Below are positions 1 through 64,000 of a stretch of 64,000 nucleotides of DNA, in pieces. Position 1 is the stretch's first letter, and every line of letters starts with the position of its first letter. The notes beneath the pieces are model-generated. The model saw only the letters and a program-made list of their open reading frames with translations. It ran no database searches and was not told where the DNA came from. The position numbers and the translations under genes were made by a program. Source of the DNA: an uncultured Verrucomicrobiae bacterium. Its GTDB lineage: Bacteria; Verrucomicrobiota; Verrucomicrobiia; Opitutales; JABDGR01. The DNA is taken from NCBI GenBank assembly GCA_963765205.1, contig CAVXVB010000007.1, forward strand, positions 356,901 through 420,900, written 5' to 3'.

Positions 1-804
1 AGGCCGAAGCGCTCCCACGCCTGCAGGACGCCGGCGTGCTGCACTCCGGCGAGGCGTATTTGCAATTGCGCACCGCCAGCCTGCCCGAAATCCATGTCGA
101 GCGGCGCATTCGCCCCGTGGTGGATAAATATCCCGGACTCGGCCTCGCTTTTTGCGCGCACCAAGGCATGGTGGACGTGCGCATCGCGCCGGGCGCGCGC
201 GATTTCGGCCCCGCGGAACTCAAGGCTATCGGCCAGGAACTGCGCGTGGCGCTCGACGAGGACTTTGTCTGCTTCGGCCGCGCGACGCTGGCGCAGGTGG
301 TGCTGGATGAATTGCGCGCGCGCGAGGCGACGCTGGCCGTGGCCGAAATCCTGCACCGGCGGCCTGCTCGCCAGCGCGCTCACGGACATTCCCGGCGCGT
401 CGGAAATTTTTCTCGGCGGCGTGGTCTCCTACACCGACGACGCGAAGGTGCAACTGCTCGACGTGCCGGAAAGCCTCCTCGCCCAGCACGGCGCGGTCAG
501 CGCGGAGACGGCCCTGGCCATGGCCACCGGCGCGGCGGAACGTTTCGGCGCAGACTACGCCCTCAGCGTCACCGGCCTGGCTGGCCCGACGGGCGGCACG
601 GCGGAGCTGCCGGTCGGCACCGTGTTCCTCGCCTACACGTCGCCCAACGGCGCCTGGTCGCGCAAAATGCGTTATGCCGGCGACCGTCTGACCGTGAAGG
701 CCCGCGCCACGCAAGGCGCGCTGGACTGGATGCGGCGCAAATTGTTGAAATATAAAGTCGAGGACTTGCTGGCGGCGGAGGCGAGCGCGGAGCATGGAGG
801 GTGA
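1..804 (+). CDS. cinA: CinA family protein (C-terminal PncC/NMN deamidase domain), 5'-partial, one frameshift near 348
   Basis: Frame 36..755 gives ...LAQVVLDELRAREATLAVAE; frame 94..804 continues SCTGGLLASALTDIPGAS...GAVSAETALAMATGA...TGLAGP, the AESCTGG PncC signature split by one indel. Confidence 0.85.
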   Translation, partial: RPKRSHACRTPACCTPARRICNCAPPACPKSMSSGAFAPWWINIPDSASLFARTKAWWTCASRRARAISAPRNSRLSARNCAWRSTRTLSASAARRWRRWCWMNCARARRRWPWPKSCTGGLLASALTDIPGASEIFLGGVVSYTDDAKVQLLDVPESLLAQHGAVSAETALAMATGAAERFGADYALSVTGLAGPTGGTAELPVGTVFLAYTSPNGAWSRKMRYAGDRLTVKARATQGALDWMRRKLLKYKVEDLLAAEASAEHGG

Positions 805-850
805 AACATGGAGGGTGAAGTGTGGAATTAAAATGCTTCCGAAAAAATTT

Positions 851-932
851 CGCGCGCAGAGCCGTGAAGGAGGGATTTTGTAATGGCGTCGCTCCTACAA
901 CTGACAATTCTTCTCTCTGCGTCTTTGCGCGA
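851..932. repeat. Imperfect palindromic intergenic repeat between convergent cinA and clpB
   Basis: cgcgcgcagagccgtgaag ... tctctgcgtctttgcgcg are partly complementary arms. Confidence 0.35.
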
Positions 933-945
933 GCCATTCGATCTG

Positions 946-3590
946 CTATTTCTTTCCCGCCTTGCCCGCAGGCTTATCGGTTTTTTCAGGCGGGGCGGCG
1001 ATCTCCATCGCCAGCTCGCCTTTTTTCGCGTCCACGGTGAAGCGGACTTCGTGGCCCTCGCGCACGTCGCCGGCGATGAGGGCGCGGGCCAGGCGCGTCT
1101 CAACCTGTTTTTGCAAAAAGCGCCGCAGGGGGCGCGCGCCGAAGACAGGGTCGTAGCCTTTTTCCGCCGCCCAGTGCTTGGCCGCGTCGTCGAAGACGAC
1201 GCGCACGCGCTTGTCCGCCAGGCGCTTGTTCAAATCGGCGAGCAGAAGGTCCACGATTTTCGTAATTTCGTCGAGTGAAAGGGGCTTGAACAGAATCGTG
1301 TCGTCAATGCGGTTCAGGAATTCCGGGCGGAAGGCGCCGCGCAATTCGGCGAGAACGCTCTCGCGCACGCTCTCGGGGATTTCATTACCGGTGACGCCTT
1401 CGAGCAGGAAGCGCGAGCCGATGTTCGAGGTCATGACGATGACCGTGTTCTTGAAGTCCACGACGCGGCCCTGGCTGTCGGTCAGCCGCCCATCGTCCAA
1501 AATTTGCAGGAGCGTGTTGAACACGTCGGGGTGCGCCTTCTCGACCTCGTCAAAGAGCACGACGGAATAGGGCTTGCGCCGCACGGCCTCGGAGAGCTGC
1601 CCACCCTCGTCGTAGCCGACGTAGCCCGGCGGCGCGCCGATGAGCCGCGCGACGGAATGCTTCTCCATGTATTCGCTCATGTCGAGGCGCACCAGATTGT
1701 CCTCCGAGTCGAACAACGCGGCGGCCAGCGTCTTGGCCAGCTCCGTCTTGCCGACGCCGGTCGGGCCTAGAAAGAGAAACGAGCCGATGGGCCGGCGCGG
1801 GTCCTTGATGCCCGAGCGCGCGCGCAGCACCGCCTCGGCCACGAGCGTGACGGCCTCGTCCTGGCCGATGACGCGCTCGTGCAGCACGTCCTCGAGCCGC
1901 AGCAATTTTTCCTTTTCGCCCTCGAGCAGCCGCGTGACAGGCACGCCCGTCCAGCGCGCGACGATTTGCGCGATTTCCTCGCCCGTGACGGTTTCCTTGA
2001 ACAGCGTGTTCTTGCCCTCGATTTTTTCGAGGCGCGCCGATTCGGCCTCGAGTTCGGAATCGCGCCGTGGCGCAGTTCGGCGAGTTTGGTCAAATCGTAG
2101 GCGCGCTCGGCGGCCTCCATCGCGCGGCGCGCGGCCTCGAGTTCCTCGCGCACTTTTTGTTCGCGCCCGCGCTCGGCCTTTTCCGACTCCCAGCGCGCGC
2201 GCAGGGCCGCGGTCTGGGTGCGGATGCCGGCCAATTCCTTGCGCAGCACATCGAGCCGGCGCTTCGAGGCCTCGTCCTTTTCATTCTTGAGCGCGGCCTC
2301 CTCGATTTCGAGCTGCAGGACGCGGCGCGACAACTCGTCCAGTTCCTGCGGCATCGAGTCCATGTCGGTGCGGATCATCGCGCAGGCCTCGTCCATGAGG
2401 TCAATCGCCTTGTCGGGCAGAAAGCGGTCGGCGATGTAACGGTGCGAGAGGACGGCGGCCTCGACGAGCGCGTTGTCGGTGATGCGCACGCCATGGTGCA
2501 ACTCGAAGCGTTCCTTGAGGCCGCGCAAAATCGAAATCGTGTCCTCGACGTTCGGCTGGTCCACGATCACCGGCTGGAAGCGGCGCTCGAGCGCGGCGTC
2601 CTTCTCGATGTGCTTGCGGTATTCGTCGAGGGTGGTCGCGCCGATGCAGTGCAACTCGCCGCGCGCGAGCATGGGCTTGAGCATGTTGCCCGCGTCCATC
2701 GCGCCCTCGGCCTTGCCCGCGCCGACGATGGTGTGCAGCTCGTCAATGAACAGCAGCACGCGCCCCTCGGAATTTTTGATTTCGGCGAGCACGGCCTTGA
2801 GGCGCTCCTCAAATTCGCCGCGGTATTTCGCGCCCGCGAGCAGCGAACCCATATCGAGCGAGAAAATCGTCTTGTCCTTCAGCCCCTCGGGCACGTCGCC
2901 GCGCACAATGCGCTGCGCGAGGCCCTCGACAATCGCCGTTTTGCCGACGCCGGGCTCGCCGATGAGCACCGGGTTGTTTTTGGTTTTGCGGGACAGAATG
3001 CGGATGACGCGGCGGATTTCCGCGTCGCGCCCGATGACGGGGTCAATTTTCCCCTTCTTGGCCTGCGCGACCAGATCAATGCCGTATTTGCCGAGCGCGT
3101 CGTAGGTCGCCTCGGGATTTTGCGTGGTGACGCGCTGGTTGCCGCGCACGGATTTGAGCGCCTCGAGGATTTTGTCCTTGGTCAAACCGAAGCTCTTGAG
3201 AAATTTCCCAAACTCCGCCGAACCCGGCGCTTCGACCAGGCCGAGCAGCAAATGCTCGACGGAAATATACTCGTCCTTGAGCCGCGAGGCGGCGGCCTCG
3301 GCCTTCGTGATGGCGTCCTGAAAACCCTGGGTGATGTAAATCTGTCCCGCGGCCGCGGGACCGGTCACGCTCGGCAGGCGGGAGAGCGCGCGTTCGAGCG
3401 CGACCTCGACCGCGTTCGGCGACACGTCGAGTTTTTGCAAAAGCGCCGGCGTCAACCCCTCCGGCTGATGCAGCAGCGCGGCGAGCAAATGGGCATTATC
3501 CACCTGCTGGTGCGAACGCCGCCGCGCCTCGGCCTGCGCCTCAGTGACGGCCTCGCGCGCCTTTTCGGTGAATTTGTTGAGGTCTAGGTT
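946..3590 (-). CDS. clpB: ATP-dependent chaperone ClpB; frameshift near 2057, start codon not intact
   Basis: [10 protein letters not shown]-terminus, [14 protein letters not shown]alker A1, LFIDELH Walker B, coiled-coil M domain, GPTGVGKTE Walker A2 and GARPLRR in the second frame. Confidence 0.95.
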
Positions 3591-3695
3591 AATGGGATGG
3601 CATCCAGTATTTCGCAGGAAACGCTTCCCGCCAACGCTTATTTCTCTTACGACTTCAATCAATAATGGTGAGGCATTTTGAAATATGGCAACGCG

Positions 3696-3749
3696 GGTAT
3701 GGACGCCTTTCCGAGGCGTCCGCGGACGGCTCGGAAAGGCGTCCCTACC
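3696..3749. repeat. REP-like palindrome (26-bp arms, 2-nt loop)
   Basis: GGTATGGACGCCTTTCCGAGGCGTCC-GC-GGACGGCTCGGAAAGGCGTCCCTACC; arms pair at 24/26. Confidence 0.8.
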
Positions 3750-3788
3750 AAAAAACATCAACACCCAAGCAGCCCATACGCGCTACAT

Positions 3789-4155
3789 TCACGCCGCCAG
3801 CAATGGCCCGGAAGCGACCAGTTTTTTCTGGCGGGCGTCCACGCGCAGGCCCATCCCCTCCAGGTCGCGCGCCCAGGGTCGTCAAATCGCCCGGCTTGGC
3901 AAACACCACCTCGTCGGTCGTGAAATATTCGTCAAAGCGAATGATGGCAAACCCCACGCTGCGCGTGATGGTCTGGCCATTGGCCATGAGAAACGCCAAA
4001 TCCTTCTTTTCGCGGGCCACGCCAATTTTCTCCAGCGTCGTCGTCGGAATCCAGGTGTATTCGCTCCCAGTGTCCACCAACAGGCGCGGTACCGCCGCGG
4101 CCTTGTGCCGGTCAACGTGGTTCTCCAAACGGCAATTGATATGGAAGGTGCCCAT
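3789..4155 (-). CDS. Clan AA (retropepsin-like) aspartyl protease, frameshift near 3866
   Basis: LLVDTGSEYTWIP motif; C-terminus LGAR-LEGMGLRVDARQKKLVASGPLLAA in the shifted frame. Confidence 0.75.
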
Positions 4156-4212
4156 GACACTGCCTATTTTTGCGTAAAATGGCTTTGAGGCAAGTCTGGA
4201 GAGGCCACGAGC

Positions 4213-4476
4213 TTAGCGATAAACCTCGCGGCGGTGACCGATTTGAATCACGAGCACCAGCAGCCGCTGATCCTGGATTTTGTAAATCACCCGGTGATCG
4301 CTCACCCGGATGCGGTAAGTATTTTCCATCCCGCTCAGAGCCTTGCAAGTGGGCGGACGGGGATTGCCGGCCAAGCTGTCAACCGCAAGTCCGATTCTTT
4401 CCTTCAGGCGCTCGTCCCGCAATTTGTGCAAAAACTTGCGCGCATCCTGCGAAAGCTCAACGCTCCAGGCATTCAT
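4213..4476 (-). CDS. relE: RelE/ParE family toxin
   Basis: 87 aa, NPRPPTCKALSG..YRIRVSDHRVIYKIQD..VLVIQIGHRREVY; ATGA overlap with the upstream ORF. Confidence 0.88.
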   Translation of the reverse strand: MNAWSVELSQDARKFLHKLRDERLKERIGLAVDSLAGNPRPPTCKALSGMENTYRIRVSDHRVIYKIQDQRLLVLVIQIGHRREVYR

Positions 4477-4676
4477 TTCAGGCCAATTTCCTTTTTGACC
4501 TGCGCCCAAGGCGTGGTTGGCTCGCCCACCGCGATTTTTACCGCCACCGCTTGGGCGGCCACGCGATCCACTTCGTCCTCGCGCTGGGTCAACTCGTGAT
4601 CCATCCATGCGAAAACCTTGCGGCGTTCGCGGCTCGGCAGCTTTTTAATCCGCTCAATCAGGACCGTTGCAGTCAT
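4473..4676 (-). CDS. Putative antitoxin
   Basis: 67 aa ending TPWAQVKKEIGL, directly upstream of and overlapping the RelE gene. Confidence 0.75.
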   Translation of the reverse strand: MTATVLIERIKKLPSRERRKVFAWMDHELTQREDEVDRVAAQAVAVKIAVGEPTTPWAQVKKEIGLK

Positions 4677-4735
4677 GAGACTTACGGTAGGACAATTTGG
4701 CGATTAATGCAAGCCTGCGCCGAACCCCTTCTCCA

Positions 4736-6802
4736 CTATATCAGGTCCATCAACTCGGCCAGATTCATCGTCGGCGGGGCGCATTGGGTGCCGACGCAGA
4801 GTTGCAGGCCTGCGGGTTGCGCGGGGTCGTGGGCGGCGACGAGGCAGAGCGGGCGGTATGGTTTTTGGGCCAGGGCGGCGCGGAGCGCGTCCCAGTCGCA
4901 GGGGCCTTTGATTTTTAAGACGGCCACGCCGACGGCGTCCCAGGTGAACGCGGCGAGGGCGTGCGGGACGCCCATGGGGGCGCGCTGGACGAGGCCGGTG
5001 TAGCATTTTTTCAAGTCCGCGAGTTCCGCGGCGTAGGCGGCCTCGCCGGTGAGCGCGTGCAGGCCGGCCAGCGCGTGCGCCAGCGCGGCGTGGCCGCTGG
5101 GCTGCGCGTTGTCCCACCATGCCTTTTTGCGCACGGCGAGTTTTTCCTGGTCGTCGGCGGTGAAGAAATAGCCGGGCTGCGTGGCATCGCGAAAATGCGC
5201 GCGGATGGTTTCGACGAGCGCACGGGCGCGGGCGGTATTTTGTTCGAGTAACGCGGAACCCGGCTGCGCCCAGTCCGCATAGGCCGCGAGCGTCAGCAGG
5301 GCCTCGGCGAAGAAGGCGTAATCGTCGAGAAAGGCGGGTGTTAGTTTCGAGTTTCGAGTTTTGAGTTTCGAGTTGTCGGCGGCGGCGACAGTTCCATCGG
5401 TCTCGTAAAAAATGGCGCGGAGCCGGCGGGTGCCGTCGCTGCCCTCGAAACTCAGATTTTTCCACAACCAGTCGGCGCATTGTTGCGCGGCGGCGAACCA
5501 ATCTTTTCGTCCGAATGTAAACGCTGCCTCCGCCAGGCTGCGCACGAGGAGCGCGTTCCAAGCGAGCAGAATTTTCGAGTCGCGCGCCGGTTGCGGGCGG
5601 GTTTGCCGCGCGGCCAGCAATTTTTCGCGCAGGGGTGCGAGTTTCGCACGGATGGAAAAATCCTCCTCGACGAGCGCGGGGTTCGAGGTGCCGTGCTCGA
5701 AATTGCCTTGCTCGGTAATGTTATAGGCCGCGCAGATGGCGCGCGCGCCCCCGTCGCCGAGCACCTCGCGCACCTGCGCGGGTGTCCAGACATAGGTTGC
5801 GCCCTCGTGACCGGCGCTGTCGGCGTCGAGCGCGGAATAAAACGCGCCGCCGGGATGGCGCATTTCGCGGCACAGCCAAGCGACCGTCTCCTCGCAGACA
5901 GCGGCGTAAAGTTCCTTGGGCTGCCGGCGGTGCGCCTTGGCGTAAAGATCGAGCAACAGCGCGTTGTCGTAGAGCATTTTCTCGAAATGCGGGATGAGCC
6001 ACTGCGCGTCCACGCTGTAGCGGCAAAAGCCGCCGCCGAACTGGTCAAACATCCCGCCGTGGGCCATCGCGCGCGCGGTGGTGTGGACGACGGCGTCAAG
6101 CCGCGCGGCCAAACCGGGGGTATGCTCGGCGGCGGCGGTCGCGCGCACAGCAAGGAGAAAATCCAGCGTCATCGCGGGCGGGAATTTCGGCGCGCCGCCA
6201 AAGCCGCCCCAGGTGTCGTCGTGCAGGGTGCAGATGGATTGCGCGGCGGCGACGAGCGCGCGGTTGTCCCATACGGCAGTGGCGGACGCGCCCGGCGGTT
6301 CGTTCGCGTGGGTGAGGTTTTTAACGATGTTGTCCGCGTTTTCGACAAGGGCGGCGCGGTTTTTCGCCAAATAATCCGCGACGCGCATGAGCAGTTGCGG
6401 CCAGGGAATGGTGCCGCGATTAGTGTCCGTGGGCGGAAAGTAGGTGCCGCCGAAAAACGGCCGCCCGTCGGGGAAGCAAAACACGTTGAGCGGCCAGCCG
6501 CCATGCTGGGTGAGCATTTGCACAGCCTCCATGTAGATTTGGTCCACGTCGGGCCGCTCCTCGCGGTCCACCTTGATGCAGACGAAATGGCGGTTCATCA
6601 AATCGGCGATGTAGTCGTCCTCGAAACATTCGTGGGCCATGACGTGGCACCAATGGCAGGCGGAGTAGCCGATGGAGACGAGGACGGGCTTGTCCTCCGC
6701 CCGCGCGCGCGCCCAGGCCTCGTCGCCCCAGGGAAACCAGTCCACGGGGTTGGCGGCGTGCTGGCGGAGGTAGAGGGAAGGCTCGTGGGCGAGGCGATTC
6801 AT
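4736..6802 (-). CDS. Thioredoxin-domain protein, YyaL/SSP411 (DUF255) family
   Basis: [49 protein letters not shown] motifs. Confidence 0.93.
5343..5374. repeat. Heptamer tandem repeat (AACTCGA)n translated inside the YyaL-like gene
   Basis: agtttcgagtttcgagttttgagtttcgagtt encodes [11 protein letters not shown]. Confidence 0.8.
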
Positions 6803-7008
6803 GAAGGAATGAAGGATGAGGGATGAGGGATGAAAAAGGAAGGATGAAGGATGAGGGATGAAAATTTTGATTACTGATTTCTAATTGCTGAATGCTGCGG
6901 CACCAAGCACCAGTCGCCCACCTTGGGGACTTTTGATTGGTTCAGGAACCAGCGTTCAGAAATCAGCATTTCGTGCTTCATCCTTCATCCCTCATCCCTC
7001 ATCCTTCC
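6803..7008. repeat. Nested inverted heptamer-repeat element: outer (GGATGAA)n/(TTCATCC)n, inner (CTGAATG)n/(CAGCATT)n
   Basis: Directly visible; fills the divergent yyaL-mutL intergenic region. Confidence 0.85.
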
Positions 7009-7011
7009 CTT

Positions 7012-8869
7012 GTGTCCCGCATTCGCATCCTGCCTGATCGCGTTGCCAACCAGATCGCCGCCGGCGAAGTGGTCGAGCGGCCCGCGGCCGTGGTCAAGGA
7101 GCTGGTCGAAAACTCCCTCGACGCCGGGGCGACGCGCCTTGAGGTCGAGTTCCGCCACGGCGGCAAAAGTTATATCCGCGTCGAGGACAACGGCGCGGGC
7201 CTGGCGCCGGACGAGGCGCTGCTCGCGCTCGATGCGCCATGCAACCTCGAAAATCCGCGAGGCCGCCGACCTGCAGGCCGTGCGCACGTTTGGGTTCCGG
7301 GGCGAGGCGCTGCCCAGCATCGCCAGCGTGTCGTGCTTCACGCTCAGTTCGCGTCCGGCGGACGCCGCGGCGGGCACGGAAATCCTGATCAACGGCGGCA
7401 AAATGGTGCACCAGCGCGCATGCGGCTGCCCGGCGGGGACGCGGATCGAGGTCACGCACTTGTTCAACGCCGTGCCTGCGCGTCGGAAATTTATGAAGAC
7501 GGACGACACCGAGGCGGCACACATCACGCGGCTCGTGCGGTTGTATGCCATCGCGCACCCTGGCGTTGCGTTCAGCCTGTTGGAAGACGGCCGCCTCATC
7601 TTCCGCTCGCCCGCTTGCCCGGACTTGCGCGAACGCGTCGCGGAAATCTGGGGCCGCCGGTTGGCCGAGGAATTGGTTGATCTGCCCGAAGCCGCCGATG
7701 CGAGCGAGGGCCTGCGCCTGAGCGGCTTGATTGGGCGGCCCGGCCTCGGCCGGCCCACGCGCGACGGGCTGATCACGCTCGTCAACCGCCGACCCGTGGA
7801 CAGCCGCACGCTCTCCTACGCGGTGCTCGAAGCCTACCACACCCACGTCCCCAAAGGCCGCTACCCGCCCGCGATTTTGTTTCTGGAAATTGACCCGGTG
7901 GCGGTGGACGTGAACGTCCACCCGGCCAAGCGCGAAGTGCGCTTCCGCGACGAAGGGCGCGTGCGGCAGTTTGTGCTGGGAGCGGTGCTCGCGCGCCTGG
8001 GCGCGCTTTCGGGTAGTAGTGCACAAAGTCCAAATGTTAAGCTTGAGACCCCAACGTTTAACGCTCAACGCTTAACGCTTAACGCTCAAGTAAAGACACC
8101 CGCTAGTAAAACCACCGAAGCAAACGCACCTGTTGTCAGCCACACCTCAACTGCGATAACCTCCGAAAAGCCCTCTTCCTTAAACGTTGAGCGTTCAGTG
8201 TTAAGCGTTGAACGTTCTCCGCTTCATTCGCCCCAACCTGAGACCCAAAAACTCGAAACCCGAAACTCGAAACTCGAAACTCCCCTGCGTTTCACCTGGC
8301 GGCTGCTGGGCCGCTGGCGCGGGCAGGTATATCTCTTCGAGACGCCCGGCGGGCTGGTGTTGTTCAACGCGCGGGCGGCGCATGAGCGCGTGTGGTTCGA
8401 GGAATTGCAGGCGCGCTTCGCCAGCGCGCGCCCGCCCAGCCAGCGCCTGCTCTTTCCGCTCCCACTGGAATTCGACCCGCCCGCTGCCGCCGCGCTCGAG
8501 ACGCACCGCGCGTGGCTCAACCAGCAGGGTTTTGCCCTCGAAGAATTCGGCCGCAATTTTTATCGCCTGGAAGCCGTGCCGGACTGGCTCGACCCCGCCC
8601 GCGCGGAACATTTTCTGCGTGACCTCGCCGAGCTGGCCCGCGAGCGCGGCGGCTCGCCACTGCGCCACGACGACATTGCGCGCCTGGCCGCCACCCGCGC
8701 GTTGCGCTTGGGCGACCAGCCCGCTGAACAGGAAATCCGCGCTCTGGCACAGCGCCTGCTCGCTACCAAGCAACCGCTCACCTGTCCGCGCGGTCGTCCG
8801 ACGTTCCTTGAACTGTCCGCTGGCGACCTTTATCGGCGCCTCGGAGGGGATCCGGATGCGCTCGAGTAA
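7012..8869 (+). CDS. mutL: DNA mismatch repair protein MutL; GTG start, frameshift near 7231
   Basis: [51 protein letters not shown]-terminal AAHER and CPRGRP endonuclease motifs. Confidence 0.95.
8053..8281. repeat. Inverted (AACGCTC)n/(GAGCGTT)n element plus an (AACTCGA)n tract in the MutL linker, in frame
   Basis: Arms at 8053-8090 and 8180-8216; tract at 8246-8281; the ORF stays open throughout. Confidence 0.85.
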
Positions 8870-9008
8870 CATCCAACATCGAACATTCAACTTCCAACAT
8901 CGAATGAAAATGCGGACGCGAATTTCATCAATGACTCGTGCTTCATTACCGATGCTAATTTCATTTCTACATTCGATGTTGAATGTTGGATGTTGAGCGT
9001 TCGATGTT
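8868..9008. repeat. Inverted heptamer element (AACATCC/AACATCG)n ... (GATGTTG)n
   Basis: aacatccaacatcgaacattcaacttccaacatcgaatg ... cattcgatgttgaatgttggatgttgagcgttcgatgtt. Confidence 0.85.
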
Positions 9009-9078
9009 GCAGTGTTGCGGAATCGTCACTCATTTCGCGCTTCTCCCGGCGGCCCAAAACACTAATAATCTCAGGCCC

Positions 9079-11943
9079 ATGCCCAAAATTGCCACGGCCT
9101 CCCGCAAACCAGCCACCCGTGCGCCCGCGAAAACCGCGCGCGTCAAGCCCGTCGTGGACGGGGTGGCTCCGGCGCGCCATGTCGGCAATAATACCCGGCC
9201 GATGCCACTGACGCGCGCGCCGATGAAGCTTTTCTCTGGTGCGGCCAGCCCGCATCCGGCCCCGGCCGCTCACAAACCCACCCCAGTGATGCCGCTGACC
9301 CGACCGCCAATGAAAATGCGCCCGGGGGTGGCCACTCTGCGGCCCCATTCTCCCAAGCAAATGCCCCTGACGCGCCCGCCGATGAAAAGAGATCCCGGCA
9401 CGGCCCCGCACCCGGCCACCGCGGTGCCGACCGACGCAGGTCCCGCATTCAGCGTGGAAGGCAGCACCCACGGCTTAAAAATCTCGATCCTTAACCACCT
9501 CAAATTCTCCCTCGCGCGCGACATTCGCACCGCCCGCCCGCGCGATTGGTGGCTCTGCCTGTGCCTGTCCGTGCGCGACCGCATCCTCGAACGCTTCATC
9601 ACGACCCAGGGCGCGCACAACCGCCATAACGTCCGCCGCGTCTATTATTTGTCCCTCGAGTATCTGATGGGCCGCCTGCTGCGCGACGCGCTGCACAACA
9701 CCGGCCTTTACGAACACGCGCGCGAAGCCATCGAGGAACTCGGCCTCAACTTCGAGCGCGTGGTGGACGAGGAAGTGGACATGGGCCTGGGCAATGGCGG
9801 CCTCGGGCGGCTCGCGGCGTGCTTCCTCGACTCGCTGGCAACGCTGGATTACCCGGCCGTCGGCTACGGCATCCACTACGAATACGGCCTCTTCAAGCAA
9901 ACCTTCGTCAACGGCCGGCAATTTGAACTGCCCGACAACTGGCTGCGCTTCGGCAACCCGTGGCAAATCGTCCGCCCCGAATACCGGGTCGAGGTGCCGC
10001 TCTACGGCAAGGTCGAATCGCACTTCGACTCGAAGGGCGACTGGAAGCCCGTCTGGGTGCCCGGCAGCAAGCTCCTCGGCATTCCGTGGGACATCCCCAT
10101 CCCCGGCTACGGCGCCGGCACGGTCAATTTCCTGCGCCTATGGGAGTCCCGCGCGCAACACGAATTCGATTTCCAGACGTTCAACCAGGGCGGCTACGTC
10201 GAGAGCGTGCATGAAAAGGCGATGGGTGAGACCGTCTCGAAGGTGCTCTACCCGAATGACAAGACCATGTCGGGCAAGGAACTGCGTCTGTTGCAGCAAT
10301 TCTTCTTTGTCTCCTGCTCGATGCAGGACATCATCCGCCGCTTTCACAAACAAAATGAAACCTGGGACGCCTTTCCCGACAAAGTCGCCATCCAGCTCAA
10401 CGACACGCACCCCGCCATCGGCGTCGCGGAATTGATGCGCATTCTCGTGGACGACAACGACCTGCCTTGGGACGACGCCTGGGCCATTTGTAAAAAGGTC
10501 TTCGGCTACACTAACCACACACTGCTGCCCGAAGCCCTGGAAAAATGGCCGGTGCCGCTGTTCGAGCGCGTGCTGCCGCGCCACCTCCAAATCATCTACG
10601 AAATCAACCGCCGCCACCTCGAGGAAGTCGAACGCAAGTGGCCCGGCGACGGCGGTAAAAAAATGGCGCTTTCCATCATCGAGGAAGGCGACCCGAAGAT
10701 GGTGCGCATGGCCTACCTCGCGGTGGCCGGCTCGCACTCCGTCAACGGCGTCGCGGAGTTGCACACCCGCCTGCTCAAGGAATCGCTCCTGCACGATTTC
10801 TTCGAGCTGTATCCCGAACGCTTCAACAACAAAACCAACGGCATCACGCCGCGCCGCTGGCTGCGCACCTGCAACCCCGAATTGGCCGCCCTCCTCGACG
10901 AAACCCTCGGCGGCGACCACTGGACGACGAAACTCGAACTCCTCCGCGGCCTCGAAAAACACGCCGGCGACCCGGCCTTCCAGGAGAAATTCATGGCCGT
11001 CAAGCGCCACAACAAGGAACACCTCGCCAAACTCATCAAGGTCGAATGCGGCGTGTCGGTGGACCCCACCGCGCTCTTCGATGTCCAGGTCAAACGCCTG
11101 CACGAATACAAGCGCCAGCACCTCAACCTCCTGCACATCCTCACGCTCTACCGGCGCCTCCTCCACAATCCGAATCTGGACATCGTGCCGCGCGTCTTCA
11201 TCTTCGGCGCCAAGGCCGCGCCGGGCTACGACCTGGCCAAGGACATCATCCACGCGATCAACGCCGTCGGCGCTGCCATCAACCGCGACCCCCGCCTCAA
11301 CGGCAAGCTCAAGGTGGCCTTCCTGCCCAACTACTGCGTCACGCTCGCCGAGCAAATCATCCCCGCCGCCGACCTTTCCGAGCAAATCTCCACTGCGGGC
11401 AAGGAGGCGTCGGGCACGGGCAACATGAAGTTTGCCCTCAATGGCGCACTGACCATCGGCACGCTTGACGGCGCCAACATCGAAATGTATGAGGAATTCG
11501 GGGAAGACAATATCTTCATCTTCGGCCTCACGGTCGAGCAGGTGAAGGAACTCTGGAAAAACGGCTACAATCCGTGGGACTATTACAACTCGAACGACGA
11601 ATTGCGCGGCGTGCTCGACTGGCTCGGCTCGGACTATTTCACGCCCGACGAACCCACGGCCCTCCTCCCCGTGCGCCAGTCCATCCTCGAGCACGGCGAC
11701 CCCTACCTCCTCTGCGCCGACTACGCGGCCTACATTGCCCGGCAAGCCGACGTGGACTGCGCCTTCCGCGACCGCCAAAAATGGGCGCACATGGCCATCC
11801 TCAACACCGCCCGCTCCGGCAAATTCTCCTCCGACCGCACCATCCACGAATACGCGCGTGAGATTTGGCACGCCCGCCCCTGCCCGGTCGGCCCCGACTC
11901 AACCCAAACCCGGATGCCCTTCAGCACGCAGGAAGGGCACTGA
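9079..11943 (+). CDS. glgP: Glycogen/starch phosphorylase with repetitive N-terminal extension
   Basis: [37 protein letters not shown] site [10 protein letters not shown]. Confidence 0.97.
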
Positions 11944-12134
11944 GGCGACGAAGGGGTGGAAGCAAATGGCTGATTACTAAATGCTGATAGCTGAACATTC
12001 AAAAACCCGATTACCATCGGGTGCAATTCAGACTGGGCAATGGTAGTGCAACAATTTTAATCCTAAAATTTTACTTTGGGATGGGGTCCTTCTGGCTTGT
12101 GGTTAAAGTTGCTTTATGCCTATTCGAAAGATAA

Positions 12135-12710
12135 ATGACAAATACAAACCCATTAAACACACCGCGAACCTTGGATGAGCAACGCCGCGAGTTTGCGCAG
12201 CGTCGTGGTTTGGCGATGCCTCTGGCTGGAGCGGTGGCTTGGACGATCGTCGGCGTGGCGGGCGTTTTTGTACCGCCTGGCTTGGAGGTCTGGGTGCTCT
12301 TTGGAGCCATCGGTTCCATCCTCTATCTAGGCATGTTCTTCTCCCGCTTTACGGGGGAGAATTTCTTGGACAAAGAGCGGCCCAAAAACGTGTTTGATGG
12401 GCTGTTTCTGCGCACCGTCGGCGCGGCGGTGCTGGTTTACGCCATCGCGATTCCCTTCTTTCTGGCAGACTACACCTCGTTGCCTTTGTCGGTTGGCATC
12501 CTCAGTGGTTTGATGTGGCTGCCGTTCTCTTGGATGATCGAACATTGGATCGGCACTTTCCACGCCTTGGCGCGCACCGCCCTCGTGACCGCAAGCTGGT
12601 ATTTGTTCCCAAGTTTCCGCTTCATCGCCGTGCCGGCAGTGATCGTGGCCGTTTATGCAGTGACGATCGTTGTCCTTGAAGCCCGCTGGCGGCGCATCCA
12701 CCGCGCCTAA
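12135..12710 (+). CDS. Multi-pass membrane protein (DUF7010-like from memory), passenger gene
   Basis: 191 aa with about 6 hydrophobic segments; lower GC than flanks; stop codon lies in GCCTAAC. Confidence 0.8.
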   Translation: MTNTNPLNTPRTLDEQRREFAQRRGLAMPLAGAVAWTIVGVAGVFVPPGLEVWVLFGAIGSILYLGMFFSRFTGENFLDKERPKNVFDGLFLRTVGAAVLVYAIAIPFFLADYTSLPLSVGILSGLMWLPFSWMIEHWIGTFHALARTALVTASWYLFPSFRFIAVPAVIVAVYAVTIVVLEARWRRIHRA

Positions 12711-12810
12711 CCGGGCGATGCAGCGAACCGCTGCCGCTCCGCATTATAGCTTTCGAAGGCTTCGCCGTTCAACCATGAGCGGCGCGCACCCTCCCCTCAC
12801 CAACGCTCGC
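12705..12810 (+). other. Truncated attC-like integron cassette site
   Basis: GCCTAAC (RYYYAAC) overlapping the stop, followed by CGGGCGATGCAGCGAAC; the GTTRRRY half is missing where the IS-like end begins. Confidence 0.5.
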
Positions 12811-12950
12811 TTCAAATTGTATCACTACCTGGGCAATAATCAACTTCACCCCGCTCTGCATCCTCAGTCGCTCCGCCTTTTCCAGCTTTTTCCTGATTTC
12901 GCTTGCACCGGCACACCGCGCGGCTAAATCCTGTCGAGGTTTTCGCTGCC

Positions 12951-13376
12951 ATGCTCATTCACCGCCCTGCCGACGAGGCGGACTTGGATCTCCTCGCCGA
13001 GTGGAACCACCAGCTCATCCGCGATGAAGGGCATCGCAACCCGATGACCGTGCTCCAATTACGCGAGCGGATGAAAGGCTGGCTGGCCGGCGAATATCAA
13101 GCCGTCATCTTCCTCGCTGGCGCCGAAGCCGTGGCGTATGCCTTGTATAGAGAGGACGAAACAGAAATTTACCTGCGGCAACTGTTTGTGCGGCGCGACC
13201 AGCGCCGCCAGGGCTTCGGCCAAGCCGCCCTGCGCATCCTGCGGACGCAAATCTGGCCCCGCAAGCGGCTGACCGTCGAAGTGCTCTGCGCCAACACCCA
13301 AGCAATCCAATTCTATCGCCGCCTCGGCTACCAGGACTATTGCCTCCGCCTGGAAATCGTGCCGGATTCTCAATGA
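12951..13376 (+). CDS. GNAT family N-acetyltransferase
   Basis: LRQLFVRRDQRRQGFGQAAL acetyl-CoA motif, N..AIQFYRRLGY. Confidence 0.88.
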   Translation: MLIHRPADEADLDLLAEWNHQLIRDEGHRNPMTVLQLRERMKGWLAGEYQAVIFLAGAEAVAYALYREDETEIYLRQLFVRRDQRRQGFGQAALRILRTQIWPRKRLTVEVLCANTQAIQFYRRLGYQDYCLRLEIVPDSQ

Positions 13377-13505
13377 AAGCGCGTCCCGTTATCCTTAGTG
13401 GCCTCAGTCGCTTCCGTCGCCTCCGCTTTTCCTGATTTCGCTTGCCCCGGCGCGCCGCGTCGCCAAAACTTGCCGGAATTTTTCGCCGCTGTTGCCCGCT
13501 CCGCC

Positions 13506-16736
<3,231 letters not shown>

Positions 16737-16792
16737 GGATGGAAAGGGGTTTTGCCTTGAAAAAATTCGGCATACACGTATCATGCACGCAT

Positions 16793-17023
16793 ATGGTCAG
16801 GAAATTAACAATTACTGTCGAAGAGGATGTTTACCAAGGACTTCATGAAGTCATGGGGCGGGGGCATATTAGTAGTTTTATCGAAAAGCTCGTCCGGCCG
16901 CACGTCCTTAAGCGCGATTTGACCGCAGCCTATCAGGCGATGGCCCAAGATGAAGCCCGTGAGCGCGAAGCTTTGGAATGGGGCGAGAACCTCATCGGAG
17001 ATGCCTTTCATGAAGCGCGGTGA
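16793..17023 (+). CDS. Addiction-module antitoxin
   Basis: 76 aa MVRKLTITVEEDVYQGL...AYQAMAQDEAREREALEW; overlaps the toxin start. Confidence 0.8.
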   Translation: MVRKLTITVEEDVYQGLHEVMGRGHISSFIEKLVRPHVLKRDLTAAYQAMAQDEAREREALEWGENLIGDAFHEAR

Positions 17024-17160
17024 AGTCTGGTGGGTGAATTTCGATCCCTCGGTGGGTGGCGAGATTCGCAAGCAGCGCCCCGCCGTGATCATCAGCAATT
17101 ATTCGGCCAATCGCTTTTTAAACCGCGTGCAGGTTGTGCCGATGAGCAGTCAGATGGGCG
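17010..17160 (+). pseudogene. mazF: PemK/MazF toxin, truncated after ~50 codons
   Basis: MKRGEVWWVNFDPSVGGEIRKQRPAVIISN...VQVVPMSS, then similarity is lost and the frame runs into birA. Confidence 0.75.
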
Positions 17161-17199
17161 TTCGGGCATCTTCCGGTTGGGTGAATCCGAAAAATTCGA

Positions 17200-18264
17200 T
17201 CATGCGTGAGACGATGCAGCCCCAAATGGCTTGCCCGCATTCAGCAAATAACCGCCCACGGTCACGTCGCCGGATTGGATGAGGCGGGTCGCGCCATCGG
17301 GCAGCGCCAGACGCAGCGCGCCGCTCGGGTCGAGGCCCGCCGCGCGGCCTTTGATTTCCCCGGTTGGCAGCGTGACGGTGATTTCGCGCCCGCGCAACGT
17401 GTCGTAGCGACTCCACAGTTCATCGAATTCCGCCTCGCAGCGCCCCGCGATAAAATCCGCGTAAGCCCGCGCGCCGGTGAGGACGACGTCCGCCGCGACC
17501 GCATTGATCGGCAGCGGCTGCCCGTGGTTGAGTTGTTGGAGCGTCCCGGCCACCCGCGCCGCCGCCGCGCTCCGCGCCCCGCCGGCCCATTTCGCCGGGT
17601 CGCCGTTGACGTTGAGGCCGAGGCCGCAAATCAGCTCGCGCATCAAATCGGCGTCCATGCGCGCCTCCGTCAGCAGGCCGGCGAGCTTGCGGCCGTCATG
17701 GACCAAATCGTTCGGCCACTTTACGCCGACCGGCAGGCGGAAATTTTCGTTGAGCATCCGGCACAGGCGCAGCGCCATCCACAGCGTGAACTTCGGCATC
17801 CGCGCGGGCGGCAATTGCGGGCGGAAGGCGAAGCTTAAATACAAGCCGCCCGCCTCCGCGCTGTGCCACACGCGCCCCAACCGCCCGCGCCCCGCCGTCT
17901 GCCGCGCGGCAAAAACCACAAAAGGTGCGCGCGCTCCGGCGGCCAGGCGCCGCTCGGCCTCGAGGTTCGTGCTGTCAATCTCGGGCAGGAAAATCACGTC
18001 GAGGCCCGGCGGCGTTTTCGCGCGGTGGCGCAGCCGGATATACGCGGCGAGCACGGCAGGGTGCAGCGCCGCCGGCTCCGCGCGCAACCGGTAGCCGCGC
18101 CCGCGCACCGCCTCGCAGGCCAGCCCCTCGGCCCGCAATTTTTTCAACCGCGCCCACACGCTCACGCGCGACACGCCGAGCCGCCGCGCCAGCTCCTCGC
18201 CGGACACAAAGCCCCTCGGCCCGGCATCGAGCAAAGCAGTCAACAGCGTGGTCGGGTCGGGCAT
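17200..18264 (-). CDS. birA: Bifunctional biotin ligase/repressor
   Basis: N-terminal HTH (SGEELARRLGVSRVSVW), DSTN, QTAGRGRLGRVW, KWPND, KLAGLL. Confidence 0.95.
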   Translation of the reverse strand: MPDPTTLLTALLDAGPRGFVSGEELARRLGVSRVSVWARLKKLRAEGLACEAVRGRGYRLRAEPAALHPAVLAAYIRLRHRAKTPPGLDVIFLPEIDSTNLEAERRLAAGARAPFVVFAARQTAGRGRLGRVWHSAEAGGLYLSFAFRPQLPPARMPKFTLWMALRLCRMLNENFRLPVGVKWPNDLVHDGRKLAGLLTEARMDADLMRELICGLGLNVNGDPAKWAGGARSAAAARVAGTLQQLNHGQPLPINAVAADVVLTGARAYADFIAGRCEAEFDELWSRYDTLRGREITVTLPTGEIKGRAAGLDPSGALRLALPDGATRLIQSGDVTVGGYLLNAGKPFGAASSHA

Positions 18265-18305
18265 GGGCGAGGGGAATTAAGAATTAGGATTTAAGAATTA
18301 AGAAG
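18265..18305 (-). repeat. (TTCTTAA)n heptamer leader upstream of birA
   Basis: Near-identical inverted copy at 20931-20969. Confidence 0.8.
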
Positions 18306-18346
18306 TGGAACGCAAGAAACGTACGCTGTAAAGCTCGGTTGTTCGA

Positions 18347-19390
18347 TTACTTAACCACGCCGGCGCGTTCCCGAATCCGCCCCACCGCCCACTGGGCGTG
18401 TTCGGCGATGATGGGGTCGGGGTCGCATGCGGCGATGTTGAGCGCGGGCAGGTCGTCCGCGCCGCCGATGTTGCCGAGGACGATGGCGGCATTGCGCTTA
18501 AGGCGGGGCAATTTCAGGCGGGCGAGCGGTGTTCCTTGCGTGTGCGCGCGGAAATCGTCCTCGTTACACGCCAGCATCGCGCGCAGATCGGGATACTCAC
18601 GCGGGGCCAGCGCCGCTTCGCGCGTGGCGACCGCCCATTTGTTCCACGGGCAAACGTCAAGGCAGTCGTCGCAGCCGAACAGCCGGTCGCCGACGGCGGC
18701 GCGGAATTCCTCCGGGAGGGGGCCGTGGTGCTCGATGAGCAGGTAGGCGAGGCAGCGCCGCGCGTCGAGTTGGTAGGGCGCGGTGATGGCGCGCGTCGGG
18801 CACACGTCCACGCACGCGGTGCAGGCGCCGCAATGGTCGCGCATCGGCTCGTCGGGCGGCAATTCGAGCGTGGTGGCGACCACGCCGAGCAGCAGCCAGG
18901 TGCCGAGCTTGGGATGAATGAGCAGGGTATTTTTCCCCTGCCAGCCCAGCCCGGCCTGGGCCGCGAGCGGCTTCTCCAAAATCGGCCCCGTGTCCACGTA
19001 GGCGCGGCTTTCGCCGCCGTGTTCGCGCACCACGGCCGCGAGTCGGCGCAGGCGCTTGAGCATGAGGTTATGGTAGTCCCGCCCCAGCGCATATTTGGCG
19101 ATGCGGTAGCGCCGCGGCGGCTCCGTCTGATAATAATTCATCCCGACAAATATTAAACTCTTCGCCCGCGGCCCGCCCTCCGGCGCGGTCAGCAATTTCT
19201 CCGGCGCGAGCCGGCGGTCGTTGTTGCGCTCCAGCCACGTCATGCCGGCATTTTGCCCCTCGGCCAGCCAGCGCGCAAAATACTCCCGCCGCAGCGGCGC
19301 GCTCGTGGCCGCCACGCCGAACGCGGCGAAGCCCAGCCGCGCCGCCTCCGCGCGCAGGAGTTCCTTGAGTTGCACCGGGGAAACCGCCAT
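18347..19390 (-). CDS. queG: Epoxyqueuosine reductase
   Basis: YALGRDYH, YVDTGPILEK, CGACTACVDVCPT, FGCDDCLDVCPWN. Confidence 0.95.
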   Translation of the reverse strand: MAVSPVQLKELLRAEAARLGFAAFGVAATSAPLRREYFARWLAEGQNAGMTWLERNNDRRLAPEKLLTAPEGGPRAKSLIFVGMNYYQTEPPRRYRIAKYALGRDYHNLMLKRLRRLAAVVREHGGESRAYVDTGPILEKPLAAQAGLGWQGKNTLLIHPKLGTWLLLGVVATTLELPPDEPMRDHCGACTACVDVCPTRAITAPYQLDARRCLAYLLIEHHGPLPEEFRAAVGDRLFGCDDCLDVCPWNKWAVATREAALAPREYPDLRAMLACNEDDFRAHTQGTPLARLKLPRLKRNAAIVLGNIGGADDLPALNIAACDPDPIIAEHAQWAVGRIRERAGVVK

Positions 19391-19426
19391 GCCGCCAGCC
19401 TAACGCCTCGTCGCAAATTTGGCAGT

Positions 19427-20836
19427 TTAATTAGCGGGCTGCGCCGGCGCAGCCGGTGCGGGTTTTTGAAGCTCCAAAGCCAGCGTGGGTTGTTCCTTGT
19501 CGGTAAAGGGATCAACGTCGTCCGGATTGGGCACGGATTTAACCAAATACTTGCTGCCCCCGTTGTCTTTGAGCGAAACACCGACGGAATAAACCAGGCC
19601 CCGCGCCGCATCGTAGCGCAACGGCTGGCCGTCAAAGGGGTCCATTGGCACTTCGGGAATATATTGCGGCACCAGCTCGGCCAGTTTCGCCGGCAGGGCG
19701 TGGTGGTCGTCGTAATAGTGGCGCAGGGCAAAGCCGGCCTGCATTAAGCGATCGGTCGCGGTAGCTTGATATGCCGTTCCAAGAATGCTAGCAAGTTGCG
19801 GCAAGTTGATGGAGAGAAAATAGCGACCTCCTCCATTGGGCAATAGAATTTCCCACGGCGATATTTTCCTGTCGGCTTCGGTCAACGCCTCCGACTTTTC
19901 CCGTAGCAACGCCGCATAGGTTAATTCGGCCCCGGTTACGCCGGCCCGAAAATATTCCGCGGTTATATATCTCGTCTCGTTAAGCTTGATATTGGATACA
20001 ATGAGACGCCAAGCCCAATTGTCTTGGCTGTCACTCAGCTTGGCGACGACTTCCGGATGTATCATTGCTGTGTTTAGGCACGCAAGAGAGTATTGGTATT
20101 CGAGTCGAAAGGCTTGTTGATAACAGGGAGTCCAATCAGTTTCTTGCCCAAAAACATGGGCGAGGGAAGCAATCATGGCGGAAGAAGCTTGGGGATCGTT
20201 CAACCAGCGTATGGCTTCCCTTTGTACCAAATGGTTAATAGTCACGGCGGTAAGCGCATGGAGGATCATGCCATGACTTCCTGCCAAACGGTCACTCAGT
20301 TGTTTGGCCAGCAGGATTTGTCGCACGGCGGTTTCATAATCGCCTAGATTCTTGGCCTGCCGCGCCGTGAGTAGCAAAGACTTGCCGCTGTTGAGCAAGG
20401 GTGCGACAGGAGCCAGAGTATCAACATGCACTTGACTTGAAAATTCAAAGTAAGGTTGCGTAACGGCGGCCTCGACTTGGGCCAGCGCCGGTTGCGCCTG
20501 AGCCAAAAACGCGGAGATGAGTGCCTCGTTCGCCTGTTCGCCCAATAGAATTTTCCTCGCGGTTTCATCATCAACATCATGGGCATTAGCGAAAAGGACA
20601 AAGTCGAGTTGGGCAAGAGTGGATTTATCGAATTTCTCAATCGCATGTAGGCCATTCTGTTGGTCGGGCACGGTGGGGCTGGTGACCAGCAAGTCTGCGT
20701 CGTCGGGCAACGTCCTATCGTAGACGTAGACATATCCGATGGCACTATAGATGGCCACGGCAAAAATCACCGCCCCCGCCAGCAACCACAGCAGGGCGCG
20801 GTTGCGGCGCGGTTTTGGTTTGGGGGTGGCGGCCAT
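19427..20836 (-). CDS. Hypothetical membrane-anchored protein (PVC-type, C-terminal DPFDGQPLRY..YSVG..DNGG motif)
   Basis: Long ORF with an N-terminal TM helix; start chosen at MAATPKP. Confidence 0.75.
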   Translation of the reverse strand: MAATPKPKPRRNRALLWLLAGAVIFAVAIYSAIGYVYVYDRTLPDDADLLVTSPTVPDQQNGLHAIEKFDKSTLAQLDFVLFANAHDVDDETARKILLGEQANEALISAFLAQAQPALAQVEAAVTQPYFEFSSQVHVDTLAPVAPLLNSGKSLLLTARQAKNLGDYETAVRQILLAKQLSDRLAGSHGMILHALTAVTINHLVQREAIRWLNDPQASSAMIASLAHVFGQETDWTPCYQQAFRLEYQYSLACLNTAMIHPEVVAKLSDSQDNWAWRLIVSNIKLNETRYITAEYFRAGVTGAELTYAALLREKSEALTEADRKISPWEILLPNGGGRYFLSINLPQLASILGTAYQATATDRLMQAGFALRHYYDDHHALPAKLAELVPQYIPEVPMDPFDGQPLRYDAARGLVYSVGVSLKDNGGSKYLVKSVPNPDDVDPFTDKEQPTLALELQKPAPAAPAQPAN

Positions 20837-20930
20837 GCCCCAGCGTAACACTCGGCGAAATTCCGAGTAAAGAAGGAATAAGCAACGTCCAGCATCGCGT
20901 GGCCTGATTTTCCCGACCCCGCCCTTTTTC

Positions 20931-20969
20931 CTTCTTAATTCTTAAATCTTAATTCATAATTCCCCTCCC
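20931..20969 (+). repeat. (TTCTTAA)n heptamer leader upstream of cls
   Basis: cttcttaattcttaaatcttaattcataattcccctccc-ATG. Confidence 0.8.
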
Positions 20970-22454
20970 ATGCTCGCCGCCATTTCCACTGCCCCCGCCG
21001 TCTTGCTGGCCGAGCCGGCACATTGGGCGCACGACGTGTGGCTGATCGCCCTGGATTTGCTCGGGCAGCACTTGCGCATCTTCATCGGCTTTGTGCTGGC
21101 GCTGCTGATTGGCGCGCGGCTGATGCTGGAAAAACGCACGCCGAGCAACGTGTTCGCCTGGGGGCTGCTCATTTTTTTCATCCCCTGGCTCGGCGTGCCG
21201 CTGTATTTTTTGTTTGGCGGCTACAAAATCCGCGGACTGATGCGGACGAAGCTCCAGGTCAACGCCTTCGCCGTGCAACTGGCCGCGGGCCTCGCAGTGG
21301 TGTCGCCGCCGCCGGCCAGCACGCGGGCGCTGGTTTCGTCCCGGCGCAAGTTCGCGCACAATTCCTTCGCGATGCAGCCCGACGGCGTCACGGCCTTCCA
21401 GGCGCTGCGTGCGGAAATCGCCCGCGCTGAAAAAACAATCCATTTACAAACCTTTATTTTCGGGCACGACGAGCCGGCGCGCCAGATCATGGATGATTTG
21501 ACGGCCCGCGCCCGCGCCGGCGTCGAGGTAAAGCTCCTGCTCGATTCGCTCGGCAGTTTCGGCGCATGGGGGCGATTGGCCGGGCCGCTGCGGCGCGCGG
21601 GCGGGCGCGTGGTGCGCTTCCTGCCCGTGCTGCCGCTGCAAACCAAAGGCTCGGCCAATCTGCGCAACCACCGCAAGTTCGCGATTTTCGACCGCGAGCG
21701 CGTCCTCGTCGGCGGCCAGAACATTGACCGGCGCTTCATGGACGCCCACGAAAACCCCGGCCTCTTTGTGGATTTCGGCGCGCTGATCGCGGGGCCGGTC
21801 GCGGCGGAGTTCAACCGGAATTTTGTCAGCGACTGGTGCTTTGCCTCCGGCGATTCGCCGCGGGATTTTAGCGACTTGCTCGCCTACGCGCCCCCCGCGC
21901 GCGGCGACGAGCAGGTCGAGGTCGTCGCCAGCGGGCCGGACGTCGCGGGCGACGTGCTCTGGGAACGCCTGCTGATCCTGACCCAGCAATGCAAGCGCGA
22001 GCTGACGATTGTAACGCCCTATTTCATCCCCGACGAGGTGCTGTTCCGCTCGCTGCTCATCCAGGCGCACCTGGGCCGGCGCGTGCGGCTGATTCTGCCG
22101 GAAAACTCGAACCACCTCCTCGCTGATTTCGCGCGACACTATTATTTGCGCCAGTTGCACGACGCCGGGGTCGCGGTGCTGCTCTACCGCCCGAAGATGA
22201 TGCACGCCAAACTTGTGCTGGTGGACGGCGAAGTCGCGCTCATGGGCTCGGCCAACATGGATTTGCGCAGCTTGTTCGTCAATTTCGAGATCGGCGTATT
22301 TCTCTATTCGCCCGAACCCATCCGCCAACTGACCGCGTGGACCGAGACGATTTGCCGTGATTGCGTCACCTACCTCGATTCCGGCCACGCCGGCGCCGGG
22401 GCCAACCGGCGGCTCATGGAGGATTTCGCGCATTTGCTCGGGCCGCTGTTGTGA
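20970..22454 (+). CDS. cls: Cardiolipin synthase (PLD family)
   Basis: N-terminal TM/PLDc_N region, two HKD motifs HRKFAIFD and HAKLVLVD. Confidence 0.92.
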   Translation: MLAAISTAPAVLLAEPAHWAHDVWLIALDLLGQHLRIFIGFVLALLIGARLMLEKRTPSNVFAWGLLIFFIPWLGVPLYFLFGGYKIRGLMRTKLQVNAFAVQLAAGLAVVSPPPASTRALVSSRRKFAHNSFAMQPDGVTAFQALRAEIARAEKTIHLQTFIFGHDEPARQIMDDLTARARAGVEVKLLLDSLGSFGAWGRLAGPLRRAGGRVVRFLPVLPLQTKGSANLRNHRKFAIFDRERVLVGGQNIDRRFMDAHENPGLFVDFGALIAGPVAAEFNRNFVSDWCFASGDSPRDFSDLLAYAPPARGDEQVEVVASGPDVAGDVLWERLLILTQQCKRELTIVTPYFIPDEVLFRSLLIQAHLGRRVRLILPENSNHLLADFARHYYLRQLHDAGVAVLLYRPKMMHAKLVLVDGEVALMGSANMDLRSLFVNFEIGVFLYSPEPIRQLTAWTETICRDCVTYLDSGHAGAGANRRLMEDFAHLLGPLL

Positions 22455-22583
22455 GGTCAAACTGGCCCAGCGGCGCTGTCCCTGTCGCGTTCTTGTAACT
22501 TGATTCGCGTGCTAATGCCTTGCGGCGGCGCGGCGTTGCCCTCAATGTCAGTGGGTTGGCGTTGATGTCTTCGTTGACCGTGT

Positions 22584-23810
22584 ATGAAATCCGGAAAGCA
22601 AAATTCTCCATTGAGCCTCCTGTTGGCCGTCAATGGCGGATCCTCGAGCTTGAAATTTGCCTTGTTTAGCGATGGCCATCCACCCACGCGGCGAATGGCG
22701 GGCGAGATCGAGCGCATCGGCTTGCCCACAGCGCGGTTTTCGCACCGCGTGGGCGCGCACACGCCCAAGAAAACCCAATCGCTGGTCGCGCCGAACCATC
22801 GGGTGGCGGCGGATTTCTTGATCCGCTGGCTCCGCCGGCAGGTTGGCTTGGAAAAAATTACCGCAGTGGGGCATCGCATCGTTCACGGTGGCGCCCGGTT
22901 TACCGAGCCTGTGCTCGTCACGCCAAAGTTATTAAAGGAACTGCGCCGCTTGAGTCCTTTTGACCTCGAACACCTGCCGGCGGAACTGGCGTTGCTGGAA
23001 ACTTTCCACCGGCAGTGGCCCGCGGTGCCGCAAGTGGCGTGTTTTGACACGGCCTTCCATCACGATCTGCCCCGGGTGGCCCAAATGCTCCCGCTCCCGC
23101 GCCGCTTGGAGGCCAAGGGCGTGCGGCGCTACGGCTTTCATGGCCTTTCCTACGAATACCTGCTGGAAGAATTGACCCGGTTGGCCGGTTCCCGGGTCGC
23201 GCAGGGCCGGTTGGTGCTGGCGCACTTGGGCAATGGCGCGAGCATGGCGGCGGTGCAGGGCGGTAAATGCCAGGACACCAGCATGGCCTTCACGCCGGCG
23301 GCCGGCCTGCCCATGAGCACCCGCTCGGGAGATTTGGATCCCGGCCTGGTTTGGTTTCTGGCGCGAACCGAAAAAATGACGCCCCGGCAGTTTAACGATA
23401 TGGTCACCAAGGAATCCGGCCTGCTCGGCCTTTCCGAAACCAGTTCCGACATGCGCGACCTGCTCGTGCGCGAGGCCGCCGACCCGCGGGCTGCGGAGGC
23501 CGTCGCGCTGTTCTGTTACCAGGCCCGGAAATGGATTGGCGCCTACGCCGCCGCGCTCGGAGGGCTGGACACGCTCGTGTTCGCCGGCGGTATTGGAGAA
23601 AACGCCCCGGCCATCCGTGAACGAATTTGCGCGCGCCTGGATTTCCTGGGCATCGTCCTGGACCGGCCCAAAAACAATAAAAACAGCGGCATCATTTCCG
23701 CCCGCGCCAGCCGGGTCACCGTTCGCATCATCCCCACGGATGAAGAGGTGGTAATCGCCCGCGCAACTCGTGCTATATTGGAACAGTCGTCCCAACCTCC
23801 CTCGCCATGA
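22584..23810 (+). CDS. ackA: Acetate/propionate kinase
   Basis: [44 protein letters not shown]. Confidence 0.95.
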
Positions 23811-26194
23811 ATAATCCCCTGACCGAAAACGAACTGAAGCGCCTGGATGCCTATTGGCGCGCGGCCAACTACCTCGCAGTCGGGCAGATTTATCTTTATG
23901 ATAATCCGCTGCTCAAGCGCCCGCTGGCGCTCGCGGACGTGAAGCACATGCTGCTCGGGCACTGGGGCACGACCCCTGGACAGAACTTTATATACGCGCA
24001 CCTGAACCGGGTGATCAAGAAATATGACCTCGACATGATTTATGTTTCCGGCCCCGGCCACGGCGGCCCGGCTGTCGTGGGCAACACCTACCTCGAAGGC
24101 ACTTACAGCGAGATCTACCCCAACATCAGCCAGGATGAAGCCGGGCTGCGGAAGTTGTTTTTGCAGTTTTCATTTCCCGGCGGGATTCCCAGTCATGCTT
24201 CGCCGGAGACGCCCGGCTCAATCCATGAGGGCGGCGAGCTGGGTTATTCGCTCAGCCATTCGTTCGGCGCGGTGTTTGACAATCCTGATCTCATCGTCGC
24301 CTGCGTCGTCGGCGATGGCGAGGCGGAAACCGGGCCGCTGGCCACCGCGTGGCATTCCAACAAGTTTCTCAATCCGGCCACCGATGGCGCGGTGCTGCCC
24401 ATCCTGCATCTCAACGGCTACAAAATTTCCAACCCGACCATTCTCGCCCGCATCACGCGCGTGGAATTGGAACAGTTGCTCTGCGGCTATGGGTGGACGC
24501 CCTATTTTGTCGAGGGCCATGAGCCCGGGCCGATGCACGCGGCCATGGCCGCCACGCTCGATATCGCCGTCGAGCAGATCAAAAAAATACAGCAGGACGC
24601 CCGCGGCCACGGCAACCTCACGCGCCCGCGCTGGCCGATGATCGTCCTCAATTCGCCCAAGGGCTGGACGGGGCCGAAGATGGTTGATGGACTCCAAGTT
24701 GAAGGCACCTTTCGTTCGCACCAGGTGCCGCTCTCCGACCCGGCGGCGCATCCCGAACACCTCAAGCTCTTGGAAGACTGGCTGCGGAGCTACCGGCCGG
24801 AAGAACTTTTCGACGAACAGGGCCGACTGAAACCGGAACTGGCCGAACTGGCGCCCAAGGGCGAACGGCGCATGGGTGCGAATCCCCATGCCAACGGCGG
24901 CATCCTGCTGCGCGACCTGCGAATGCCGGATTTTTGCGACTACGCCGCGGACGTGCCGGCGCCGGGCGTGCCCGGCATTGGCGACACCCATGTGCTCGGG
25001 GCTTTCCTGCGCGATGTGGCGAAGCTCAACCACGAGCAGCGCAATTTCCGCGTCTTTGGTCCGGACGAGACGCTCTCCAACGGCCTCGAGAAAATTTTTG
25101 ATGTGACCCAGCGCCAATGGGACGCCGCGACCGTGCCCAACGACGAATTTCTGGCCCCCGCCGGCCGCGTGATGGAAATGCTCAGCGAGCACCAATGCGA
25201 AGGCTGGCTCGAAGGCTACCTGTTGACCGGGCGGCATGGGCTGTTTAATTGCTACGAGGCGTTCATCCACATCGTGGATTCGATGTTCAACCAGCACGCC
25301 AAGTGGCTGAAGGTCACCTCGCATCTGCCGTGGCGGCGGAAAATCGCCTCGCTGAATTACCTGCTGGCCTCGCACGTCTGGCGGCAGGATCACAACGGCT
25401 TCACGCACCAGGACCCCGGCTTCATTGACCATGTTGTGAACAAGAAGGCCGAGGTCGTGCGCGTTTATTTGCCGCCCGACGCGAACTGCCTGCTGTCCGT
25501 GATGGACCACTGCCTGCGCAGCCGCCATTACGTCAACGTCGTCATCGCGGGTAAACATCCCGCGCCGCAATGGCTGGCGATGGACGCCGCCATCGAACAT
25601 TGCACGCAGGGCATCGGCATCTGGCCGTGGGCGAGCAACGACGACGGCGCCGCGCCCGACGTCGTCATGGCCTGCTGTGGCGACGTGCCCACGCTCGAGA
25701 CGCTCGCCGCCGCCTCCATTTTGCGCGAGCATTTGCCCGTCCTGAAAGTCCGCGTGGTCAATGTGGTGGACCTGATGAAGCTCCAGCCGCAACTCGAGCA
25801 CCCGCACGGGTTGAGCGACATGGATTTCGACGAGCTGTTCACCAAGGACAAGCCGGTCATCTTCGCCTTTCATGCCTACCCGTGGCTCATCCACCGGCTG
25901 ACGTACCGCCGCACCAACCATGATAACATCCACGTCCGCGGCTACAAGGAAGAGGGCACCATTACCACGCCCTTCGACATGACCGTGCTGAACGAACTCG
26001 ACCGCTTCCACCTTGTGATGGATGCGATTGACCGCCTGCCGCAGACCGGCGAACCGGGCCTCTATTTGAAGCGTCAGCTCAAAGCCAAGTTGATTGAACA
26101 CAAGCTCTACATTGACAAAAACGGCCAGGACCTGCCGGAGATTCGGAACTGGAAATGGCCCGGAACCATCCCGCAAAGAACCGAAGCAAAATGA
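23807..26194 (+). CDS. xfp: Phosphoketolase (XFP family)
   Basis: [49 protein letters not shown] overlap with ackA. Confidence 0.96.
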
Positions 26195-26262
26195 ACCCGA
26201 CCCCCTGAATTTCAGGGTTGGATTGGAACGCGGATTTGTTTAAGTTCACAAAAAAGCCGCTT

Positions 26263-26607
26263 ATGGAACTAAAAATCATCCGGTCGGACGACCACGTCAC
26301 CCACGTCGTGCTGGCGGGCAAGCTCGACCTCGCGGGCGTGCAGCAGATCGAAATGAAATTCACCGCCGTGGTCGCCTCGCGCGGCAAGCCCGCCGTCGTG
26401 GATTTGTCCGAGACCACCTATCTCGCCTCGCTCGGCTTGCGCATCCTGCTGTCCACGGCGCGCGCGCTGGCCGGCCGCGGCGCGAAGCTGGTGTTGCTCA
26501 ATCCGACCGAGCCGGTTTTGCAAGTGCTTCAGTTGGGAAAACTTGAAGCCATCATGCCGGTGGAGACCGACCTCGCGCACGCGCTGGCCACGGCGGGCGT
26601 GAAGTAA
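26263..26607 (+). CDS. STAS-domain anti-sigma factor antagonist
   Basis: LAGKLD...VVDLSETTYLASLGLRILL. Confidence 0.88.
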   Translation: MELKIIRSDDHVTHVVLAGKLDLAGVQQIEMKFTAVVASRGKPAVVDLSETTYLASLGLRILLSTARALAGRGAKLVLLNPTEPVLQVLQLGKLEAIMPVETDLAHALATAGVK

Positions 26608-26709
26608 TCGGGCAAAATAATATGGCAGCGGGCGGCGGCCTTTCACCTCCCGCTTTCACCCACCAATTCTTTCTTCGCCTTTCCGGTTTTCTTGTGTTAG
26701 CAAGCCGCC

Positions 26710-27054
26710 ATGCCGGACAAGACCATCTTCCAGCGCCTTATCGAGCGCGAAATCCCCAGTAGCGCCGTTTACGAGGATGACGTGTGCTACGCATTCCGCG
26801 ACATTAACCCGCAGGCGCCCACGCACATCCTCCTCATTCCGAAAAAACCCATTGCGCGCCTCAACGAGGCCAGCCCCGCCGACCAGTCGCTGCTGGGCCA
26901 TTTGTTGCTGACGGCGGCGCGCATCGCCCGCGATCTCAACCTGGGCCGCGGCTACCGCGTCGTCATCAACAGCGGCGCCGACGGCGGCGAGACCGTGCCG
27001 CATTTGCATCTGCATCTCCTCGCGGGCCGCTCGCTGCGCTGGCCGCCGGGATAG
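26710..27054 (+). CDS. hinT: Histidine triad (HIT) nucleotide-binding protein
   Basis: FRDINPQAPTHILLIPK, VPHLHLHLLAGR...WPPG. Confidence 0.92.
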   Translation: MPDKTIFQRLIEREIPSSAVYEDDVCYAFRDINPQAPTHILLIPKKPIARLNEASPADQSLLGHLLLTAARIARDLNLGRGYRVVINSGADGGETVPHLHLHLLAGRSLRWPPG

Positions 27055-27063
27055 AGAAATTTT

Positions 27064-27136
27064 AACCATGGAGAGCACAGAGGACACGGAGAGTTTGTAA
27101 AAAGTCCTCTCCGTGTTCTCCGTGTCCTCCGTGGTT
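27064..27136. repeat. Inverted nonamer-repeat hairpin between convergent genes
   Basis: aaccatggagagcacagaggacacggagag ... ctctccgtgttctccgtgtcctccgtggtt. Confidence 0.8.
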
Positions 27137-27144
27137 CAATTTTT

Positions 27145-28278
27145 TTATCGCGCTTCGAAGCGGCCATCCGCGCGTTTCACCACGAGGCGTTTTAATTCGA
27201 GCAGCAAGAGTGACGCCGCCACGCGCGCGCTGGGCAGTTCGGCCTTGATCGCCAGTTCGTCGATGTGCAAGGGCTGGCCGCCGGTGAGCAGGGCGAAGAT
27301 GCGCCGCGCGTCTTCGCCGAGCGCGGCCAAAATTTCCGCGCTGGCGGGAGTGGCCAGCGGCAGGGCCTGGTCCATTTGGATGTCCAACTGGCCGGTGAAT
27401 TTCCACTCCACCAGAATGTCCTCGAGGCCGGTGAGCAACTTCGCCTCGCCCTCGCGGATGAGTTTGTGGCAGCCGCGCGCGGAAGCCTGGTCAATGCGCC
27501 CCGGCACGGCGAAAACCTCGCGCCCGTAATCCACCGCCTGCCGCGCGGTGATCATGCTGCCGCCGTTCACGTCGGATTCGACGACGATGACCGCGCGGCC
27601 CATCCCGGCGATGAGCCGGTTGCGCATCGGAAACGTCTGCTTGTCCGCCCCGCGCCCGAGCGGGAATTCGCTGAAGACCGCGCCCTGCGCCGCGATGCGC
27701 CGGTAAAGATCGAGATGCTCCGGCGGATACACCATGTCCACGCCGCAGCCGAGCACCACCGCCGTTTTGCCGCCGGCTTCGAGCGCGCCCTCGTGCGCCG
27801 CGAGGTCAATGCCCCGCGCGCCGCCGCTGACGACCCAGAAGCCCAGTCGTGCCAAATCGCCGGCCAGGCGTTTCGCCACCGCAAGGCCGTAGAGCGTCGC
27901 GCGGCGGCTGCCGACGATGGACGCCGCGCGATCCGCGCCCGCGTAGTCGCCCAGGCAATACAAGCCCGCGGGTGGGTCGGGAATATCGCGTAATAGCGCG
28001 GGGTAACCGGGGTCTTCAGCCGTCACAAATTTTCCACCGAGTTTGGTCAACGCGGCTTCCTCCTCCGCCAAATCGAAATGGCTGCGCCAGCCCGTGATGG
28101 TTTCGGCGATGACCGGGCCGACGCGCTCGATGCGTTTCAATTCACTCGCGGACGCCGCCAACGCGCGCGCCGGGTCGCCGTCGAACGCCGCCAGCAGCCG
28201 GCGCGTGGTGATCGGGCCGATGTTGGGCAGGGCGTTGAGCACCATCAACGCCTGGCGGGGAGTGAGCGCGTCGTCCAT
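27145..28278 (-). CDS. dprA: DNA-processing protein DprA
   Basis: IVGSRRAT.YG, VSGGARGID, FPMRNRLIAG, GSMITA, C-terminal winged helix. Confidence 0.95.
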   Translation of the reverse strand: MDDALTPRQALMVLNALPNIGPITTRRLLAAFDGDPARALAASASELKRIERVGPVIAETITGWRSHFDLAEEEAALTKLGGKFVTAEDPGYPALLRDIPDPPAGLYCLGDYAGADRAASIVGSRRATLYGLAVAKRLAGDLARLGFWVVSGGARGIDLAAHEGALEAGGKTAVVLGCGVDMVYPPEHLDLYRRIAAQGAVFSEFPLGRGADKQTFPMRNRLIAGMGRAVIVVESDVNGGSMITARQAVDYGREVFAVPGRIDQASARGCHKLIREGEAKLLTGLEDILVEWKFTGQLDIQMDQALPLATPASAEILAALGEDARRIFALLTGGQPLHIDELAIKAELPSARVAASLLLLELKRLVVKRADGRFEAR

Positions 28279-28378
28279 GGTAGGGCATTTTCCGATTAGG
28301 TGGTCGTTAGTGCGTTAAGGCTCCGTCGTTTCGCGTGTTAACGAAACTTACACGGCTATCAAAACCGAAAATAGGCCA

Positions 28379-28608
28379 ACATTCAACTTTTAACGTTCAA
28401 CGCTTAAGTTAGGATACAATCAAGATTTTCCACTCATGATGAAAAACAAGCGGTCGGTGAGACGCCGACCGCAGCGACCGGGACGGTCGCGCGCCCCGGG
28501 ACGGAAGAAGCGCGCCCAATCCGATTGAGCGCTCTCTTACGATATGGTCTAAATTCATTGGAGAAGCGGAATCAGACATTAAACGTTAAGCGTTGAACGT
28601 TGAGCGTT
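28379..28608. repeat. Inverted (AACGTTC)n heptamer element enclosing a double-hairpin REP (28450-28490)
   Basis: aacattcaacttttaacgttcaacgctt ... aacgttaagcgttgaacgttgagcgtt; inner gcggtcgg-tgagacg-ccgaccgc and gcgacc-gggac-ggtcgc. Confidence 0.75.
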
Positions 28609-28636
28609 TTTACAACGGCCTCAGCCGAAGGCTGTT

Positions 28637-30203
28637 CTACGGCCCCCATTCGTCGCGCAAGGCCTCGGGCATGAAGGCGGCCAGTTCGGCGGTGAAGGCC
28701 GCCGTGTCGCCGCGCGCGCGGGCCAGCGCGTCCGCCGCGAGGCCATGCCAGACGAGGCCGCGCGCCGCCGCCAGCATGGGGTCGCCCGGGCGTTTCGCCA
28801 CCAGTCCGGCGATGATGCCCGCGAGCACGTCGCCGCTGCCGCCGCGCGCGAGCACCGGGCCGCCGAGCGTCGAGCACCAGGTGCGCGTGCCGTCGCAAAT
28901 GCGCGTGACCGGGCCTTTCAGCACGGTGAAGACTTTGAATTTGCGGCAAAATTCCGCCAAGTCCGCTCCCTCGCCCGCGAGGCGCACGAATTCGCCGTGG
29001 TGCGGAGTGAGGATCACCGGCCCAAACGCTTCCGACCGCTCGAACATCGCCTGGATGACTCTCGGCATCAGGGCATCGGCGTCGAGCACCAGCGGCAGCG
29101 GGCAGGTTTTGACGAACAGGGGCAGCATCTGTTGCGTGACGTGGCCGCGGCCGAGGCCCGAACCGGCCAGCACGGCCGAGGCGCGCGGCACCAACTCGCG
29201 CACCGCGCCAAAGGTGGCCCCGCCGTGGCCGCCATCCATCTCCTCGGGGCAGGCGCGCCACATCGCCTCCGGCGCGCGCGGCGGCAAAGGCGGCGGCGTG
29301 GCTGTGCGGCGTCAGCGCCGTGACCAGCCCCACGCCCGTGCGCAACGCGCCCAGCACGTTCAACATCTGCGCACCGGGAAACATCCGCGAGCCGGCTACC
29401 ACGAGTAAATGCCCATACGCGCGCTTGTCGCCGTCGGCCGCGCGCAAGCGCCCCACGGAGCGGAGAATCTCCGGGAGCAAAAGATCGTCCGCGAACGCGC
29501 GCGGGCCGTCGTAATCCTGTTCGAAAAATCCGAGGTCCAGGTAACGGATGCGCCCCGTCCACTTCGCGTTGGCCTTCTCGAAGAGCGGCCGTTTGGCGAT
29601 GCCGGCGGCGTAGGTGAAGTCGGCGCGAAACGCCAGGTCGCCCGCTTCGTCGCCGATGCCGCTGGGCAAATCCACCGCCGCGCGGAAGCCCGCCGCATTG
29701 GGCGTGTCATTGACCGCGGCGATGAGTGCGCGCGCGGCCTCCGGCAGCGGCGGGCGGAAACCCATGCCGTAAAGGCCGGCGAGCAGAAAGTCCCACGTCT
29801 CGCCCGCGGCGAGGCGCGGGTGGAATTGTTCCGGGGTGATTAGCTCGACGCCGGGCATCGCGGCCAATTCGTCCCAGGCGCGTTTGGTGAGCGGCTTTGA
29901 TTTCTCCAGCGGTTCGAGCAACACGGCGGTGACGCGCCCGCGCGGCCGGGCGCGCAGCAGCTCGCGCGCGGCGAGCAGGGCGTCGCCGCCGTTGTGGCCC
30001 GCGCCGGCCAGCACGAGCACGCGCGGGTCGCGCGGCAGCGGCCGCCATTGGACAAAGTCGCGCAACGCCGCCGCACCCAAGGCCGCGCCCGCGCGCTGCA
30101 TCGCGCCCCAGGCCTTTTCGGGGTCGTCGCCCAGGACGCGCGTTTCCCACGCGCGCGCCTCGGCGCAGGTCAGGATGGGGTGGGCGGTGCGGGGAGGGGA
30201 CAT
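28637..30203 (-). CDS. nnr: Bifunctional NAD(P)HX epimerase/dehydratase, frameshift near 29280
   Basis: GAGHNGGDA, AVDLPSG, DKRAYGH, then VLDADAL, TPHHGEF, VLKG, LARGGSGDVLAG in the second frame. Confidence 0.9.
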
Positions 30204-30330
30204 GGGGGAATTTTCAAATTACGAATGATGAAACAAGGAAATTACCCCACGGGCAAAACAATTGCGCGGCAGAAAGGTAGGCGAACTTTTCGGGGTTGCC
30301 GGGGTGTCGAACCGGGGTTTAAGCAATGGC

Positions 30331-30732
30331 ATGGTTGATGTGTTCACTAAGAAAAAACGCTCTGAAATTATGTCGCGGATCCGAAGTCGCGGCAACAAAA
30401 CAACCGAGGTGGCTTTAACAAGGCTGCTTCGCAGGCATCGGATTACGGGCTGGCGACGGGGCATCCGCATTTTTGGCAATCCGGATTTTGTTTTTCTCAA
30501 AGCCAAAATCGCCATTTTTGTGGATGGATGCTTTTGGCATGGACACCCTCAAAAATGCAAAATGCCGGCAACAAACCGACCCTTTTGGACTAAAAAGATC
30601 GCTCGGAACAAGGCTCGGGACAAGCTGGTCACCCGGATATTGCGAAAAAAGGGTTGGAAAGTTCTGAGCATTTGGGAACACTGCGCGGGTAAGGCATCTA
30701 CTATCACTCGAATTCGCAAAGCCCTGTGTTAA
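30331..30732 (+). CDS. vsr: Very-short-patch repair endonuclease
   Basis: DVFTKKKRSEIMSRIRS..T..E, PDF, FVDGCFWHG, IWEH. Confidence 0.93.
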   Translation: MVDVFTKKKRSEIMSRIRSRGNKTTEVALTRLLRRHRITGWRRGIRIFGNPDFVFLKAKIAIFVDGCFWHGHPQKCKMPATNRPFWTKKIARNKARDKLVTRILRKKGWKVLSIWEHCAGKASTITRIRKALC

Positions 30733-30733
30733 A

Positions 30734-31100
30734 ATGAAAAACGACAAAAACGTGGCAGAGTTTTTCGCCGGCATCGGCTTAATGCGGCTGGGCCTGGAGC
30801 AGGCAGGCTGGCGGGTGGTCTGGGCCAATGACATAGACAAAAGATAAGGTTCGCATGTATCAAGGCCATTTTGGAGACGATGAGGCCCATTTCGAGGTTG
30901 GCGATGTTCACGCAATTGACCCGGCCACGATGCCCAATGTCGCTCTGGCTACAGCCTCCTTCCCGTGCAATGACCTATCCTTGGCCGGTTCACGCCAAGG
31001 GCTGGCCGGCCAGCATTCCAGCGCATTTTGGGGGTTTGTGGACACCATGAAGAGGATGGGCAACCGCCGGCCGCCGTTGGTACTGCTGGAATTTGCGTAG
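30734..31100 (+). pseudogene. dcm: C5 cytosine methyltransferase, frameshifted near 30840 and truncated at motif VI
   Basis: AEFFAGIG (motif I), SFPCNDLS (motif IV), LVLLE then a stop instead of ENV. Confidence 0.85.
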
Positions 31101-31120
31101 AAAATTAAACAATTAGAATT

Positions 31121-31900
31121 ATGAATGTAATGGAAAATACTCTAACCCATAGAGACAGACAAATTGTCTGCGGTCTCTTTTTGTCAAAGTATGGGCGGGA
31201 AGGGTTGAAGTTCTTGGGGTTCGAGAATTTTGCTGAGGCATACAACGCACTCGGATATGGTTTGGGCGCGAAGCCAATGTCTATCAAAAATTATCGAGAT
31301 GAATTTGATCCATATTTTCCTAACGAAAGAAAGGGCTGGCATGGGCGGCCCTTGCGGGATTTTTGCAAGGCGATTATGGATGCGTTTGCAGCCGCTACCT
31401 TGACTGATCTAGGCAGCCTTATTAAAAGATTTGTTGCACCAGAGACTGGCTTAGAGCAGATGGCAGAAGTGCAGAGAGTCATCAAGGCGCACGAGCCGGA
31501 CGCTGAATCAGCATTTGCCAAACGCTTAATTACAGGCAAGGCCGCAGAAGAGTATTTCTTGGCTCATTGGCCTGGCATGACTGAATTCGCTGGGATGTCG
31601 CTTTCAGACACAACAAGCTGGGGCTGTGGGTTCGACTTCAAAATGACTCATCCTGTGAACAATTCATACTCTGCGGTTGAGGTAAAAGGATTAAGAGCCA
31701 AAACCGGCCAAATTCAATTCACCGAGCTCGAATATGCAATGGCCGAAGCCTTGGTAAACAGGTTTTACCTGGTGCTCATTAGAAATTTTGTTGAAAAGCC
31801 CTTCCACAGTATTATCAGAAATCCATTGCATTCTGATTTGAATTTCAAACGAAAAGAGCGGAAGGAGGTTTTTGTGTCATGGTCAGCAAGCGTCAATTAA
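31121..31900 (+). CDS. DUF3883/NOV-C-type PD-(D/E)xK nuclease-domain protein
   Basis: TGKAAEEYF...GCGFDF...AVEVKG...FTELEY; low GC. Confidence 0.7.
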   Translation: MNVMENTLTHRDRQIVCGLFLSKYGREGLKFLGFENFAEAYNALGYGLGAKPMSIKNYRDEFDPYFPNERKGWHGRPLRDFCKAIMDAFAAATLTDLGSLIKRFVAPETGLEQMAEVQRVIKAHEPDAESAFAKRLITGKAAEEYFLAHWPGMTEFAGMSLSDTTSWGCGFDFKMTHPVNNSYSAVEVKGLRAKTGQIQFTELEYAMAEALVNRFYLVLIRNFVEKPFHSIIRNPLHSDLNFKRKERKEVFVSWSASVN

Positions 31901-32497
31901 AAACCGAAGCCTGCGTTTATTTCTTTTGCGTGAAAAGTCAGGAAGTAAAATTACAGATAGTAGGGGCATTAGATAATGCCTTGCGAAAATCTCGCTGCGG
32001 GAGACTAGTCGGTGCTGGAACCTCTCTCTGCGATGTCGGCACCTACACGGTTGAGCTTTTAGTGAAGGATCGATACCGCTGCCAGGATGCCGTGGCACAA
32101 TGCTGCGCGGGTTTGGAATTGGACGATTACGAGATGAGCTTTTACGATGATTAGCACGTATCCAGGTTTTTTGCGTTGCTTGACGAAAAGGGCCGAAGGG
32201 TTGGCAGTTCGAGTACACGGCGTTTATGCTTTTTATGATTACGATCTGGAACCAATTTATGTGGGACAGACGTTTGAAGGATTAAGGGCGCGAATTGGCA
32301 GACATCTCACAAATCAGCGCACAGATGCTGTTGCCATGAACGTGCTTGATCCGTTCGAGGTAGCCGAAATTGAAATCTGGCCCCTCGATGATGAAATGAA
32401 GAAGATACCGGCAACCGAAAAACTTGAATATCTGAACAGAGCCGAGTTTACCGTCTTTGAGAAAGTCCTTAGCGAATCAGCATTGGGCGCAGTACTA

Positions 32498-33523
32498 GAG
32501 CATTTTCGATTTAAATAGACGTATTGCTGAAAGCGGTGTATAATGGTGGAAAAGGAGGCCACCACCATGAAACCACTCTCGGAAGATTTGCGCCAGCGCA
32601 TCGTGCGGGCGCGCGAAGCCGGGGAAGGCACGGGCGAGGTCTGCCGCCGTTTTGGGGTCAGCCGCAGCAGCGCCGAACGCTTCTGGAACCAATACCGCCG
32701 CCGGGGCCACTGCCGGCCGAAACAAATCGGCGGCTGCCGCCGCTCCCGGCTGGCGGAGCATGAGCGCAAGGTGCGGGCGTGGATCGCGGCGCAGCCCGAC
32801 CTGACGCTGGCGCAACTGCAAACGCGCTGCCGCGAGCAACTCGGCGTGCGGCTGGGCCTCAACGCGCTGTGGCACCGGCTGGAGCGGCTGGGCTTGAGCT
32901 ATAAAAAAAACGACGCGCGCCGCCGAGCAAGATCGAACCCGACGTTAAAGCGGCCCGGCACCAGTGGCGCCAGGATCAGCCCAGCTGGGACAGCCGACGG
33001 TTGGTCTTCATCGACGAGACCGGCTTGAACACCAAGATGGCGCGGCTGTATGGGCGGGCCCCGCGCAGCCAGCGTTGCCTCGGGCGCGTGCCCCACGGGC
33101 ACTGGCACACTTCCACCTTTATCGCCGCGTTGCGCGTGGACGCCGTGACTGCGCCTTTTCTGATCGAAGGCGCAGTGGACACCGACGTGTTCACCGCCTA
33201 CCTCCAACAAGTGCTCGGCCCGGAATTGCGGGAGGGCGACACCGTGATCCTCGACAACCTCGCCACCCACAAAACGGCCAGCGTCGCCGCGGTGCTGGCC
33301 GCCCGCGGCGCCCGCGTGCGCTATCTGCCGCCGTATAGCCCCGATCTCAACCCCATCGAACAGGCCTTCGCCAAACTCAAAGCCCATCTTCGGCAAGCCG
33401 CCGCACGAACCCTCACGGACCTCCAAACCGCTTTGGTTCCAGCCCTCGCCTCCTTCACCTCCACCCATTGCCAAGGCTTCTTTGGTCATGCCCAATATGC
33501 GTCTATCTAAATCGAAAATGCTC
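32498..33523 (+). mobile_element. IS630-family insertion sequence
   Basis: TIRs GAGCATTTTCGATTTAAATAGACG / CGTCTATCTAAATCGAAAATGCTC; TA duplication at 32496-7 and 33524-5. Confidence 0.95.
32567..33510 (+). CDS. IS630 transposase (orfA/orfB, A8 slippery site near 32903, extra indel near 32937)
   Basis: LSEDLRQRIV HTH, SYKK, FIDETG, DNLATHK, YLPPYSPDLNPIE. Confidence 0.9.
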
Positions 33524-33831
33524 TAAACGAGAAATCCATTGCGCCCAGGGAACAGATCAAATTGCCAAAATCATATCGCCAACGAATCATCCCGGATGAA
33601 ATTTACCGGCAAAGGAAGCATCCGGATGTTCGACTTGCTCGGAGGGCCGGCACAATCGCGGCACTGGCACGGGTCATAAGTGAACGGGACGTTTCAAAGG
33701 GACTTCGCCGCACTTTGCTTACGCAAGCTCGACGCCTTGAAAGGTTGGCATCTCAACGAGTTCAGGAGTTGGGCATCACGAAGGATTACAAAAAGAACCA
33801 GCAAGAGGATTGATGGGGTTGGGTTTAAAAA

Positions 33832-34242
33832 TCACCGCACGAGCAAAACAACGGCGTGGCCGAAGGTGGCGGTGTGGCTGAGCGAGACGAGCAGGCCGGT
33901 GGCGTCGCGCGCGGCGAGGAGTTTTTGGCCGGTGTCGTCCAGCACGGCGAGGGGCGCGCCGTGTTCGTTGTGGGCGACGGAAAAGGTCTTCCAGCCGAAC
34001 CCGCGCGCGATGCCGGTGCCGAAGGCCTTCGACGCCGCCTCCTTGGCCGCGAACCGCGCGGCGAGAAACGGGTGCGGGTCGCGGTGCCGGCGGCAGTAGG
34101 CGATTTCCTCGTCGGTATAGAGCCGGTGCAAAAATTTGTCGCCATGGCGTTCGAGCGCGGCGCGGATGCGCGCGACCTCGACCAGGTCCGTGCCCACGCC
34201 GAGCACGAGGCGGCCGAGGAAGAATTCGGGGGGGGTGGGCAT
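33832..34242 (-). CDS. acpS: Holo-ACP synthase
   Basis: GVGTDLVEVARI, AARFAAKEAASKAFGTG, VSLSH. Confidence 0.95.
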   Translation of the reverse strand: MPTPPEFFLGRLVLGVGTDLVEVARIRAALERHGDKFLHRLYTDEEIAYCRRHRDPHPFLAARFAAKEAASKAFGTGIARGFGWKTFSVAHNEHGAPLAVLDDTGQKLLAARDATGLLVSLSHTATFGHAVVLLVR

Positions 34243-34255
34243 GGGGGAGGGAAGA

Positions 34256-34320
34256 AGAATGGAAGATGGAAAATGGAAGATGGAAAAACCGGAAAAATCA
34301 AAAGGACGGAAAATGGAAAA
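34256..34320. repeat. (AAGATGG)n heptamer tract upstream of acpS
   Basis: agaatggaagatggaaaatggaagatggaaaaa. Confidence 0.7.
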
Positions 34321-34402
34321 AAACGGCGAGGGTTTTCGGCCATGAATGGACGCAAACTTTTCAAAACTTTGTTTTCGCAGTTATGGCGCGAAGGGGAGTT
34401 TT

Positions 34403-35161
34403 TTACGCCCCGTTCATGCGGGCCTTCATTTCGCGGACGGCTTCCGCGATGCCCGTGAACAGCGCGCGGGAGAGGATGCTGTGGCCGATGTTCAGCTCGT
34501 GCAGCCACGGGAGGGCGCGCACCTTGGCGATGTTGACGTAGTTGATGCCGTGGCCGGCGTTGACGGTCAGCCCGAGTTCGTGCCCGAACGTCGCGGCGCG
34601 GTGGAGCTTTTCCCATTCGGTGGCGCGGCCCGGCCCGTAATACGAATGCGCGAACGCGCCCGTGTGCAGCTCGACAAACGGGCTGCCGAGGTCGGCGGCG
34701 ATTTCCAGCGTCACCGGGTCGGGGTCAATGAACAAACTCGTCTTGATGCCCGCGCCCAGCAGCGCGCGCACCGTCTCCCCGACGCGCTCGCGCAGGCCGG
34801 CAACGTCCAGCCCGCCCTCGGTGGTGACCTCCTCGCGGTTTTCGGGCACGAGGCAGACAAAGTCCGGCTGGATGGCGTGGGCGAAGGCGACCATCTGCGG
34901 CGTGCAGGACATTTCGAGGTTGAGGCGCGTCTGCACGCATTCGCGCAGGCGGCGCACGTCGCCCTCCTGGATGTGGCGGCGGTCCTCGCGCAAATGCAGC
35001 GTGATGCCGTCCGCCCCCGCGCGCTCGGCGCACACGGCGAGGGCGACGGGGTCCGGCTCGACCATCTGGCCGCAGTCGCGTGCGAAATGGCGGTAGCGGG
35101 CCTGGCGCAGCGTGGCGGCGTGGTCAATGTTCAGACCGAGCAAAAGAGGCGGCGGGCGCAT
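34403..35161 (-). CDS. pdxJ: Pyridoxine 5'-phosphate synthase
   Basis: LGLNIDHAATLRQAR, HLREDRRHI, TTEGGL, NAGHG, ELNIGHSI. Confidence 0.96.
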   Translation of the reverse strand: MRPPPLLLGLNIDHAATLRQARYRHFARDCGQMVEPDPVALAVCAERAGADGITLHLREDRRHIQEGDVRRLRECVQTRLNLEMSCTPQMVAFAHAIQPDFVCLVPENREEVTTEGGLDVAGLRERVGETVRALLGAGIKTSLFIDPDPVTLEIAADLGSPFVELHTGAFAHSYYGPGRATEWEKLHRAATFGHELGLTVNAGHGINYVNIAKVRALPWLHELNIGHSILSRALFTGIAEAVREMKARMNGA

Positions 35162-35171
35162 GGAGGGCAAA

Positions 35172-35252
35172 AGTTTTCTAGTTTCTAGTTTTATCCAAAC
35201 CGCCTTTCGGTTCAATCAGTAACTAAGAACTAGAAACTATAAACTAGAGAAC
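35172..35252. repeat. Inverted (AACTAGA)n heptamer element
   Basis: agttttctagtttctagtttt ... aactaagaactagaaactataaactagagaact. Confidence 0.75.
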
Positions 35253-35708
35253 TTCTTCTTCCGGTAAAAGCGCCGGGCCGTGGCGCGTGTCCAGAAAGTC
35301 CTGGAGGATGATGGCGGCGGCGCGGGAGTCCACTTCCCCCGTGGCGCGGGCGGCGCGTTGGGCGGCGGGGGTGCGGCGCTTCGAGGGTTTCGCGCGGGTT
35401 TTGATTTGGGCTTCGTGCGTGGTCAGGCGTTCGTCGGTGCGGTGGACGGGCAGGCGGAAACGTTTTTCCAGTTCGGCGATGAAGGCGTCCACCTCGCGCG
35501 CTTTGAACCCGGCCGTGCCGTCCATGTTATAGGGGTAGCCAACGACGAGTTCGGTGATTTTGCGCGCGGCGATTTCGCGGGCGACCTGGGCGAAGCGGTC
35601 GGCGGGCTTTGGCGCAATCGCGGGCGGCAGCGGCAAAGCCAGCCCGAGTTCGTCGCCATAACTCAGGCCCCAGCGTTTGGCGCCGTAATCAAGGCCAAGG
35701 AAGGGCAT
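35244..35708 (-). CDS. ruvX: YqgF/RuvX pre-16S rRNA nuclease
   Basis: LGLDYGAKRWG, VVGYPYNMDG, DERLTT, VDSRAAAIILQDFL. Confidence 0.93.
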   Translation of the reverse strand: MPFLGLDYGAKRWGLSYGDELGLALPLPPAIAPKPADRFAQVAREIAARKITELVVGYPYNMDGTAGFKAREVDAFIAELEKRFRLPVHRTDERLTTHEAQIKTRAKPSKRRTPAAQRAARATGEVDSRAAAIILQDFLDTRHGPALLPEEEVL

Positions 35709-35713
35709 GGGGA

Positions 35714-35881
35714 AAGGATGAAGGATGAGAGATGAAGGATGAATCCGGCAACGCTGATTGCTGGATGTTTAATTATGAATAATTAACGAAATTCATGCGA
35801 GGACCAAGGCGAACTTCCTTAATGAAGATTCAGCATTCAGAATTATCCCGTTTCATCCTTCATCCCTCATCCTTCATCCTT
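35714..35881. repeat. Second nested (GGATGAA)n/(CTGAATG)n inverted heptamer element
   Basis: Same two-layer layout as 6803-7008, with a different core. Confidence 0.85.
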
Positions 35882-35886
35882 GCCTT

Positions 35887-36105
35887 TCACACCACCCACA
35901 TCTTGCCCTCATACAGCCACTTGTAGGTCTGGCCGCGGGTGCGGCTGCGGTAGGGGGTGCGTTTGAAGGTGATGAGGTGGCTGCTGGTCGAGCCTTTCAG
36001 TTCGACAATGTAGTCCTCGCTGGGCCACAGCTCCGCGTCGGGTAATTCGTGCGCGGCGGCGCGGATCTGCTTGATGTGCGGCAGGAATCGTTCGTGTTCG
36101 CTCAT
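35887..36105 (-). CDS. Hypothetical protein (72 aa)
   Basis: ATG start, host-like codon usage, fills the gap. Confidence 0.65.
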   Translation of the reverse strand: MSEHERFLPHIKQIRAAAHELPDAELWPSEDYIVELKGSTSSHLITFKRTPYRSRTRGQTYKWLYEGKMWVV

Positions 36106-36330
36106 GGGGACGGGATGAAGACAGGCTTACTTTGCAGTATTTCGCGGAAAATCGCACGCAAAATCAGCAGGCGAGTCATACGCCGCTTTCGACCCGCTCC
36201 CCTGCCCGGCAGGTTCCCCGTTAAAGACCCCAAGCCGCCACCCAAGGCATTCTACCCAGGCCGCCCCTATTATCTCGCATATGAGGTCTTTCACTTTGAC
36301 ATGGTGGCAATCTTGCGCCATCATCTCCGG

Positions 36331-36816
36331 ATGATCAAGCGGGTCTTTCTCATCGAAGACGAAGCCATGGTGCTCGACTTTTGCAGCGAGTATATCCGTA
36401 ATTTCACGGATATGGAAATCGTCGGCACCAGTGGCAACGGCCACGACGCCCTGCGCGGCGTCCTGGAAACCAAGCCGGAACTGGTGATCGTGGACATCCG
36501 CCTGCCCGAGGTCAACGGCCTGGAAATCCTCAGCATTCTCAAGCGCAAGCTCCCCGCGTGCAAAGTTCTCATCTTCACCGGCACCATCAACCCGCACACC
36601 GTGCGCACCGCCTTGCAGGGCGGCGTGGACGGCTTTGTGGAAAAGGCCGAGGGACTCCAGGGCCTGAAAAGCGGCCTCGAGGCCGTCCGGGAAAACAAGC
36701 GTTATTTCAGCCCCCACATCAAACGCATGATGGCCCCGTTCGAGGACGATTTAAGTTCCTCCGCACCATTCCGTCCAAAAGAAAATCCGAAACCCGCCGA
36801 AGAGGCCGGGCCGTAG
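36331..36816 (+). CDS. NarL-like response regulator receiver domain without an output HTH
   Basis: FLIEDE, VIVDIRLPEVNGLE, FT, K; ends in a low-complexity tail. Confidence 0.85.
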   Translation: MIKRVFLIEDEAMVLDFCSEYIRNFTDMEIVGTSGNGHDALRGVLETKPELVIVDIRLPEVNGLEILSILKRKLPACKVLIFTGTINPHTVRTALQGGVDGFVEKAEGLQGLKSGLEAVRENKRYFSPHIKRMMAPFEDDLSSSAPFRPKENPKPAEEAGP

Positions 36817-36894
36817 CCCCTCCCGCCCAGTTCCTGCCAAAGTGCGCTGAGCGCGCGGGCGCGTTTCGCGGGAAAAATCCGGATTGCAAGGCTC

Positions 36895-38374
36895 CTAATT
36901 AATCACCCCGGCGTCCGGTGCCGGAGTGGTGGTGGGAGGCGAGTTGTCCGGCGTTCCAGCGGGCTGGGAGTCAATGGTCGGCAGGGTGTCCCCAGGCGTT
37001 TCGGCGGGCGGCGTCGTTGGTTGCGGCGCGGAGTCCGGTGGCGGAGGCAGGGTGGCGTTGGCCGCCTCATCGGGTTCAGGGGCCGTTACGATATACGGGC
37101 CGGTCTGCGGAGCCGACTCCGGCGCAACGTCCTCGGCGGCTATGTTGGCCGTCGTGCCATCCCCGCCGGTGGAAAGGAGCTGGCTTTTAATCTCGGCGGG
37201 CATGTTCGCATTGATCCAATCCTGGGCGGTGGGCGGATCGTAATTTAACCACGCGTCCCCGAGTGCGGTCAGCTGGTCGCTGCGTCGGGTGGGATCCGTT
37301 ATCGCCATCGCCCAAGTCAACGATGTGGTGGGATCATGATAAAACAGGCCGTTCGTGAACGAAGTGATCGCGATGTCTTTCACCTCGCCGGCCGGTTGCT
37401 GGTTGATCCAGGCCGAGGCGGCCACGGCGTCACTGTTGACCCAGCGGCCCACCAACGCCGCGGCGGCAGCCTCCTCCGTGTCCGTGTCGGTGAAATTGCC
37501 AATCGCCAGCGCCGCCTTGGTCGGCTCCCACTGCGCCCACGAATCCACGACGTTGACCAGCGCCTCGTCGCGCTGGCGCGGGTCGCTCAACGCGGCCGCC
37601 CACTGCGACGCGGCCAGCGGATCCACCGCCGCCCATTGCAAAGCGAGGTTGTTGAAGGCGACGTTTTGCGTGTCGCCGGCCGGCAGGCTCTCGACGTAAT
37701 CCAGCGCGCCCTTGGCATCCTTTTGCACCCAATTGGCCAGCGCGGCCTGGAAGGCGGACGGATCCTGCGCATCCGTGTAATACTGCATCGCCCACGCGGT
37801 CGCGTCCGCCGGGTCGGCCTTGGACCAAGTATCCGCCAGCGCCTGCAAGCCCTGGGTGCGTTGGACGGGATTGACGTCTCGTGAGCAGCCATTGCGCGGC
37901 CGCCTTCCCGTCTTTTTTCGCCCAATCATCCAGCAGCGAGACGACCGTGTCCACCTTGCTGGCGTCCGACACCATGCCGTCCAACCAATCCGCCGCTGCG
38001 GCCGGGTCCATGTCGCACCAATCGGCGATGCCCGTTTTCATGCAGGCGAGCCGCTCCTTGCCCTCAAAATTATCCTCGCCCCACGTCATGGCCTCGTTGG
38101 GGTAGGCTTTGACCCACAGTTCGAACGCCGCGACCACCATTTCGAGCCGGTGCGGCCCGGCTGGCAGCTCCAAGGCGTCGAGCACGGCCGACTTCAATTC
38201 GGAGAAGCCCGGCCGCGGCGTGTCCGCGGCGGCACTGTCGCCCCGGCCCAGGACGCCGCCATGATTACCCGCCACCGCGGCATTATTGACCGTGTTGGCC
38301 CGGAAGAGCCACCACGCCAGAAAGGCCCAGAAGCCCAGCAAAGGCAGAAGGATAAAAATCAGGCGAGGCTTCAT
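36895..38374 (-). CDS. Membrane-anchored helical-repeat protein (W..DP..A..W repeats), frameshift near 37880
   Basis: N-terminal TM, repeated WxxxDPxAAxxW units across ORFs 37430..38401 and 36895..37929, Pro/Thr-rich tail. Confidence 0.75.
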
Positions 38375-38734
38375 CGGTGCGGGCACCCGGAGGGCGGTCA
38401 TGGCTTGTATCGAAAAGAACCGCCGCCCGGCAACGAGAATGTTGCGGGCGGCACTGGCCTATATCGCATACTAGAGGCAACCGCGCCCAACGGCAGGAGT
38501 TTCGCGCTTTTCACCCCCGCCGGGGCCAAATTTGCCCCCCATCCCGGCCCGCAGCCCGACCGCCTTCTCTCGATGGCAAGATTAGGCCTGGCTATTTTTT
38601 GCATTAACCCTCCTACTGCCAGCAAGTTGCGTGGGGGGCGGAAAAATAATTGTTGCAATTTCCCCCCGTTTTGGGTTTATTGGGAGCGTAAGCTTAAATG
38701 TGCTTACATTTGGGGTATAAAATAGAAAATAAGT

Positions 38735-38773
38735 GGCCGGCAACCTTAGGGGTAGGGTTGCCGGCCTTTTTTT
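38735..38773 (+). terminator. Rho-independent terminator-like hairpin
   Basis: GGCCGGCAACC(T)...GGTTGCCGGCC followed by T7. Confidence 0.7.
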
Positions 38774-39054
38774 GCCCAAATTTCAGGACGGGGAAGCGAC
38801 GTTGGTGCAGAAGACGGCTCTTTCTGACCGTATTTCGGGAAATTTTCGGAATTTACATATCACGATTAATTCAATATTATTATTCATATTCGTTCGGCAA
38901 ATTCCACCTCCTCCGGACAAGACAGCCGCCCCCGCTATTCCCGGGTGACGGCCGGTCTGACCGATGGTATGGGCTATCATGGGCCAGCCCCACCCCGGCC
39001 CGAGGTTGGGCTTGACCGGGGCAACCCCCCGCTGCTTCATGGGCGGGAGTCTTC

Positions 39055-41283
39055 ATGCCCAAAAACCGCCGCCAGAACCGGCCGCCGGCGCCAAGGCCGC
39101 CGCCGGCCGCGGCCCCAGTCCCCGGGCGCGTCCTGTGGCGCCGCGAGCTGGGCCTGGGTTTGGGGTTGGGTCTGCTCATTCTGGTTTTTTACGCCAATTC
39201 TTTTTCGGCCGGGCTGACGATTGACAATGGCGTGGTCATCGCCCAGGACGCGCGCCTGCACGCGTGGACGGCCGCCAACCTGCAACTCATTTTCACCAAG
39301 AATTACTGGTGGCCCGTCGAGAGCGATCTCTATCGGCCGCTCACGACCCTTAGCTACCTGTTCAATTACGCCGTCCTCGGCAGCGGCGAGCGGGTGGCCA
39401 GTTACCATCTGGTGAATCTGCTGCTGCATTGGATCAATGCCTGGTTGGTTCTGATCATCGTGCGGCGGCTGGGCGGCACACTCGCGGTGGCCGCGCTGGC
39501 GGCGGCCCTGTTTGCGGTGCATCCGGTCAACGTCGAGGCGGTCACCAATATCGTCGGGCGCGCGGATTTGCTGGCAACCTTGGGCATTCTCGCGGGTGGG
39601 TGGTGCTATGTGCGTGCGGCGGAAACGCCGGGCGCGCGGAAGTGGGCGTGGCGGGTGGGCGCGGCCGGGAGCGCGTGCCTCGGCGTGCTGGCCAAAGAAA
39701 GCGCAATCATGATCTGCGCCTTTGTGGTGCTTTATGATTGGGTGTGGCGCTGGCCGAAAATCCCCGGTCCCCACTGGCGCGCGCGTCTGCGGGCCGCGGC
39801 GCGGGAATGCGGCCCGGCGCTGGGTGTCGCGTTGGCGCCCGCCCTGTTGCTGTATGGCTGGATCCGTTACTGGTTCGTCAGCCATTCGCCCGTGCTGACC
39901 CAGAGTTTTGTGGACAATCCCATCGTCGGCGCGACGCCCGTCCAGGGTTTTCTGACGGCGATCAGTGTCCTTGGCCGCTATCTGGGCCTGCTTGTTTTTC
40001 CTCACAAACTTTCGGCGGATTATTCCTACCACCAAATTCCGCTTTATGGCGAAGCGGGCAACACGGCGGGTGATTTTTTGGCGTGGGCCTCGCTGGCGGC
40101 GGTGCTCGCGCTGCTTGGGGTCGCGTGGCGGTGGCGCGCACGCCAGCCGCTGCTGGCGTGGGGCATCCTGTTTTTCTTGGTGATGCAATTGCCCACCTCG
40201 AATCTCCTCGTGCTCATCGGCAGCATCATGGCCGAGCGGTTCCTCTATTTGCCTTCGATTGGTTTTTGCGTGGTGGCCGCACTGGCGCTTTGCGCGGTGG
40301 GCAAACTGCTCGCCGCCCGTCTGACTGCGTGGCCGGCGGCGCGCCGCAACCTCGCTGTGTGGACGTTGCCGGCGCTGGTGCTGGGCGCGTTGGGCCTGCG
40401 CACTTATGCGCGCAACGCCGACTGGCGCGACAACTCGACCGTCTGGAAAAGCGTCATCGCCGTCTGCCCGGAGAGTTTCAAAGGCTACAAGGGCTATGCC
40501 TCCGCGCTCTGGGACGACGGCGCGCGCGATGAGCCGGCTGTGGACGCCGCCATCGCCCAGGCGCAGACCAGCCTCGCCATTCTTGATCAAGTGGAAATTC
40601 CCGTCGAGCACCGGGACGAAACTGTGTTCGTCAACCTCGGCATCTATTATCAAATAAAGGGCAAGTTCCTCGCCGACCGCGGCCAGGCCGACGCGGCCCG
40701 CGTCTTTTACCAGAAAGCCGTGGACATGCTGGGCCGCGCCGTCGAAGTGGACCGCCACGTCAACCAGGCTTGGCACGACGCCTCGTTGCGCCGTGGCGTC
40801 CCTTCCAGCCAGATCAACGATATTGGGAATTTTCAACTCTACCTCCAGCTCGGCCGCGCCCAGATGGCCTTGCAGCACTGGGACGAGGCGGCGGCCGCAG
40901 GCCATTGGATTCAGCATATTCTGCCTGATGAATTGTCCGGCCCCCTGCTGGTGGGCGACGCGCTCGCCGGGGCGGGCCGCTGGAGCGCGGCCGCCGTGCC
41001 CTACCTCCAGGCCATCATGGTGAACCGGGAGGGCGACGAGGCCTGGCAGGGTCTGTTGCATTGTTATACGGCCTTGGGCCTCAATCCGCCGCCAGTGGTC
41101 AAGCAAGGGGATCATCATTACGATCTCTTTGATGACCTGCCGGCCGTGCGCCAGCAAATGAACGAGGCCGGCGTGGAACTCGTGAAATCATTCACCCAGC
41201 TCCAACGCGTGGACGACGCCCACGCCTTGCGTGACCGGCTGATCCGAGACTACAAGATTCCGGCGGAACTGTTTGCGGACTGA
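39055..41283 (+). CDS. TMTC-like (DUF1736) GT-C glycosyltransferase with C-terminal TPRs
   Basis: YRPLTTLSY, LFAVHPVNVEAVTNIVGRADLL, LAKESA, LSADY, MAERFLYLPS, RNADW. Confidence 0.85.
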   Translation: MPKNRRQNRPPAPRPPPAAAPVPGRVLWRRELGLGLGLGLLILVFYANSFSAGLTIDNGVVIAQDARLHAWTAANLQLIFTKNYWWPVESDLYRPLTTLSYLFNYAVLGSGERVASYHLVNLLLHWINAWLVLIIVRRLGGTLAVAALAAALFAVHPVNVEAVTNIVGRADLLATLGILAGGWCYVRAAETPGARKWAWRVGAAGSACLGVLAKESAIMICAFVVLYDWVWRWPKIPGPHWRARLRAAARECGPALGVALAPALLLYGWIRYWFVSHSPVLTQSFVDNPIVGATPVQGFLTAISVLGRYLGLLVFPHKLSADYSYHQIPLYGEAGNTAGDFLAWASLAAVLALLGVAWRWRARQPLLAWGILFFLVMQLPTSNLLVLIGSIMAERFLYLPSIGFCVVAALALCAVGKLLAARLTAWPAARRNLAVWTLPALVLGALGLRTYARNADWRDNSTVWKSVIAVCPESFKGYKGYASALWDDGARDEPAVDAAIAQAQTSLAILDQVEIPVEHRDETVFVNLGIYYQIKGKFLADRGQADAARVFYQKAVDMLGRAVEVDRHVNQAWHDASLRRGVPSSQINDIGNFQLYLQLGRAQMALQHWDEAAAAGHWIQHILPDELSGPLLVGDALAGAGRWSAAAVPYLQAIMVNREGDEAWQGLLHCYTALGLNPPPVVKQGDHHYDLFDDLPAVRQQMNEAGVELVKSFTQLQRVDDAHALRDRLIRDYKIPAELFAD

Positions 41284-41825
41284 AAGGTTGCGGTTGGACA
41301 TGTGTGTGAGGGGGGGGAATGGGCCGAAGGGGCAAAGGGACAAAGGGGATTTCACTTCGGAGACGCAGAGGGGCCTCCTCCCTATGAAAAATGAGCTTGG
41401 ATTGGGTTGGACTGGGTTGGACATGGGTGGGCTGAAAGATTTTGAAGAGGGGGAGGGGGGGAGGGGGGCAAATGAGCAAAGGAGCAAAGGATCAGAGGGC
41501 GAGTATCTGGTTGCAAAGAGGAGGGCTTTTGTTCGGCGAGAGTGTGGAGGTGGCAGCGACTGGGTGGGCGGGACAGGGTCAGCGTGAGTATAGACGAGGA
41601 ACGAAGGAAACGCCAATCGTCGGTTGGTTGCGTTGGGATGGTTGGTTGAGTTGGATAGGTTGGATGAGTTGGTTTTTGGGAGAATCGGTGACTTTCGCGT
41701 GGCCCGCAGCGCGGCAAATAGTGGGCGTGAGGATGGGACGAGTCTGCCTCACATTTCTTCGCCCGCCGTTCATCACCTAATCTAGCTCAAGTAATAAGGT
41801 GCAGCTTGAAACCTTTTCAGTCCTC

Positions 41826-43691
41826 CTATTGCTTGATCGTAACGGGCGGTGAGTCGGTCGCGGCATCCGCCGGAGTCGTGAGTACATGATGGGAAAAGTC
41901 GACCGCATGGGCCACACTGGCCGAGGCCTTGACAATATCCTCGATGATTTTGTCGCGATAGCCACCCAGGCCCGAAACCAGGAGGCCCACGCTGCCTGGT
42001 TCGCCATTTATAAACTGTTCCAGCGCGCCGTTGAGACCATTTATGGCATCTACCATCCGAGGGCTTCGATAATTGTCATTGGGACTGAGATCGGAGCTTG
42101 GAATGCCGGCGGGTCGCACCCTTGGCGCATCCGCGGGCACCGGCCCCACCACCAGCGGGTCAATCTCAGGATGCGTTTTCAAATAGGCAAAGGCCGCGGC
42201 CAGATCCGACTGCGCCTGATTCACTTCCGACTGGGCCTCTTCCACATATCCACCATGATTGGCCTTCGTTGCCACGATGAGAGCATCATAGGCCCTTTGT
42301 AAATTGCTTTGCGCGGCGTCCAAGCGCCCCTGCATCGTGCTTTGAAGCGCCGCGACTGCTGGCAGGTCCAGCGGCTCTGAATGGGCCGGCGACCAAAGGG
42401 CTTGGGTCGCGCCTGGCAGTGCTGGGATAAGTTGAGCGGGCAATCTTCGATTGCCTGACGGACTACTGCCAATTTGGCCAATTCCCGTGCGGCCACTGCC
42501 ATAGCCCATCCAGCCGACCCCCCAGAGGCTGCCGTCACGCTTGATCATCAGGCTGACCGCGTTTCCCCCAGAAATGGCGATTATGTCTCGGGTGAGCATC
42601 AGCACGGGCCGGTTTCGATCCGTTTTAGTGCCATCGCCCAGCTGTGCGTTGGCATTCCACCCCATCACCCAGAGGCTGCCATCATTTTTCAAAAACAAGC
42701 TATGATAGCCTCCCGCGGCGATGGCCGTCACATTTCCAGCGATGATTTGCACGGGCTGGTGGCGATTCGTCTTGGTGCCATCGCCGAGTTGGCCTTGACC
42801 ATTTGTACCCATCGCCCACAGGCTGCCGTCACGCTTGAGAAAAAGACTGTGGCCGGCACCGCCCGCGGGGATGGCGGTCACGTTTCCAGCCACAATTTGC
42901 ACTGGAGTATCCTGTTCTGCGTTGGTGCCGAGACCCAGCTGCCCGTTGTCGTTTTCACCCATGCCCCACAGGCTGCCGTCACTCTTGAGAAAAAGACTAT
43001 AACCCGATTGACCAGCAAGGCCGTAACCATCTCCTGTCGCAATCGCCTTCACCCCGGCGGGCATGATTTCCACCGGGGTGGGCTGATCCACCGTGGCCCC
43101 GATGCCCAGTTCCCCACTGTCGTTGGCGCCCATGCCCCACAGGCTGCCGTCGCTTTTGAGAAAAAGACTGTGGGATTCTGCCACGGCCATCGCCGTTACC
43201 CCGCTGGCGACAATTGGCACGGGCGTGAGTCGCTTGATGTTTGTGCCATCGCCCAACTGGCCTCGCTCGTTCAAGCCCATACCCCAGAGGCTGCCGTCGT
43301 CCTTGAGAAAAAGGCTGTTGCCGTCTCCTTCGGCGATGGCGGTGACATGGCCGGCGACAATTTTGACGGGTGAGTAACGATCTGTGGTGGTGCCGTCGCC
43401 CAATTGTCCATAACCATTCCAGCCCATTCCCCAGAGACTGCCGTCACTTTCGATAAACAAACAGGACCCTCCGCCCGCGGAAACAGCGATCACTTTGGGG
43501 GTAGTCTGCGTTGGCGGCAACTGGGGTGATGATTGCTTCGTCGCCAAACCATTTTCAACTGGGGACGACCCTGGTGCCTCGCTATTAACCGTTGCATTCT
43601 GACTCACCACAGGTGGAACGGTGGAACATGCCGTTAGCGCCAGCCCAGCCAAGGTAGCTATGAAGGTGAGAATATGGGCGTTTGAAGACAT
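41826..43691 (-). CDS. Lipoprotein with RCC1/BLIP-II repeats and a helical C-terminal domain
   Basis: LTAC lipobox; ~7 repeats of SLFLKxDGSLWGMGxNxxGQLGxGT. Confidence 0.88.
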   Translation of the reverse strand: MSSNAHILTFIATLAGLALTACSTVPPVVSQNATVNSEAPGSSPVENGLATKQSSPQLPPTQTTPKVIAVSAGGGSCLFIESDGSLWGMGWNGYGQLGDGTTTDRYSPVKIVAGHVTAIAEGDGNSLFLKDDGSLWGMGLNERGQLGDGTNIKRLTPVPIVASGVTAMAVAESHSLFLKSDGSLWGMGANDSGELGIGATVDQPTPVEIMPAGVKAIATGDGYGLAGQSGYSLFLKSDGSLWGMGENDNGQLGLGTNAEQDTPVQIVAGNVTAIPAGGAGHSLFLKRDGSLWAMGTNGQGQLGDGTKTNRHQPVQIIAGNVTAIAAGGYHSLFLKNDGSLWVMGWNANAQLGDGTKTDRNRPVLMLTRDIIAISGGNAVSLMIKRDGSLWGVGWMGYGSGRTGIGQIGSSPSGNRRLPAQLIPALPGATQALWSPAHSEPLDLPAVAALQSTMQGRLDAAQSNLQRAYDALIVATKANHGGYVEEAQSEVNQAQSDLAAAFAYLKTHPEIDPLVVGPVPADAPRVRPAGIPSSDLSPNDNYRSPRMVDAINGLNGALEQFINGEPGSVGLLVSGLGGYRDKIIEDIVKASASVAHAVDFSHHVLTTPADAATDSPPVTIKQ

Positions 43692-43779
43692 GGCTGGGGA
43701 AAAAGCATGAAGCTTTAGATGCCGTAGTCTTGCCCCTCGCCCAAGAACAAAATGGTGTTCTTCCGCGCAGCCATAAGAG

Positions 43780-44949
43780 TCAGAAGAGAAATTTGCGGCG
43801 GTAGGCCTGGATTTTGTAGTTGGGTTCGCGGCTGTAGAGTTGCTGCACGTCGTCGAAGCGGGTGAGGAGCCAGGGGATCATTTCGTTTTCGCCGTTTTTG
43901 GTGAAGACGAGGTTGTCGGCGATATACACGCAGGAATGATACGCGTTCCCCTGGGCATCGAGGAAAAAGAGCACGTCGCCAAAGGTGTAGGGCGGTTCCA
44001 CGGGCGTGTAATCGCTGAGCACGGCGCTGGTGGCGAGCTTGAGGTCGAGCAGGATGTTCTGGCGCGTGTAGTTGAAAAAGTTCAGCGAGGTCCAGTGGCA
44101 GTTGGGGGTCTGACCGGTGCGCTCAATGTCGGGCGAGGTGAAGGAATAGACGAGGGCGCGGGGCAGGGGCGGGAAGAGGTGCGTCAGGTCAAGGTTCGAG
44201 CCGCCGTCCACCTGCGCGGCGGCGTCGAGCATGGGGAGGGCGTCGGGCCGGTGGAAGTCGGCGCTCCAGTAGCGTTGCAGTGCGGCGAGGTCGTCGGTGC
44301 CGTCCACGCGCAGATCGGCGACGACGGCGCGCTGGCGGGTGAGGGCCCTGGCCCAGAGGCGCGCCTCGGTGTCGCTCGAGGCGTATTTGAAGACGAGGCG
44401 CAGGTCGCTGAAGAACAGGCCGCCGCCCTGGTGGTAAACGAGTTTGCGGATCAGCTCGACAACGTCCTTGGGGATGGGCGAGCCGCGCAGCCACTCGTCC
44501 ACGTTGCCGTCGGGGACGCAAAGGGGGTCGTGATAATAAGGGTTTTCATCATATTTGGCCAATTCCTGATAAAGGCCTTCGCGGTGGGCGGCGGTTAGGC
44601 CGAGGATGTCGGCCTCGGTGGGGAAAAGGGTGATGACGCCCTCGGCGTCGGGCTGGCTGCGCGGGTCGGCGGTGAGGCGGGTGAGGGCGGGCGCGTCGAG
44701 GCCGACGGTGGCGAGGAACGTTTTCACCCAGTCGAGATCGTGGCCCTTGAAGCACCAATCCGGCAGCGGGCTGGGCAGGGGAAAGTCGTCGATGATGCTG
44801 TCGGGGGCGGCGAGGTAGATGTAGTGGTAGGTGATGCGCCCCCAGGGGCCTGGCTGGCAGTGCAGGACGGCGCCATCCTGGCCGCGGGCGGGCGCGGCGG
44901 CCAAAAGGGCCAGCACGAGGAAAAGAGGCAAATACACGCGGCCGGGCAT
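43780..44949 (-). CDS. Secreted hypothetical protein, possible Cys-His peptidase-like C-terminus
   Basis: Signal peptide; PNCHW...GDVLFF...HSCVYIADNLVFTKNG. Confidence 0.7.
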   Translation of the reverse strand: MPGRVYLPLFLVLALLAAAPARGQDGAVLHCQPGPWGRITYHYIYLAAPDSIIDDFPLPSPLPDWCFKGHDLDWVKTFLATVGLDAPALTRLTADPRSQPDAEGVITLFPTEADILGLTAAHREGLYQELAKYDENPYYHDPLCVPDGNVDEWLRGSPIPKDVVELIRKLVYHQGGGLFFSDLRLVFKYASSDTEARLWARALTRQRAVVADLRVDGTDDLAALQRYWSADFHRPDALPMLDAAAQVDGGSNLDLTHLFPPLPRALVYSFTSPDIERTGQTPNCHWTSLNFFNYTRQNILLDLKLATSAVLSDYTPVEPPYTFGDVLFFLDAQGNAYHSCVYIADNLVFTKNGENEMIPWLLTRFDDVQQLYSREPNYKIQAYRRKFLF

Positions 44950-45278
44950 GAATGACAGGGGTTGGAATAGGTGGGCGGGCGTAATCCTGGGGTAACGTGG
45001 TAATAACGTTGCAAAACGTGAGGAAGTTGCAAAAGACTTTTGCCGCCAAATTAACATTATTTTCGCATTCCTCTTCGTTTTGACGGCGGCCAATTCGAAA
45101 GGAGACGCCGCCCCGGCCAAAAAGCCATGCACCGTGGCTGGGGTAAGTCATCCAGAATTTCGGGAACCGTTATTTGCATCCTTGCATCGTGGGGTTGAAT
45201 TTGTTTGGCTGGGTAAATTGCCCCTGGATTTGGAAATTCGGACAAGCCTTATCACCCCCCGTTCGGAAAGGTAACCCC

Positions 45279-47525
45279 ATGAATACCCACCTGTCTTCCG
45301 GCCTGCGCCGCCTCTTTGCGTTCATTTCTATTTCCACGGCCCTCGCCGTGCCCGCCCTCCGCGCCGCAGATGCCTCCGCGCCGGTGGTGGAAAAGCCTGC
45401 CGCCTCCACTCCCGTGACCCTCACCGAGGATGAGCGCACTTGGACGCTGGACAACGGCATAGTCAAAGTGGTGATTTTGAAAAATTCCGGCAACCTGCAG
45501 TCTATGATTTACAAGGGCCGGGAGACGATGGGCAACGGGAACGCCCGCGCTTCGGGGATTTGGGAGCAAGACCCTTCCGCCGCGGCGCGTTCCGGCGGCT
45601 TGACCGACGCCGTCACAATTGACCCGGTGAAAAACGGCGGCGCGCGCGCCGAGGTCTCCGTCAAAGGCGTCACCGGCGGCCAGATTCAGTTGGGTGCCGG
45701 TGCGGCCGGCGGCGGCACGTATTGCGACATGGAAATCCGCTACGCCCTCGGCCGGGGTGAAAGCGGCGTTTACACCTACGCGATTTTCTCCCACCCGGCC
45801 TCCTACGGCGCGGCGAGTGTGGGCGCGGAGAGCCGCTTCATCATCGAGATGGACCGCTCCTATGACTGGATCTCGGTGGACAAGGACCGCAACATGCTCG
45901 AATGCGCGCCCACCGACTGGGGCACCGGCGTGGTCGTCCATGCCAAGGAGCAGCGCATCATGAGCGTCGGGGTCTATAAAAATTCCGTCGAGCACAAATA
46001 CAGCTATTCCGGCGTGCAATATAAGTGCCCGGCCTACGGCTGGTCGAGCACTGCGAACCACGTCGGCATCTGGTTAATCAACCCGACCATCGAATACTTG
46101 AGTGGCGGCGCGACGAAACAAGAACTCGACTGCCACTTTGGCGATAATGGCAATCCGACGCCGATCATTCTCGATTACTGGAAAGGCAGCCATTACGGGC
46201 GCAATACCTCCTGCAACATTGCCGCCGGCGAAGACTGGAACAAGGTCGTCGGCCCGATTTTTGTGTATGTCAACGCGTTGTCCAATTACCAGACGCCTTC
46301 GCAGGCGGACTTGGACACGCTGGCGGCGACCGCGGGCAACCCCACTGTGCCGGCGGCTTGGACGAACAATGCGAACGCCCTGTTTCAGGATGCACTGGCG
46401 CAGGCGAAAAAGGAAAACGCGGCGTGGCCGTATGACTGGGTCAACGGCGTGGATTACCCGCACTTAAATGAGCGCGGGAACGTCACCGGCCAGCTTGTGC
46501 TCAACGACCCCTACGCGCCCGCGCCCTTGACCAAGCTGGCCCACCTGACGGTCGGCCTGGCCTATCCGGATTCCGCTCCCGCCGCCGGCGGCGCGGGCGG
46601 CGGGCGTGGTGGTGCCGGTGGCGGCGGCACGACGTGGGTCACGGACGGCAAACATTACGAATTTTGGAATGACGGCAGCGAAGACGGCAAATTTACGATC
46701 ACCAAAGTCCGCCCGGGCAATTATACCCTCCACGCCTTTGCGGACGGCGTGCTGGGTGAATTCGCGCAGGCCAACATCACGGTGGAAGCCGGCAAGACGC
46801 TGGACTTGGGCAAGCTGGAATGGAAGCCCGTGCGCTACGGCACGCAAGTCTGGGAAATCGGTTATCCCGACCGCAGCGCCGACAAGTTCTACAAGGGCGA
46901 CGGCGCGAATTACTGGCTCTGGGGCTGGAACTTGCGCTACGCGTTGCTGTATCCGAACGACCTAACCTACACCGTCGGCCAGAGCGACTACCACAAGGAT
47001 TGGTTCTTCGAGGAGGTCCCCCATGCGACAGACCTTTCCTTTGTTAATCCCGAGGCCAAGGATCCCGCCAACCAGCGCTTTGGCTGGGTGAAGGCGTTTT
47101 CCCTGAATGACTATCCGCAAACCGACACCACCGGCCCCTGGCGGATGTGGGGCCGCGGCCGGGCGACCACTTGGACGATTAAGTTCAACATGGATAAGTC
47201 GGTGCAGGGAGTCGCGACCTTGCGCGTGGCCTTGGCTGGCGCCGACGGCGGTGGCGGCCTCGCGGTGGCCGTTAACGGTCAGAGTGTTGGGGCCATTCCC
47301 GTGATGGCCACCAACGCCATTCGCTACAACACCGATCAAGGTGTTTGGCAGGAATGTTACCCCATGGGGTTCGACGCCGCGTTGCTCAAGCCGGGGGAAA
47401 ATGAAATGACGCTCACGGTTCCGGGTGGTGACCTCCAAAGCGGGGTTGTGTGGGACTATTTGCGGCTGGAGTTGAACCAGAATTACAAGGTGGACCGCAC
47501 GCCCATTACCCCGCCCAAGTCGTGA
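45279..47525 (+). CDS. Rhamnogalacturonan lyase (PL4 family)
   Basis: Signal peptide, LDNGIV, VEHKY, EYLSGG, VRPGNYTLHAFADGV, WEIGYPDRS, DYLRLE. Confidence 0.85.
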   Translation: MNTHLSSGLRRLFAFISISTALAVPALRAADASAPVVEKPAASTPVTLTEDERTWTLDNGIVKVVILKNSGNLQSMIYKGRETMGNGNARASGIWEQDPSAAARSGGLTDAVTIDPVKNGGARAEVSVKGVTGGQIQLGAGAAGGGTYCDMEIRYALGRGESGVYTYAIFSHPASYGAASVGAESRFIIEMDRSYDWISVDKDRNMLECAPTDWGTGVVVHAKEQRIMSVGVYKNSVEHKYSYSGVQYKCPAYGWSSTANHVGIWLINPTIEYLSGGATKQELDCHFGDNGNPTPIILDYWKGSHYGRNTSCNIAAGEDWNKVVGPIFVYVNALSNYQTPSQADLDTLAATAGNPTVPAAWTNNANALFQDALAQAKKENAAWPYDWVNGVDYPHLNERGNVTGQLVLNDPYAPAPLTKLAHLTVGLAYPDSAPAAGGAGGGRGGAGGGGTTWVTDGKHYEFWNDGSEDGKFTITKVRPGNYTLHAFADGVLGEFAQANITVEAGKTLDLGKLEWKPVRYGTQVWEIGYPDRSADKFYKGDGANYWLWGWNLRYALLYPNDLTYTVGQSDYHKDWFFEEVPHATDLSFVNPEAKDPANQRFGWVKAFSLNDYPQTDTTGPWRMWGRGRATTWTIKFNMDKSVQGVATLRVALAGADGGGGLAVAVNGQSVGAIPVMATNAIRYNTDQGVWQECYPMGFDAALLKPGENEMTLTVPGGDLQSGVVWDYLRLELNQNYKVDRTPITPPKS

Positions 47526-47556
47526 AGACATTTTTTCACGGGGGGTTTCCATCACC

Positions 47557-49059
47557 ATGATGTGGACTCGCAATATCGGTTACTTGGCCGGCACTTTGGC
47601 TTGTGCCGCCATTGGCAACGTGCTGGCGGTTGCTGCGGAAACGGTGACGCCACCCGCTGACCCAGCGGCCAATGCCACCACGGGCACGCAGGGCACGGAT
47701 GAAGCGACCTTGAGCGACACCCAGCGCGCCGCTTTGGAGAAAAGCGCGGATGCCGCCGCGCAGGCCGCCAAAATGACGGTGGAGAAAGCCAACCCGCAGC
47801 ACCTGCCCGCCTTTCCCGGCGCGGAGGGCTTTGGCGCGCTCGCCACCGGCGGGCGCGGTGGGACGATTTATCATGTCACAAACCTGAATGACGGCGGCCC
47901 CGGCTCGTTCCGCGACGCGGTCAGCCAGCCGAACCGCATCGTCGTGTTCGACATCGGCGGAACCATCAAAATCGTCCAAGCCATTGACGTGAAAAGCAAT
48001 ATCACCATCGCGGGCCAGACCGCGCCGGGCGAAGGCATTTGCATCTACGGCAACGGCGTTTCCCTCGCTTCGAACACCATTGTCCGCTATCTGCGCTTCC
48101 GGCAGGGCGTCGCCGGCGACCGTGGCAAGAAGGCCCTCGGCATGGATGGCAGCGGCAACATCATCATTGACCATTGCTCCATTGCCTGGGGCCGCTGGGA
48201 CAACGTCGGCATGACCGTGGGGAGCACCAATATCACTTTGCAATACTGCATCGTGGCCGAGGGCGTCAACCCGCAGAGCTTCGGCGCGCTCATTGACACG
48301 GTGACCAACATTTCCCTCAGCCACAACCTGTGGATGAGCAATGAAAGCCGCAATCCCAAGGTCAAAGGCACAGTCCAGTTCGTCAACAACATCGTTTACA
48401 ACTGGGGCGGCACCGGCTTGTGCGGCGGCCATTCCGGCGCCAACCACGACCTGGATGTCATCAATAATTATTTCATCAAAGGCCCCTCGTCCAACAACCG
48501 CTTTGCCGGGGAGTTCTTCGCCACCGACCATGTTTACCAGGCCGGCAACTATGTGGACCTCGACGCCGACGGCCAGCTCAACGGGAAGTTGGCCGCGCCA
48601 GAGGATTTCCACCGTGCCGATGAAAAGACCTACACCCTGCCCACCTTTGTCAATGCGCCCGTCATGCACCCGCTGATTCCCCTCACCGTGGACAGCGCGC
48701 AAACTGCCTATGCCAAAGCGGTGGCCGGCGCCGGTTGCTCCCTGCACCGCGACGCGGTGGACACGCGCCTTATCACCGAACTGACCTCCCTTGGCAAACT
48801 GGGCAAAACGCTCCCCCACACCGACGCCCAGGGCGAGGCCCTCGCCGGCGGCCTCGGCGAGATCAAAAGCGGCCCGTTGCCGGCGGGCGCGGCCCGCAAC
48901 GGCATCCCCGACGATTGGGCCAAAACGCACGGCCTCGACTCCCAGGATTCCGCCGCCGCCACCAAACTCGACCCCTCCGGCTATATGAACATCGAAGTCT
49001 ATTTCAACAGCCTCGCCCCGCCCGCGCCCGACGCGCAGGCCGCGCCGGCGGCGAAATGA
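47557..49059 (+). CDS. Pectate lyase (PL1-like)
   Basis: LPAFPGAEGFG..ATGGRGG, VTNLNDGGPGSFRDA, TIAGQTAPG, IIDHCSIAWG, RNP. Confidence 0.9.
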   Translation: MMWTRNIGYLAGTLACAAIGNVLAVAAETVTPPADPAANATTGTQGTDEATLSDTQRAALEKSADAAAQAAKMTVEKANPQHLPAFPGAEGFGALATGGRGGTIYHVTNLNDGGPGSFRDAVSQPNRIVVFDIGGTIKIVQAIDVKSNITIAGQTAPGEGICIYGNGVSLASNTIVRYLRFRQGVAGDRGKKALGMDGSGNIIIDHCSIAWGRWDNVGMTVGSTNITLQYCIVAEGVNPQSFGALIDTVTNISLSHNLWMSNESRNPKVKGTVQFVNNIVYNWGGTGLCGGHSGANHDLDVINNYFIKGPSSNNRFAGEFFATDHVYQAGNYVDLDADGQLNGKLAAPEDFHRADEKTYTLPTFVNAPVMHPLIPLTVDSAQTAYAKAVAGAGCSLHRDAVDTRLITELTSLGKLGKTLPHTDAQGEALAGGLGEIKSGPLPAGAARNGIPDDWAKTHGLDSQDSAAATKLDPSGYMNIEVYFNSLAPPAPDAQAAPAAK

Positions 49060-49111
49060 ATTTCTTGCCTGCGGCAACCTAATCCAATATTGAAGGTCTA
49101 AACTTTTCGCC

Positions 49112-49657
49112 ATGAAACACTTTTCCCGCTTCTTCTTCCTGCTCCTGCTGGCGCTCGGTCTGGGCGCTTGCTCGAAGTCGGCAACCCCGGCCGCCGCCGC
49201 CGCGCCCGCCACGATGCCCGCCACGACCACCATCGTCGGCAAACCCTACCCCTTCAGCACGTCGGTCGTTTCCGGTGTGAAGCTCGGCCCCAAGGCGGCC
49301 ACCGTCAACTTCGTGCAGGACGGCTACCAGGTCAGACTCGCCAGCGCCGACGAAGCCGACACCTTCAAGAAAAATCCATCGGTCTACATGGCCAAAATCA
49401 CCGAGGCCTACAAAACCGCCCGCCCCTACCCGCTGACGACCTGCCTGGTGATGGGCGACGTGCTCGACAACACCGCCTATTCTTTTGTTTATGAAGGCCG
49501 CGAAATCAAATTCTGCTGCGACAGTTGCATGGACGATTTTGAAAAAGACACCGCCAAATACGTGAAAATCTGGGATGACGCCGCCGCCGCGAAGGCCGCA
49601 AATATCACCCAGACCGCGCAGGGCGCTGCGACGCCAGCCGCCCCGGCCAAAAATTAA
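49112..49657 (+). CDS. Lipoprotein with YHS/TRASH-like domain
   Basis: LGAC lipobox; YPLTTCLVMGD..YEGREIKFCCDSC. Confidence 0.75.
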   Translation: MKHFSRFFFLLLLALGLGACSKSATPAAAAAPATMPATTTIVGKPYPFSTSVVSGVKLGPKAATVNFVQDGYQVRLASADEADTFKKNPSVYMAKITEAYKTARPYPLTTCLVMGDVLDNTAYSFVYEGREIKFCCDSCMDDFEKDTAKYVKIWDDAAAAKAANITQTAQGAATPAAPAKN

Positions 49658-49675
49658 TCGCCTGCCGCACCCCGT

Positions 49676-50704
49676 TCACCGCGCGCCGAGCTTTGGGTTG
49701 GTTTGAATTTTCAGCAGCGAAGTCGGCGACGGGTCCACCCAGCCGTTGAAGCGCATCCATTCCTCGCACAGCTTCGGCCAGATTGAGGTGGGGCCGAAAT
49801 TCGCATCCAGCCCCGAGCCATGCGTGGCCAGCGGATACAGATGCAATTCCGCCGGCACGTTGAATTTCCGCAAGGCCTCGTAGAACATCAGTTCATTTTC
49901 CTCGCTCACGGTGGTGTCCTGCTGCGAATGCACGAGGAACGCCGGCGGGGTGTTCGCGCTGACGTGCTTTTCGAGCGAATAGTGGTCAATCATTTCCTGA
50001 GTCGGATGGGCGCCGATCAAATTGCTTCGCGATTGGTCGTGCTCGTTGGGGGCCTCCATCGTCAGCACGGAAAACAGCAGGATCATGAAATCGGGCCGCC
50101 CGCTGACCTTGTCCAACTCTGCGCCGGTGTTCACGACTGGATCATCGAACAGGGTGCCCGCGCTCGCCGCCACATGGGAGCCGGCCGAGTCGCCCAGCAC
50201 GCCAATTTTATTGGGGTTGAGGCCCAATTCCGCCGCGTGCGCGCGCAGGAGGCGGATCGCGCGAATCACGTCCTGCTGCGGCGCGGGCGCGCCGAATTCC
50301 TTGCAGCGGTAAACGAGGGTGAAAACGGTGACGCCGAGGCGGTTGAAAATCGGCTCGATGGAACCGCCCGTGTTGACATGGACGTAGCCGCCGCCGGGGC
50401 AATAAATCAGCGCCGTCCCATTCTGCGGCGTGCCCGCCGGCGGCAAATGCACGAACATTCGCGGGTTGCTGATGTTGGTGTAGGTCGTCCCCGAAACGGT
50501 CTCCGGCCCGATATCCTTCCACCCCGGCACGCCCTCGGGAAAGAGCTGTATGACCTGGCCACTTTGGAGCGGCGTGGCAATGGCGGCGTCATAAGTTGGC
50601 GCGGCTTTCGGGCTGGCGGCGGGCGCGGGGGCATCCGCGGCGGAAACGAGGGAAGCCAGCACCAGCGGGAGCAGGGCGAAGCGTGAAAATTGGGAGACTT
50701 TCAT
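49676..50704 (-). CDS. Secreted alpha/beta hydrolase (carbohydrate acetylesterase-like)
   Basis: CPGGGY, GDSAGSH nucleophile motif, RPDF, TPPAFLVH..D, HG. Confidence 0.88.
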   Translation of the reverse strand: MKVSQFSRFALLPLVLASLVSAADAPAPAASPKAAPTYDAAIATPLQSGQVIQLFPEGVPGWKDIGPETVSGTTYTNISNPRMFVHLPPAGTPQNGTALIYCPGGGYVHVNTGGSIEPIFNRLGVTVFTLVYRCKEFGAPAPQQDVIRAIRLLRAHAAELGLNPNKIGVLGDSAGSHVAASAGTLFDDPVVNTGAELDKVSGRPDFMILLFSVLTMEAPNEHDQSRSNLIGAHPTQEMIDHYSLEKHVSANTPPAFLVHSQQDTTVSEENELMFYEALRKFNVPAELHLYPLATHGSGLDANFGPTSIWPKLCEEWMRFNGWVDPSPTSLLKIQTNPKLGAR

Positions 50705-50899
50705 GGGGTAGGGGAGCGAAATGCTAAACCTGCCTGCCACCCCGCTCAACGACAATAATTTGAGGCCTTCGACACTTTGTTCGATAAGAAATTGAAACCG
50801 CAGATTGCGCAGATCACCCAGCCGCTTGCGGCGGGAGTGGCGCAAATTTTAACCCTCCACCCTTCGCTTCACGCGGGGTCACTCCCGGCGGCATCACTC

Positions 50900-51584
50900 C
50901 TGCTGCTTGCGGCTGGGAGGGCCTGGGCGCCACGGTCGTGTCGCTGGGGGCTGGCATCGGCGCAGGGCGCTGTTCGCGGACCGTTGAGCCACCGCGACCG
51001 GAGCCACTGGCGCGGAGCCGAATCCAATCACCAGCCAAACACAAGTGCCCACCAGCACGCCCATCAACAGTCCGCCGCCATACAACATCCAATCTTGTCC
51101 CAGCCGCGCTCGCAGCGCTGCACTTAATGACATTGAAGCCTCGGGGGGGCTAACCACGGGGGGCGCGGCCACGGGAATTTGCACAGCCGCGGCCGCGACC
51201 GGAATCTTCGCCGCCGCCACGGGAACCTTCGCGGAGGCAACGACTGGCGCCTTGCGCCGCGCTCGCGGTCGATGCCGTTGCCGAGGTCGGTTGCGCTTTG
51301 GGCACGCTTCGCGCCGCGGGAAGCGCCGGCGGCACCACCGCCGCGGCTTTCGGTAGTTCGGCCACCGGCTTGCTCGTCGCAGACGGCGCGGCGGACCCGA
51401 TCGCCAACTCTACCGAACTGGGCTGCTCGCCGGCCGAGCGCGTCCAACCGACCGGCGGCACGATTTGCACCATGCTCCCACACTTGGGGCAAGCAAGAAT
51501 ATCCCCGATCGCCGACTCATCTTTGACCTTGAGTCGGACCCGACATGTCGTGCATTGGATAGTGAACAGTTCCACGGCAAGCAT
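50900..51584 (-). CDS. Zn-ribbon membrane protein (planctomycete-type), frameshifted and 3'-truncated
   Basis: CTTC...LACPKCGSMV, Pro/Ala linker, TM segment in ORF 50894..51220. Confidence 0.65.
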
Positions 51585-51775
51585 TCGAGTTGTCAGGTGC
51601 GTCGTCAGTCGGCCGTTCCATTCGGCCGCAATAAAACGGGGGCCGGCTCAAGTCGACTCGCGACAAATCCCAAGAAACGGCGAAGCCCGCGGCACGCGCG
51701 CCTCCATTTTCCACGTCGCCGCTGGCTGACCAGTATCCAGTATAGTGCCAACGGCCGGTGGCCCAATGCGCCGGC

Positions 51776-54700
51776 TTACGTTTTTCTGGGGGAAGTTTTC
51801 CCGCTGGCATCGGGTTGGGAGGCCGGGCTCGCATCGAATTCCGGGGGAATCTTCTCTCCCCGCTTGGCGGCGGCGGCGCGGGTGGTGACGAATATCGCCT
51901 CGCGGTCGCCTTGCGGCCTGACGACATATACCAGCTTGCCTTGCGGATTGGCCAGTTTCAGCACCTTTTGCAAGATGTCGCCGGCCGGCTGCTGGCGCTC
52001 GTCGAGCCCGAACGACTGGTTCTTCGTGATCCCCTCCAATTGCAGGTCGGGGCCAAGAATAACGACGTCCACGTCGATCTCCTTGGAAAGCATCTCGAGG
52101 CACCGTTCCAGCGTGTCGCGCGGAAAACTCAGCGAGATCTTTTTCCGCAGCGCCGCCTCCGTCGTCGGCCGCTCTTTGGTCTGCGCGGCCTGGCGGCCGT
52201 CGGTTCGCCGGGCGACTCCAACAGCGCCAGATCGGCGCCGAGCAGCAGGTTGTGCGCGGCGATCCCCGGCAGATAGCAGCGCAACACGGCCTGGCGGTTT
52301 TCGGCGCCGCTGCGCGTATAGTCGCTCAGCAGCCGCATCATGGCGGAAAGCGCATCACGATCAGCCGGCCATAGGGCTGCGGTTCGAGCGAGGCCACGTA
52401 CGTCTCCACCTCGTTGGCCGCGGTGTCCAGCCGGGTCCGCAGCAGCTCGCCGACGCGCCTGCGGCATTTTCTCGGTCGTCCCGATTGCGCAGCTCCAAAA
52501 ACAAATCGTCTCCGAGTTGGCGCTCAGTGAAACGGCCTCGATCGTTTCGTCCAGAAAAGCGGCCAGCGGATCGCGCAGTTGGGCCAGGCTGCCGACCAGC
52601 AGGCCCTTGCCGTCGGTCAGCAAATAACTCGGCGCCAGCAGCAGATTGAACTGCCGCGAGCTATCCGTGTCGCGCAGCAACCGCTCGATCCCCTTGCGCA
52701 GCAGCGGCGGGCCGTCCTGCGCCAGGATTTCCTGCATCATCGCGTCCGGCGAAATCACCACCACGCGCCCCGCTCCATCGGCCGGAAGATAGTAGGCAAA
52801 CCGAGCGCCCTGAAAGTATTTCTTCGACCCATGTTCAGCGGCCCGCGGGCTCGACCAGCGCTCGAGCAGCGTCGCCTCGGGAATGTCGCCACGCAAGGCG
52901 CAGGCTGAACGTCGTTTGCAAATCGCCGGCTTCGTTCGGCAGCCAAGCGATCGTCAATTGCTCCACGTCCGTCAACTCGACACCGAGGATCGCGGTCAAT
53001 TCCGTCTTGGCCAGGTCGCCCGCCGGACCGAGCGCGTCGAACAGTTTCGCCCCCTCGGAGCTCGCCAGCAGTTCGGCCGGCCGCCAGACCAGGATCACCT
53101 TGCGCCGGACGGCAGATAATCGAGCGTCGAAGAGTGCGCCGCCGGGGGGCGCGGCCCACAGCGTCTCGCCATCGTCGTCCACTTCCGCCGCGGCTTTCTT
53201 GGCCGTGCCCCTCGGCGTCAAGGATTCACTTACGCCCGGCTCCGCCGCCGTCTCGCCAGCCGTCGATTCGGCAGCGCACTGCTATCTGCTCGTTGACCGC
53301 CACGCCGGCATCCGGCGGCGGCGCTGTCTCGTCCGATCCGCGCAATGCGAACCCCGCCACCACGACCACGGCCACCAGGGCCAAAGCAACCCCCGCGCCG
53401 ACGATCGTCGTATTCGAAAACCGCCCTTGCGACGCCTTGGCCCGAGTCGAGAAACTCGACATACGCGGCGCCTCCCAAGCGCGTTGGCATCTGGCGTCTC
53501 TTCGCCGGACGAAGCCGCCGTGTCCGCCGGCGATTGCCGTGCCTCTCGTGTGACGCCCGCGTCCGCCTGACCGGGGTCGTCCCGTTGCGTTCCGGCCGTC
53601 TCCTTGGGCTCGCCGCCGGTGTCGCTTCACCCAACGTTCGTGGTTTGTCCGCCACTGGCTTGAGGATTGGGGACTTGGGCATTGGAGTGCCGGGCATTGC
53701 CGGTTTGGGCATCGCGGGCTTGCTCGCCGCGGGTTTCGGCGGCGTGGGCTTCGCTTTGGCGATTTCCCCCTGCTCGGGCGCCGCTGGCGTGGGCTTCGGT
53801 GCCGCGCGATCCGCCGGCGGAGTCGCCTTTGGGCGCGACGTTCGCGGCCTGTTGCGGCGGTGGCTGCCAGGCCGGCGCTTGCCAGACTCCGTAGCCGGGC
53901 GCGGCGTATTGCTATCGAGTCTCGGCGGGCCGGCCGTGGTGTGTTTCGAGCCCGAAGCCAGCGGCGCCAAGAGATGGGCCACCTGGCTCGCCGTTTGACA
54001 GCGCAGTAGCGGTTCCTTGTCGACCATCTCGGCCACAAGATCGGCCACGTCCTCTGGCACGCCCGGCATTAGGCGGTCGACCCTTTGCGGCACTTCGGAT
54101 TGATGACGCCGGAGCTTTTGCTGCATCGTGCCGCCGGCAAACGGCACCCGACCGACGAGCAACTCGAACAGCGTGCACCCCAGCGCGTACAAATCGGTCG
54201 AAGGGCTGCACGCCTGGCCCGCATCCGCCAGCTCGGCGCGCAAATAATCGGCCGCCGGCAACTCGAACCGCTTCATGGCCGCGGCATCCCGCGTCAGCGG
54301 AAACTGCAACAGCCGCGTCGTGCCCGCCGAGTCGATCCACAAATTCTCGGGACAAACCCCGCCGTGCGCGATCCCCTGCGCATCCGGCACCACCAGCCCC
54401 AACGCAGCCTGAAAGCCGACGCGGCAGGCCGCCTCCCACGAGAACTTCTGACTGCCCAGCGCCTCGCGAAGGCTTTGGCCGGCCAAATCCCCCAGGACGA
54501 CGAAAGCGTGCGCGTTGGAGATCTGCAACTGATAAACACGGTTGACGTGCGGGCTGCGGACGGTCGTTGCGGCCGCGGTCTGCCGCTCGATGTCGTCCAC
54601 CGGGTCGCCGCGCCCCGCCAACTGGGCCGCGAAGATCAACAGCACGGCTTGCGTTTTCTTGTACGTCGCCCGATAGCAATGCGCGAGCCGGCCGGTTTCG

Positions 54701-54945
54701 ATCCGCTCGCAAACGACGAAATCGCCAAACACGAACGGCCCGGGCCGCCCGGCCGCCAGCAACGAAGCTTGATACCTGCTACAGCGCCCGCCGGCCACGA
54801 GCCACTCGGCCAGGCTCGCACAGTTCGCCTGCTCGGCCGCCCCCTTCATGGCCGCGAACGCGGCGTGCAGCTCCTTGCACCGCGGAGCCGAAAGCAGCCC
54901 GCTGGCAACGGCTAGCTTCCAAAACTCGAGGATAGAAACGCTCAT
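51776..54945 (-). CDS. Planctomycete-type Ser/Thr kinase-like membrane protein, multiple frameshifts
   Basis: EFWKLAVASGLL...SRYQA..L..GRPGPF, HGGVCPENL, DLYALGCTLFELLVG; C-terminus ILGPDLQLEGITKNQSF. Confidence 0.75.
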
Positions 54946-55102
54946 GCAGCCAGCGGTTTGGCCCGCGGGGCGCCAAACATCGTTAAAGCCCTGCCCGCCA
55001 GGTGCCCAGTCGCGCGCACGTGTTCCGGAGTCTACCAATGTACCACGCCGAATGCGCAGGCGTGCAAAAAACCGACGGTGCGGGGAGTGCGTCGGTCTGA
55101 AA

Positions 55103-55342
55103 TCAAGTTTCCGCGATTTTTTTTGGCCGGCGAGTCGGACCGCGCTTATTGTCTCGTTGCTTTTGCTCCTTGGCCTTTTCCTTCTTCACGATTACCGCCT
55201 CGTTCGCTGCCAGCCGACGAGCGACCCAGCGCGGATCGTCTTTATCGTTGGGATCACTGAGCTTCTTAAGAAGCGAGACACGCTTCGCCTTGATGCGGGT
55301 CAATTTCCACTTCTTTCTTCGACCGACTCGCGGGATGGCCAT
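55103..55342 (-). CDS. Array unit A: basic 79-aa hypothetical protein
   Basis: The ORF fills the space between two motifs; its stop abuts the end motif. Confidence 0.6.
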   Translation of the reverse strand: MAIPRVGRRKKWKLTRIKAKRVSLLKKLSDPNDKDDPRWVARRLAANEAVIVKKEKAKEQKQRDNKRGPTRRPKKIAET

Positions 55343-55364
55343 TCGTGGACCTCGAGGGAGTGGG

Positions 55365-55631
55365 TCAGTCTGAAATCAGTTCTTTGGAAATCGCCCGACC
55401 GTGGCTTTGGCGTCGAAGCCAGCGGAACCGCCAAAACTGCCATGCGCAGTATCCGAGAACGATGGGAAACCACCACAGGCTAGCTGCTCTGTAGCCAATG
55501 ACCTGCTCGACCTGAGGATGAAAGAGCATTGCGCACAGGCCCAGGACCGTACCCAATACGCAATAGGCAACACACGAAAAGAGGAGGTCGGAAGCAAGTC
55601 CGGTCAAGTATTCTTTGCGGCCTTCGCTCAT
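55365..55631 (-). CDS. Array unit B: 88-aa 2-TM protein
   Basis: TATAAT-6nt-ATG (MSEG); ends ISD* within the motif. Confidence 0.75.
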   Translation of the reverse strand: MSEGRKEYLTGLASDLLFSCVAYCVLGTVLGLCAMLFHPQVEQVIGYRAASLWWFPIVLGYCAWQFWRFRWLRRQSHGRAISKELISD

Positions 55632-55699
55632 AGCCCCATTATAGGGCGGGAGGGGTTCAGTCTGAAATCAGGTTTTCGAAAACAGCTCCTGGCATTCCG

Positions 55700-55974
55700 C
55701 CACGCTAAAGTTGAACGCCTCCGAAATTCACCAGCAGAATCGCGAATAAATACAAGGTTCCGATTGCCAGCCCGACGGCCAGTCCTCAAGCGCGGATAGC
55801 CAAGTAGTTCTCCCATCGCGGCGAACGGGCTCACCGCCAGCACTAAAGCTCCGGCGAACAGTATGAATGCGTTCATTTGGTCCGGGGAACCGAAGCAAAC
55901 GACAGTCGCGACGAAGCAAGCGGCGCCCAGTACGCAAACCGAGGCCAGCGTGGTTTGTCGGGGACTTTGCTCAT
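55700..55974 (-). CDS. Array unit C: small membrane protein, frameshifted
   Basis: TATAAT-8nt-ATG MSKVPDKPRWPRF, hydrophobic segments in shifting frames. Confidence 0.5.
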
Positions 55975-56012
55975 TGAGGGCCATTATAGCCAGCCGAGAA
56001 ACAGGCAGTGCG

Positions 56013-56498
56013 TCAGTCTGAAATTGGATTTTTGGAAATCCGCTGCGGCTTTTCTTGCAACTCGAATTTCAACGTCCTTATCTCATCATTGAAGTTGCGC
56101 CGTTCCTCGTCTGTGTACGATTGCAGACCTCGGTAGAGCGAATCGTTGTACTCGATGATTGCCGACAGCTTCAAAGCCCACAAAAGCGTGGCAGCCATCG
56201 CCACTAGGGCCACAATCGTCAGACTTTGGCGCGAATCGACAAATCGATACCGCTTTTCTAGCCTGCCAGAAACGAGATTCCAGACAATAACTCCGATTCC
56301 AATCCAAAGCACGACTCCGGATGCTGCTGCCGCCAAGACAAGGTTCGGGAAAGCCAGCGGCAGCCCTTCGACGATCAGGGAAGGCGGGTTCGTAGACAAT
56401 CCCGCCACGACGGCCGCAATCGTCACCGCAATAAACGTCGCTTGCAAGCTATAGGCAAAGCGCCATCGTCGACGGTATTTTCCTGAACCTTCGCTGAT
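56013..56498 (-). CDS. Array unit D: membrane protein with planctomycete RRRW-x-SL-x-T motif; ATC at the start position
   Basis: CATAAT-8nt-ATC AGC GAA GG in frame; RRRWRFAYSLQATFIAVT; ends NPISD*. Confidence 0.7.
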   Translation of the reverse strand: MSEGSGKYRRRWRFAYSLQATFIAVTIAAVVAGLSTNPPSLIVEGLPLAFPNLVLAAAASGVVLWIGIGVIVWNLVSGRLEKRYRFVDSRQSLTIVALVAMAATLLWALKLSAIIEYNDSLYRGLQSYTDEERRNFNDEIRTLKFELQEKPQRISKNPISD

Positions 56499-56546
56499 AA
56501 AGAGCCATTATGGGCGAGCCGGAGGGCAAAACGAAAGTTCCCTCAC

Positions 56547-56762
56547 TCACAAAGTGCGGCACACTGTATCCGAACTGCCGTAGGCTGTCCGCACGAATCC
56601 CTCGGCCCGAAAAAACAGGATCGCCCCGACGACCAGATAGACCGCGGAACCGATCATGGCCTCAGGCGCCGGCAAAGCGGCGGTCATCGAGATTGCCCCA
56701 TTGGCGATCAACCACAGCCCAATCGTCCTAACTGCCACGCCGAACAATTCCTTTGCATTCAT
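56547..56762 (-). CDS. Array unit E: 71-aa 2-TM protein (lacks both motifs)
   Basis: MNAKELFGVAVRTIGLW; AGGGG upstream. Confidence 0.65.
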   Translation of the reverse strand: MNAKELFGVAVRTIGLWLIANGAISMTAALPAPEAMIGSAVYLVVGAILFFRAEGFVRTAYGSSDTVCRTL

Positions 56763-56787
56763 AACGCGCCCCTGAATTGGTTGTGCA

Positions 56788-56982
56788 TCAGCTTGAAATC
56801 GGATTCTCGGAAACAGGCTCGTCCAGATCGGAGGGCTTTGGGAACCAACTCCACAAGTATCGGTGCACTCGGATCGCAAACGCAATCGCGGCAGCCACCA
56901 GCAACAGCAGCGAAATGACCCAAACGACGCGGCCGATCCAAAGGACCAACAACGTCAGTCTAGTTTCGGGGCCTTCGCTCAT
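56788..56982 (-). CDS. Array unit F: 64-aa 1-TM protein
   Basis: CATAAT-8nt-ATG (MSEG); ends NPISS*. Confidence 0.7.
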   Translation of the reverse strand: MSEGPETRLTLLVLWIGRVVWVISLLLLVAAAIAFAIRVHRYLWSWFPKPSDLDEPVSENPISS

Positions 56983-57043
56983 GGAGGGCAATTATGGGCC
57001 AGCTGGAGAGCGCAAAAAAGAAAGCCGCCCTGCGGCGAGTGCG

Positions 57044-57446
57044 TCAGTCTGAAATTGGATTCTCAGGAAGCGGCTCTGGCGGCCCAGCTCGATAGGGCAG
57101 GCGCTTCTCGCCGCGAAACTCAGCGTACACCCGATAAACGCATTGATGCAGCCTCAGCGTGTCACACCAGTAATCCTTGATGCGTCCGAACGACTCAAAG
57201 AGACCCTGGTTAAACCCGTTCTCGATGTCGTTGTACCAGATGACTTGCTGACCAATGATCGCGACGATCCAAAAACCGCCGCCAATATTCCCCATGGTGG
57301 AAGCACCATCGTACAGGCTCGATGCGAATTTGATCCCAAAATGCGCGCAGAGGAGGTTCCATCTCTGATTCGCCGGCAGCGATCAGCGAGAGCAAATCAT
57401 CTCTGCTGATTGGTTCCCAAGTCGAGCTGGGGGGGCGTTTGCTCAT
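57044..57446 (-). CDS. Array unit G: soluble hypothetical protein, frameshift near 57297
   Basis: WEPIS...IRIEPVRW + GGGFWIVAIIGQQVIWYNDIENGFN...YWC; ends NPISD*. Confidence 0.75.
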
Positions 57447-57791
57447 CGCGGGCCATTATAGGCGAGCGGGTGAGAGTGTAAGAAGTGCCTTGCGGGGAGC
57501 GCCGCCAGTCCGAAATCAGAGATCCTGAAAATACCGGTGTCAGGAGCCATAGAGTGAGACCGCGACAAAAAATGGCGGGAAGGTCTCGGCGTAGGTGAGC
57601 ATCGCGGAGAACCCAAGCATTCCGAATGTCCGCTCTGGCTGCTCCCACTTCGTCAGGAGCATTGAAGAAATCGCCCAGGCGTTTACCGCGTAGGCGATTA
57701 GGGTTGCGGACATCAAGAGAACCGGGCCATTGCGCCAACCGACGAAAAAGGCAATTCCATATACCGCGGCAATGCCGGCCAGCTTTAGGAT

Positions 57792-58879
57792 GGCAGCGTC
57801 AACTCTCAATTGCAACAAGAGGCTCGAATAATTCGGCGGGGGTTCGATAGTTGAGCCGTTTTCGCGGCCGGTCGTTGATCAGTGTGGTGTAATGTTCTAA
57901 CTCCTGCCAGGAGACGGTACGCAGGTCGGTGCCTTTGGGGAGGAACTGCCGTAACAGGCCGTTGGTGTGTTCATTCGTTCCTCGTTGCCAGGAACAGTAC
58001 GGCTGGGCGAAGTAGACGTTCATGCCGAGTCGTTTGCTCAGCCGTTCATGCTCAGCAAACTCTTTACCGTTGTCGAAGGTCGCCGTCCGGCGCAGCCTGG
58101 CTGGCAGCCGGCCCAACCGCGATTGAATTTTGTCGGCCACGCGTCGGGCCTTGCGGTCGCAACTCTTTGCGGAGAGCAAATACCCACTCTTGCGTTCGAC
58201 CAGCGTCACGACCGCTCCCGACTGCCGTGCGCCGACGACGGTATCTCCCTCCCAATCACCGTACCGCCGTCGCGCGTTGACCACCCGTGGCCGGCCCTCG
58301 ATCGAAACCTGGCGGGGAATGCGTCCGCGGCGATCATCGCCAGGCCGGCGACGCCCGGCGAACCGCAAGAAGCCCGTAAAATGCTGGCGGTCGGCGCTCG
58401 GTTGCGCGTGGATCCAGGAATAGATCGTCTGGTGCGACACCTGCCGGCAGCGCGCGCCAGGAAAGTCACGCTTCGATCGCCCCGCAATCTGGTCGGGTGA
58501 CCAGTAATGCACCAAATGGCTCCGCACAAACTCGTCCACCTCGGGCCGATCCATCTTCCGTACCAACCTTCGGCGGTGGCGCCGCTGACGCGACTGCTCG
58601 TGAGCCGCCACGGCCCGGTATTCGCCGGCCACCGAGTTGCGCGCCAACTCGCGACTGATCGTCGCGCGGTGCCGCCCCAGTTCTTCAGCGATCTCGGCGT
58701 TCGTAAACCGGGCGTAGCGCATCTGGGATATGCGTTCTCGTTCTTCCAAAGTAAGCTGATGGGCCATCGCTGGGACTCCGTTCGACCAGTCGTTGGAAAT
58801 GGGTCGACTAGTCGAACTCCCAGCGATGTTTTCACCAACAGCAATTCACCTCGCGTTGCGCTTTAGATTAGACGCTGCC
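57792..58879 (-). mobile_element. IS30-family insertion sequence
   Basis: Imperfect 31-bp TIRs beginning GGCAGCGTC; GAT duplicated at 57789-91 and 58880-82. Confidence 0.93.
57799..58767 (-). CDS. IS30 transposase (intact)
   Basis: LTLEERE..I HTH, WSPDQI, GDWEGDTVVG, DNGKEFA, WQRGTNEHTNGLLRQFLPKG. Confidence 0.96.
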   Translation of the reverse strand: MAHQLTLEERERISQMRYARFTNAEIAEELGRHRATISRELARNSVAGEYRAVAAHEQSRQRRHRRRLVRKMDRPEVDEFVRSHLVHYWSPDQIAGRSKRDFPGARCRQVSHQTIYSWIHAQPSADRQHFTGFLRFAGRRRPGDDRRGRIPRQVSIEGRPRVVNARRRYGDWEGDTVVGARQSGAVVTLVERKSGYLLSAKSCDRKARRVADKIQSRLGRLPARLRRTATFDNGKEFAEHERLSKRLGMNVYFAQPYCSWQRGTNEHTNGLLRQFLPKGTDLRTVSWQELEHYTTLINDRPRKRLNYRTPAELFEPLVAIES

Positions 58880-58993
58880 GATCGTTTTCGCCGATTTGTC
58901 GAGTAGGGGACCATTATAGGCGAGCGGGAGTGAGGCAAAAAGCAAACCGCCTCGGAGGCAGCACGTCCATCCGAAATCAGATTTCCCAATCAG

Positions 58994-59263
58994 TCACTCG
59001 CCCAGGATCGCCTGTTTGGGAGCCAGAATATGACCGCGAAAAACACGGCGAAATAAGCCCAGGTGCCCAGAACGTTCCAGTGGGCCCCAACAACGACCAA
59101 AACGCGGCGAGCAAGGAAAACAGCACCACATAACCATCGGTTCTACCGCCTCGCCTCGCAAGATGGCTGTGCCCACCGCAAGCAACGGCGACCCAGAACG
59201 TCGCCACGAGCATATTTCGCAGATTCGTCTGGAACCATGCGGTTTCGTGGGGGCTTCGATCAT
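58994..59263 (-). CDS. Array unit I: small membrane protein, frameshifted
   Basis: TATAGT-8nt-ATG; FQTNLRNMLVATFWVAV motif. Confidence 0.6.
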   Translation of the reverse strand: MIEAPTKPHGSRRICEICSWRRSGSPLLAVGTAILRGEAVEPMVMWCCFPCSPRFGRCWGPLERSGHLGLFRRVFRGHILAPKQAILGE

Positions 59264-59272
59264 AGGTGGCTA

Positions 59273-59377
59273 CTATAGCCAGCCGAGCAACGAGGCGGTC
59301 AGCAGCGCGATTATAGCAATTGCCATGACCGCTCCCGTGGCCACAAACCATTTCGGCGGATCGCCGTCGAAAATCAT
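59273..59377 (-). CDS. Array unit J: 34-aa single-TM peptide
   Basis: TATAAT-7nt-ATG; MIFDGDPPKWFVATGAVMAIAIIALLTASLLGWL*, hand-translated. Confidence 0.55.
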   Translation of the reverse strand: MIFDGDPPKWFVATGAVMAIAIIALLTASLLGWL

Positions 59378-59578
59378 GGGGGTCATTATAGCCAGCCGAC
59401 AAGGCTTCAACCTTCCCGCACACGACAGCACCCCCGCCCGGCGTGAAATTGCATCGCGAATCGCGTATCTTGGGAGTTGAGCGAGACGGCACGTCAGGCG
59501 CTCGACGCGGCATGGCAGTTCGCACCCACGGCACTCATGTTTCTCGTGTTCGCAAACACATCTTCCCGACTCCAGACA

Positions 59579-62270
59579 ATGGTTACGACGGCGGAATCCT
59601 TTCGACGGCCGTTGCGCATCATCAGGCCGGGCGATTGCGCGAGGCCGAAGCCTTGAGTATCGACAGATTCTGCAAGCCGAGCCCTACCATGCCGACGCGT
59701 GCACCTGCTCGGCCTGCTGGCCCACCAGGTCGGCCGCCACGACACGGCCGTCAAGCTGATCAGCCAGGCGATTGCCCTGCGTGGAGACCAGCCGGCTTTC
59801 CATTCCAATTTGGGCGAAGTCTATCGGGCCATGGGAAAACTGACCGAAGCCGGCCAGTCGTTCCGCCAGGCCCTGCGATTGAACTCCACATGCCCGAGGC
59901 CCGCAACAATCTTCAACGTGCTGCGAGCGACCGGCCACACGCAGGAAGCCCTTGAGGCCTTTCGCACCGCGATCCGGCTGCGTCCCGAGTTTGCCGAGGC
60001 TCACAACAACCTGGGGCAGATCTCGATGCGCGGAGACCTGGAAGGCGAGATCGCCTGCCATCGCCGGGCGATCGAGTTGAATCCCTCCTTTGCCGACGCC
60101 CACAGCAGCCTGGGGACGGCACTGCAGGCCTGGGGGAAACCCCCGCCGACGCGATCCGCTGCTTCGAGCAAGCCTTGCAGCTTGCTCCTGCGCAACGGCC
60201 AGTATCACCTCAACCTGGGAGTCGTCTATCAAGGTCAGCGTAAAGTTCGACCAGGCCATCGCCTGTTACCGCGAAGCCTTGCGGCTGGCCCCCGCCACGG
60301 CCTTGGCCCACAACAACCGGGGAGTTGCGCCTGCGCGAGCAGGGGCAAGGCTTGATGAATCCGATCTCGGCCTATCGCGAGGCCCTCCGCGTTCAGCCCG
60401 ATTTTGCCGAAGCCCATTTCAATCTCGGCGTCGCGCTCGAGGGGGCCACGAGCTTGCGGCCGCCGAGGCCGAATTTGAAACCGCCGTGCGGCTGAAACCG
60501 GGCTTTAACTCGACGCCTGGAAATATCCACCACAGCCGGCTGTTGGAAACCCCAGGGGCGGCTTCGACGACTGGGCGCCGGCGCTGTGGGATCGGGCGTT
60601 GCAGCAAAACCCCGAGTATGCGTTGGCCCACTTCAGTCAGGCGAATATCTATAAACTGAAAGGCATGGCGGCCCAGGCGATCGCCTCGTTTCAAGTCGTG
60701 CTTCGCTTCCGGCCCGACTATGCCGCGGTATATATGAACATGGCGGCCATTTATCAGACCATGAACCTGCCGGATCAGTCGGTCGACGTCTGCCTGGCGG
60801 GCCTCAAGTTCGAGCCCAACAATGGCCTGATTCATGGCAACCTGGCGATCGGCCTGCACCAGCAAGGGGCGCAACGACGAGGCGATTGCAGCCATCGCCT
60901 GGGCGGTCGAGTTGCAGCCCGACGACGCCGGCGGACACAGCAATCTGCTGTACTCGCTCTTTATTCGAGGCCCGATTCGGACCCCGCCCGCCTGTTCGCC
61001 GACCATCTCGCGTGGGCCCGCCGGCACGCCGAACCGCTGACCGCGACGGCCCCTCCGCACACGAACGATCGGACGATCCACGGCGGCTGCACAACGGATA
61101 TCTTTCTCCCCCGATCTCCGCGAGCACCCCCTGCACGCATTTGCCGAGCCCATGATCGCGGTGCACGATCACGGGCAGTTCGGAAATCTTTTGCTACTCC
61201 GACGTCGAGACGCAGCTTGTCGACGCCACGACGTCGCGCGGTGCGGGCATCGGCCGACCAGTGGCGCGTCTGTGACCGGCAAATCGGACGCCGAGATTGC
61301 CCCAGCGGTCCGCGATGACGCCATCGACATCCTGGTCGATCTGACCGGCCATATTGGCGGCAACCGGCTTGTTTGACGTTTGCCCGCTCGCCCGGTCACC
61401 GATCCAGGTCACTTACCTGGGCTATCAAAACACCACCGGCATGTCGGCCATGGACTACCGGCTCTACCGACGAGCGGGCCGACCCGCCCGGTTCTGACCG
61501 ATCCCTTTTACACCGAACGGCTGGTGCGTCTCCCGCTGCCGTTTCTTCTGCTATCGACCCCTGGACGAAATGCCGCCGATCACTGCTCGCTGCCGGCGTT
61601 GGCCTCCGGCCGCGTGACGTTCGGGTCGTTCAACAATTTATCCGAAAAAATCACCCGGCAAGTGCTCGACACCTGGTTCGAAGATTCTCATGCGCGTGGC
61701 CCAATTCCCGACTGCTCGTGCTGGCCTATCGCGGCGGCTACTCGAACGGGATTACGCTGGCTCGGGGCGGTTAAACAGCGGGGGATTCATCCGCGCGGAT
61801 CGACCCTGGCACGAACAAATGTCGTGAAGGCCGACTATCTGCTGACGTGCAACAACAAGCCCCAACATCCCGCTCGATGCTTTCCCGTTCAACGGGCACA
61901 CGACCACGTGCGACGCGATCTGGATGGGCGTTTCCGGTGGTCATGCTTCGAAGGCCACAGCTACGCCTTTCGCGTTTCGGCGGTAGCGTGCTGGCCAACC
62001 TGGGGCCTCGAGAGATTCGATCGCCGGCTTCTGTGGAGCAATACGTCGAGACCGCGGCTTCTCTGGCCAGTTGACCTGCAACGATTGGCCCAGTTGCGGG
62101 CTCGAGTTGCGGCGGCGGAGGCCGCTCGTCCTCCGCGCCGTTGAATCGTCTTTCCCGGCTTTAACCTCAACCTGGAACCACGCCTATCGGCAAATGTGGT
62201 GCCCGTGGTGCGAGAACCCCGTCCCCCACCGCTCGCGATCGGCAGCCCGCCAGACCTTCCGCAGGATGAC
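59579..62270 (+). CDS. TPR + SPINDLY/OGT-family (GT41) glycosyltransferase, many frameshifts; end approximate
   Basis: HHQAGRL.EA, AHNNLG TPRs, IDILVDLTGH, YLGY.NTTG, TFGSFNN, DAIWMG. Confidence 0.8.
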
Positions 62271-62278
62271 CGTCATCA

Positions 62279-64000
62279 ATGATAAACGTTGCCGATGCCC
62301 TTCAGGCCGGGATCGATTTTCACAACGCCGGCAATCTTCGCCCAGGCCGAGCAGATGTACCGCCAGGTGCTGGCAGCCAGCCTTGCCATCCCCCTCTGCG
62401 CTTGCACTTGCTCAGCTTGCTCGCCTTTCAATCCGGCAACCCGCAATTGGCGATCCAGTTCGTGACGCAGGCCATTCGCATCGACGGCGGTCAGGCCGTG
62501 TTTCATGGCACGCTGGCCAAAGCTGACCGGCACGCGGGTCAACCCGTCTCGGCGATTGCTTGCTATCGCCAGGCATTGCGCATCAATCCTCAATACGCCG
62601 AGGGGCATAGCAATCTCGGAACCCTCCTGGCAAGCCGGCGGCGACGATGCGTCGGCAGCCGACTGCTACCGCGAGGCCCTGCGGTTGCAGCCCGCTTATG
62701 CCGCCGCACATCGAAACCTGGCCCAGCGTCCTGTGGACGGCGGCGGCAATATGGCTTGTATAGCTTTGTACTTTGGTCACGCTGTCCGGCTGAAACCCGA
62801 CGATGGCGAACTGACCTGGGACTCGGCTATACCCTGCGGGCGCCGGGAAAGCTGGCTGAAGTAGTCTCGGTTTCGAGGCTGCCGTCCGGTTCGCCACGCC
62901 AAACTCGCATTTGGCCCATTGCATGCAGGGGCTTTCGCTTCAAGCCCAAGACCGCCCCGAAGAGGCCATCGCACATCTATCGCCGGGCTATTCCAGATAT
63001 GTCCCACACTTTGCCGTAGTGCATCTACAACCTCGGCACGGTGTTACGCGAGCAAGATCAGCCGCTGGAAGCGTGATCGAAGCTTTTTGCCGGGCCCTGC
63101 AACACAAACCCTCGATGATCCATGCTAACATCAACGTTTCTCCCGGCTTTCAATATTCTGGCTCCAAGCTGACGAAGCGGTCGCCGCCAGCCGCTACGCG
63201 CTTGACCTGGATCCGCAAATGGCCCTCTGGCCACGGCCCATCTCGCCGACGGCTGCAAATGCAGGGAGAAATGGATGCCGAATCGCGGCCTACCGCCGGG
63301 CCGTGGAGTTGGGACCCCGCCAATGCGGCGTGGCACAGCAATCTGATCTATACGCTCAACTTTCATCCGGGTTACGACGCGGCCATGCTGCTCGCCGAAC
63401 ACAGGGCCTGGGCCCGCCGTCATGCCGACCCTCTGACCGGCAACACCGTGCCGCCGGCCAACGGCTCGCACGCCGCGGACCGGCCGCTGAGGATCGGCTA
63501 CGTGTCGCCCCATTTCCGCGAACACGCGGTCGCGTTTTTCAGCGAGCCGATGCTCGCGGCCCACGATCACCGGCAATTCCAGATTTTTTGCTACTCGCAC
63601 GGCAAGCCGGACGCCGCGACCCACCGGTTTCAGGCCGCGGCCGATCATTGGCGCGATGTGTTGGCCCTGGCGGACGACGCCGTGGCACAACGCGTGCGCG
63701 AGGATAAAATAGATATCCTCGTCGATCTGGCCGGACAGATCGCTGCTAAAATTGATCGCCGATATTCGCCCGCAGGCCGGCCCCCGTTCAAGCGACCTAT
63801 CTGGGATATCAGAACACGACCGGCATGGTGGCCATGGACTACCGCCTCATCCGATGCCCACGCCGATCCGCCGGGCATGACCGAGGCCTTTTATACCGAG
63901 CAACACGTGCGTAACACCGCCTCGCGAGTTTTTTGCTACCAGGCTCCCAATGTTTCGCCGCCGGTCAACGCCTTGCCCGTCCGGTGACGCGGGCCCGATT
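62279..64000 (+). CDS. Second TPR + SPINDLY/OGT-family protein, frameshifted, 3'-partial
   Basis: TPRs, [30 protein letters not shown]. Confidence 0.8.

Follow-up and report, generated by a model that had tools for sequence, protein, structure and literature searches.

How did ten small, co-oriented units with recurring start and end motifs come to lie in tandem at a single locus? In the window, i.e., the whole 64,000-nt stretch of DNA that was analyzed, they are read from the minus strand at 55072-59402, between a minus-strand kinase gene (start 54948) and a plus-strand TPR gene (start about 59579). Re-reading the strand, we recovered the roughly ten co-oriented ORF units given for this interval in a preliminary description, namely units 0, 1, 2, 3, 4, 4b, 5, 6, 7, and 8. 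That description took them for modular, non-integron cassettes, each with its own promoter, added by a recombinase or transposase acting in trans, and suspected an undescribed gene-capture system. Our analysis makes it probable that an IS1-related insertion-sequence family gave rise to the small-gene cassettes piled up in tandem at this locus, and the array would then be a transposon-borne gene-cassette pile-up rather than a new recombination system.

The array is a lineage-specific insertion of roughly 4.3–4.4 kb, since all syntenic relatives (6/6) have the first TPR gene close beside the kinase gene. This comparison, suggested in the preliminary description, sets the window apart: the kinase-to-TPR motif distance was 287 and 295 nt in the relatives for which both motifs were located, versus 4690 nt here. 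The assembly around the array is error-prone and probably chimeric, with frameshift-rich planctomycete DNA making up the last ~13 kb of what is otherwise an Opitutales contig, and units 1, 3, and 6 are frameshifted as assembled. In an independent short-read contig, an additional G after 59237 restores unit 1 to MIEAPTKPHWFQTNLRNML..., hence some of the frame breaks are probably assembly errors. If the array itself had been stitched together at a poorly covered contig end, from reads that carry repeats and stem from several loci or organisms, one would expect just such a final ~13 kb, foreign to the remainder and rich in frameshifts, as well as 25–40 nt repeats recurring all through the array. 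Such an artefact is nonetheless very improbable: long reads greatly exceed the repeats in length, the kinase and TPR flanks are both syntenic with planctomycete relatives, the unit 6/7 (55594-55744) and unit 0/1 (59180-59385) junctions are spanned in independent short-read contigs from other samples, such contigs also cover the kinase-IR8 boundary, and short arrays built in the same way are present elsewhere (L196, L024).

The start motif, hereafter P-box, reads (GCTCGCC/GGCTGGC)YATAAT followed by 6–8 nt and a start codon. It heads eight units (0–7), the number originally counted, with the exceptions that unit 5 has ATC instead of ATG at the start position and that unit 2 is cut by an IS30 element directly behind its TATAAT. 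The P-boxes, all on the minus strand, lie at 59377..59402 (unit 0, GGCTGGCTATAATGACCCCCATG, the upstream edge of the array), 59250..59291 (unit 1, GGCTGGCTATAGT, then 8 nt and ATG), 58894..58933 (unit 2, GCTCGCCTATAATGG), 57436..57475 (unit 3, GCTCGCCTATAATGGCCCGCGATGAGC), 56972..57011 (unit 4, GCTGGCCCATAATTGCCCTCCATGAGCGAAGG), 56488..56527 (unit 5, GCTCGCCCATAATGG), 55961..56000 (unit 6, GGCTGGCTATAATGGCCCTCAATGAGC), and 55618..55647 (unit 7, CCCTATAATGGGGCTATGAGCGAAGG), while units 4b and 8 lack a motif of this type. Across the 4.02-Mb assembly, all four matches to GCT[CG]GC[CT][CT]ATAAT fell within the array locus, as did all seven matches to an nhmmer profile of the window copies (E ≤ 2.7e-4; next-best in the genome, E 1.1). 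In related planctomycetes the same head consists of a −10 box, N6-7, and then ATGAGCGAAGG, i.e., MSEG..., and this short distance suggests that transcription may yield a leaderless mRNA beginning MSEG.... The cassettes do have their own promoter-like −10, and the P-box differs from the transposase promoter.

Eight units also close alike, at a motif resembling ATTTC(A/G)GACTGAC, and again the original count held: we located eight minus-strand frames of 21 nt each. They lie at 58957..58977 (unit 1, degenerate, followed by a terminator-like hairpin at 58946-58962), 57496..57516 (unit 2, degenerate), 57035..57055 (unit 3, ATTTCAGACTGACGCACTCGC, with a terminator-like hairpin at 57024-57036), 56779..56799 (unit 4, degenerate), 56004..56024 (unit 5, ATTTCAGACTGACGCACTGCC), 55648..55668 (unit 6), 55356..55376 (unit 7, ATTTCAGACTGACCCACTCCC), and 55083..55103 (after unit 8, terminal in the array). 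That the motif supplies the C-termini proved correct for half of these eight units as assembled, i.e., NPISD* in units 3 and 5, ELISD* in unit 7, and NPISS* in unit 4; in the other four the ORF stops earlier but the motif is still present, so the conserved feature is the DNA and not the peptide. All four occurrences of ATTTCAGACTGA in the 4.02-Mb assembly were at the array locus, as were five of the seven matches to the 13-mer with ≤1 mismatch and all six matches to an nhmmer end profile of the window copies (E ≤ 6.4e-7; next-best in the genome, E 0.021).

This end motif proved to be the terminal inverted repeat (IR) of an insertion sequence related to IS1. Specifically, the window copies align to ~36 nt of the reverse complement of the left IR of element L080 (GGTAGTGCGTCAGTCTGAAATTGAGTTTTCTGAAAT), whose right IR, ...CAATTTCAGACTGACGCACTACC, codes for the transposase tail ...KKRRQSISD*; the ...ISD* tails of the units arise because the stop codon sits inside the IR. 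The family carrying this IR is common in soil Planctomycetota, Alphaproteobacteria, and Acidobacteriota, and its IS1-like transposase matches IS1 models only below curated cutoffs. No transposase bearing the array-type IR was found in the window or was available for the source organism, and the IS1-like copies elsewhere in the assembly, which belong to its Opitutales part, are without the array IR. A window unit is built of a P-box expression head, an unrelated small cargo gene, and one outward-read IR.

The cargo genes are indeed unrelated, as first proposed: all-against-all blastp returned nothing below E 0.05, and the weak matches reflected the shared ENPISD tail. Most encode hydrophobic proteins, although the range is 1–4 hydrophobic segments rather than mostly 1–3 transmembrane segments, and units 3 and 8 have none. 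Unit 0 (59273..59377, 34 aa, one segment) has its stop codon inside the next P-box and is followed, also on the minus strand, by unit 1 (58990..59263), the remainder of unit 2 (57540..57791, two segments), unit 3 (57044..57446, soluble, frameshift near 57295, ending ...ENPISD* inside the IR), unit 4 (56788..56982, 64 aa, MSEGP...ENPISS*), unit 4b (56547..56762, 71 aa, neither P-box nor IR), unit 5 (56013..56498, four segments, ending ...KNPISD*, with no homologue among 5.8 billion proteins searched), unit 6 (55690..55974), unit 7 (55365..55631, 88 aa, MSEGR...ELISD*), and unit 8 (55103..55342, 79 aa, basic). In another genome, the L054 module is followed by the start of an ORF that by eye is similar to unit 4b, and the unit 8 tail ...KRGPTRRPKK resembles the transposase tail ...KRGPYKKR. 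One cargo family showed dN/dS of 0.11–0.25, i.e., purifying selection, and our guess is that the cargo may comprise small accessory or immunity-like proteins, because one complete cassette elsewhere (L046) carries an immunity-type SUKH_5 / SMI1_KNR4 protein (E 3e-24). Tandem duplication of one ancestral small gene, with diverged coding parts and conserved regulatory ends, would yield co-oriented, tandem, similarly small units with many membrane proteins. Yet no two cargo genes share detectable similarity, their products span 34 aa with one hydrophobic segment, a soluble protein of ~130 aa, and a basic one of 79 aa, and other genomes hold the same ends around unrelated cargo and the same cargo in unrelated flanks. 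We rejected this origin, which retains next to no probability given the dissimilarity of the cargo and the reshuffling of ends and cargo across genomes.

The related planctomycetes also reveal the unit of P-box, −10, N6-7, ATGAGCGAAGG, variable cargo, and IR in three forms. The first comprises complete mobile insertion cassettes (MICs) with two IRs and 8-bp target duplications: L292 (347 nt, duplication CTATGCCC), L046 (505 nt, AGACATCG), and L294 (475 nt, duplication matching at 6/8 positions), each with both IRs and a P-box, plus L293 as a further complete cassette of this kind. In the second, a 5.3-kb transporter IS carries the unit as its outermost passenger; this IS is intact at G448:C1:6064600-6069897 with a perfect 8-bp duplication (CGGAAAAG) and ordered as IR, MSEGP cargo, P-box, passenger genes (six besides the cargo module, including DprA/SLOG, an XRE-type HTH protein, and an M78 peptidase), a 294-aa transposase ending ...LISD*, and IR. 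The third consists of intergenic solo units, e.g., L013, for which no target duplication was found; these may have entered as cassettes or may be deletion remnants. The unit is discrete, since two copies with the same cargo (L177 and L054) are homologous from the −10 to the IR terminus within unrelated flanks. A scan for the motifs in related genomes, as the preliminary description had advised, detected 36 P-boxes in 12 of 26 genomes (control, 0), 17 of them with a downstream same-strand IR at ≤3 mismatches. Given the two-IR cassettes and the transporter-IS passenger with their 8-bp duplications, the IS1-like transposase would be what moves the unit, in trans where an element lacks its own; a transposase in trans, one of the movers initially envisaged, is thus the most likely.

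Next, we considered where the elements insert. TTGAC lay exactly 15 nt outside the IR terminus at 20/259 non-redundant ends, against ~0.25 expected per offset and 3/259 and 2/249 in controls: members of the family prefer sites 15 nt ahead of sigma-70 −35 boxes. The last IR of the array conforms to this rule, with 15 nt separating its outer end from the downstream −35-like TTGCAC of the kinase (first base 55067). Within the array, distances from the IR to the following −10 of 38 nt (unit 1, TATAAT), 38 nt (unit 3, CATAAT), and 35 nt (unit 2, TATAAT), compared to 39 nt in L024, fit 15 + 6 + 17, while two junctions are far shorter, at 15 nt (unit 5 to the following TATAAT) and 4 nt.

Integron arrays and CALINs, the latter being clusters of attC sites lacking an integrase, likewise hold tandem, co-oriented, unrelated small genes with shared boundaries and an enzyme not nearby. 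An integron-like system, in which a dedicated site-specific recombinase moves circular cassettes through a composite site of IR end and P-box, would explain why units are bounded by the IR terminus and the P-box 5′ edge, as expected of a circle cut at the IR|P junction, and why solo units have no target duplications. However, a constant junction would be expected of site-specific crossover, whereas in the window the IR and the following −10 are anywhere from 4 to 38 nt apart. attC-like inverted repeats are absent: apart from the IRs of the IS30 element, inverted pairs of at least 14 nt in 54900-59500 are scattered and far apart. Moreover, the cassettes come with a −10 of their own, the boundary motif is demonstrably the end of a DDE transposon that leaves 8-bp duplications, and the units inspected had no recombinase gene next to them. 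We accordingly judge such a system quite improbable, and the non-integron character proposed earlier stands.

For the transposon-borne pile-up, a first element would have landed 15 nt upstream of the −35, before the kinase promoter, and later cassettes before the promoter of the cassette already there, generating a co-oriented array. Left IRs would then have been lost, through IS1-type adjacent deletion or collapse of abutted IR palindromes, leaving single-ended, immobilized units. No left-end IR was detected on the minus strand of the window, where the best score (10/21) did not exceed background and the rank was 1244 of 6396 for the site ahead of unit 0; having kept the outward IR alone, the units are thus probably no longer mobile. 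Stepwise insertion of two-IR cassettes consequently needs an extra, unobserved loss step, and it counts against this model that the leftmost unit, which should have kept a left IR, has none. A left IR would not be required if host homologous recombination between short conserved boxes (P-box about 25–35 nt, IR about 36 nt) had grown and shuffled the array by unequal crossing-over, Campbell-type integration of looped-out circles, or gene conversion, the transposase having only seeded the first units. Consistent with this, the same two boxes flank every unit, P-boxes can be fused straight to the preceding cargo with no IR between (window units 0/1, L278), and a 119-nt miniature element of the family forms six tandem copies whose identical 8-nt spacers indicate amplification and not independent insertion. 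Still, this route appears rather unlikely: the window boxes are only about 63–88% identical and hence a poor substrate for recent RecA recombination, the 35–38 nt IR-to-promoter distances match transposon target geometry, and the first acquisition of both boxes by new cargo is left unexplained.

The primary paper on MICs is reportedly Chen et al. 1999. As defined in PMC3129680 and PMC6542083, with MIC231 of the IS231 group in Bacillus cereus as an example, MICs share with the present cassettes the IS ends around non-transposase cargo, the lack of an own transposase with mobilization in trans, and the target duplications, here seen in the complete copies of relatives. The cassettes differ in their IS1-like parent family, in carrying a standard leaderless promoter/start box, in an IR that supplies the stop codon, and, in the window, in having one IR only within a 10-unit co-oriented array. 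Transporter IS, described in PMC3129680 as IS copies with passenger genes, correspond exactly to the G448 element with its IRs, transposase, passengers, and 8-bp duplication, whereas the window has neither a same-family transposase nor a second IR, only terminal modules, repeated. With an IS1-related IR as end motif and a MIC or transporter-IS passenger as cassette, the locus falls into a known class, contrary to the suspicion of an undescribed gene-capture system. Translocatable-unit arrays of IS26 and one-ended capture of the ISEcp1 type (cf. PMC7986276) resemble our array in the direct-orientation IS ends among captured segments and in growth beside an existing end. They involve whole IS copies or weak surrogate ends, but here only ~36-nt true ends are left and every segment consists of one gene with its own promoter. 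Finally, IS ends can form hybrid promoters (PMC3129680), and at 55638-55666 the unit 6 IR has this geometry, placing TTCAGA 17 nt upstream of the unit 7 TATAAT, except that the −10 comes from another cassette of the same family and not from a host gene.

A feature missed in the preliminary description is the IS30-family insertion sequence interrupting unit 2 (57792..58879, minus strand), which has 31-nt IRs and encodes a 322-aa transposase (57799-58767, minus strand; NF033563, 295 bits vs. a cutoff of 80). It would have inserted later than the cassettes, and was recovered over 1088–1089 aligned nt in contigs from 4/4 runs.

Ten small co-oriented ORF units can be read from the minus strand at positions 55072–59402 of the window; a Ser/Thr kinase gene (start 54948) flanks them on one side, and a TPR gene in divergent orientation (start ~59579) on the other. 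Eight of the ten units open with a shared head, hereafter P-box, i.e., (GCTCGCC/GGCTGGC)YATAAT followed by 6–8 nt and a start codon, whose context in several units reads ATGAGCGAAGG (encoding MSEG...). An ATTTC(A/G)GACTGAC-type motif lies 3' of eight units, and, as assembled, four of these eight take their C-terminus (...ISD* or ...ISS*) from it; since the other ORFs stop before reaching the end motif, the conserved element is the DNA. The co-oriented units with shared start and end motifs noticed in the preliminary description are thus confirmed (10 units, 8 starts, and 8 ends), and its view that the encoded proteins (cargo) are unrelated holds as well, as no mutual similarity was found when window cargo sequences were compared with each other. 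Across the 4.02-Mb assembly, both motifs, in profile and in extended form, were exclusive to the array locus.

Several lines of evidence bear on the origin of this DNA. Opitutales relatives match the window over 44.0–50.6 kb only, window positions 51.4–63.9 kb are syntenic with a group of Planctomycetia/Pirellulales genomes at 65–72% DNA identity, and it is only over the final ~11 kb that the contig's tetranucleotide signature drops. In addition, nearly every long gene is frameshifted from ~51.1 kb onward (window 51100–64000), including the zinc-ribbon gene region at 51150–53221, the kinase tail, and several TPR/glycosyltransferase genes, as is typical of unpolished low-coverage long-read sequence. 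On these grounds, the last ~13 kb of the contig are planctomycete DNA. The break from Opitutales-type to planctomycete-type DNA falls at window 50850–51415 (contig positions 407750–408315); on the Opitutales side, which holds CAZyme genes, 9 of 12 relatives searched gave matches, and on the planctomycete side, 20 of 26 planctomycete genomes did. This join is most likely chimeric and poorly polished, a recent gene transfer being a possible alternative. The contig end is foreign DNA, to which the host assignment of the window does not apply as far as the array is concerned, and its source planctomycete is represented by these ~13 kb only. A DNA search of 40 Opitutales relatives gave no match, which the planctomycete origin of this DNA explains. 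The reading frame of unit 1 is restored by an extra base in one short-read contig from a different sample. Among 24 public runs listed, 20 contain part of the stretch (word shares 0.16–0.23), and the full-length cover seen in the four runs examined by contig is that of an IS30 element; no run among those examined covered the whole array, so we make no habitat claim.

The end motif proved to be the end of a transposon. A pattern with 17 specified bases, ATTTCAGACTGACNCACT, occurred in at least 129 stretches of the genome and metagenome collections, for an estimated ~70 matches expected by chance in the genome collection, and the extended consensus is ATTTCAGACTGACCCACTACC. Many of the matches listed are inverted pairs 0.09–5.3 kb apart, with 8-bp direct repeats outside, and inverted pairs enclose a single-ORF DDE transposase whose tail, ...KRGPYKK..ISD*, is encoded within the terminal inverted repeat (IR). 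The IR reads GGTAGTG(C/G)GTCAGTCTGAAAT. In a planctomycete copy with a truncated transposase and a 7/8 duplication (L080), the left end is GGTAGTGCGTCAGTCTGAAATTGAGTTTTCTGAAAT, which, read as its reverse complement, agrees with the window motif down to the subterminal repeat ATTTCC.AAAATCC. That L080 is flanked by such a duplication despite its truncated transposase is an indirect hint that these elements may be mobilised in trans by the cognate transposase. Target duplications of 8 bp flank a transporter IS (L265, CGGAAAAG), three cassettes (L292, L046, and L293), and many miniature elements; IS1 itself produces 8–9-bp duplications. IS1 was the best transposase family in both libraries, with scores below the curated cutoffs (NF033558, 54–57 bits vs. 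a cutoff of 100 for all three transposases; PF03400, 22.2 vs. 24.1 bits). The transposase is a single ORF of 294–299 aa lacking insA/insB and a programmed frameshift, and single-ORF relatives of IS1 are known. With ≤2 mismatches, the IR was found in 3 of 401 evenly drawn Planctomycetota genomes, and is therefore clade-restricted.

The array in the window holds no transposase of this IS1-related family. The assembly's own transposases, on contigs C5 and C9, were rejected as carriers of the IR, which is absent from both; these IS1-like genes of the Opitutales part (C5:344236–345084 and C9:674865–675671) are 54% and 47% identical, respectively, to that of locus L017. Two possible sources of the P-box within the IS were likewise dismissed. 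A degenerate left IR shows no similarity to it in a by-eye comparison, and the transposase's own promoter and start differ from it, close copies using TTGACA-17 nt-CATAAT-6–7 nt-ATG and starting with MKQL or MN(I/V)L.

Start and end motifs co-occur 250–450 nt apart on one strand at seven further loci (L013, L015, L024, L054, L063, L080, and L177), and at longer or array spacing at L196, a second small array. Two single intergenic units, L177 and L054, share a cargo family under purifying selection, with homology running from the −10 box to the IR terminus and unrelated flanks. Overall, we detected 36 P-boxes in 12 of 26 related genomes (none with a reversed-pattern control) and 60 IRs in 17 of the 26 (four in the control); 17 of the 36 P-boxes are followed by a same-strand IR, and several others by degenerate IR remnants as judged by eye. 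The 28 non-redundant P-box genes start with MSE, MSD, MST, or MNE/MND, and their cargo is diverse, with three recurring families only and no Pfam family above threshold. Complete cassettes, i.e., both IRs, a P-box, and an 8-bp duplication, are present as L292 in G458, L294 in G452 (6/8 duplicated positions matching), and L046 in a Pirellulales MAG; cargo flanked by two IRs without a transposase occurs in these three and in L293, and is absent from the window units. An intact 5.3-kb transporter IS in G448 (C1:6064600–6069897) has IRs, a transposase, unrelated passengers, and a perfect target duplication, and its outermost passenger, at the left end and reading outward, is an MSEGP cassette. The window units are, accordingly, terminal modules of an IS1-like cassette and transporter-IS family.

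Pfam returned nothing above threshold for 12 window cargo ORF pieces or for 23 cargo from other genomes, except for L046, which encodes a SUKH/SMI1_KNR4 immunity-type protein. Two cargo looked up in a protein atlas fell in unnamed clusters only, and homologue searches returned none for unit 5, among 5.8 billion proteins, and two for unit 7. The other passengers of the G448 transporter IS (L265:2016–5816) include a DprA/SLOG-like protein, two unknown proteins, a lysine-rich 84-aa protein whose gene recurs in L080, L053, and L293, an XRE-type HTH protein, and an M78/IrrE-type peptidase, which looks like a conflict/defence-type gene set.

We compared the locus across relatives, a check proposed in the preliminary description. 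The array is absent from all six syntenic relatives inspected (G042, G449, G457, G041, G447, and G448), where the kinase gene and the first TPR gene lie divergently and close together; the two landmark peptide motifs, in the relatives in which both could be located, are separated by 287 and 295 nt, compared with 4690 nt in the window. Wider kinase–TPR gaps in G447 and G448 are due to extra TPR paralogues, not cassettes. By this comparison, the array is a lineage-specific insertion at a promoter. Likewise, the single unit L013 lies between aldH and purM, which are separated by 62–190-nt spacers in four relatives and by unrelated small insertions in two. In a related strain, one contig of low depth runs along the kinase flank as far as the inner edge of the terminal IR, then passes into a different sequence that has the subterminal repeat of the IS family, a hint that strains differ in their terminal cassette.

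A target preference is apparent at these ends. Among 259 non-redundant IR ends from two unbiased scans, TTGAC starts exactly 15 nt outside the IR terminus in 20 and at 14–16 nt in 25, for an expectation of ~0.25 per offset and 3/259 and 2/249 in control windows; the IR-to-TTGAC spacers are not conserved, and a −10 box follows. The family transposes with 8-bp duplications and favours sites just upstream of −35 boxes. The terminal IR of the array similarly lies 15 nt upstream of a −35-like TTGCAC of the kinase gene. Within the array, IR-to-TATAAT distances are 38, 35, 38, 15, and 4 nt (39 nt in L024), of which 38 corresponds to 15 + 6 + 17, and at the 4-nt junction, TTCAGA of the IR itself stands 17 nt before TATAAT. 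This variable junction spacing, together with an end site that is a proven transposon end, makes an integron-like recombinase, which would join cassettes at such sites, unlikely.

Given this preference, each cassette would bring in a promoter serving as the next landing site, so that the array would grow stepwise, which would explain both tandem order and co-orientation. Left IRs would then be lost, plausibly, from what is known of IS1, by adjacent deletion of the IS1 type or because abutted IR palindromes are unstable. The weak point of stepwise growth is that the left IR is undetectable anywhere in the array, even at its upstream edge: the best score on the minus strand of the window was 10/21, i.e., background, and at the window junctions, similarity to complete cassettes begins only at the inner edge of the left IR. 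No target duplication was seen at window junctions, nor at the single units L013, L177, and L054. In the main rival, units would be joined by recombination between the conserved boxes. A single decayed transporter IS with its left IR near 59440–59465 was also considered, and is not supported. In its fullest form, which we regard as tentative and somewhat doubtful, stepwise growth would make IS1-like cassettes the equivalent of an integron driven by a transposase: diverse small ORFs would be taken up between a leaderless −10/ATG head, encoding MSEG, and a stop codon supplied by the IR, the element would target positions 15 nt upstream of −35 boxes, each insertion would become the next landing site and lend its IR as a −35 box, and promoter hot spots would accumulate co-oriented arrays of independently expressed orphan genes that vary from strain to strain.

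The array departs from known systems in several ways. Integron and CALIN cassettes end in imperfect attC palindromes, whereas an inverted-repeat search of 54900–59500 returned only IRs of the IS30 element and distant pairs, and Rfam had no match to the array, in keeping with the lack of long attC palindromes noted earlier from the sequence. Integron cassettes are also promoterless and rely on a common promoter, whereas 8 of the 10 units here carry their own YATAAT 6–8 nt before the start. Mobile insertion cassettes have two IRs and a border duplication; the complete cassettes have both and the window units neither. Previous work has established mobile insertion cassettes, transporter IS, solo IRs, and IS hybrid promoters as categories (PMC3129680 and PMC6542083). 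In the literature searched, largely outside subscription journals, we found no description of IS1-type cassettes or arrays in Planctomycetota, nor of a promoter-proximal target rule, a leaderless P-box/MSEG head, or a ten-unit single-ended array; the IS1-related element may already be catalogued in ISfinder. These results tie the orphan small genes of the array to a concrete mover, an IS1-related transposase, whose family combines three unusual traits: a target rule that places insertions 15 nt upstream of −35 boxes, a stop codon for outward-reading genes encoded in the ends, and cassettes with a standard leaderless head. If the array does grow cassette by cassette, gene accumulation of the integron kind would have a second route, based on a transposase, in a phylum that has been little studied, and the array would also supply small membrane or immunity-type proteins with fast turnover.

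The IS30-family element noted among public runs (57792–58879; 1,088 bp) lies immediately 3' of the TATAAT of unit 2. Its transposase scores 295 bits to NF033563 (cutoff 80), its IRs are 31 nt long and 77% complementary, and its limits were confirmed by contigs in four of four runs. In all four peat, soil, and permafrost runs examined, contigs differ from it at 5–8 of 1088 nt, and this near-identity marks it as a widespread, probably active IS.

Toxin–antitoxin pairs of ParE and MazF type (L264 in G457 and L049) lie in intergenic hot spots of a similar kind, and they, too, use boxes of the TATAAT type near the start codon. At L266 (1090–1160) and L267, upstream of the P-box, P-boxes abut tRNA-like sequences on the opposite strand, with a T-arm-like GGTTCGATTCC and an anticodon-loop-like CTCATAA; actual tRNA genes were rejected, as ARAGORN and Rfam called none. 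In the close transposase copies L300–L306, which share the promoter upstream of the gene, the 17-nt spacer contains an inverted repeat (GCTTGAGCG.TCAAGC), which suggests that the transposase gene is leaderless and probably auto-regulated. Finally, the IS1-like family has many non-autonomous derivatives. Miniature elements of 87–152 nt bounded by IRs and 8-bp duplications occur in several phyla (L185, L194, L237, L047, L058, and others), and in an Acidobacteriaceae MAG, a 119-nt miniature element is present in six copies in tandem (L084:210–970), with a period of 127 and an identical 8-nt spacer, CAAAATCG, each time.
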